DNA of 45,747 nt, taken from the NCBI GenBank assembly GCA_014763725.1, contig JACXUX010000001.1:1-45747 (forward strand), written 5' to 3'. The notes beneath the pieces were generated by a model, which saw only the letters and a list, made by a program, of their open reading frames with translations, searched no databases and was not told the origin of the DNA. Of this stretch, positions 1 through 45,747 are shown piece by piece. This DNA comes from Rhodobacterales bacterium (GTDB lineage Bacteria > Pseudomonadota > Alphaproteobacteria > Rhodobacterales > Rhodobacteraceae). The translations under genes were made by a program, and so were the position numbers. Every line of letters begins with the position of its first letter. The stretch's first letter is position 1.

Positions 1-9
1 GGGGGGGCG

Positions 10-819
10 ATGGACGGAACCGGGGACTTTCAGGCGGATCTGGCGGCGCTGGCCTGGCTGATCGAGCTGGGCGCGGATGAGGCGATCGGCGATCTGCCGG
101 TCGACCGCTATGCCCTGCCCGGGACCGCCGCCGATCCGCGCCCACCGGCGGCGGCCCGCGCCGTGGCGCCCGCGCCCGCGGCGGACCCCGCGCCGCCCGT
201 CGCACCGCCCGCGGGCGACCCTGTCGCCGTGGCGCGCGCCCTGGCCGCGGGGGCGGTCAGCCTGGACGCCCTGCGCGCGGCGCTGGCCGCCTATGACCAC
301 TGCGCGCTGAAGCTGGGCGCGCGCAACCTGGTCTTTGCCGATGGCGACCCGCGGGCGCGCGTGCTGATCCTGGGCGAGGCGCCGGGCCGGGACGAGGATC
401 TGGAGGGCCGCCCCTTTGTCGGCCGCGCGGGCCAGCTGCTGGACCGGATGCTGGCCGCGATCGGGCTGTCGCGGACGGCGGCCGATCCGGCGCAGGCCGT
501 CTACATCACCAATGTGATGCCCTGGCGGCCGCCGCAGAACCGCGACCCCGAACCGGCCGAGATTGCGATGATGCTGCCCTTCGTGGCGCGTCATGTCGAT
601 CTGGCGGACCCGGCGCTGATCGTTCTGATGGGCAATACCTCCTGCGCGGCGGCGCTGGGCCAGCGCGGCATCACGCGGCTGCGCGGCGGCTGGACCACGG
701 CCTTCGGCCGGCCCGCGCTGCCGATGTTCCACCCCGCCTATCTGCTGCGCACCCCGTCCGCCAAGCGCGAGGCCTGGGCCGACCTGCTGGCGCTGAAGGC
801 GCGGCTGTCCGAGGGCTGA
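10..819 (+). CDS. Uracil-DNA glycosylase, family 4
   Basis: 269-aa ORF with family-4 UDG motifs GEAPGRDEDLEGRPFVGRAGQLL and HPAYLLR. The ATG at 10 is close to the window edge, so the true start could lie upstream. Confidence 0.8.
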   Translation: MDGTGDFQADLAALAWLIELGADEAIGDLPVDRYALPGTAADPRPPAAARAVAPAPAADPAPPVAPPAGDPVAVARALAAGAVSLDALRAALAAYDHCALKLGARNLVFADGDPRARVLILGEAPGRDEDLEGRPFVGRAGQLLDRMLAAIGLSRTAADPAQAVYITNVMPWRPPQNRDPEPAEIAMMLPFVARHVDLADPALIVLMGNTSCAAALGQRGITRLRGGWTTAFGRPALPMFHPAYLLRTPSAKREAWADLLALKARLSEG

Positions 820-888
820 AGCGCGGCGGGCAAGGATTTCCTGCGGTCCGGGCGCAGCCCCGGGGTCGCACCACAGAAGGGCAGAACC

Positions 889-1431
889 ATGGGCCGGATC
901 GACGAAAGCAAGACCTTCATCCCCGTCCGCATCGCGGTGCTGACGGTCAGCGACACCCGCAGCCTGGCCGAGGACCGGTCGGGCGACACGCTGGTCGAAC
1001 GGCTGACGGCGGCGGGCCACATTCTGGCCGCCCGCGTCATCCTGCCCGACGAACGCGACGAGATCGCCGACCAGCTGCGCGCCTGGTGCGCCGACCCCGC
1101 CATCGACGTGGTGCTGACCACCGGCGGGACCGGCCTGACCGGGCGCGACGTGACGATCGAGGCGCATCGCGACGTCTATGAAAAGGAGATCGAGGCCTTT
1201 GGCACGGTCTTCACCATCGTCTCGATGCAGAAGATCGGCACCTCGGCCGTGCAGAGCCGCGCCACGGGCGGCGTGGCGCAGGGGACCTATCTGTTCGCCC
1301 TGCCGGGCAGCCCCGGCGCCTGCCGCGACGCCTGGGACGAAATCCTGGTCTGGCAGCTGGACTATCGCCACCGGCCCTGCAACTTCGTGGAAATCCTGCC
1401 GCGGCTGGACGAACATCAGCGCCGCAAGTGA
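889..1431 (+). CDS. moaB: Molybdenum cofactor biosynthesis protein B (MoaB/MogA family)
   Basis: 180-aa ORF with AGAAGG RBS at 875-880. MoaB-like segments IAVLTVSDTRS, LTTGGTGLTGRDVT and LPGSPGA. Confidence 0.75.
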   Translation: MGRIDESKTFIPVRIAVLTVSDTRSLAEDRSGDTLVERLTAAGHILAARVILPDERDEIADQLRAWCADPAIDVVLTTGGTGLTGRDVTIEAHRDVYEKEIEAFGTVFTIVSMQKIGTSAVQSRATGGVAQGTYLFALPGSPGACRDAWDEILVWQLDYRHRPCNFVEILPRLDEHQRRK

Positions 1432-1463
1432 CGGCGGGTCCCCGGGGGCGGGTCCACGGGGGA

Positions 1464-2261
1464 TCAGCGCGCGGCGGGGCAGCCCTCGATCTCGACCGCG
1501 CGGCCCTCGGCCAGCACGACGACCAGCAGCGCGCCGCGATCCAGCGCAAAGGGCTGGCCCGAGGGCGCGACCATCTCGGCCACGGCGGTCAGGCGGGTTC
1601 CCTGGCGGTCGGTCTGCGCCTCGGCCACCCAGATGTCGGGGTCATCCGGGTCCAGGACCACGGTTTCCTCGCGCCCCGCGGCGGCCATGTCGATCGTGGC
1701 GGTCACCCGCAGCCCGTCGGCGATGGGGTCGACCTGGCAGGTGACGCCGCGCACCCCGGCCTCGGCCGCGGTGTCGGGCCGGTCGGCCAGCGCCGCGCGG
1801 ATCGCCGGATCAGGCGCCCCGGGCCCGGCCAGCTCGGCGGCCAGCGACAGGGCGGCGGGCACACAGATGTCGTGGCAGACGCCCAGATCGACCTGCGCGC
1901 GCAGCACCACCGGGCGGGCGGGATCGCGCGGCGTCACCTCGATCGGCAGGACCACCTCGCGCCGATAGCCGATGGTCTGCATGCCATTCAGGTGGAACAC
2001 CTCGGGCCGTGGCCAGTGGACGCGCACCGCGCCCAGGTTTTCCGACCCCGACCAGTCGAATTCGGGCGGGATGCCGGCATCGCCGGGACGGCGCCAGTAG
2101 GTCTTCCACTCGGGTGCCAGAGTCAGGCGCAGGGCGGCCATGCGGGTGCCGTCCGGCATGCGCCAGCCGGGCAGAAGTTCCGCGCGCAGCATGTCGGTCT
2201 GGGCCCGGGCAGGGCCGGGCAGCGACAGCAGGGCGATCAGGATCAGGGCGACAGCTTTCAT
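1464..2261 (-). CDS. DsbD N-terminal-domain-like (thiol:disulfide interchange) periplasmic protein
   Basis: 265-aa ORF with signal peptide MKAVALILIALLSLPGPARA. WKTYWRRPGDAGIPPEFDW and GVCHDICVP segments resemble DsbD/ScsB N-terminal-domain proteins. Confidence 0.55.
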   Translation of the reverse strand: MKAVALILIALLSLPGPARAQTDMLRAELLPGWRMPDGTRMAALRLTLAPEWKTYWRRPGDAGIPPEFDWSGSENLGAVRVHWPRPEVFHLNGMQTIGYRREVVLPIEVTPRDPARPVVLRAQVDLGVCHDICVPAALSLAAELAGPGAPDPAIRAALADRPDTAAEAGVRGVTCQVDPIADGLRVTATIDMAAAGREETVVLDPDDPDIWVAEAQTDRQGTRLTAVAEMVAPSGQPFALDRGALLVVVLAEGRAVEIEGCPAAR

Positions 2262-2388
2262 GGGATGCAGATAGGCACGGCGCCCGGGCGACGGAAATCA
2301 CATTTGGGCGACGTTCCGGCGCGTGTGACATCGCCGGGTCTTGAGATGGCGGCCGCCCGGGTCCATCCTGCCGCCGCAGGAGGCGCCC

Positions 2389-2943
2389 ATGGATCTGGCC
2401 GGCAAGATACTGATCGCGATGCCCGGCCTGGGCGACCCGCGCTTTGACCGCAGCGTGGTGCTGATCTGCGCCCATTCGCCCGAGGGCGCGATGGGTCTGA
2501 TCGTGAACAAGCCGATGGCCGAGATCGGCTTTGCCGCGCTGCTGGACCAGCTGGAGATCCCCCGCACGCCCGAGGCGCAGGTGCTGGCGGTGCATTTCGG
2601 CGGGCCGGTGGAACGCGGGCGGGGATTCGTGCTGCATTCGCGCGACTACACCTCGGGGCGGGCGACGATGCAGGTGCCGGGCGGCTATGGCATGACGGCC
2701 ACGATCGACATCCTGGCCGCGCTGGCCCGCGGGCAGGGCCCGTCGCGCGCGATCCTGGCGCTGGGCTATGCCGGCTGGGGCCCCGGCCAGCTGGAGTCCG
2801 AGATCCGCCGCAACGACTGGCTGACGGCCGAGGCGCCGGCCGATCTGGTCTTTGCGGCCGACGACAGCGGCAAGTGGACGGCCGCGCTGCGGCGCATGGG
2901 CATCGACCCGCTGACCCTGTCGGCCGCCGCCGGCCGGGCCTGA
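2389..2943 (+). CDS. YqgE/AlgH family protein (UPF0301)
   Basis: ATG at 2389 preceded by GCAGGAGG. N-terminus MDLAGKILIAMPGLGDPRFDRSVVLICAHSPEGAMGLIVNKP is typical of YqgE/AlgH. The track ORF start at 2341 is a TTG extension. Confidence 0.8.
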   Translation: MDLAGKILIAMPGLGDPRFDRSVVLICAHSPEGAMGLIVNKPMAEIGFAALLDQLEIPRTPEAQVLAVHFGGPVERGRGFVLHSRDYTSGRATMQVPGGYGMTATIDILAALARGQGPSRAILALGYAGWGPGQLESEIRRNDWLTAEAPADLVFAADDSGKWTAALRRMGIDPLTLSAAAGRA

Positions 2944-2944
2944 C

Positions 2945-2991
2945 GCCGGTTCCTTGCAAGGAACCGGCCCGATTTCTTGAAAGAAATCGGG
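2945..2991. terminator. Two tandem perfect hairpins between convergent genes (probable bidirectional terminators)
   Basis: GCCGGTTCCT-TGCA-AGGAACCGGC (2945-2968, 10-bp stem) is immediately followed by CCCGATTTCTT-GA-AAGAAATCGGG (2968-2991). Both lie in the 72-nt gap between yqgE (+) and the aldehyde dehydrogenase (-). Confidence 0.5.
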
Positions 2992-3015
2992 CGTCGCGTG
3001 ACGGGGGCGGGGGCG

Positions 3016-5367
3016 CTATTCGCCCCAGGGGATCCAGATTGTCTTGATCTCGGTCGCGGCGCGGCGGAACTCGGGGCCTTCGCCGTCGGGGCCCCACCAG
3101 TCGCGGGCGCGGCCGTGGTTCACCCAGGTGCGTTTCAGGTTGGTGACGGACCCTGCCTCGATCATCCCCGACAGGGGCGCCGCGCCAAAGCACCAGAGGG
3201 CATCGACCTCCATGTGCCCGGCCAGCGCGCGGGCGAGTTCGGCCGCCTCGCCCGTGACGAAGTTCACCGTTCCCCCCGGCACGTCGGAGGTGTCCAGCAG
3301 CGGGTAAAGCTCTGCCGCGACCAGCGGCGTGGCCTGCGAGGGCACGATCACGCAGGCATTGCCGAAGGCCAGCGCCGGGCCCAGGATCGAGACGGCGCCC
3401 AGCAGCGGCGCCTCGTCCGGCGCGATGGCGCCGATCACGCCCACGGGTTCGGGGATGGCCAGCGCGATGCCGCGCATCGGCACGGGCTTGGTCGCGCCCT
3501 CCAGCTTGTCGGCCCAGGCGGCCCAGGTGAACAGGCGGCGGACGGCGGCCTGCACCTCGGCCGTGCCGTCGCGGCCGGTCATCGCGGCCAGGCCGCGGGC
3601 CAGGTCGTCGCCGCGCGCGGCCAGGTTCTCGGCCAGGTAATACAGCACCTGCGCCCGGCCATGCGCGGTCTGGCGCGCCCAGCCGCGCTGGGCGGCCACG
3701 GCGGCCTCGACCGCGTTGCGGATGTCCTTGCGGTTGCCCAGCGGCACATGGCCCAGCAGCGCGCCGCGCGGCGACCAGACGGGGCGGCAATAGCCGCCAT
3801 CGGGGCGCACCTGCCTGCCGCCGATGTAGAGTTTCGCGGTCCGGTCGATCCCCTCGACCAGCGGTTCGGCCGGGGCTGCTGGGGTGGGCGCCGGCTTCGG
3901 CGGTTTGCCGGCCGGCCGGTCGGGGCGCAGCCAGGCCAGCAGCCCCTCGCGCCCGCCTTCGCGGCCAAAGCCCGATTCGCGCATCCCGCCGAAACCTGCC
4001 GCGGCATCGAACATGTTGGTGCCGTTCACCCAGACCACGCCCGCGCGCAGCCTGGGCGCCACGTCCAGCGCCAGGTTCAGGTTCTCGGTCCAGACGCTGG
4101 CGGCCAGGCCATAGCGGGTGTTGTTGGCCAGCTCGACCGCCTCGGCCGGAGTGCGGAAGGTGGTCGAGACCAGCACCGGCCCGAAGATTTCGTCCTGCAT
4201 CAGGGGCGAGGCGGGCGACAGCCCCGCGATCAGCGTGGGTGGATAGTAGCAGCCCTGCGCGGGCAGGGGGCAGGCGGCCACATGGCGGTCGCCGCCCGGT
4301 TCACCCGCCACCAGCGCCGCCACGCGGTCGCGCTGGACCGGGTCGGCCATGGCGCCCATGTCGATGCACTTGTCCAGCGGATCGCCCAGGCGCAGCCCGT
4401 CCATCCGCGCGCGCACCTTCGCGTGCACGCGGTCGGCGACACCTTCCTGCACCAGCAGGCGGCTGCCCGCGCAGCAGACCTGGCCCTGGTTGAACCAGAT
4501 CGCATCGACCAGCCCCTCGACCGCGCTGTCCAGGTCGGCATCGTCGAAGACCACGAACGGCGACTTGCCGCCCAGTTCCAGCGTCAGCGCCTTGCCCGTG
4601 CCGGCGGTGGCGGCGCGGATGGCGCGGCCCACCTCGGTCGAGCCGGTAAAGGCCACCTTGGCCACATCCGGGTGCGCCACCACCGCGGCCCCGGTCGCCC
4701 CGTCGCCGGTGACGACGTTCAGCACGCCGCGGGGCAGGCCCGCCTGGCGCGACAGTTCGGCAAACAGCAGCGCGGTCAGCGGCGTCCATTCCGCAGGCTT
4801 CAGCACCAGCGTGCAGCCCGCGGCCAGCGCGGGCGCCACCTTCCAGGCCAGCATCAGCAACGGGAAGTTCCAGGGGATCACCGCCCCGCCCACGCCGACG
4901 GGGGCCAGGCCCGGAAACTCCTGCTCGAACAGCTGGGCCAGGCCAGCGTGATAATAGAAGTGCCGCGCCACCAGCGGCACGTCGATGTCGCGCGATTCGC
5001 GGACCGGCTTGCCGCTGTCCAGCGTTTCCAGCACCGCCAGCAGGCGCACGTTCTTCTGCACCAGGCGGGCCAGCGCATAGAGGATGCGCGCCCGTTCATG
5101 CCCCGGCATGCGCGCCCAGCGGCCCTGGGCGCGTTTCGCCGCCGCCACGGCCGCGTCGACATCCCCCGCCGTGCCCTGGGTCACCTGGGCCAGATCGGCC
5201 CCGGTGGCCGGGTTGCGCGTGGCAAAGGTCGCGCCCGGCGCGGTGAAACGCCCGTCGATCCAGTGGCCGAACCGGCCCTGGTGGCCCGCGATCCAGGCCA
5301 GCGCCTCGGCCGCGCTTTCGGGGGCGGGGCCATAGTCCATGCGGTCGAAGATGTCGCGGATTGTCAT
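3016..5367 (-). CDS. Aldehyde dehydrogenase family protein, double-module (complete ALDH plus C-terminal partial ALDH-like module)
   Basis: 783-aa ORF. The N-terminal module has the catalytic motifs LELGGKSP and NQGQVCCAGSRL plus FTGSTEVG. A Pro/Ala linker PAGKPPKPAPTPAAPAEP follows. The C-terminal ~270 aa resemble an ALDH NAD-binding half without those catalytic motifs. Confidence 0.85.
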   Translation of the reverse strand: MTIRDIFDRMDYGPAPESAAEALAWIAGHQGRFGHWIDGRFTAPGATFATRNPATGADLAQVTQGTAGDVDAAVAAAKRAQGRWARMPGHERARILYALARLVQKNVRLLAVLETLDSGKPVRESRDIDVPLVARHFYYHAGLAQLFEQEFPGLAPVGVGGAVIPWNFPLLMLAWKVAPALAAGCTLVLKPAEWTPLTALLFAELSRQAGLPRGVLNVVTGDGATGAAVVAHPDVAKVAFTGSTEVGRAIRAATAGTGKALTLELGGKSPFVVFDDADLDSAVEGLVDAIWFNQGQVCCAGSRLLVQEGVADRVHAKVRARMDGLRLGDPLDKCIDMGAMADPVQRDRVAALVAGEPGGDRHVAACPLPAQGCYYPPTLIAGLSPASPLMQDEIFGPVLVSTTFRTPAEAVELANNTRYGLAASVWTENLNLALDVAPRLRAGVVWVNGTNMFDAAAGFGGMRESGFGREGGREGLLAWLRPDRPAGKPPKPAPTPAAPAEPLVEGIDRTAKLYIGGRQVRPDGGYCRPVWSPRGALLGHVPLGNRKDIRNAVEAAVAAQRGWARQTAHGRAQVLYYLAENLAARGDDLARGLAAMTGRDGTAEVQAAVRRLFTWAAWADKLEGATKPVPMRGIALAIPEPVGVIGAIAPDEAPLLGAVSILGPALAFGNACVIVPSQATPLVAAELYPLLDTSDVPGGTVNFVTGEAAELARALAGHMEVDALWCFGAAPLSGMIEAGSVTNLKRTWVNHGRARDWWGPDGEGPEFRRAATEIKTIWIPWGE

Positions 5368-5370
5368 GGC

Positions 5371-6294
5371 CTAGCCCATCGGATGGCGGTTGGCGGCCGA
5401 ATACTGGCCGGTCACATGGTGTTCCAGCTGCCGTTCGATATCGCCCAGCAGGGATGAGGCGCCAAAGCGGAACAGGTCGGGCTGCAGCCAGGGGTGGCCC
5501 AGTTCGTCCTTCATCAGCGACAGGTAGACCAGCGCATCCTTGGCCTTGGAAATCCCGCCCGCCGGCTTGTAGCCCACGCGAAAGCCGGTGCGGTCCTGAT
5601 AGGCGCGGATCGCGCGGACCATCGTCAGGCTGACGGGCAGGGTGGCGTTCACGGCCTCTTTCCCGGTCGAGGTCTTGATGAAATCGGCCCCCGCCATCAT
5701 GCACACCAGGCTCGCGCGCGCCACGTTGCGCAGACTGCCCAGTTCGCCCGTGGCCAGGATCGCCTTGACATGCGCGGCCCCGCAGGCGGCGCGCATCTCG
5801 GCCATCTCGTCATACAGCGCCTGCCAGTTGCCGGTCAGCACATGGCGGCGGCTGATGACGATGTCGATTTCCGCAGCCCCCGCCGCGACGCTGGCGCGGA
5901 TCTCGGCGATCCGCGTGGCCCAGGGCGACAGACCCGCGGGAAAGCCCGTGGACACCGCTGCGACCGGGATCCCCGCGCCCTCCAGCGCGCGCAGGGCGGG
6001 TTCGATCATCTCGTGATAGACGCAGACCGCGCCCACGGTCAGCCCCTGCATCCCCAGCGCCTGCAGCAGGTCGGGGCGGACGGGCTGGCGCGCCTTGGCG
6101 CAGAGCCGGCGCACCCGGCCCGGCGTGTCGTCGCCCGACAGGGTGGTCAGGTCGATCAGGCTGACGGCCTTGCACAGCCAGGCGGCCTGCCAGTCCTTTT
6201 TCACGCTGCGGCGGCCGGGCAGGCTGGCGCAGCGGCGCTCGATCGCGCTGGTATTGGCCTGGACGGCGGCGACCCAGTCCAGATCCAGCGGCAT
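5371..6294 (-). CDS. deoC: Deoxyribose-phosphate aldolase
   Basis: DeoC-like sequence runs from MPLDLDW (ATG at 6294) and includes FIKTSTGK with the Schiff-base lysine context. The TAG stop lies 3 nt upstream of the ALDH start. The longer track ORF to 6597 is Pro/Arg-rich and would overlap phaG. Confidence 0.8.
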   Translation of the reverse strand: MPLDLDWVAAVQANTSAIERRCASLPGRRSVKKDWQAAWLCKAVSLIDLTTLSGDDTPGRVRRLCAKARQPVRPDLLQALGMQGLTVGAVCVYHEMIEPALRALEGAGIPVAAVSTGFPAGLSPWATRIAEIRASVAAGAAEIDIVISRRHVLTGNWQALYDEMAEMRAACGAAHVKAILATGELGSLRNVARASLVCMMAGADFIKTSTGKEAVNATLPVSLTMVRAIRAYQDRTGFRVGYKPAGGISKAKDALVYLSLMKDELGHPWLQPDLFRFGASSLLGDIERQLEHHVTGQYSAANRHPMG

Positions 6295-6475
6295 GCCGGG
6301 GTTGCGGCCCGGACGGCTGTGGGTCTGCGGCACAAGGTCGGTGCCGACGGACGGATGGGCCAGGTCGGGGGGCGGGGGCTGGGTCTGCACGGGGCGCGCC
6401 TTTCGCAAGTGTGCGCAAGGTGGCACAGCCCGCCGCAGCGGGCAAGCGGGACGGGGGCGATCCTTGACCGGATGG

Positions 6476-6871
6476 TCAGCTTTCGGCGGCGGGCCCGTCC
6501 TGGCGCGCGGCGGCCTGGGCGTCGGTTTCCAGCGTGGCCCAGGGCGCGCCGGTCGCGCTGGGCGGGCGGGTTTCCTGGCCGCGGCTGCGGTGGACATAGG
6601 CCTTGGCGATCAGGTTCGCGGTCAGCGGCGCCGACAGCAGCAGGAACAGCGTGATCAGCAGTTCATGCCAGGTGAAGGTGCCCTGAAACACCAGGAAATA
6701 GACCATGGACCCGATCAGCGCCGTGCCCACGCCCACCGTGGTGGCCTTGGTCGGCGCATGCAGGCGCGTCATCGTGTCGGGCAGCTTCAGCAGGCCCAGG
6801 TTGCCCGCCAGCCCGAACAGCGCCCCCACCACCAGCAGGGCCGAGATCAGGAGTTCCGCGATCAGGGTCAT
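6476..6871 (-). CDS. phaG: Monovalent cation/H+ antiporter subunit G (Pha/Mrp/Mnh)
   Basis: 131-aa membrane protein with NLGLLKLPDTMTRLHAPTKATTVG, typical of MnhG/PhaG. Last gene of the operon. Confidence 0.8.
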   Translation of the reverse strand: MTLIAELLISALLVVGALFGLAGNLGLLKLPDTMTRLHAPTKATTVGVGTALIGSMVYFLVFQGTFTWHELLITLFLLLSAPLTANLIAKAYVHRSRGQETRPPSATGAPWATLETDAQAAARQDGPAAES

Positions 6872-6878
6872 GCCAGCC

Positions 6879-7148
6879 TCATTCGATGATGTCGCCGCGC
6901 AACAGATACTTGCAGTAGACGACGGTGCCCAGGAAGCCGGTCATGGCGAACAGCAGCGCCGCCTCGAAGTTCAGGCCCGACCCGGTGTGGATGCCATACA
7001 GCACGATCAGCGCGATCACGTTGATCGTCATGGTGTCGACGGCCAGGATCCGGTCGATCATGGAACTGGACCGCAGCGCCAGCCACAGATTGGCCAGCAG
7101 TCCCAGGCCGAAACAGCCCATGGCAAAGGCGGCGGCGATCTGGATCAT
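6879..7148 (-). CDS. phaF: Monovalent cation/H+ antiporter subunit F
   Basis: 89-aa hydrophobic protein starting MIQIAAAFAMG (ATG at 7148), overlapping the phaE stop in an ATGA. The upstream part of track ORF 6879..7430 is out-of-context Arg/Gly-rich sequence. Confidence 0.75.
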   Translation of the reverse strand: MIQIAAAFAMGCFGLGLLANLWLALRSSSMIDRILAVDTMTINVIALIVLYGIHTGSGLNFEAALLFAMTGFLGTVVYCKYLLRGDIIE

Positions 7149-7633
7149 TCGAAAATCCTCTTCAGCCGGGCTTCGTAGCGCGACTTGATGTCGTCGCGGG
7201 TGGCGTCCGCGTCGTCGGTGTGCAGCGTATGGATCAGCAGGCTGCGCCCGTCGGCGGCGATGTCGGCGGTCAGCGTGCCGGGCGTCATGGTGATGGTGCC
7301 GGCCAGCACGGTGATCGCCTCGGGGCTGGTCAGGTCCAGCGGCACGGTGAACCACGCGGGTTTCAGCCGACTGACCGGCCAGAACACGATCATCCGCGCG
7401 ACCTGCACGTTGGCCACCACGATGTCCCAAAGCACCAGCGCCACATAGGCCATGGCCGCGGGCCAGTTGCGGATGCGCGGCCGGTCGGGCCAGTAGGGCG
7501 CGGTCAACAGCGGGATCAGGATCGCCAGGATCGCGGCCATGACCAGGCTGCCCGCCTTGACGCTGTTGACCAGCAGAAGCCAGATCGCGAACAGCATCGC
7601 CGACAGATAGGGGTGGGGGAAGATCCTGCGCAT
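7145..7633 (-). CDS. phaE: Monovalent cation/H+ antiporter subunit E
   Basis: 162-aa ORF. The MnhE-like segment ITMTPGTLTADI and its operon position between subunits D and F support the call. Confidence 0.75.
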   Translation of the reverse strand: MRRIFPHPYLSAMLFAIWLLLVNSVKAGSLVMAAILAILIPLLTAPYWPDRPRIRNWPAAMAYVALVLWDIVVANVQVARMIVFWPVSRLKPAWFTVPLDLTSPEAITVLAGTITMTPGTLTADIAADGRSLLIHTLHTDDADATRDDIKSRYEARLKRIFE

Positions 7634-7634
7634 C

Positions 7635-9173
7635 TCAACCCTCCGGCGGCAGGGCTTGGGCGACGGGGCGCGCGTTCAGCACGGCGTCGAGATAGGGGCT
7701 GCGGGCGTGCAACTCGTCCGCCGTGGCGCCGATCCAGTCCATCGCGGGGCCGGCCAGCACCGTCAGCGCGACCAGCCCCGCCAGCAGCAGGCCCAGGGCG
7801 GCAAAGGCCCAGGGCTCGGCCGGGTGCGGGGCGGGCTCGGCAGGGCTCTGGTGGGCCTTCCAGAACACCAGGCTGCCCGCGCGGGCCAGTCCCAGGATGG
7901 TCAGGAAGCTGGTGACCAGCACGACCGACCAGACCCAGCTTTGGACCGGGCCGCGCGCGGCATCGAGGATCAGCAGCTTGCCCAGAAAACCCGACAGCGG
8001 CGGCATCCCCGCCATGGCGATCGCCCCGGCAAAGAAGACCGCGGCGATCAGCCCGCCCTGGGCGATGGGCGGGGCCACCAGGTCCAGCCCGTCGCCGCCG
8101 CGCCGGTCGCGCACCAGATCGACGGCCAGGAACAGCGCGGCGGCGGCCAGCGTGGAATGCAGCGTGTAGTAGATCGCGGCAGCCGTCGCCTGGGGCGTGC
8201 CCAGCGCCACGGCCGTGAACAGCGTGCCCATCGAGGCCAGCGCCGCAAAGGCCACGGCCCGGCCCAGCGTGCGCGCCCCCAGCACCCCCAGCGCCCCCAC
8301 GACCAGCGTGGCCAGCGCCGCGGGCATCAGCAGGGTTTCCACCATCGGCCCGATCGCGGCGGTCGTTTCGGGGAACACGGTCAGGTGGAACCGGATCACC
8401 GCATAGGCGCCGACCTTGGTCATCACCGCAAACAGCGCCGCCACCGGCCCCGGCGCCGCGGCATAGGTGCCGGGCAGCCAGAACTGCAGCGGCAGCAGCG
8501 CCCCCTTGACCGCAAAGACCAGGAACAGCAGCACGACGGCCACGCGCAGCATCGCGCCCTCGCCCGCGGGCAGGGCGGCCGCGCGCACCGCGATGTCGGC
8601 CATCGTCAGCGACCCCAGCACGGAATAGAGCGTGGCCAGCGCGGTCAGGAACAGCGTCGAGCCGACCAGGTTGAAGGCGATGTACTGCACCCCCGCCTTC
8701 AGCCGCGCGCCGCCGCCGCCATGGATCATCAGCCCGTAGCTGGCGATCAGCAGCACCTCGAAGAAGACGAACAGGTTGAAGGCGTCGCCCGTCAGGAAGG
8801 CGCCCGACAGGCCCATCATCTGGAACTGCATCAGCGCGTGGAAATGCCGCCCGCGCGTGTCCCAGCCCGTCGCCACGGCATAGACGGTGACGGCCAGCGC
8901 CAGCCCCGCCTGCAGCGCCACCATCAGCGCCGACAGCCGGTCCAGCACCAGCAGGATGCCGAAGGGCACCGGCCAGTCGCCCAGCAGATAGACCTGCGGC
9001 GGCCCGGAACTGGCCGCGGCCAGGTTGCCCAGCGCCACCGCCAGCAGCGCCACCATCCCCGCCGTTCCGAACACCCGCTGCAGCCACAGGTCGTGCCGCA
9101 AGGCCAGCACCAGGAACGCGCCCAGCATCGCGGGCAGCACCACGGGCGCGATGATCCAGTGGCTCGCCATCAT
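7635..9173 (-). CDS. phaD: Monovalent cation/H+ antiporter subunit D (NuoN/NuoM-like)
   Basis: 512-aa polytopic membrane protein with proton-pump-type antiporter similarity (FFEVLLIASYGLM, LFLVFAVKGALLPLQFWLP). Confidence 0.85.
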   Translation of the reverse strand: MMASHWIIAPVVLPAMLGAFLVLALRHDLWLQRVFGTAGMVALLAVALGNLAAASSGPPQVYLLGDWPVPFGILLVLDRLSALMVALQAGLALAVTVYAVATGWDTRGRHFHALMQFQMMGLSGAFLTGDAFNLFVFFEVLLIASYGLMIHGGGGARLKAGVQYIAFNLVGSTLFLTALATLYSVLGSLTMADIAVRAAALPAGEGAMLRVAVVLLFLVFAVKGALLPLQFWLPGTYAAAPGPVAALFAVMTKVGAYAVIRFHLTVFPETTAAIGPMVETLLMPAALATLVVGALGVLGARTLGRAVAFAALASMGTLFTAVALGTPQATAAAIYYTLHSTLAAAALFLAVDLVRDRRGGDGLDLVAPPIAQGGLIAAVFFAGAIAMAGMPPLSGFLGKLLILDAARGPVQSWVWSVVLVTSFLTILGLARAGSLVFWKAHQSPAEPAPHPAEPWAFAALGLLLAGLVALTVLAGPAMDWIGATADELHARSPYLDAVLNARPVAQALPPEG

Positions 9174-9553
9174 GCGCGGTCCCCGGTTGCGGTGCGGTCG
9201 CGGGGCGGCTGCCCCTCGGCCGCGCGGTCGTCGTCGGTCATGTCGATGCGGTCATCGCCCGCGTGCAGCCAGGACCCCAGCGCCATCATCACGATCACCC
9301 CGGTCATGCCGAAGCTGATCACGATGGCCGTCAGCACCAGCGCCTGCGGCAGCGGGTCGGTATAGCCGGCCTGGGTCTTGTCCAGGATGGGCGGCAGCGC
9401 CAGCGCCACGCGCCCGCTGGCAAAGATGAACAGGTTCACCGCATAGGACAGCAGCGACAGCCCCAGGATCACCGGAAACGCCCGCTGGCGCAGCATCAGA
9501 TAGACGCCCGCCGCCGTCAGCCCGCCCACCGCGGCCGCGATCAGCAACTCCAT
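9170..9553 (-). CDS. phaC: Monovalent cation/H+ antiporter subunit C (NuoK-like)
   Basis: Starts MELLIAAAVGGLT (ATG at 9553), 1 nt after the TAG stop of phaA (9555-9557). 127 aa with a NuoK-like hydrophobic core. Confidence 0.75.
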   Translation of the reverse strand: MELLIAAAVGGLTAAGVYLMLRQRAFPVILGLSLLSYAVNLFIFASGRVALALPPILDKTQAGYTDPLPQALVLTAIVISFGMTGVIVMMALGSWLHAGDDRIDMTDDDRAAEGQPPRDRTATGDRA

Positions 9554-9554
9554 C

Positions 9555-12404
9555 CTAGTGCCCCCCCGTCTGCGTGGCGCGCGGATCGGTGTCATAGGGC
9601 CGGGTGGCCACCGTCTCGCCCGCGCGCACGGCGACCCGGCTCAGCGAGGACAGCGTCAGCATCACCGCCCCCGTCACGGTCAGGAACACGCCCAGGTCGA
9701 ACAGCGCGGCGGTGGCCAGCTCGAATTCCTCGACCACGGGCGGATCGACATAGCCATAGGCCGAGGTCAGGAAGGGCAGGCCGTTGAACCAGGCCCCGAC
9801 CCCGGTGCCCGCGGCGACCAGGACGCCCACGCCGATCATCGCGTGATAGTCGATGCGCTGGCGCGCCTGGGTCCAGCCAAAGCCCGAGGCGGCATATTGC
9901 ATCACCAGCGCGATCGACACGATCAGCCCGGCGATGAACCCCCCGCCCGGCAGGTTGTGCCCGCGCAGGAAGATGAACACCCCCACCATCAGCGCGATGG
10001 GCAGGATCAGCCGCGTCGCCACCACCAGCATCATCGGATGCCGGTCGCCCGCGCGCTCGCGGTCGCGCGGCCAGGACAGCAGCCGGTCATTGGCCGGCCC
10101 GCCGCGCAGGATCGTCTCGGTCAGGGCATAGATCAGCAGCCCGCCGATCCCCAGCACCGTGATCTCGCCAAAGGTGTCATAGCCGCGGAAGTCGACCAGG
10201 ATAACGTTGACGACATTGGTGCCGCCGCCCTCGGTCTTGGAATTGGCCAGGTAGTAGTCGGCCACGCTGGGCAGGGCAAAGTCGCGCATCAGCATGGCCA
10301 GCGTCAGCGCCCCCACCGCCAGCCCCGCCGCGACCGCCACGCCGCCGTCGCGCAGCCGGCGCGGCACGCTGCTTTCGCGCGGCGTGGTCCTGGGCAGGAA
10401 GTTCAGCGCCAGCAGCATCAGGACGACCGTCACCACCTCGACCGAGATCTGCGTCAGCGCCAGGTCCGGCGCGGCCAGATAGGCAAAGGCGACCGAGACC
10501 ATCAGCCCCACCACCCCCACCAGCAGCACGGCCAGGATGCGCAGCCGGTGCGCGACCACGGTCGCCGCGGTGCAGACCATCAGCAGCGTCCATCCCGCCA
10601 GCGCGACCGGCTGGATCGGGGTTCCCGCGCGGGTGCCCGCGGCATGATCGCCCGTGGCAAAGGCCCAGACCCCGGCCGCCACCATCGCCACCGTGGCGAT
10701 GGCCATGTAGCGCGTCAGCGCGCCGTCGTGGCTGCCCTCGGCCAGGCGGCGGGCGGCCGCGGCCAGCGCCGCGGTCGTGCGGTCGAAGATCGCCTTGCCC
10801 TCGAGCCGGGGCAGGGCGGCCCAGGCGCGCGCCGCGCCGCCATGGGCGGCAAACAGCAGCGCCCCGCCAGCCACGGCCAGGATCGACAGGACCAGCGCAG
10901 GCTTCAGCCCGTGCCACAGCTTCAGATGCGGGTGCAGCGACTGGCCGGTGACGGCATCGGCCGCCGCGGTCACGATCCAGCCCGTCATCGCCATGGGCGC
11001 CAGGCCGATGGCCACCACCAGCCCGACCAGCAGCGCGGGTGCGGCCCACATGCCCTCGGGCGGGTCATGCGGATGGTGCGGATAGTCGTGCCGTTCCGCG
11101 CCCAGGAAGGTCCGGCCCACCAGCCGAAAGGAATAGGCCACCGACAGCAGCGCCCCCAGCGTGGCCAGCGCGGCCAGCGTCCAGGGCCCGCCCAGCCAGT
11201 GGGTGTGGACCGCGGCTTCCAGCATCATCTCTTTGGAAATGAAGCCGTTCAGCGGCGGGATGCCGGCCATCGACAGGCCCGCCACCGTGGTCAGGCCAAA
11301 GGTCACCGGCATCAGCCGCGCCAGCCCGCCCAGCCGGCGGATGTCGCGAGTGCCGACCTCATGGTCGACGATGCCCGCGGCCATGAACAGCGCGGCCTTG
11401 AAGGTGGCGTGGTTGATGATGTGAAAGACCGCCGTCACCGCCGCATCATTGGTGCCCATGCCCAGCAGCATGGTGACCAGCCCCAGATGGCTGACGGTGG
11501 AATAGGCCAGGATCGCCTTGAGATCGTCCTTGAACAGCGCGACGGCCGCCCCCACCAGCATGGTGATCAGCCCGGCCGAGGTGACGATCCAGAACCATTC
11601 GGCCGTGCCCGACAGCACCGGCCACAGCCTGGCCATCAGGAAGATGCCCGCCTTCACCATGGTGGCCGAATGCAGATAGGCCGACACCGGGGTGGGCGCG
11701 GCCATCGCATGGGGCAGCCAGAAGTGGAACGGGAACTGCGCCGACTTGGTGAAACAGCCCAGCAGCATCAGCACCAGCGCCGGGGCATAGAGGGGGCTGG
11801 ACTGGATCTCGACCCGATGTTCCAGGATCACCGACAATTCGTAGCTGCCCGCGATCTGGCCCAGCATCAGCATGCCCGCGATCATCGCCAGCCCCCCGCC
11901 GCCCGTGATGGCCAGCGCCATGCGCGCGCCTTGACGGCCCTCGGGCAGGTGTTTCCAGTAGCCGATCAGCAGGAACGACGACAGCGAGGTCAGTTCCCAG
12001 AACACCAGCAGCAGCAGGATGTTGTCCGACAGCACGATGCCCACCATCGCGCCCTGGAACAGCATCAGATAGCTGTAGAACACCCCCATCGGATCGCGCG
12101 ACGACAGGTAGAACCGGGCATACAGGATGATCAGCAGCCCGATCCCCAGGATCAGGCCCGCAAACAGCAGCCCCAGCCCGTCCAGCCGGAAGCTGGCCGC
12201 CAGCCCCAGCTGCGGCAGCCATTCGATGCGCGCGGTGATCACCTGCCCCGCGATCACCGCGGGCGCGTGCAGGATCAGCCCCAACAGCGCCAGCGCGGTG
12301 AAGGCCGCGGTCGTCAGCGCACAGGGCGTGCGGCCGGCGCGGATCATCAGGCCGGGCAGCAGCGCCCCCAGAAAGGGCAGGGCGACGATCAGGGGAAGTG
12401 TCAT
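9555..12404 (-). CDS. phaA: Monovalent cation/H+ antiporter fused subunit A/B (NuoL-like)
   Basis: 949 aa from MTLPLIVALPFLGALLP (ATG at 12404). A NuoL/MrpA-like N-terminal part (FHFWLPHAMAAPTPVSAYLHSATMVKAG) plus an MrpB-like C-terminal part is the fused arrangement typical of Pha-type (group 2) Mrp operons. Confidence 0.85.
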   Translation of the reverse strand: MTLPLIVALPFLGALLPGLMIRAGRTPCALTTAAFTALALLGLILHAPAVIAGQVITARIEWLPQLGLAASFRLDGLGLLFAGLILGIGLLIILYARFYLSSRDPMGVFYSYLMLFQGAMVGIVLSDNILLLLVFWELTSLSSFLLIGYWKHLPEGRQGARMALAITGGGGLAMIAGMLMLGQIAGSYELSVILEHRVEIQSSPLYAPALVLMLLGCFTKSAQFPFHFWLPHAMAAPTPVSAYLHSATMVKAGIFLMARLWPVLSGTAEWFWIVTSAGLITMLVGAAVALFKDDLKAILAYSTVSHLGLVTMLLGMGTNDAAVTAVFHIINHATFKAALFMAAGIVDHEVGTRDIRRLGGLARLMPVTFGLTTVAGLSMAGIPPLNGFISKEMMLEAAVHTHWLGGPWTLAALATLGALLSVAYSFRLVGRTFLGAERHDYPHHPHDPPEGMWAAPALLVGLVVAIGLAPMAMTGWIVTAAADAVTGQSLHPHLKLWHGLKPALVLSILAVAGGALLFAAHGGAARAWAALPRLEGKAIFDRTTAALAAAARRLAEGSHDGALTRYMAIATVAMVAAGVWAFATGDHAAGTRAGTPIQPVALAGWTLLMVCTAATVVAHRLRILAVLLVGVVGLMVSVAFAYLAAPDLALTQISVEVVTVVLMLLALNFLPRTTPRESSVPRRLRDGGVAVAAGLAVGALTLAMLMRDFALPSVADYYLANSKTEGGGTNVVNVILVDFRGYDTFGEITVLGIGGLLIYALTETILRGGPANDRLLSWPRDRERAGDRHPMMLVVATRLILPIALMVGVFIFLRGHNLPGGGFIAGLIVSIALVMQYAASGFGWTQARQRIDYHAMIGVGVLVAAGTGVGAWFNGLPFLTSAYGYVDPPVVEEFELATAALFDLGVFLTVTGAVMLTLSSLSRVAVRAGETVATRPYDTDPRATQTGGH

Positions 12405-12558
12405 GCGCGGGCGATCCGTGTCTGGTGACGTCCGTGGTCGCGCAGCCCCGGAGGTGGCGCGCAAGCGGCCATGTTGTGCGGCAGTTCCTTTGGCCAAGTC
12501 AACTGAAACGCGCGTCATCGCGGGGTTTTTGCCCGATGGGCCCCCGGTCCGTCCCCGG

Positions 12559-13500
12559 TCAGCCGTTGGGCGTCATCGACTTGCGCTGACGGGCGCGTTC
12601 CAGACCCAGCTGGCGTTCGCGCCAGATGATCAGGATGCCCGCCGTCACCACGATCGCGGCCCCGCCCAGCATGGTCAGCGTGGGCACCTCGTCGAACAGC
12701 GCATAGCCGATGGCCAGCGCAAAGATCATCGAGACATATTCGAACGGCGCGATGACGCTGGCATCGGCCTCGCGGTAGCTGGAGGTCAGCAGGATCTGCC
12801 CGATCCCCCCCAGCAGCCCCGCCGTCACCAGCAGCGCGGCCTGCCCCGGGCTGGGCACGACCCAGCCAAAGGGCAGGGTGACCAGCGACATCACCGTGGC
12901 GCTGACCGAGAACCAGAAGACGATCGAGGCCGTGCCCTCGGTCATCACCAGCTTGCGCACGAAGACCTGCGCCAGCGCGGCGAACACCGCGCCGCCCAGC
13001 ACCAGCAGGGCGCCCAGCGCCTCGGCCGTGGTGCCGCCGCCGTCCAGCACCGTCAGCCGCGGCGACAGCACGATCAGCACGCCCACCAGCCCCAGCCCCA
13101 CGGCCGAGATGCGGAAGACCCGCACCTCCTCGCCCAGGAACATCGCGGCAAAGACGACGGTCAGCAGCGGCGCGGCATAGCCGATGGCGGTCACCTCGGG
13201 CAGGGGCAGGTAACCCAGGCCCGCAAAGCCCAGGCCCATCGCCATCGTGCCCACGAAACCGCGCCACAGATGCCCCATCGGCTGGACGGTGCGGAACCCC
13301 GTGGCCAGTTCGCGCCGCCACCACAGCCAGGCCACGATGACCGGAATGGCAAAGGCCGACCGGAAGAACACCGCCTGCCCGGGCGGAACGGTGTCCGACA
13401 CCGCCTTGATCACGGTGGCCATGACGACGAAGACCAGGACCGACCCGGTCTTCAGCGCGATTCCGCGCAGGGGCCGGGGGGGGGGCATATCGGGCTGCAT
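12559..13500 (-). CDS. DMT superfamily (EamA-like) transporter
   Basis: 313 aa from [17 protein letters not shown] (ATG at 13500). About ten hydrophobic segments and two EamA-like halves. The upstream part of track ORF 12559..13740 overlaps the adenine deaminase start and is low-complexity. Confidence 0.7.
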
Positions 13501-13603
13501 GGGCGATTTCTGCGCTCGCGGCCGCCTGCGCGCAAGCCGAAACGGCTTGCCCCCGGCGCCGGGCTGGGGTTCACTTTCCCTGCGCCCAGCAAGGATGACC
13601 GCC

Positions 13604-15307
13604 ATGTCCCGACCGCTTGCCGACCGCATCGCCCAGGGCCGGGGGCTGCGCCCGGCCGATCTGGTGCTGCGGGGCGGGCGGGTGTTCGACCTGATCACCG
13701 GCGATCTGGTCGAAACCGATGTCGCGGTCTGCGGCGACACGATCGTGGGCGTCTTCGGCCCCTATCGCGGCGTGCAGGAAATCGACGTGTCCGGCCGCAT
13801 CCTGGTGCCCGGCTTCATCGACACGCATCTGCATATCGAAAGCTCGCTGGTCACGCCGTTCGAATTCGACCGCTGCGTGACCCCGCGCGGCGTGACCACC
13901 GCGATCTGCGACCCGCATGAGATTGCCAATGTCGCGGGGCTGACGGGGATCCGCTATTTCCTGGACGCCTCGGCCTGCACGCTGATGGACATCCGGGTGA
14001 ACCTGTCGTCCTGCGTGCCCTCGACCCACATGGAAACCGCGGGTGCGCGGCTGACGGCGGCGGACCTGGTCCCGCTGGCCGACCATCCGCGGGTGATCGG
14101 CCTGGCCGAGTTCATGAACTTCCCCGGCGTGCTGGCGGGCGACCCCGAGTGTCTGGCCAAGCTCGAGGCGTTCCGCGGCCGCCACATCGACGGGCACTGC
14201 CCGCTGCTGCGGGGCAACGACCTGAACGGCTACATCGCCGCGGGCATCCGCACCGAACATGAGGCGACCACCGCCGACGAGGCGCTGGAAAAGCTGCGCA
14301 AGGGCATGCGGGTGCTGATCCGCGAAGGGTCGGTGTCGCGCGACCTGCACGCGCTGGCGGGGCTGATCACGGAACGCTTCGCGCCCTACCTGGCCTTCTG
14401 CACCGATGACCGCAATCCGCTGGACATCGCCGAACACGGCCACATCGACCACATGATCCGCACGGCCATCGCGCTGGGGGCCGATCCGCTGGCCGTCTAT
14501 CGCACCGCCAGCCTGTCGGCGGCCGAGGCCTTCGGGCTGAAGGACCGCGGCCTGATCGCGCCGGGCAGGCGCGCCGACATCGTGGCGATCGACAGCCTGG
14601 CGGGCTGCCACGCGTCGCTGGTGCTGGCCGGCGGGGTGCCGGTGACGGCGGCGGCCTTTGCCGCGCGCCCCACCGTGGCGCCCGTCGCGCGGCAGTCGGT
14701 GCGCGCACGCCCCGTGACGGCGGCCGATTTCCGCACCGCGGGCAACCGGGCCGAAACCCCGGTGATCGGCATCGTCCCCGGCAAGATCATCACCGCACAC
14801 CTGACTGAGACGATTCCGCCCCAGGGTGGCGACAAGCGCGCCGATCCCGCGCGCGACCTGGCCAAGGTGGCGGTGATCGAACGGCACGGGGTGAACGGCA
14901 ACCTGGCCACCGGGTTCGTCCGCGGCTTTGGCCTGCAGCGCGGCGCGATCGCGGCCACGGTGGCGCATGACCACCACAACATCGTGGTGGTGGGGGTCGA
15001 CCCTGCCGACATGGCGCTGGCCGCCAACCGGCTGGGCCAGATCGAGGGCGGCTTCGTCGTGGTGCGGGGCGGGCAGGTGACGGCCGAACTGCCGCTGCCG
15101 CTGGCGGGGTTGATGAGCCTGGATCCGTTCGAGGTGGTGCGCGACCGGCTGGTCGCCCTGCGCGCCGCCGCGCGCGACCTGGGCGTGGTGCTGGACGAAC
15201 CCTTCCTGCAGCTGGCCTTTGTCGCGCTGCCGGTGATCCCGCATCTGAAGATCACCGACCACGGCATGGTCGATGTCGACCGGTTCGAGGTGATCGCCCC
15301 CGGATGA
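13604..15307 (+). CDS. ade: Adenine deaminase
   Basis: 567 aa. Amidohydrolase metal motif [12 protein letters not shown] and [10 protein letters not shown] are typical of Ade. AAGGA at 13591-13595 favours the ATG at 13604, but the ATG at 13595 is also possible. Confidence 0.85.
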
Positions 15308-15377
15308 CCCGCGCCCCGCGGGGCGGCGCAAGTTGCCGTCCCGGCCCGGAAATTCCTGCGTTGCGGCATTTTCGGGC

Positions 15378-15406
15378 TTACACATTCAATAAGACGAATA
15401 TATATC
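15378..15406 (+). promoter_or_regulatory. Candidate sigma70-type promoter in an AT-rich island upstream of the RND operon
   Basis: TTACAC (15378-15383), 17 nt, TATATC (15401-15406), inside the conspicuously AT-rich stretch cttacacattcaataagacgaatatatat in an otherwise GC-rich genome. It lies 33 nt upstream of the adaptor ATG. Confidence 0.35.
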
Positions 15407-15438
15407 CCGCCCATCCGCCCCGAAAGACGAGGATCGCC

Positions 15439-16398
15439 ATGCACCGCCTCATCGCCGCCTGTCTGCTTCTGCTGCCCCTGCCGCTGGCCGCGCAGCCGCT
15501 GGAACCCGTGACGCTGACCGACTGGAAGGCGGTCTATGGCCGGATCGAGGCGCGCGACCGCATCCCCGCGCGCGCGCGCATCGGCGGCACGCTGGTCGAA
15601 CTGACGGTGGCCGAGGGCGACACGGTCGCCGCCGGCCAGCCGCTGGCGCGCGTGGTCGACGAAAAGCTGAACTTCCAGCTGAGTGCGATCGACAGCCAGA
15701 TGCAGGCGCTGCAAAGCCAGCTGGACAATGCCCGCACCGAACTGGCCCGGGGCGAGGAGCTGCTGACCCGCGGCGTGACCACGACCCAGCGGCTGGATGC
15801 GCTGCGCACCCAGGTCGACGTGCTGGTGAACCAGATCGCCGCCGTCCAGGCCGAACGCCGCGTGGTCGAACAGCAGGCGGCCGAAGGCACGGTGCTGGCC
15901 CCCGCCGCGGGCCGGGTGCTGGACGTGCCCCAGACCACGGGCGCCGTGGTGATGCCGGGCGAGGTGGTGGCCACCATCGCCGCGGGTGGGCTGTTCCTGC
16001 GCCTGGCGGTGCCCGAACGCCATGCCGCGCATCTGGACGAGGGCGACGCCATCGCCATCGAGACGCCGTCAGGTGCGGCCGAGGGGCGGCTGGCCCGCAT
16101 CTATCCACTGATCGAGAACGGCCGTGTGCTGGCCGATGTCGAGGTCGAGGGCCTGCCCGACCGCCATGTCGACGCGCGCGTGCTGGTGCGGCTGCCCGTG
16201 GGCACGCGCCAGGCGCTGGTGGTGCCGGTGGAGGCGGTCGTCACCCGCGCGGGGCTGGACTTCGTGCCCGTCCAGGGACCCGCGGGCCCGGTGGAACGCG
16301 CCGTGGTGCTGGGCGCGCGGCAGATGCTGGACGGGGTGGCGGTGGTCGAGGTGATGACGGGCCTGGCCGCCGGCGATGTGGTGGTGGGCCATGAGTGA
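15439..16398 (+). CDS. Efflux RND transporter periplasmic adaptor subunit (HlyD/MFP family)
   Basis: 319 aa with RBS GACGAGGA and signal peptide MHRLIAACLLLLPLPLAAQP. Has a lipoyl-like segment GGTLVELTVAEGDTVAAGQPLARV and a coiled-coil region. Its stop overlaps the pump start by 8 nt. Confidence 0.8.
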   Translation: MHRLIAACLLLLPLPLAAQPLEPVTLTDWKAVYGRIEARDRIPARARIGGTLVELTVAEGDTVAAGQPLARVVDEKLNFQLSAIDSQMQALQSQLDNARTELARGEELLTRGVTTTQRLDALRTQVDVLVNQIAAVQAERRVVEQQAAEGTVLAPAAGRVLDVPQTTGAVVMPGEVVATIAAGGLFLRLAVPERHAAHLDEGDAIAIETPSGAAEGRLARIYPLIENGRVLADVEVEGLPDRHVDARVLVRLPVGTRQALVVPVEAVVTRAGLDFVPVQGPAGPVERAVVLGARQMLDGVAVVEVMTGLAAGDVVVGHE

Positions 16399-19300
16399 CG
16401 AACCGCGCCTGGGGCTGGCCGGGGGGCTGACGCGCAGCTTCATCACCTCGGCCCTGACGCCGCTGTTCATCCTGGCCGCGCTGGCCATGGGGCTGGTCGC
16501 GCTGATCTCGCTGCCGCGCGAGGAAGAGCCGCAGATTTCCGTACCGCTGGTCGACATCCACGTCCAGGCGCCCGGCCTGCGCGCCGAGGATGCGGTCAAG
16601 CTGGTGACCGAGCCGCTGGAAACCATCGTCGCCGCGATCAACGACGTCGAACACGTCTATTCCCAGACCGAGGACGACGGCGCCATGGTCACCGCCCGCT
16701 TCGAGGTGGGGACCGAGGCCGATGCCGCCATCCTGCGCGTGCATGACAAGGTGCGCGCCAACATCGACCGGCTGCCCGTGGGCATCCCCGAGCCGCTGAT
16801 CGTCGGCCGCGGCATCGACGACGTGGCCATCGTCAGCCTGACGCTGACCGGCGATCAGGTCAGCGCCAACGACCTGACCCGCATCGCCCGCGAGTTGCAG
16901 GCCGAGGTGGCCAAGCTGCGCGACGTGGGCCTGACCTATCTGGTGGGCGAGGCGCCCGAGGCCATCCGCATCGCGCCCGATCCCGAGCGGCTGGCGCTCT
17001 ATGGCATCACGCTCCAGCAGCTGGCGGCCAAGGTCCAGGGGGCCAATACCGTGCGCCGGCTGGGCGGGCTGCGCGACGCGGGCGACCAGATCGCTCTGGT
17101 CGCGGGCGAAACGCTGGTGGCGCCGCAGGACATCGGCAACCTGCTGCTGACCGCGCGCGACGGGCGGCCGGTCTATGTGGCCGATGTGGCCAGCGTGTCC
17201 TTTGTCCCCGACACGTCGGACCGGATGGTGGCGCATGTCGAAAGGGGCGAGGGCGACGCGGTCCGCACCCCCGCCGTTACGCTCGCCATCGCCAAGCGGG
17301 CCGGGGCCAATGCCGTGGTGGTGGCCGAGGAGGTCCTGCACCGCGTCCATGCGCTGGAGGGCGAGCTGATCCCCGAAGGCGTGCGCGTGCTGGTCACCCG
17401 CGACTATGGCGAGACGGCGAACGAAAAGGCCAACGAACTGCTGTTCCACCTGGGCCTGGCCACGGTGTCGATCGTGGGCCTGGTGCTGATCGCCATCGGC
17501 TGGCGCGAGTCGGTCGTGGTGGCCATCGTGATCCCGGTCACCATCCTGCTGACGCTGTTTGCCGCCTGGATCATGGGCTATACGCTGAACCGCGTGTCGC
17601 TGTTCGCGCTGATCTTTTCCATCGGCATCCTGGTCGACGACGCCATCGTGGTGATCGAGAACATCGCCCGCCACTGGGGCCTGCCCACGGGCGGCGACCG
17701 CAAGGCCCGCGCCATCGCCGCGGTGGCCGAGGTGGGCAACCCCACCATCGTGGCCACGCTGACGGTGGTGGCGGCGCTGCTGCCGATGCTGTTCGTGTCC
17801 GGGCTGATGGGGCCCTACATGTCGCCCATCCCGGCCAATGCCAGCGCGGCGATGATCTTTTCCTTCTTCGTCGCGGTGATCATCACGCCCTGGCTGATGC
17901 TGAAGATCGCGGGCCGCGCGCCGCTGCATCATGGCGACGGTCACGCCCATGGCGGGGTGCTGGACCGCGCCTATGCGGCGGTCGCCCGGCCGGTGCTGGC
18001 CTCGAAGGGGCGCAGCCTGCTGTTCCTGCTGGTGACGGCGGTGCTGTCCTTCGGCTCGCTGGGGGCGCTGTATACCCGCGATGTGCCGGTGAAACTGCTG
18101 CCCTTCGACAACAAGTCGGAACTGGCGGTGGTGATCGACCTGCCCGAGGGCGCCTCGGTCGAGGCGACCGATGCCGTGGCCCAGGCGGTGGCGGCCGTGG
18201 CGCTGGAGTTGCCCGAGGTGCTGCATGTCCAGACCCATGCGGGCACCGCGGCACCCTTCAACTTCAACGGGCTGGTGCGCCACTACTATCTGCGCGACCG
18301 GCCGCACATGGGCGACGTGCAGATCAACCTGACGCCCAAGACCGACCGCGACCGGCCCAGCCACGACATCGCGCTGGAGCTGCGCGAACGGCTGCGGGCG
18401 ATCCCGGTGCCCCCCGGCACGGTGCTGAAGACGGTCGAACCCCCGCCGGGGCCCCCCGTGATCGCCACACTGCTGGCCGAGGTCTATGGCCCCACGCCCG
18501 AGGCCCGGCGCGAGGCCGCGGCCCGGGTGCGGCAGGCCTTTGAAGGCGTGCCCTTCATCGTCGATGTCGACGACAGCTTCGGCCAGCCGCCGCGGCGGGT
18601 GCGGGCCACGATCTCGACCGACGATCTGGAATTCTTCGGCGTGCAGGAAGGCGACGTGTTCGACACGCTGTCGATCCTGAACGGGTCGACCGTGGTGGGC
18701 TATTCCCACCGGGGCGAGGGGCGCCGGCCCATCCCGCTGGTGCTGGAACGCCCGCGCGGCGAACGGGTGATGGACGAAGCCGCCCTGACCACGCCCATCC
18801 CGGCCAACGTTCTGCCCGGCGCGCGCGGCGTGGTGGAACTGGGCGACGTGCTGCGGCTGACCGAGGAAACCGCCAGCTACCCGCTGTTCCGCCACAACGG
18901 CCGCTTTGCCGAGATGGTGACGGCCGAACTGGCCGGCGATTTCGAGGCGCCGCTCTACGGCATGCTGGCCGTGGGCCAGGCGATGCAGTCCATCGACTGG
19001 GGCCCCCAGGGCGCGCCCGAGATCCGGCTGAACGGCCAGCCCCAGGACGAAAGCCGCGTCACCCTGCTGTGGGACGGCGAATGGGAGGTGACCTGGGTGA
19101 CCTTCCGCGACATGGGCGCGGCCTTTGGCGTGGCGCTGCTGGGCATCTATATCCTGGTGGTGGCGCAGTTCGGATCGTTCCGGCTGCCGCTGGTGATCCT
19201 GACGCCCATTCCGCTGACCTTCCTGGGCATCATGCTGGGCCACTGGCTGTTTGCCGCGCCGTTCTCGGCCACGTCGATGATCGGCTTCATCGCGCTGGCG

Positions 19301-19570
19301 GGGATCATCGTGCGCAACTCGATCCTGCTGGTCGACTTCATCCGCCACGACACCTCGGGCAAGCCCGCGGTCGAGGTGCTGATCGACGCCGGCGCGATCC
19401 GGTTCAAGCCGATCCTGCTGACCGCGATCGCCGCGATGATCGGGGCGGTGGTGATCCTGGCCGACCCGATCTTCCAGGGGCTGGCGATCTCGCTGCTGTT
19501 CGGGCTGTTGACCTCGACGCTGCTGACGGTGCTGGTGATCCCGGCCATCTACCGGGTGTTCAAGACCTGA
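16391..19570 (+). CDS. Efflux RND transporter permease (AcrB/AcrD/AcrF family)
   Basis: 1059 aa from MSDEPRLGLAGGLTRSF. Twelve-TM RND architecture with two large periplasmic loops. No outer-membrane factor gene is present in the operon. Confidence 0.85.
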   Translation: MSDEPRLGLAGGLTRSFITSALTPLFILAALAMGLVALISLPREEEPQISVPLVDIHVQAPGLRAEDAVKLVTEPLETIVAAINDVEHVYSQTEDDGAMVTARFEVGTEADAAILRVHDKVRANIDRLPVGIPEPLIVGRGIDDVAIVSLTLTGDQVSANDLTRIARELQAEVAKLRDVGLTYLVGEAPEAIRIAPDPERLALYGITLQQLAAKVQGANTVRRLGGLRDAGDQIALVAGETLVAPQDIGNLLLTARDGRPVYVADVASVSFVPDTSDRMVAHVERGEGDAVRTPAVTLAIAKRAGANAVVVAEEVLHRVHALEGELIPEGVRVLVTRDYGETANEKANELLFHLGLATVSIVGLVLIAIGWRESVVVAIVIPVTILLTLFAAWIMGYTLNRVSLFALIFSIGILVDDAIVVIENIARHWGLPTGGDRKARAIAAVAEVGNPTIVATLTVVAALLPMLFVSGLMGPYMSPIPANASAAMIFSFFVAVIITPWLMLKIAGRAPLHHGDGHAHGGVLDRAYAAVARPVLASKGRSLLFLLVTAVLSFGSLGALYTRDVPVKLLPFDNKSELAVVIDLPEGASVEATDAVAQAVAAVALELPEVLHVQTHAGTAAPFNFNGLVRHYYLRDRPHMGDVQINLTPKTDRDRPSHDIALELRERLRAIPVPPGTVLKTVEPPPGPPVIATLLAEVYGPTPEARREAAARVRQAFEGVPFIVDVDDSFGQPPRRVRATISTDDLEFFGVQEGDVFDTLSILNGSTVVGYSHRGEGRRPIPLVLERPRGERVMDEAALTTPIPANVLPGARGVVELGDVLRLTEETASYPLFRHNGRFAEMVTAELAGDFEAPLYGMLAVGQAMQSIDWGPQGAPEIRLNGQPQDESRVTLLWDGEWEVTWVTFRDMGAAFGVALLGIYILVVAQFGSFRLPLVILTPIPLTFLGIMLGHWLFAAPFSATSMIGFIALAGIIVRNSILLVDFIRHDTSGKPAVEVLIDAGAIRFKPILLTAIAAMIGAVVILADPIFQGLAISLLFGLLTSTLLTVLVIPAIYRVFKT

Positions 19571-19578
19571 CCCCCATC

Positions 19579-19608
19579 CCCCGCGGCTTGAATTCCCGGG
19601 CCGCGGGG
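19579..19608 (+). terminator. GC-rich hairpin after the RND pump gene (possible terminator, no T-tract)
   Basis: CCCCGCGGC (19579-19587), 12-nt loop, GCCGCGGGG (19600-19608), 9 nt after the pump stop codon. It is followed by cgtatct, so there is no U-run. Confidence 0.3.
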
Positions 19609-19644
19609 CGTATCTGGCGACAAACTTCGCAGTCAGGACATGTC

Positions 19645-19842
19645 ATGGCCAAGGCCAATCCCTTCCAGTTCCTTCAGCAGGTGCGCGCCGAGGTGGCCAA
19701 GGTCGTCTGGCCGTCCCGCCGCGAGGTGGTGCTGACCACGATCATGGTCTTTGTCATGGCGGCACTGACGGCGACCTTCTTCTTTCTGGTTGATCTGACG
19801 ATCCGGTCCGGCCTGTCGGTGGTGCTGGGGCTGTTCGGCTGA
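19645..19842 (+). CDS. secE: Preprotein translocase subunit SecE
   Basis: 65 aa, MAKANPFQFLQQVRAEVAKVVWPSRREVVLTTIMV plus a single TM, in conserved position upstream of nusG. Confidence 0.9.
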   Translation: MAKANPFQFLQQVRAEVAKVVWPSRREVVLTTIMVFVMAALTATFFFLVDLTIRSGLSVVLGLFG

Positions 19843-19904
19843 TCCGGCATTCGCGCTTGCGCTTTGGTGGCGTGCTGGCTAGGTATCTGCGGATCATAAG
19901 GGAC

Positions 19905-19938
19905 CGGCGCGCTGCGATTCGGGCGGCGCGCTGTTTTT
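19905..19938 (+). terminator. Intrinsic-terminator-like hairpin plus T5 tract between secE and nusG
   Basis: Stem 19905-19915 pairs with 19923-19933 (about 11 bp including two G-U pairs; core GGCGCGC/GCGCGCT), with a 7-nt loop, directly followed by TTTTT (19934-19938). Confidence 0.5.
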
Positions 19939-20022
19939 CGTTGACGCACGACACGACGGCGACGAACGACACGATGACGAACGGGACGACGGGCGCAGGC
20001 CCGCGGCAGGGGTAAGGCAGGC

Positions 20023-20556
20023 ATGGCGAAGCGGTGGTATTCGGTGAGCGTCCTCTCGAACTTCGAGAAGCAGGTCGCCGAAAAGATCAGGCAGGCCGTT
20101 GCCGAAAAGGGCCTTGAGGACGAGATCGACGAAGTGCTGGTGCCCACCGAAGAGGTGATCGAGTTGCGGCGCGGCAAGAAGGTCACGACCGAGCGCCGCT
20201 TAATGCCGGGCTATGTGCTGGTGCACATGGAGATGTCGACCCAGGGCTATCACCTGATCTCGTCGATCAACCGGGTGACGGGGTTTCTGGGCCCGCAGGG
20301 CAAGCCGATGCCGATGCGCGACGCCGAGGTGAACGGCATCCTGCACCGGGTGGAAGAGGGGAAGGAAGCCCCGCGCAGCGTGATCCGGTTCGAGATCGGC
20401 GAACGCGTCAAGGTGGCCGACGGCCCGTTCGAGGGCTTTGACGGCATGGTGGAAGAGGTGGACGAGGCGCACAACCGCCTGAAGGTGTCCGTCTCGATCT
20501 TCGGCCGGGCGACCCCGGTCGAGCTGGAATTCGGCCAGGTGTCCAGGGGCGTCTGA
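20023..20556 (+). CDS. nusG: Transcription termination/antitermination factor NusG
   Basis: 177 aa. MAKRWYSVSVLSNFEKQV (NGN domain) and a C-terminal KOW segment GERVKVADGPFEGFDGMVEEVD. Confidence 0.95.
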   Translation: MAKRWYSVSVLSNFEKQVAEKIRQAVAEKGLEDEIDEVLVPTEEVIELRRGKKVTTERRLMPGYVLVHMEMSTQGYHLISSINRVTGFLGPQGKPMPMRDAEVNGILHRVEEGKEAPRSVIRFEIGERVKVADGPFEGFDGMVEEVDEAHNRLKVSVSIFGRATPVELEFGQVSRGV

Positions 20557-20653
20557 CCGCTGCGTGGGAGGCGCGCGCATCCGCCCGGCGGATGTTGCAG
20601 ACCGGACCACTAAACCGCGCCCGCCGGGCGCCGTGTGAGAAGGAGATGGCCCC

Positions 20654-21106
20654 ATGGCCAAGAAAGTGATCGGCAGCCTCAAGCTGCAGGTGAAGGCCGG
20701 ACAGGCCAACCCCTCGCCCCCCGTCGGTCCCGCGCTGGGTCAGCGCGGCCTGAACATCATGGCCTTCGTCAAGGAATTCAACGCGAAGACCGCCGACCTG
20801 GAACCCGGTGCACCGACCCCGGTCGTGATCACCTACTACCAGGACAAGTCCTTCACGCTGGAATTCAAGACGCCGCCGGCGTCGTGGTTCCTGAAGAAGG
20901 CCGCGGGCCTGAAGCCGGTGGGCAAGCGTAACCGCATGAAGGGTTCGGTCAAGCCGGGCCGCGAAGTCGCGGGCACGGTGACCGTGGCGCAGGTGCGCCA
21001 GATCGCCGAGGCGAAGATGAAGGATCTGAACGCCAACTCGATCGAGGCGGCGATGCAGATCATCCTGGGCTCTGCCCGGTCCTGCGGCATACAGGTGAAG
21101 GGCTGA
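20654..21106 (+). CDS. rplK: 50S ribosomal protein L11
   Basis: 150 aa with [50 protein letters not shown] lies upstream. Confidence 0.95.
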
Positions 21107-21110
21107 GACC

Positions 21111-21809
21111 ATGGCAAAGATGGGTAAACGCAAGGCCGCGGCCGAAGTGCTGTTCGACGGCAAGACCAACCTGACGGTCGAGGACGCGGTCGCGCTGATC
21201 AAGAAGGCGGCCACCGCCAAGTTCGACGAGACGGTCGAAGTGGCGATGAACCTGGGTGTCGACCCGCGGCACGCCGACCAGATGGTCCGCGGCGTGGTGA
21301 CGCTGCCCAACGGCACCGGCAAGACGGTGCGCGTGGCGGTCTTCGCCCGCGGCGCCAAGGCCGACGAGGCAAAGGCCGCCGGGGCCGAGATCGTCGGCGC
21401 CGAGGACCTGATGGAACGCATCCAGGGCGGCAACATCGACTTCGACCGCTGCATCGCCACCCCCGACATGATGCCGCTGGTCGGCCGTCTGGGCAAGATC
21501 CTGGGCCCCCGCAACCTGATGCCGAACCCCAAGGTGGGCACGGTGACGATGGACGTGGCCACGGCGGTCAAGAACGCCAAGGGCGGCGAAGTGCAGTTCA
21601 AGGTCGAAAAGGCCGGCGTGATCCATGCCGGCGTGGGCAAGGTGTCGTTCGACGAGGCCAAGCTGGCCGAGAACGTCCGCGCCTTCGTCGATGCCGTGAC
21701 GCGGGCCAAGCCGTCGGGCGCCAAGGGCACCTATGTCAAGAAGGTGTCGCTGTCCTCGACCATGGGTCCGGGCGTCAGCGTCGACCTGGCCTCGGCCGCC
21801 GGCCGCTGA
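21111..21809 (+). CDS. rplA: 50S ribosomal protein L1
   Basis: 232 aa with an L1 signature region [34 protein letters not shown]. Starts 4 nt after the rplK stop. Confidence 0.95.
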
Positions 21810-22035
21810 GCGGCCAACGAATTCCTGACCCTTCGGGGGTGGGATGGCGGGGCGGCAACGCCCCGTCCTGTCCGAGACGGTGGGTGGCGGAAACGCCTTA
21901 ATGTCCTGCCTGAGATGGGGATCAGACGGATTGACCGGGTTTCCGGGCGGTCTTGGACGGTTCCTGATCGGACCCGATGCCCCCGCAAGGGGGCGGATGT
22001 GAGCCGGGGGGAAACCCCCAACTTGGAGTGGAACT
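21810..22035 (+). promoter_or_regulatory. rplJ-rplL leader region (expected L10(L12)4 autoregulatory leader)
   Basis: 226-nt untranslated gap between rplA and rplJ, where the ribosomal protein L10 leader lies in other proteobacteria. I could not fold it by eye, so the call rests on position only. Confidence 0.35.
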
Positions 22036-22551
22036 GTGGATAGAGCCCAGAAAGAGCAAGTGGTCGAGGAACTCGGCCAGATCTTCGAAAGCTCTGGCGT
22101 CGTGGTGGTTGCACACTACGAAGGCATGACGGTTGCCCAGATGCAGGACCTGCGCGCGCAGATGCGCGAAGTGGGCGGGTCCGTGCGCGTTGCCAAGAAC
22201 AGGCTCGCCAAGATCGCCCTGCAGGGCAAGCCCGCCGAACAGATGGGTGCGCTGCTGAAGGGCATGACCGTCTTTGCCTTTTCCGAGGACCCCGTCGCTG
22301 CGGCGAAGGTTGCGGAAGCCTATGCCAAGAAGAACGACAAGTTCGTGATCCTTGGCGGGGCGATGGGCAAGGACGTTCTGGACCAGGCCGGTGTCAAGGC
22401 CGTGGCATCGCTGCCGTCGCGCGAGGAGCTTATCGCTTCGGTCGTGGCGTGCATCGGCGCCCCTGCCTCTGCCATCGCCGGTGCCATTGGCGCGCCTGCT
22501 TCGAACATCGCCGGCATCCTCAAGACCCTTGAGGAGCGGGAAGCCGCCTGA
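22036..22551 (+). CDS. rplJ: 50S ribosomal protein L10
   Basis: 171 aa with a GTG start at 22036 ([40 protein letters not shown]). Confidence 0.9.
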
Positions 22552-22620
22552 GCGATCGACATGGCTGCGCGGGACGACCCCCGCGCGCCGGACCCCATCT
22601 AGACAGACTGGAACCTGAAA

Positions 22621-22998
22621 ATGGCTGACCTGAACAAACTCGCCGAAGACATCGTCAACCTGACCCTGCTGCAGGCTCAGGAACTGAAGCAGATCCTCAA
22701 GGACAAGTACGGCATCGAGCCCGCCGCCGGCGGCGCGGTGATGATGGCCGCCGGTCCCGCCGCGGCTGCCGCCCCGGCCGAGGAAGAAAAGACCGAGTTC
22801 GACGTCGTGCTGACCGAAGCCGGCCCGAACAAGATCAACGTCATCAAGGAAGTCCGCGCCATCACCGGCCTGGGCCTGAAGGAAGCCAAGGACCTGGTCG
22901 AAGCCGGCGGCAAGGTCAAGGATCAGCTGCCCAAGGCCGAGGCCGAGGACATCAAGAAGAAGCTCGAAGCGGCTGGCGCCAAGGTCGAGCTGAAGTGA
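22621..22998 (+). CDS. rplL: 50S ribosomal protein L7/L12
   Basis: 125 aa with an Ala/Pro hinge [20 protein letters not shown] and C-terminal [19 protein letters not shown]. Confidence 0.95.
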
Positions 22999-23000
22999 TC

Positions 23001-23025
23001 CGGCGGATGCCTTGCGCATCCACCG
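23001..23025 (+). promoter_or_regulatory. Hairpin in the rplL-rpoB spacer (possible partial attenuator)
   Basis: CGGCGGATGC-CTTGC-GCATCCACCG begins 3 nt after the rplL stop, with no U-tract. The position corresponds to the known rplL-rpoB attenuator of enterobacteria. Confidence 0.3.
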
Positions 23026-23241
23026 TCTGACGATCAGGCTGGGCCGGGGGTGACCCCGGTCCAGCCGAACCCGTCTTGGCAGGGCCTTTCGCGCAAAGGA
23101 TCTTCCAGGACCGGTTCGGGTTCGGGCGCCCGCCGACGGGACGGCGGACAGGAATGGAACCCGGGACTTCCTGTTTCAGATGCCAGGCGGACCGTGGCCC
23201 GACGGTGCCCGCCCGGCCGGAAACGAAAGGTGACGACACAC

Positions 23242-27375
<4,134 letters not shown>

Positions 27376-27379
27376 CGCG

Positions 27380-28138
27380 ATGGAACCATCGCGCGCGTTC
27401 CTCTTCGTCGGCGGCAATGCCCGCAGCGGGACCACCGCCCTGGTGGCCCTGCTGAACTGCCACAGGGACGTGTTCCTGATGGTGGAACGGTATCTGACCG
27501 AGTTCCTGAAGGGCCAGCTGACGGCCGCGCATTACGCGCGCGACCGGATCCTGGCCGACAGCCGGGGCCTGCCGCATCTGGCCGAGGGCGAGGACATGGC
27601 CGCGCGGTTCGACCGCGCGCGGCTGATGGGCGACAAGTTTCCCGCCCTGTCGGCCGGGTTCGACCTGCTGGACGCCCAGTTTCCGGGCGCGCGGCTGGTC
27701 TATATCGTCCGCAACCCGTTTTCGGTGGTGGAAAGCTATCAGGCGCGCTTCGACGAAGGGTCGTGGAAGCGCGACGCCCGCCGCGGCATCCAGCAGTGGA
27801 ACGACAGCATGCGCCTGGGCCTGGCCCGGGTGCAGGCCGGCCAGCCGCTGATCGTGGTCCGCTACGAAACCCTGTTCCGGTCCGAGCCCGAGATGCTGGC
27901 GCTGTTCGCAGCCCTGGGGCTGGACCCTGCGGGCGTCGACATGGACCGGCTGCGGTTCCTGTCGGCCAAGGCGCAGGATCTGGCCGAGACCGCGGTGCCC
28001 CGGAACGAGGATCTGCGGATGCTGGTTTCGGACGAGGCCGATTTCGGCGCCTATCGGGCGCTGCTGCGGACCCAGGGCCTGCGGGCCAAGGACGATACGA
28101 AGACCCGGCCCGCGTCGCGGACCGTGGCGGCAGTCTGA
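27380..28138 (+). CDS. Sulfotransferase-fold (PAPS-dependent type) protein encoded between rpoB and rpoC
   Basis: 252 aa from MEPSRAFLFVGG. ATG at 27380 lies 4 nt after the rpoB TGA (27373-27375), with GAGGA at 27367-27371. The alternative ATG at 27365 overlaps rpoB. 5'-PSB-like P-loop FVGGNARSGTTAL, 3'-PB-like RLVYIVRNPFSVVESY, and C-terminal VRYETLFRSEPEMLALFAALGLDP. The stop lies 18 nt before the rpoC ATG. Confidence 0.7.
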   Translation: MEPSRAFLFVGGNARSGTTALVALLNCHRDVFLMVERYLTEFLKGQLTAAHYARDRILADSRGLPHLAEGEDMAARFDRARLMGDKFPALSAGFDLLDAQFPGARLVYIVRNPFSVVESYQARFDEGSWKRDARRGIQQWNDSMRLGLARVQAGQPLIVVRYETLFRSEPEMLALFAALGLDPAGVDMDRLRFLSAKAQDLAETAVPRNEDLRMLVSDEADFGAYRALLRTQGLRAKDDTKTRPASRTVAAV

Positions 28139-28156
28139 CATTCATCGGGTGAACAC

Positions 28157-32398
<4,242 letters not shown>

Positions 32399-32420
32399 CC
32401 CGGCCTGCCTGACCCCCGGC

Positions 32421-32451
32421 CCCCGCGGCACCGCCGCGGGGGCTTTCTTTT
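32421..32451 (+). terminator. Rho-independent terminator of the rpoBC transcript
   Basis: CCCCGCGGC-ACC-GCCGCGGGG (32421-32441) followed by CTTTCTTTTG, 23 nt after the rpoC stop. Confidence 0.75.
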
Positions 32452-32539
32452 GCGCGCCCGCTGGTCTTGGCCCCGCCGCGGCGCTAGCCAGCGCCGGATT
32501 GGGGCCCCGGGCGGGGCCGCACCGGGGTGCGACGGCAAG

Positions 32540-33412
32540 ATGGCGGCAAGCGACAATCTGCGCGCGGCGGGGCTGATGACGCTGGGCATGGCGGGGTTCG
32601 CGCTGTCGGATGCCTGCATGAAGCTGGTCTCGGCCCTTCTGCCGCTGGATCAGGCCATCGCGCTGCGCGGGGTGCTGACGGTGGCCGCGCTGGGGGCGCT
32701 GGCCGCCTGGCAGGGCAGCTGGCGTGCGCGCCTGCCGCGGCGCGACTGGGCGCGGATCGGGCTGCGCACCCTGGCCGAGGTGGCCGCCGCCTGGCTGTTT
32801 CTGGCCGCGCTGTTCCGCATGCCGCTGGCCAATGTCTCGGCCATCCTGCAGGCGCTGCCGCTGACGGTGTCGCTGGGGGCGGCGCTGTTCCTGGCCGAGT
32901 CGATGGGCTGGCGGCGGCTGACCGCGATCGCGGTGGGGTTCGTGGGCGTGCTGATGATCGTCCAGCCCGGGACGGACGGGTTCACCGTCTGGTCGTTGCT
33001 GGCGGTGGGGTCGGTCCTGACGGTGGCGGTGCGCGATCTGGCCACGCGGCGGATGTCGGCCGCGGTGCCCTCGGGGCTGGTGGCGCTGTGCGCGGCCTGC
33101 GGGGTGACGGGATCGGCTTTGCTGGTGGGGTTGCGCGGCGGCTGGGTTGACCCGCCCCCTGTGGCCTGGGGCGCGCTGGCGGTGTCGGCCGCGGCGGTGG
33201 TGACGGGCTATCTGATGGTCATCGGCGCCATGCGCTGGGGCGAGGTGTCGTCGGTCGCGCCCTTCCGCTATACCGGGCTGATCTGGTCGCTGCTGCTGGG
33301 GCTGACGCTGTTCGGCAGCTGGCCCGATCGGCTGACGCTTGCCGGTTCGGCGGTGGTCATCGCATCCGGGCTTTACACGCTGTGGCGCGAAACGCGAAGA
33401 CGAAGGGAATGA
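32540..33412 (+). CDS. DMT superfamily (EamA-like) transporter
   Basis: 290 aa from MAASDNLRAAGLMTLGMAGFALSDACMKLV (ATG at 32540), with ten predicted hydrophobic segments. The track ORF start at 32450 lies inside the rpoC terminator region. Confidence 0.7.
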   Translation: MAASDNLRAAGLMTLGMAGFALSDACMKLVSALLPLDQAIALRGVLTVAALGALAAWQGSWRARLPRRDWARIGLRTLAEVAAAWLFLAALFRMPLANVSAILQALPLTVSLGAALFLAESMGWRRLTAIAVGFVGVLMIVQPGTDGFTVWSLLAVGSVLTVAVRDLATRRMSAAVPSGLVALCAACGVTGSALLVGLRGGWVDPPPVAWGALAVSAAAVVTGYLMVIGAMRWGEVSSVAPFRYTGLIWSLLLGLTLFGSWPDRLTLAGSAVVIASGLYTLWRETRRRRE

Positions 33413-33468
33413 CCGGTGCCCGACCGCCCTGTCACGAAACCATCATTTCCGCGTCCTAGACAGGCGCG

Positions 33469-34230
33469 ATGCCCCGAGGGGGCCCGAGGTATGCCGTGCC
33501 GCCCTGCCACTTGAGCATCGTGATCCCGGTCCGGAACGAGGCCGACAACCTGCCCGCCCTGCTGGACGAGATCGACGCGGCCCTGGCCGCCCAAGCCCCC
33601 TATGAGGTGATCGTCGTCGACGACGGCTCGACCGATGCCACCGCGGCGGTGCTGGCCGCGCGGGCGGCCACGGCCCCGCATCTGCGCGTGCTGCGCCACC
33701 CCCGGTCGGGCGGGCAGAGTGCCGCGATCCATTCGGGGGTGCTGGCCGCGCGGGCCGATGTGGTGGCCACGCTGGACGGCGACGGCCAGAACCCGCCCGC
33801 CGACCTGCCGCGGCTTGTCGCGCCCCTGCTGGGCGGCCCGCCCGGGCTGGGGCTGGTCGCGGGCCAGCGGGTCGGGCGCAAGGACACGCTGTCGAAACGC
33901 CTGGCCAGCCGGGCGGCCAATGCGATCCGCAGCTGGGCGCTGGCCGACGGAACGCGCGACACAGGCTGCGGGCTCAAGGCGTTCCGCCGCGACGCCTTTC
34001 TGCGGCTGCCCTATTTCGACCACATGCACCGCTATCTGCCCGCGCTGTTCGCCCGCGACGGCTGGCAGATCCGCCTGGTCGACGTGGGCCATCGGCCGCG
34101 CGGGGCAGGGCGGTCGAACTATACCAACCTGCAGCGCGCGCTGGTGGGCGCGGTGGATCTGCTGGGCGTGATGTGGCTGATCCGGCGGCGCAAGAAGGCG
34201 CAGCCGGCCGCGACAGGAGAGAGTGAATGA
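33469..34230 (+). CDS. Family 2 glycosyltransferase, polyprenol-phosphate glycosyltransferase type (ArnC/GtrB/DPM1-like)
   Basis: 253 aa. LSIVIPVRNEADNLPALLDEI, VIVVDDGSTDAT, DGDGQNPP (DXD region) and a C-terminal TM segment VGAVDLLGVMWLIRRR. Confidence 0.8.
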   Translation: MPRGGPRYAVPPCHLSIVIPVRNEADNLPALLDEIDAALAAQAPYEVIVVDDGSTDATAAVLAARAATAPHLRVLRHPRSGGQSAAIHSGVLAARADVVATLDGDGQNPPADLPRLVAPLLGGPPGLGLVAGQRVGRKDTLSKRLASRAANAIRSWALADGTRDTGCGLKAFRRDAFLRLPYFDHMHRYLPALFARDGWQIRLVDVGHRPRGAGRSNYTNLQRALVGAVDLLGVMWLIRRRKKAQPAATGESE

Positions 34231-34538
34231 TCGAGGCGCTGATGTCCTTCTTTCACGCCGGTTCGCCTGCCGAGCTGGCCTGGATCGGGTTCGGCCTGTT
34301 CGGGCAGCTGATGTTTTCCGGCCGGTTCATCGTGCAGTGGATCGCGTCCGAAAAGGCGCGCGCCTCGGTCATCCCGCTGGCGTTCTGGTATTTCTCGATG
34401 GGCGGGGGCGTCGTGCTGCTGTCCTATGCGATCTACCGGATGGATCCGGTGTTCATCATGGGCCAGTCGCTGGGCGTGGTGATCTATTCGCGCAATCTGT
34501 GGCTGATCCATGCCAACCGCCGCGAAGCCCGGGGTTGA
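34227..34538 (+). CDS. Lipid-A-disaccharide synthase N-terminal (LAB_N) domain membrane protein
   Basis: 103 aa with an ATGA overlap onto the GT2 stop. GQLMFSGRFIVQWIASEKARASVIPLAFWYFSMGGGVVLLSYAIYRMDPVFIMGQSLGVVIYSRN matches the LAB_N pattern. Confidence 0.7.
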   Translation: MIEALMSFFHAGSPAELAWIGFGLFGQLMFSGRFIVQWIASEKARASVIPLAFWYFSMGGGVVLLSYAIYRMDPVFIMGQSLGVVIYSRNLWLIHANRREARG

Positions 34539-35952
34539 GGCCTGGCTGCCCCCGGCGCTGGCCATCGTCGCCGCGGTGACCGCGGCGCGGCTGGCGCTGC
34601 TGGCGGTCAACGGCACCGACCTGTTCGTGGACGAGGCGCAGTACTGGCTTTGGGGTCAGAGCTTTGCCTGGGGCTATTACTCCAAGCCGCCGATGATCGG
34701 CTGGGTGATCGGGCTGTCGACGGCGCTGGGGGGCGACGGGACCTTCTGGGTGCGGGCGCCCTTCCCGCTGTTCCAGGGGGCGGCGGCGCTGGTGCTGGCG
34801 GCGCTGGCGGCGCAGGTGGCGGGGGCGCGGGCTGCGGTCTGGACGGCGGCGGCCTATGTCACGCTGCCCATGGCAGCGGTGGGCAGCCTGCTGGCCTCGA
34901 CCGACAGCGTGATGGCGCCGTTCTTCGCCGTGGCCATCCTGGCGCATCTGCGGCTGTGCGAGACGCGCGCGCCGGGGTGGGCGGTGGCGGCCGGTGTGGC
35001 CACGGGGCTGGCCATCCTGTCGAAATATGCCGGGGCCTATCTGGTGCTGGGCTATGCGCTGGCCGCGATCTGGCCAGACCGGCGGCCGGGCTGGCGCAAT
35101 GCGGCGCTGCTGGCGCTGGCCTGTGCGGTGCTGGTGGCGCCGAATCTGTGGTGGAACCTGCAGAACGGGCTGGCCACGCTGCAGCACACGGCCGACAACG
35201 TGGGCTGGGTGCGGCAAGGTGCGCAACAGGGGCTGAACCCCGCCGGCCTGGCGGAATTCGTGGGGGCGCAGTTCGGCGTGATGGGGCCGGGGCTGTTCGC
35301 GGCCTGGCTGGTGGCGCTGGCGCGGGGGCGGCGGACGCCGCCTGCGCTGCGGCGGCTGCTGCCGTTCAGCCTGCCGGCCTTCGTCATCGTCTGCGGCCAG
35401 GCCCTGGCCGAGCGGGCCTATGCCAACTGGGCGGCCAGCGCGTGGCTCGCGGGCACGGTGGTGGCGGTGGGGGTGCTGCTGGCGCGGCCGCGGCTGCTGG
35501 CGCTGGCGGTGGGGGTGAATGCCGCGGTGGCGCTGGCGCTGCCGGTTCTGACGGTCTTTCCGGGCCTTGCGGTGAACGGCACGCCGGTGCTGGAACGCTA
35601 TCTGGGCCGCCGGGACCTGAGCCTGCAGATCCTGGACGCAGCCCGCGCCACGGGGCAGGGCGTGATCGTGGCCGACAAGCGCGACGTGCTGGCCGACCTG
35701 TTCCACACCGGGCGCGACAGCGGGCTTTCGATCCACGCCCGCCCGCCGACGGGCCGGCCGATGAACCATTACGAACAGGCCCATCCGCTGCCGGCGGGGC
35801 AGGGGGGCACGGTGCTGCTGGTGACGGCCCAGCCGCCGGTCTGCGACGGCGCGCCCGTGGCCCCCGCCGTGCGGTTCGACACCGCGGGGGGCACCTATCG
35901 CCGGCAGGCCTTTGCCGGCTATGTCATTGCGGCCAACTGTCTGGCGCGCTGA
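34510..35952 (+). CDS. GT-C fold glycosyltransferase, ArnT/PMT_2-like (GT39/GT83)
   Basis: 480 aa, overlapping the preceding gene by 29 nt. N-terminal FVDEAQYWLWGQSFAWGYYSKPPMIGWVIG is followed by many TM segments and a soluble C-terminal domain. Confidence 0.75.
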   Translation: MPTAAKPGVEAWLPPALAIVAAVTAARLALLAVNGTDLFVDEAQYWLWGQSFAWGYYSKPPMIGWVIGLSTALGGDGTFWVRAPFPLFQGAAALVLAALAAQVAGARAAVWTAAAYVTLPMAAVGSLLASTDSVMAPFFAVAILAHLRLCETRAPGWAVAAGVATGLAILSKYAGAYLVLGYALAAIWPDRRPGWRNAALLALACAVLVAPNLWWNLQNGLATLQHTADNVGWVRQGAQQGLNPAGLAEFVGAQFGVMGPGLFAAWLVALARGRRTPPALRRLLPFSLPAFVIVCGQALAERAYANWAASAWLAGTVVAVGVLLARPRLLALAVGVNAAVALALPVLTVFPGLAVNGTPVLERYLGRRDLSLQILDAARATGQGVIVADKRDVLADLFHTGRDSGLSIHARPPTGRPMNHYEQAHPLPAGQGGTVLLVTAQPPVCDGAPVAPAVRFDTAGGTYRRQAFAGYVIAANCLAR

Positions 35953-35964
35953 TCCCGGGCCTTG

Positions 35965-35993
35965 TTGACAAGGGCGGCGACTCCCCCTATAGG
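35965..35993 (+). promoter_or_regulatory. Near-consensus sigma70 promoter of the str (rpsL-rpsG-fusA-tuf) operon
   Basis: TTGACA (35965-35970), 17-nt spacer, TATAGG (35988-35993), about 215 nt upstream of the rpsL ATG. Confidence 0.6.
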
Positions 35994-36208
35994 GCAGCAT
36001 CCGCGCGGCGCCCTCCGGGTGTGCCGCGTGGATCTGACAGAACTATGTGGTCACGATCCGGGCCCTTGGCCCCGATCCTCTGGAATTCCACCGCGTCGTC
36101 CCCGCGAAGGGGACGCATGCGGTATTGGCGTTTGCGGACGCGCAGATGCCGGCAGTGCGCCCCCGGGGGCGCGATCATGAACGGGTTGCAACACGGGGTA
36201 AGACCGGA

Positions 36209-36580
36209 ATGCCGACGATCCAACAGCTGATCCGCAAACCGCGGGAGGCGAACGCAAGAAAGTCCAAGTCGCAGCACCTGGAGGGCTGCCCGCAGAAGCG
36301 GGGCGTCTGCACGCGCGTCTACACCACCACGCCGAAGAAGCCGAACTCGGCCATGCGGAAAGTGGCCAAGGTCCGTCTGACCAACGGGTTCGAGGTCATC
36401 AGCTACATCCCCGGCGAAAAGCACAACCTGCAGGAACACAGCGTGGTCCTGATCCGCGGCGGCCGGGTGAAGGACCTTCCGGGCGTGCGTTACCACATCC
36501 TGCGCGGCGTTCTGGATACCCAGGGCGTCAAAGACCGTCGCCAGCGTCGTTCGAAATACGGCGCCAAGCGTCCGAAGTGA
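36209..36580 (+). CDS. rpsL: 30S ribosomal protein S12
   Basis: 123 aa, [57 protein letters not shown]. Confidence 0.97.
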
Positions 36581-36591
36581 GGAAGTAAGCA

Positions 36592-37062
36592 ATGTCCCGC
36601 CGTCACGCTGCCGAAAAGCGCGAAATCCTGCCCGACGCCAAGTATGGCGACCGGGTGGTGACGAAGTTCATGAACAACCTGATGATCGACGGCAAGAAGT
36701 CGGTCGCGGAATCGATCGTCTACAACGCGCTGGATCGCGTGCAGTCCCGCCTGAAGCGCGACGCCGTGCAGGCCTTCCATGACGCGCTGGACAATGTGAA
36801 GCCCTCGGTCGAAGTGCGCTCGCGCCGCGTCGGCGGGGCCACCTATCAGGTGCCCGTCGAGGTCCGCCCCGAGCGCCGCGAGGCGCTGGCGATCCGCTGG
36901 CTGATCACCGCCGCGCGCAAGCGCAACGAGAACACCATGGAAGAGCGTCTGGCCGCCGAACTGGCCGATGCGTGCAACAACCGCGGCACCGCGGTGAAGA
37001 AGCGCGAAGACACCCACAAGATGGCCGACGCGAACAAAGCGTTCAGCCATTACCGCTGGTAA
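36592..37062 (+). CDS. rpsG: 30S ribosomal protein S7
   Basis: 156 aa, [40 protein letters not shown]. Confidence 0.97.
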
Positions 37063-37080
37063 GCCGGAAGGACGCCCATC

Positions 37081-39198
37081 ATGGCACGCGAGTACCCGCT
37101 GAACCTCTACCGCAACTTCGGGATCATGGCCCACATCGACGCGGGCAAGACCACGACGACCGAGCGGATCCTGTACTACACCGGCAAGTCGCACAAGATC
37201 GGCGAAGTGCACGACGGCGCTGCGACCATGGACTGGATGGAGCAGGAGCAGGAACGCGGCATCACCATCACCTCGGCCGCGACCACGACCTTCTGGACCC
37301 GCTCGATCGATCCGGGCAAGGGCGAGGGTGAGAAGCACCGCTTCAACATCATCGACACCCCCGGACACGTCGATTTCACGATCGAGGTGGAGCGGTCGCT
37401 GGCGGTGCTGGACGGGGCCGTGTGCCTGCTGGACGCCAACGCGGGTGTCGAGCCGCAGACCGAGACGGTGTGGCGTCAGGCCGACCGCTACAAGGTTCCG
37501 CGGATCGTCTACGTCAACAAGATGGACAAGATCGGCGCGGACTTCTTCAAGTGCGTGCACATGATCAAGGACCGGACGGGCGCCACGCCCTGCCCGATCC
37601 AGCTGCCCATCGGCGCCGAAGACAAGCTGGAAGGCATCATCGACCTGATCACCATGGAAGAATGGGTGTATCAGGGCGAAGACCTGGGCGCGTCCTGGGT
37701 GCGTCAGCCGATCCGCGAGGATCTGCAGGGTCTGGCCGAGGAATGGCGCGGCAAGATGATCGAGCTGGCCGTCGAAATGGACGACGCCGCGATGGAAGCC
37801 TATCTCGAGGGCAACGAACCCGACACGGACACGCTGCGCAAGCTGATCCGCAAGGGCTGCCTGAGCATGAGCTTCGTCCCCGTCCTGGCCGGTTCGTCGT
37901 TCAAGAACAAGGGCGTGCAGCCGATGCTGAACGCCGTGGTCGACTATCTGCCCAGCCCGCTGGACGTGCCGCCCTACCTGGGCTTTGCCCCCGGCGACGA
38001 GACCGAGACCCGCAACATCGAGCGCAAGCCCGATGACGCGGAACCCTTCTCGGCGCTGGCGTTCAAGATCATGAACGACCCGTTCGTCGGCTCGCTGACC
38101 TTCACGCGCATCTATTCGGGCACGCTCAAGAAGGGCGACCAGATGTTGAACGCGACCAAGGGCAAGCGCGAGCGTGTCGGCCGCATGATGATGATGCACG
38201 CCATCAACCGCGAGGAAATCGAAGAAGCCTTCGCGGGCGACATCATCGCGCTGGCGGGTCTGAAGGAAACCACCACGGGCGACACGCTGTGCGACCCCGC
38301 CAAGCCGGTGGTTCTGGAAACCATGACCTTCCCCGAGCCGGTGATCGAGATCGCGGTCGAGCCCAAGTCCAAGAACGACCAGGAGAAGATGGGCCTTGCC
38401 CTGGCGCGCCTGGCGGCCGAGGATCCGTCCTTCCGTGTCGAGACCGATCTGGAATCGGGCCAGACCATCATGAAGGGCATGGGCGAACTTCACCTGGAAA
38501 TCCTCGTCGACCGGATGCGTCGCGAGTTCAAGGTCGAGGCGAACATCGGCGCCCCGCAGGTGGCCTACCGTGAAACGATCAGCCGCGAGGCCGAGATCGA
38601 CTACACCCACAAGAAGCAGACCGGCGGCACGGGCCAGTTCGCCCGCGTCAAGCTGGTGATCACCCCCACCGAACCGGGCGAGGGCTACAGCTTCGAATCC
38701 AAGATCGTGGGTGGTGCGGTTCCCAAGGAATACATCCCGGGTGTCGAAAAGGGCATCAAGTCGGTGATGGATTCGGGTCCGCTGGCCGGCTTCCCGGTGA
38801 TCGACTTCAAGGTCGCGCTGATCGACGGCGCCTTCCACGATGTCGACTCGTCGGTGCTGGCGTTCGAGATCGCGTCGCGGGCCGCCATGCGCGACGGCCT
38901 CAAGAAGGCCGGCGCCAAGCTGCTGGAACCGATCATGAAGGTCGAGGTGGTGACGCCCGAGGAATACACCGGGTCCATCATCGGTGACCTGACCAGCCGT
39001 CGCGGCATGGTGCAGGGCCAGGACAGCCGCGGCAACGCGAACGTCATCACCGCCATGGTGCCGCTGGCCAACATGTTCGGCTACATCAACAACCTGCGCT
39101 CGATGTCCTCGGGCCGGGCGGTGTTCACGATGCTGTTCGACCATTACGACGCCGTCCCGCAGAACATCTCTGACGAGATCCAGAAGAAATATGCGTGA
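37081..39198 (+). CDS. fusA: Elongation factor G
   Basis: 705 aa with [34 protein letters not shown] and [10 protein letters not shown]. Full length. Confidence 0.97.
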
Positions 39199-39285
39199 TC
39201 ACGCGGGGTGCGGCCCGACCCGGCCGCACCCGACCCCATCCGGGGGCGCACCCCGCCCCGCCGACCGACATGAGGAGCTGCCACG

Positions 39286-40264
<979 letters not shown>

Positions 40265-40426
40265 ACCTGGGTCTGCCCGCCACAAGGCCCCCCGTCGGTC
40301 GCGGCCGGCCACGTTCGGGTGAACGGGCGGGATTGCCTCGTGATTTCAATTCTCTGGCCAGGGGCCCCATGTTCCCGGTCAGAGGACGCGGCGTGGTGCC
40401 GTGACCCGGAACCGAAAGGACCTGCC

Positions 40427-40657
40427 ATGAAGATGATCGCCCTGACCGCCGCCGCGCTGGCCGCCCTGGCCACCACCGCCTCGGCCATGACCGCGGCGGA
40501 CGAACTGACCCCGCTGCAGCAGATGGAAATCCAGTCGCTGGTCAAGGGGGCCGACCTGGGCAACCTGACCACCGACCAGATCCTGGCGCTGCAGATGGCG
40601 CTGCACGCGGGCGAGGACAACGACCGCGGCCAGCAGATCCGCGCGATCCTGAACTGA
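40427..40657 (+). CDS. Small secreted hypothetical protein
   Basis: 76 aa with RBS AAAGGA at 40415-40420 and signal peptide MKMIALTAAALAALATTASA. The mature ~56 aa contain two similar helical segments, LTPLQQMEIQSLV and LTTDQILALQMAL. Confidence 0.5.
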   Translation: MKMIALTAAALAALATTASAMTAADELTPLQQMEIQSLVKGADLGNLTTDQILALQMALHAGEDNDRGQQIRAILN

Positions 40658-40679
40658 TCGGCCGGCACGGCCGGACATC

Positions 40680-40712
40680 GGGCCGCCCCCCCGGGGGCGG
40701 CCCTTGCCGTTT
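40680..40712 (+). terminator. Rho-independent-like terminator after the small secreted protein gene
   Basis: GGGCCGCCCC-CCCG-GGGGCGGCCC (40680-40703, 10-bp stem) followed by TTGCCGTTT. Confidence 0.5.
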
Positions 40713-40827
40713 CCCTGGCCCCGCACCCGTGCTATGCCCCGGACGCACCGGGCCTGGCGCCCGGCCGCAGCCGCCTCGGACGCCCCGTCATGCCGCCAGA
40801 TCCCGCCCCCACCCCGCCCGGTGCCGC

Positions 40828-41583
40828 ATGACCCCGACGGTCGCCGCCTTTGCCCATGTCCCGGGGCAGGCGATGGACCTGTATCTGCCGCCCGGGGCCG
40901 TGCAGGGCAGCGTGCTGTATCTGCATGGCGGCGGGTTCCGCCGCGGCGGGCGCGAGGGCGGGACCGCCGCCCGGCTGGCCCCGCCGCTGCTGCGGCAGGG
41001 CTGGGCGCTGGCGGTGGCCGACTATCGCCTGGCCACACCGCTGGAGGCCTTTGACCCCGACCGGCACGCCGCGATCCGGCGCATGGCGGCGCGCGGGGCG
41101 GCGGCGGCGGGGGTGTCGCCCCTGCTCTGCGGGGCGGCCTTTCTGGCGGCGGTCCAGGATGCGGGCGCGGCCGTCGCGGCGCTGCGCACGGGCGCAGCCG
41201 CCCCCGCCACCGCCGGGCGGCCGGTGCTGGCGCTGGGCCATTCGGCGGGCGGGATCGCGGCGCTGTCGCTGGTCTTTCCGCCCGAGGGCTGGGCCCCCCT
41301 GTCCCGCCCCGATGCCGTGCTGGCCACCGCCGCGGCCATGGTCCAGCCCTGGCGCATCGCGCCCGGCCAGCCGCCCTGCGTGATGCTGCACGGGCCCGCC
41401 GACCGCATCATCGGCCCGCGTGCGCCGACCGTGGCCGCCGCGCGGGCGCAGGCCACGGGCGCCGCGCTGCGCGTCATCGACACCGGCCTGCGCGGGCATG
41501 ACACGCAGCTGGCCGCGCTGTTGGACGGGCGGTTGTGGCCGCATCTGCAGGGGCTGCTGGATGCGCTGCGAGATGGCGCTTGA
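40828..41583 (+). CDS. Alpha/beta hydrolase (esterase/lipase, HGGG type)
   Basis: 251 aa from MTPTVAAFAHVPG (ATG at 40828). Oxyanion-hole LHGGGF and nucleophile-elbow GHSAGG motifs. Confidence 0.65.
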   Translation: MTPTVAAFAHVPGQAMDLYLPPGAVQGSVLYLHGGGFRRGGREGGTAARLAPPLLRQGWALAVADYRLATPLEAFDPDRHAAIRRMAARGAAAAGVSPLLCGAAFLAAVQDAGAAVAALRTGAAAPATAGRPVLALGHSAGGIAALSLVFPPEGWAPLSRPDAVLATAAAMVQPWRIAPGQPPCVMLHGPADRIIGPRAPTVAAARAQATGAALRVIDTGLRGHDTQLAALLDGRLWPHLQGLLDALRDGA

Positions 41584-41626
41584 TTTCCGCCCCGCCCTGC
41601 CCTAGGACGCGGCCCACGGACCCCGC

Positions 41627-41702
41627 AGGGGTATAGCTCAGTTGGTAGAGCGACGGTCTCCAAAACCGTAGGTCGCGGGTTCGAGCCCTGCTGCCCCTGC
41701 CA
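41627..41702 (+). tRNA. trnW: tRNA-Trp (anticodon CCA)
   Basis: 76-nt cloverleaf folded by hand. Acceptor AGGGGTA/TGCCCCT, D arm GCTC/GAGC, anticodon stem ACGGT/ACCGT with loop CTCCAAA (CCA), T arm GCGGG-TTCGAGC-CCTGC, discriminator G, encoded CCA. Confidence 0.9.
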
Positions 41703-41771
41703 GTCCGCCCCCTTTCGCTTGACATCGCCCGACCCGCGGCCAGCATGGGCCGACCCTGACGCGGCGGTGCC

Positions 41772-42671
41772 ATGAAGCGCACCCTGAACCTGCGTTACCT
41801 GGACGCGATCGCCCGCACCGGGTCGATCCGCAAGGCGGCCGAGACGCTGGCCATCACCTCGACCGCGCTGAACCGTCGCCTGCTGGCGATGGAGGACGAA
41901 CTGGGCGTCCAGCTGTTCGAACGGCTGCCGCGCGGGGTGCGGCTGTCGACGGCGGGCGAGCTGATGATCCACCACATCCACAGCCAGATGGCCGATCTGG
42001 AACGGGTCAAGTCCCAGATCGCCGATCTGGCGGGGGAACGGCGCGGCCATGTCGCGATCGCCTGTTCCCAGGCGCTGCTGCCCTATTTCCTGCCCGAACA
42101 GATCGCGCGGTATCGCGCCGAACATCCCGCGGTGACCTTCAGCGTGCATCTGCGCGACCGCGACGCGGCCGAACAGGCGCTGGCCGACCATTCGGCCGAT
42201 ATCGCCCTGGTGCTGGAGCCGGTGCGGTTTTCCGCCTTCGCCACGGTAATGGCGGTGCCCCAGCCGGTCTGCGCGGTGATGGCGGCGGGCCATCCGCTGG
42301 CCCAGCGCCCGGTGCTGCGGCTGTGCGACTGTCAGGCGTATCCGGTGGCGCTGCCCACGGCGGGCTATGGCGTGCGGCATCTGCTGGATCAGGCGCTGGC
42401 GCGGGCCTCGTTCGCGCTGATCCCGGCGATCGAATCGGACAGTTTCGAATTCCTGCGCCGCTATCCGGATTACGAACGGATGGTCACGTTCCAGGTGCCG
42501 ATCGGCCTGCCCCCGCCCGACCAGGGCGGGCTGGTCTGGCGGCCGGTCGACGGGCGCGACATCCGCCCCGCCCAGCTGGTGCTGGGCCAGCTGCGGGGGC
42601 GCACCCTGCCGGTGGCCGCCGCCAAGTTCGCCGATCAGTTGGCGCGCGCGCTGGCGGCCCGCTATGCCTGA
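41772..42671 (+). CDS. LysR family transcriptional regulator
   Basis: 299 aa with N-terminal HTH LRYLDAIARTGSIRKAAETLAITSTALNRRLLAMEDELGVQLFERLPRGVRLSTAGE and a C-terminal substrate-binding domain. Confidence 0.85.
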   Translation: MKRTLNLRYLDAIARTGSIRKAAETLAITSTALNRRLLAMEDELGVQLFERLPRGVRLSTAGELMIHHIHSQMADLERVKSQIADLAGERRGHVAIACSQALLPYFLPEQIARYRAEHPAVTFSVHLRDRDAAEQALADHSADIALVLEPVRFSAFATVMAVPQPVCAVMAAGHPLAQRPVLRLCDCQAYPVALPTAGYGVRHLLDQALARASFALIPAIESDSFEFLRRYPDYERMVTFQVPIGLPPPDQGGLVWRPVDGRDIRPAQLVLGQLRGRTLPVAAAKFADQLARALAARYA

Positions 42672-42892
42672 TCGTCCAGCATCTGCACGGGACGTTCCCA
42701 CTGGATCAGCACCACACAGCCCGGATCGGACCAGACGGAATGTTCCGACCCGGCGGGGTTCATCACCAGCGACCCGGTGGGGTAATGGCCGTATTCGTCG
42801 GTCTGCGCCCCCGCCAGCACCAGGATCGTTTCCAGCCCCATGTGCCGGTGGCGCGGCACGCTGGCCCCCGGCGCATAGCGCAACAGCGCCAC
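42662..42892 (-). CDS. Cupin domain protein (ChrR-like cupin); 5' boundary unresolved
   Basis: 76 aa from a GTG at 42892, with LLRYAPGASVPRHRHMGLETILVLAGAQTDEYGHYPTGSLVMNPAGSEHSVWS (cupin His motifs). Protein-like sequence (HIARLLPDWAALPFQPFRPGVEICPLRPGEPA) continues in frame upstream to about 43003 without any ATG, GTG or TTG. Confidence 0.6.
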   Translation of the reverse strand: MALLRYAPGASVPRHRHMGLETILVLAGAQTDEYGHYPTGSLVMNPAGSEHSVWSDPGCVVLIQWERPVQMLDDQA

Positions 42893-42995
42893 CGCCGGTT
42901 CCCCGGGCCGGAGCGGGCAGATCTCGACCCCCGGGCGAAAGGGCTGGAACGGCAGCGCCGCCCAGTCGGGCAGCAGCCGGGCGATGTGGCGGGGA

Positions 42996-43664
42996 TCAGA
43001 AATCCAGCGCCCCCAGCAGCTGATCCGTGGTCGCTGTCCAGCCCACGATCGCGCCCTGGGCGCGGATCATGGCCAGCGTGGCGGCCTTGAATTCGGGGAA
43101 ATAGCTGTCGGTCGCATCCTCGACCAGCAGGCAGTCGAAACCGCGGTCGTTCGCCTCGCGCATGGTGGTCTGGACGCAGACCTCGGTCGTGACGCCGGCC
43201 AGGATCAGGCTGCGAATGCCACGGGCGGCCAGATGGTCCCCCAGCGGGGTGGCGTAAAAGGCGCCCTTGCCCGGCTTGTCCAGCACCAGCTCGCCCGGGG
43301 CGGGGGCCAGGTCGGGCAGGATCGCCGCCCCCGGCTCGCCCGCGATCAGCACCCGCCCCATGGGCCCCGCATCGCCGATCCGCAGGCTGGGCGCGCCGCG
43401 CAGCCGTTTGGCGGGCGGGCAGTCCGACAGGTCGGGGCGGTGGCATTCGCGGGTATGGATCACCGGCAGCCCCGCCGCCCGCGCCCCCGCGATCAGCCGC
43501 GCCACCGTGGGCACGATGGCCTGCAGCCGCGTGACATCGTTGCCCAGGCTGGCGCCAAAGCCGCCCGGCTCGATGAAGTCGCGCTGCATGTCGATCACGA
43601 TCAGCGCGGTCGCGGCGGGGTCGAAGGCAAAGGGAAAGGGCAGCGCGCCCGGAACCGTGATCAT
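42996..43664 (-). CDS. Isochorismatase-family cysteine hydrolase (RutB/BiuH-like)
   Basis: 222 aa from [16 protein letters not shown] (ATG at 43664, in an ATGA overlap with the reconstructed stop of the ABC ATPase). Triad context [42 protein letters not shown]. Confidence 0.8.
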
Positions 43665-44868
43665 GCGTGCCCCGCCATGTGATGGCCGATGGTGGCGATG
43701 TCGGCCGTGGCGGCCGGTTTCGTGGGTGATGCGCCCCTCGGACATCACCAGGATGCGGTCGGACAGGTCCATCACCTCGTCCAGGTCCTCGCCGATCAGC
43801 AGCACGGCGGCGCCGCGGTTGCGGGCCTGGATGATCCGCGCCCGGATCTCGGCCACGGCGGAAAATCCAGCCCGAAACAGGGATTCGAGATGACCAGCAG
43901 GTCCACCTCGCCCGTCAGTTCGCGCGCCAGCACCGCGCGCTGGACATTGCCGCCCGACAGGGCGGCGATCGGCGCCTCCAGCGAGGCGGTCCTGACCTTG
44001 AACGCCGCCACCAGATCGGCCGCCATCGCGCGCATGTCGGCGCGCGACAGCCAGAACCGCCACCCCGCGCCCCTGCGGTCGAAACTGCGGAAGGCGATGT
44101 TCTCGGCCACCGACATGCGGGGGGCGCAGGCGTTGCGCAGCGGCTCTTCGGGCAGATAGCGGACGGCGTGGCGCTGCGCCTCGGCCCGGGTGGCGCGCCA
44201 GGGGGTGCCCTTGACGCGGATCTCGCCCGCCTCGACCGGGCGCTGGCCGGTCAGCAGCTCCATCAGCTCGACCTGGCCGTTGCCGGACACGCCGGCGATG
44301 CCCACAACCTCGCCCGCGCGGACGGTCAGGCCCGCGATCTCGACCGACTTCAGCCCCGACCGGTCGCGCGCCCGCACGCCCGCCATGTCCAGCACCACGG
44401 CGCCGGGCGTGCCGTCGCGGGGCGCGGGGGCGGGGGCGGCCTCGGCCCCGATCATCATCCGCGCCAGGTCGCGATGGGTCAGGTCGGCCACCCGCCCCGT
44501 GCCCGCCAGCCGGCCGCGGCGCAGCACGCTGACCTCATCGGCAAAGGCGGTCACCTCGCGGAACTTGTGGCTGATCATCAGCACGGTGATGGCGCCCGCC
44601 GTGCACAGGCCGCGGACATGGCCCAGGATCTCATCCGCCTCATCCGGGGTCAGCACGCTGGTCGGTTCGTCCAGGATCAGGAAGCGGCGGCCCAGATACA
44701 GCTGCTTCAGGATCTCCAGCTTCTGCCGTTCGCCGGCGGCCAGCGTGGCCACGGGCCGGTCCAGCGGCACGGCAAAGGGCATGCGGTCCATGAAGGCGGC
44801 CAGCCGCGCCCGTTCGGCGCGCCAGTCGATGATGGCGGGGGCGTCGGGTCGGCGCCGATCTCCGTCAT
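43661..44868 (-). pseudogene. Two-domain ABC transporter ATP-binding protein (BMP/sugar-uptake type), disrupted
   Basis: The ATG at 44868 overlaps the stop of the upstream hydrolase (ATGA) and gives MTEIGADP. The reading then jumps frame at about 44835-44850 directly to ...IIDWRAERARLAAFMDRMPFAVPLDRPVATLAAGERQKLEILKQLY, so NBD1 Walker A and the Q-loop (around 100 or more codons) are missing. NBD2 is present ([31 protein letters not shown]). There is a 1-nt frameshift at the A4 run 43862-43865 and a second 1-nt frameshift near 43709-43720, before the C-terminus [17 protein letters not shown]-stop. Confidence 0.75.
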
Positions 44869-45560
44869 GGCAGCGCCCCGATCAGGCGGAGGCTGTCGGA
44901 CACCGCGCCAAAGACGCCGCCCTGCATCGTGACCATCCTGATCGCGGCGGCATGGTTGCCCGGGTCGGTCGCGCCGCAGCAATCCGACAGGATCAGGCAT
45001 TCGAAGCCGCGGTCGTTCGCCTCGCGCATGGTGGTGGACACGCAGACATCGGTGGTGATCCCGGTCAGGATCAGGTTGTCGATGCCGCGGGTGCGCAGGA
45101 TCAGCTCCAGATCCGTGGCGCAGAACGACGCCCTGCCCGGCTTGTCGATGATCGGCTCGCCCGGCAGGGGGGCCAGTTCCGGAATGATGTCCCAGCCCGG
45201 TTCGCCCCGCACCAGGATGCGCCCGCAGGGGCCGGCATCGCCGATGCCCGCGCCGATCTGCTGCGATCGCCAGCGCTTGTTCGCGGGCAGGTCGGCCAGG
45301 TCGGGCCGGTGGCCTTCGCGGGTGTGGATGACGTGGTAGCCCCGCGCCCGCATCGCGGCCAGCACCGCGCGGATCGGCTCGATCGGCGCCCGGGTCAGCG
45401 ACAGGTCATAGCCCATGCGGTCGACATAGCCGCCCGGGCCGCAGAAATCGGTCTGCATGTCGATGATGATCAGCGCGGTGTTTTCGGGCCGCAGGTCGCC
45501 GTTCCAGGGCCAGGCATAGGGGGTGGACGGGACAGTGGTCACGGGTCGGGCTCCGGTCAC
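44865..45560 (-). CDS. Isochorismatase-family cysteine hydrolase (paralog of 42996..43664)
   Basis: 231 aa with a GTG start overlapping the permease stop (GTGA). [41 protein letters not shown]. By-eye alignment gives roughly half identical residues with the downstream paralog. Confidence 0.8.
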
Positions 45561-45747
45561 TCGGTGATGCTCAATTCGCCGGGGGCGCCGGCCAGCGCCT
45601 GATGCGGCCGCGCGGTGGCGATCATCACGCCCAGCGTCAGCACATAGGGGGCGGCATAGAACAGGTAGTAGCCCTGCGACACGCCCACCGACTGCAGCGC
45701 CGGCCCGAGCGCCCCCGCCCCGCCGAACAGGATCGCCGCCCCGAAAC
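45557..45747 (-). CDS. ABC transporter permease, C-terminal fragment (gene continues beyond window)
   Basis: The minus-strand frame ends ...[39 protein letters not shown]-stop (TGA at 45557-45559). It is hydrophobic and resembles the BMP-family ABC permease C-terminus. Confidence 0.6.

Follow-up and report, generated by a model that had tools for sequence, protein, structure and literature searches.

A Sulfotransferase-family Gene between rpoB and rpoC of a Rhodobacterales Bacterium Belongs to a Family That Recurs at This Junction

The described enzymes that most closely resemble the sulfotransferase (ST) analyzed here are the protein-tyrosine sulfotransferases TPST1 and TPST2 (PDB codes 5wri, 3ap1, and others), followed by the CurM and olefin-synthase (OLS) sulfotransferases (PDB codes 4gbm and 4gox), which are domains of polyketide synthases acting on ACP-bound β-hydroxyacyl chains. 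Within the Alphaproteobacteria, NodH and NoeE carry out cytoplasmic, PAPS-dependent O-sulfation of a glycan or glycolipid, the class that the proposed enzyme resembles, and Sinorhizobium meliloti LpsS provides a case of envelope-glycan sulfation, the functional class favored below. Nod-factor chemistry pairs sulfation with acetylation, and the adjacency of rpoB and rpoC is among the most conserved of bacterial gene pairs. NodH has been reported in the same Pfam family as the ST, PF13469 (PMC11625862), whereas LpsS is annotated as a member of a different sulfotransferase family, Stf0 (PMC12445080). Nothing relevant was found in the literature on a gene, sulfotransferase or other, located between rpoB and rpoC.

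The DNA stretch analyzed (the window, 45,747 nucleotides of a Rhodobacterales bacterium) carries the ST gene in exactly this position, with its start codon 4 nt past the rpoB stop and its own stop 18 nt ahead of the rpoC start (Table 1). Re-reading of the sequence returned the same positions as the original prediction for the rpoB TGA, the GAGGA element, both ends of the ORF, and the rpoC ATG. The true start of rpoB is the ATG at 23242 rather than the GTG at 23050 given in a mechanical list of ORFs; the same list places an upstream in-frame ATG of the ST ORF at 27365 (257 aa), but the start at 27380 is preferred because it is supported by the alignment of homologs. The leader motif upstream of rpoB marks the 5′ leader of the ST-bearing transcription unit, and the hairpin following rpoC, the first strong terminator-like site downstream of rpoB, closes the rpoB-ST-rpoC unit. 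A consensus scan revealed no promoter-like or terminator-like sites between rpoB and rpoC, in agreement with the earlier reading that hairpins, T-tracts, and promoter-like hexamers are absent there. The ST gene is thus on the same strand as its neighbors, tightly joined to both, and separated from neither by a terminator or promoter. As had been proposed, it is probably co-transcribed and translationally coupled with rpoB and rpoC, judging from the 4- and 18-nt gaps, the placement of the terminator, and the tight junctions of its relatives. Within the ST-rpoC spacer, CATCGGGTGA(A/G)CACATG is also present in one of the relatives (L041).

Table 1. Features of the rpoB-ST-rpoC transcription unit and of the genes that follow it
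Feature	Position	Strand	Remarks
Rhodo-rpoB RNA leader motif (RF03074)	23119..23213	+	Rfam 60.8 bits, gathering score 33.6; upstream of rpoB
rpoB (RNA polymerase β)	23242..27375	+	Stop TGA 27373-27375
GAGGA Shine-Dalgarno of the ST gene (putative)	27367..27371	+	Within the final rpoB codons; 8 nt before ATG 27380; read from the sequence
ST gene, 252 aa, Sulfotransfer_3, TPST/CurM-like	27380..28138	+	ATG 27380, TGA 28136-28138
18-nt spacer with rpoC ribosome-binding site (GGGTGA)	28139..28156	+	
rpoC (RNA polymerase β′)	28157..32398	+	ATG 28157
Intrinsic terminator-like hairpin	32418..32444	+	12 pairs, 11 of them G-C, then a T-run
EamA transporter	32450-33412	+	
GT2	33469-34230	+	
PMT_2/GT-C	34510-35952	+	

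The ST ORF is a true gene. Its GC content at the three codon positions (0.72/0.46/0.90) matches that of rpoB and rpoC, whereas the overlapping ORFs in other frames do not, which rules out a chance high-GC ORF or an alternative-frame reading; the value of 0.90 at the third position, equal to that of the host genes, also bears out the host-like codon usage and GC originally noted. Comparison with the homolog at 94% identity (L053) gave a dN/dS of 0.275. Only short, chance repeats flank the gene, where neither a mobile-element signature nor an integrase was found.

By profile, predicted fold, and residues, the gene product is a PAPS-dependent sulfotransferase. The 252-residue translation, which contains FVGGNARSGTTAL, RLVYIVRNPFSVVESY, and VVRYETLFRSEPEMLALFAALGL, matched Pfam Sulfotransfer_3 (PF13469) with 64.6 bits against a cut-off of 27 (E = 2e-17) over profile positions 2-212 of 216, and at E values up to 10 the only further Pfam match was a sub-threshold one to PF00685, with the Stf0 domain unmatched. 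A profile search of the PDB returned TPST1/2 (E = 4e-13 to 6e-11) and the CurM/OLS sulfotransferases (5e-6 and 3e-5). The AF2 model (pLDDT 87.6, pTM 0.85) is predicted to adopt the sulfotransferase α/β fold, with TPST2, TPST1, and CurM as its top Foldseek matches; among the best 50 PDB matches there were 45 sulfotransferases and five nucleotide kinases, and the top 34 were all sulfotransferases. The profile search and the structure prediction had both been called for by the original prediction, and its assignment of a sulfotransferase fold with both PAPS-binding elements agrees with their outcome and with the residues retained.

All PAPS-binding and catalytic residues are present. The 5′-PSB comprises Gly11-Thr19 (GGNARSGTT), a P-loop-like xxRSGTT following strand 1, in which Gly12, Arg15, Gly17, and Thr18 are invariant across 37 relatives. 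The 3′-PB is formed by Arg111, Ser119, and Arg123, aligned to the TPST segment VRDGRASVHSMISR; these three residues are likewise invariant across the 37 relatives, as are the predicted catalytic Glu36 and Lys86. Glu36/Arg37 align to the ‘GEEtR’ and Lys86 to the ‘NKDP’ of TPST1. As strand 1 begins at residue 6, with the P-loop following from residue 11, an N-terminal transmembrane segment or membrane anchor cannot fit. The C-terminal tails of the family vary in length and charge, and no common property was found among them.

The ST shares with the TPSTs a PRSGTT-type 5′-PSB loop, the Glu-x-Arg, the Lys of the ‘xDKxP’ motif, the Arg/Ser/Arg of the 3′-PB, and a WN motif; Glu36/Arg37 correspond to E99/R101 in TPST2 numbering. 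Nevertheless, sequence identity is only 19-23% and the TM-score about 0.5, the ST is shorter and differs in its C-terminal helical region, and it has neither the membrane anchor nor the luminal localization of the animal enzymes. Unlike TPST-type systems, its relatives associate genomically with glycan enzymes and not with peptide precursors. The fold and Sulfotransfer_3-type motifs are also those of CurM and OLS, although the window enzyme is free-standing. Its original classification as LpsS/NodH-type is not supported: the curated NoeE model gave 26.4 bits against a cut-off of 500, nod genes are absent from its surroundings, LpsS carries the Stf0 annotation given above, and the nearest solved structures are protein-tyrosine sulfotransferases. 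A tblastn search of 72,556 plasmids returned only two matches, in Methylomagnum (uninformative neighborhood) and Nonomuraea (weak), with none in rhizobial records.

The gene had been taken for a one-off passenger. Instead, of 22 distinct close relatives (34-94% identity), 19 share its location between the two polymerase genes, and these come from Rhodobacterales (Jannaschia aquimarina, Tropicimonas isoalkanivorans, and Rhodovulum), Acuticoccus, and marine metagenomes, compared with none among ∼60 distant relatives. The family was thus found at about 17 distinct rpoB-rpoC junctions, and its relatives fill this slot in some twenty marine alphaproteobacterial lineages. From these genomic positions, the clade appears almost always to occupy the rpoB-rpoC junction in marine Rhodobacterales and Acuticoccus. 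In many lineages the junctions are tight and non-polar, the rpoB-to-ST gap being -4 to +7 nt at 11 of 15 measurable junctions and the ST-to-rpoC gap -4 to +19 nt at 8 of 16; where the latter spacer reaches 80-90 nt, its alignment is conserved within close pairs only. Some carriers hold extra cargo at the junction, namely tandem ST copies, a sugar-acetyltransferase-like gene, or small ORFs of 73 and 63 aa beside the ST. The small ORFs are not conserved clade-wide, the 63-aa one resembles a degenerate duplicate of the start of rpoC, and the window’s junction has no such partner. A pattern scan of 185,579 GTDB species representatives found a handful of carriers, patchily distributed among Rhodobacterales, and this prevalence is a lower bound, as the scan missed J. 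aquimarina. J. aquimarina and T. isoalkanivorans are carriers available in culture.

Divergence among the ST alleles far exceeds that among their hosts, and the two are out of step. Relative to the window, rpoC dS is 0.147 and ST identity 94% for L053, as compared with 0.394 and 44% for L049; the Acuticoccus-like ST, from a host with 79% rpoC identity, is as near to the window ST as is that of the near relative L049. Over all pairs, ST identity correlates only weakly with rpoC identity (rho 0.27, p = 0.11), and the tandem copies found at two junctions are only about 32% identical to one another. Deep nodes of an NJ tree of the family have bootstrap values below 65, and the tree therefore cannot separate an ancestral tandem pair with differential loss from horizontal allele exchange. 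Nested in the rpoBC clade is one copy from outside rpoBC (L001), which indicates that the gene can move. A search for recombination tracts gave no clear gradient of sliding-window divergence in the 5′ part of rpoC with distance from the junction, and the comparison of rpoB 3′ ends was out of register as a result of tail indels.

Two of the three close relatives outside rpoBC lie in glycosyltransferase/methyltransferase clusters, in the order giant GT1, ST, FkbM methyltransferase in L013 and GT4, FkbM/SAM methyltransferase, ST in L055, and each has 32 of 34 signature positions in common with the rpoBC-embedded STs. In the wider family, fusions occur to GT1, to GT61 plus a methyltransferase, and to an ABC-transporter ATPase. 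An additional hexapeptide protein, sugar-O-acetyltransferase-like, is encoded at the TARA junction; its best matches are sugar acetyltransferases, with weak ones to Vat/CatB-type antibiotic acetyltransferases, and the junction combines genes of sulfotransferase and acetyltransferase-like type, much as sulfation and acetylation go together in Nod-factor chemistry. No glycan-synthesis gene lies inside the window’s rpoB-ST-rpoC unit. The EamA-GT2-PMT_2 module (32450..35952, + strand), located between the rpoC terminator and rpsL, is the glycosylation module that had been noted after rpoC and is possibly linked in theme to the ST.

The reading that we favor, to which we give about an even chance, is that of a cytoplasmic PAPS-dependent glycan O-sulfotransferase that is a fixed member of the rpoBC operon and for which the location is a tolerated harbor. 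The soluble enzyme would bind PAPS through the 5′-PSB and 3′-PB, with Glu36 acting as general base on the acceptor hydroxyl, aided by Arg15 and Lys86, and PAP being released. Its gene would be transcribed by read-through from the rpoB leader, with rpoC re-initiating after the 18-nt spacer, so that ST synthesis would be tied to that of the RNA polymerase core. The acceptor would most likely be a carbohydrate, either a cell-envelope glycan or a lipid-linked precursor at the cytoplasmic face. This preference follows from the GT/FkbM clusters of the two relatives outside rpoBC and the fusions of distant members to glycan enzymes, together with the shared residue signature, and it preserves the envelope/glycan part of the original proposal, although not its LpsS/NodH-type filing. 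Counting against a glycan acceptor, the closest solved structures are those of protein-tyrosine and not carbohydrate enzymes. The rpoB-rpoC slot could serve as a hard-to-delete “safe harbor”, whose ultra-conserved flanks would permit allele exchange by homologous recombination, in which case no role in transcription is needed to explain the location. The slot resembles, in behavior only, the gtrABC/oac serotype-converting cassettes and the variable polysaccharide loci between conserved core genes, with which it has in common small decoration genes (sulfate, acetyl), a fixed position, divergent alleles, varying cargo, and allele-host incongruence; unlike gtrABC/oac, it lacks a phage or integrase and lies inside an essential operon with co-oriented and probably translationally coupled genes. 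A safe harbor leaves unexplained why this family in particular fills the junction in two orders, a specificity that may indicate that the ST is functionally tied to RNA polymerase.

Such a tie would be expected were the ST a TPST/RaxST-like enzyme for protein or peptide tyrosines, acting on RNA polymerase, a transcription factor, or a protein made with the polymerase. The rank of TPST1/2 as best matches by sequence and structure, the alignment of Glu36-Arg37 and Lys86 with the TPST catalytic residues, the common WN motif, the fidelity of the clade to the junction, and the small ORFs beside some STs would all fit. We consider it quite unlikely, given the low identity to TPSTs, a catalytic Glu region that also aligns with the CurM family, which are not protein enzymes, and relatives and fusions that accompany glycosyltransferases; furthermore, the rpoB tail shows no obvious acidic tyrosine motif, a small ORF partner is missing from the window, and the 63-aa ORF looks like a decayed rpoC start instead of a substrate. 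There is a slim chance that the junction is a dedicated slot for a fast-diversifying ST with a transcription-tied target, be it the polymerase, a protein binding it, or a toxin or antibiotic directed at it, the diversity of its alleles being the outcome of an arms race. When the sulfotransferases, the acetyltransferase-like protein, and the small ORFs were scanned against PADLOC-DB, the only match was a marginal one of the 73-aa ORF to PbeC (E = 0.009).

Were the substrate instead a small molecule (metabolite, signal, or xenobiotic, as in the inactivation of an antibiotic that targets RNA polymerase), growth-coupled, constitutive rpoBC expression would be of advantage. Sulfotransfer_3 and related enzymes include CurM, OLS, and Teg12/14, which are present among the fold matches, the hexapeptide protein has its weak Vat/CatB-type matches, and highly divergent alleles would suit arms-race targets. 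This reading is nonetheless unlikely, as no resistance-family model was matched above its cut-off, PADLOC gave no match for the sulfotransferases or the acetyltransferase, the hexapeptide protein is closest to sugar acetyltransferases, and relatives elsewhere sit in a glycan-synthesis context. Least probable by far, and largely refuted, is the view that the gene entered recently by horizontal insertion as a passenger, or is a remnant in decay, and serves no selected function in this genome. A patchy distribution and the mobility shown by L001 would agree with it, but the host-like GC3, the lack of flanking repeats and integrase, the intact ORF, the invariance of catalytic residues among relatives at 30-45% identity, the dN/dS of 0.275, and the tight non-polar junctions in many lineages all argue against it.

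What is new here is the comparative result, the recurrence of an ST family in the rpoB-rpoC slot, which makes the gene more interesting than a singleton. That a non-transcription enzyme family is present at this junction, repeatedly or persistently, in no fewer than two orders of Alphaproteobacteria makes for a surprising exception. If the harbor reading is true, it would show accessory genes exploiting ultra-conserved essential flanks as an undeletable, recombination-accessible site. Alternatively, the location may point to a new sulfation reaction coupled to RNA polymerase synthesis and, if the enzyme is indeed tied to transcription, it would provide the first case of a sulfation system built into the operon of RNA polymerase.

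Genomic locations were determined for every close relative of the sulfotransferase (ST) reachable through the protein database, GTDB species representatives and JGI metagenomes, with rpoB and rpoC located by tblastn or by reading contig ends. The protein is rare, with 11 matches among 5.8 billion clustered proteins in a first search. Nineteen of 22 distinct sulfotransferases, no pair of which is >70 % identical, were found between rpoB and rpoC, at 17 distinct junctions, whereas none of ~60 more distant relatives (≤32 % identity) adjoins either gene. Carriers outside Rhodobacterales are L015, an Acuticoccus MAG, and L005/6, an Acuticoccus-like contig of 5 Mb whose rpoB is only 71 % identical to that of the window. 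The distance from the rpoB stop to the ST start is −4 to +7 nt at 11 of 15 measurable junctions, and that from the ST stop to the rpoC start is −4 to +19 nt at eight of 16 junctions and 81–91 nt at five others.

In the window, the coordinates of rpoB, ST and rpoC and the position of GAGGA in the original prediction were borne out by reading of the sequence, and the 252-residue translation contains FVGGNARSGTTAL, RLVYIVRNPFSVVESY and VVRYETLFRSEPEMLALFAALGL. An upstream in-frame ATG at 27365, taken from a mechanical ORF list and overlapping the last rpoB codons, was rejected as the start, since the homolog alignment places it at 27380. Because long ORFs are frequent in all frames of this ~66 % GC DNA, the reading frame was checked by codon-position GC, which is 0.72/0.46/0.90 for the + frame of ST and 0.67/0.40/0.90 for rpoB, with a like pattern in rpoC; this gene-like pattern is absent from ORFs overlapping ST in other frames. 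The GC3 of 0.90 resembles that of neighboring genes and, with the match to rpoB and rpoC, upholds the host-like codon usage and GC proposed for ST. Likewise, a consensus scan revealed no promoter-like or terminator-like sites between rpoB and rpoC, in agreement with the earlier reading of no hairpin, T-tract or promoter hexamers beside ST, and a repeat search found no flanking repeats. The mechanical rpoB start, GTG 23050, was ruled out, as the Rhodo-rpoB leader RNA falls inside that ORF, and the real start is therefore ATG 23242; the host belongs to the Rhodobacterales. At the sequence level, the rpoB-ST-rpoC unit is uninterrupted and closed by a predicted strong terminator. Between ST and its 94 % identical homolog on L053 there are 14 non-synonymous and 18 synonymous differences, with a dN/dS of 0.275 compared with 0.07 for rpoC; dN/dS and GC3 indicate a functional, long-resident gene.

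Features of the window and of loci carrying ST relatives (L handles)
Feature	Location	Strand	Basis or remark
Rhodo-rpoB leader RNA motif, RF03074	23119-23213	+	Rfam, 60.8 bits; inside mechanical rpoB ORF
GAGGA	27367-27371	+	Sequence reading; embedded in rpoB tail
rpoB stop, TGA	27373-27375	+	Sequence reading
ST ORF	27380-28138	+	Sequence reading; ATG 27380, TGA 28136-28138
rpoC ATG	28157	+	Sequence reading
Terminator-like 12-pair hairpin and T-run	32418-32444		Consensus scan; directly after rpoC
EamA transporter, GT2, PMT_2/GT-C	32450-35952	+	Between rpoC terminator and rpsL
tRNA-Trp	41627-41702	+	Single gene, seemingly ordinary
73-aa coiled-coil ORF	L005 7779-8000; L015 5773-5994		Between rpoB and ST
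Multigene junction	L007 2770-3815		TARA
Tandem ST copies	L042 97-1607; L047 48-1546
Longer rpoB-to-ST spacers	L041 16-175; L054 617-700		Strong hairpins
861-aa protein	L001 8750-11335	-	Beside non-rpoBC ST copy
rpoC-rpsL slot in relatives	L091 13223-14774; L092 7257-9171; L011 11703-12566
Junction carriers	Window lineage, L053, L048
Junction carrier	L041		rpoC start clear; just four rpoB-tail codons visible
Junction carriers	L007-L010		TARA Oceans contigs
Junction carriers	L042/43, L047		Two tandem ST copies each
Junction carriers	L044-46, L049, L050-52, L054
Junction carriers	L011, L014		GTDB MAGs
Junction carrier	L012		Tropicimonas isoalkanivorans DSM 19548
Junction carrier	L016		Rhodovulum MAG
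Junction carrier	L091		Jannaschia aquimarina
Junction carrier	L092		MAG GCA_029976255.1

Over its first 392 codons, rpoC of the window shows a synonymous divergence of 0.147 from that of L053 and of 0.394 from that of the window's close relative L049; the corresponding ST identities are 94 and 44 %. At the L053 rate, an L049 ortholog would be expected to retain nearly 90 % identity. The ST of the Acuticoccus-like contig (host rpoC, 79 %) is 45 % identical to that of the window, as similar as the L049 protein, and across the set the correlation between ST and rpoC identities is weak (rho 0.27, p 0.11). A neighbor-joining tree, which is weak at depth and does not separate sorting from exchange, placed the window, L053, L041, L007, L042a, L047a, L044, L049, J. 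aquimarina and L001 in one group (type A, 63 % bootstrap), and recovered several further groups; the second members of the tandem pairs belong to another group than type A. Because ST divergence is out of step with that of the hosts, the junction slot holds old, divergent alleles or paralogs that lineages have either sorted or exchanged. L001, one of three copies outside rpoBC, is nested beside L042a and L047a with 100 % support and so appears to have escaped from the junction. On L001, a gene for a protein of 861 residues, which matches nothing in Pfam or NCBIfam, is convergent with the ST copy and overlaps it by 4 nt; a GH32 gene and a sugar ABC transporter lie alongside.

Some junctions carry extra cargo. 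The tandem STs fill the rpoB-rpoC interval with overlapping stop/start codons, yet are ~32 % identical to each other and fall in different family subgroups. Acuticoccus-type junctions include a conserved coiled-coil ORF for which no family match was found. The TARA junction has the order rpoB, ST, 63-aa ORF, 285-aa hexapeptide gene, rpoC, and the hexapeptide protein has its best, though weak, matches among NeuD/PglB-, WbbJ- and WcaF-type sugar O-acetyltransferases. The 63-aa ORF holds what seems to be a degenerate second copy of the rpoC start (MNQELAENQFVP versus MNQELTNNPFNP, 14/15 nt), suggestive of a scar left by an insertion. Of the two spacer hairpins, that of L041 has a perfect 9-bp stem (CCGGTTTCC/GGAAACCGG) and that of L054 is followed after 8 nt by a T6 run; both could be attenuators or processing sites.

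The sulfotransferase fold and both PAPS-binding elements predicted for ST were supported by profile and structural comparisons. ST matches Pfam Sulfotransfer_3 at 64.6 bits (cut-off 27), with Sulfotransfer_1 below threshold, and the sole NCBIfam match is a local one to NoeE (26 bits against a cut-off of 500). Against PDB sequences, the family profile ranks human and tick protein-tyrosine sulfotransferases (TPSTs) first (E 4e-13 to 6e-11), followed by the CurM and olefin-synthase sulfotransferase domains (3e-5 and 5e-6). Foldseek with a confident AlphaFold2 model (pLDDT 87.6, pTM 0.85) gave TPST2, TPST1 and CurM first, with other sulfotransferases after. In HMM alignments, Arg15-Ser16-Gly17-Thr18-Thr19 align with the TPST 5'-PSB, Glu36/Arg37 with the GEEtR segment, Lys86 with the lysine of NKDP, and Arg111/Ser119/Arg123 with the 3'-PB. 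By the numbering of the TPST2 structure, the GEEtR segment contains the TPST catalytic Glu. Gly12, Arg15, Gly17, Thr18, Glu36, Gly84, Lys86, Arg111, Pro113, Val116, Ser119, Arg123 and Trp140 are invariant across 37 relatives (31–64 % identical to ST). Judged from these residues, ST carries a complete PAPS-sulfotransferase apparatus. With its P-loop starting at residue 11, the enzyme lacks both a signal peptide and a membrane anchor and is therefore cytoplasmic. Within a known fold, ST forms a new subfamily; database annotation is generic (e.g. "sulfotransferase family protein" in J. aquimarina).

The proposed LpsS/NodH-type assignment was not supported. Sinorhizobium meliloti LpsS is annotated as Stf0-family, a different family (PMC12445080), and although NodH is reported within PF13469 (PMC11625862), tblastn of ST against 72,556 plasmids matched only Methylomagnum and Nonomuraea records. 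A carbohydrate acceptor is favored on circumstantial grounds. Two non-rpoBC copies lie in glycan contexts, L013 after a 1199-aa GT1-family protein and before an FkbM methyltransferase, and L055 after a GT4 and an FkbM/SAM methyltransferase. Of the 34 signature positions of the family, each has 32 in common with the enzymes embedded in rpoBC, including, outside the PAPS motifs, Arg37, Arg76, Asp85, Trp129, Trp140, Asn141, Ser143, Tyr162, Glu163, Phe166, Arg208 and Tyr225. An exhaustive profile search yielded 361 cluster representatives at E <1e-30; among ten multi-domain representatives scanned, one is fused to GT1, one to GT61 and a methyltransferase, one to an ABC-transporter ATPase and four (P0060, P0072, P0075 and P0091) to the uncharacterized domain DUF6473, with no partner domain detected in three. 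These contexts, fusions and shared positions, together with the TARA pairing of ST with a sugar-acetyltransferase-like protein, point to glycan decoration as the most likely function, and a polysaccharide or a lipid-linked oligosaccharide handled at the cytoplasmic face could serve as the acceptor. Alternatively, ST may be a TPST-like protein sulfotransferase, a reading that draws on TPSTs being its closest matches of solved structure and on the family's unexplained adherence to the RNA polymerase operon.

Upstream of rpoB in the window are nusG, rplK, rplA, rplJ and rplL. The anticipated glycosylation module after rpoC was found as the EamA, GT2 and PMT_2/GT-C genes, beyond which lie rpsL, rpsG and fusA; as a lead, this trio is reminiscent of the ArnC/ArnT/ArnEF or Gtr type of periplasmic glycan-decoration system, which has three components. 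Relatives have an EamA gene with different glycosyltransferases (Rhamno_transf, GT92-like) in this interval, pointing to a second variable slot for glycan genes; therefore, both gaps beside rpoC host variable glycan-related genes in this group. Elsewhere, the window is unremarkable chromosomal DNA (Mrp antiporter, aldehyde dehydrogenase, DeoC, UDG, adenine deaminase and RND efflux).

Transcription would enter ST from the rpoB leader, and ribosomes ending rpoB would re-initiate at ATG 27380 via the GAGGA, so that ST would be made in step with β and β'; rpoC would initiate at its own GGGTGA site, 18 nt past the ST stop. The enzyme would then move sulfate from PAPS to a hydroxyl of the glycan acceptor, with Glu36 as the base. 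The tight coupling at the junction may arise because an insertion there would survive solely when non-polar, and it would not be removable by imprecise deletion. The DNA flank at the rpoC 5' end is 77–93 % identical across genera, in principle sufficient for homologous exchange, which would explain divergent ST alleles in related hosts. This account of a non-polar, undeletable and exchangeable site does not account for ownership of the slot by a single family, and a transcription-linked reading is consequently retained as a less likely alternative. Full-text searches turned up no paper on a sulfotransferase, or any conserved gene, between rpoB and rpoC, and the conserved embedding of ST in an RNA polymerase operon, along with its allele turnover, seems not to have been described. 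The embedding itself is a robust observation, and a surprising one for specialists in genome organization and transcription.
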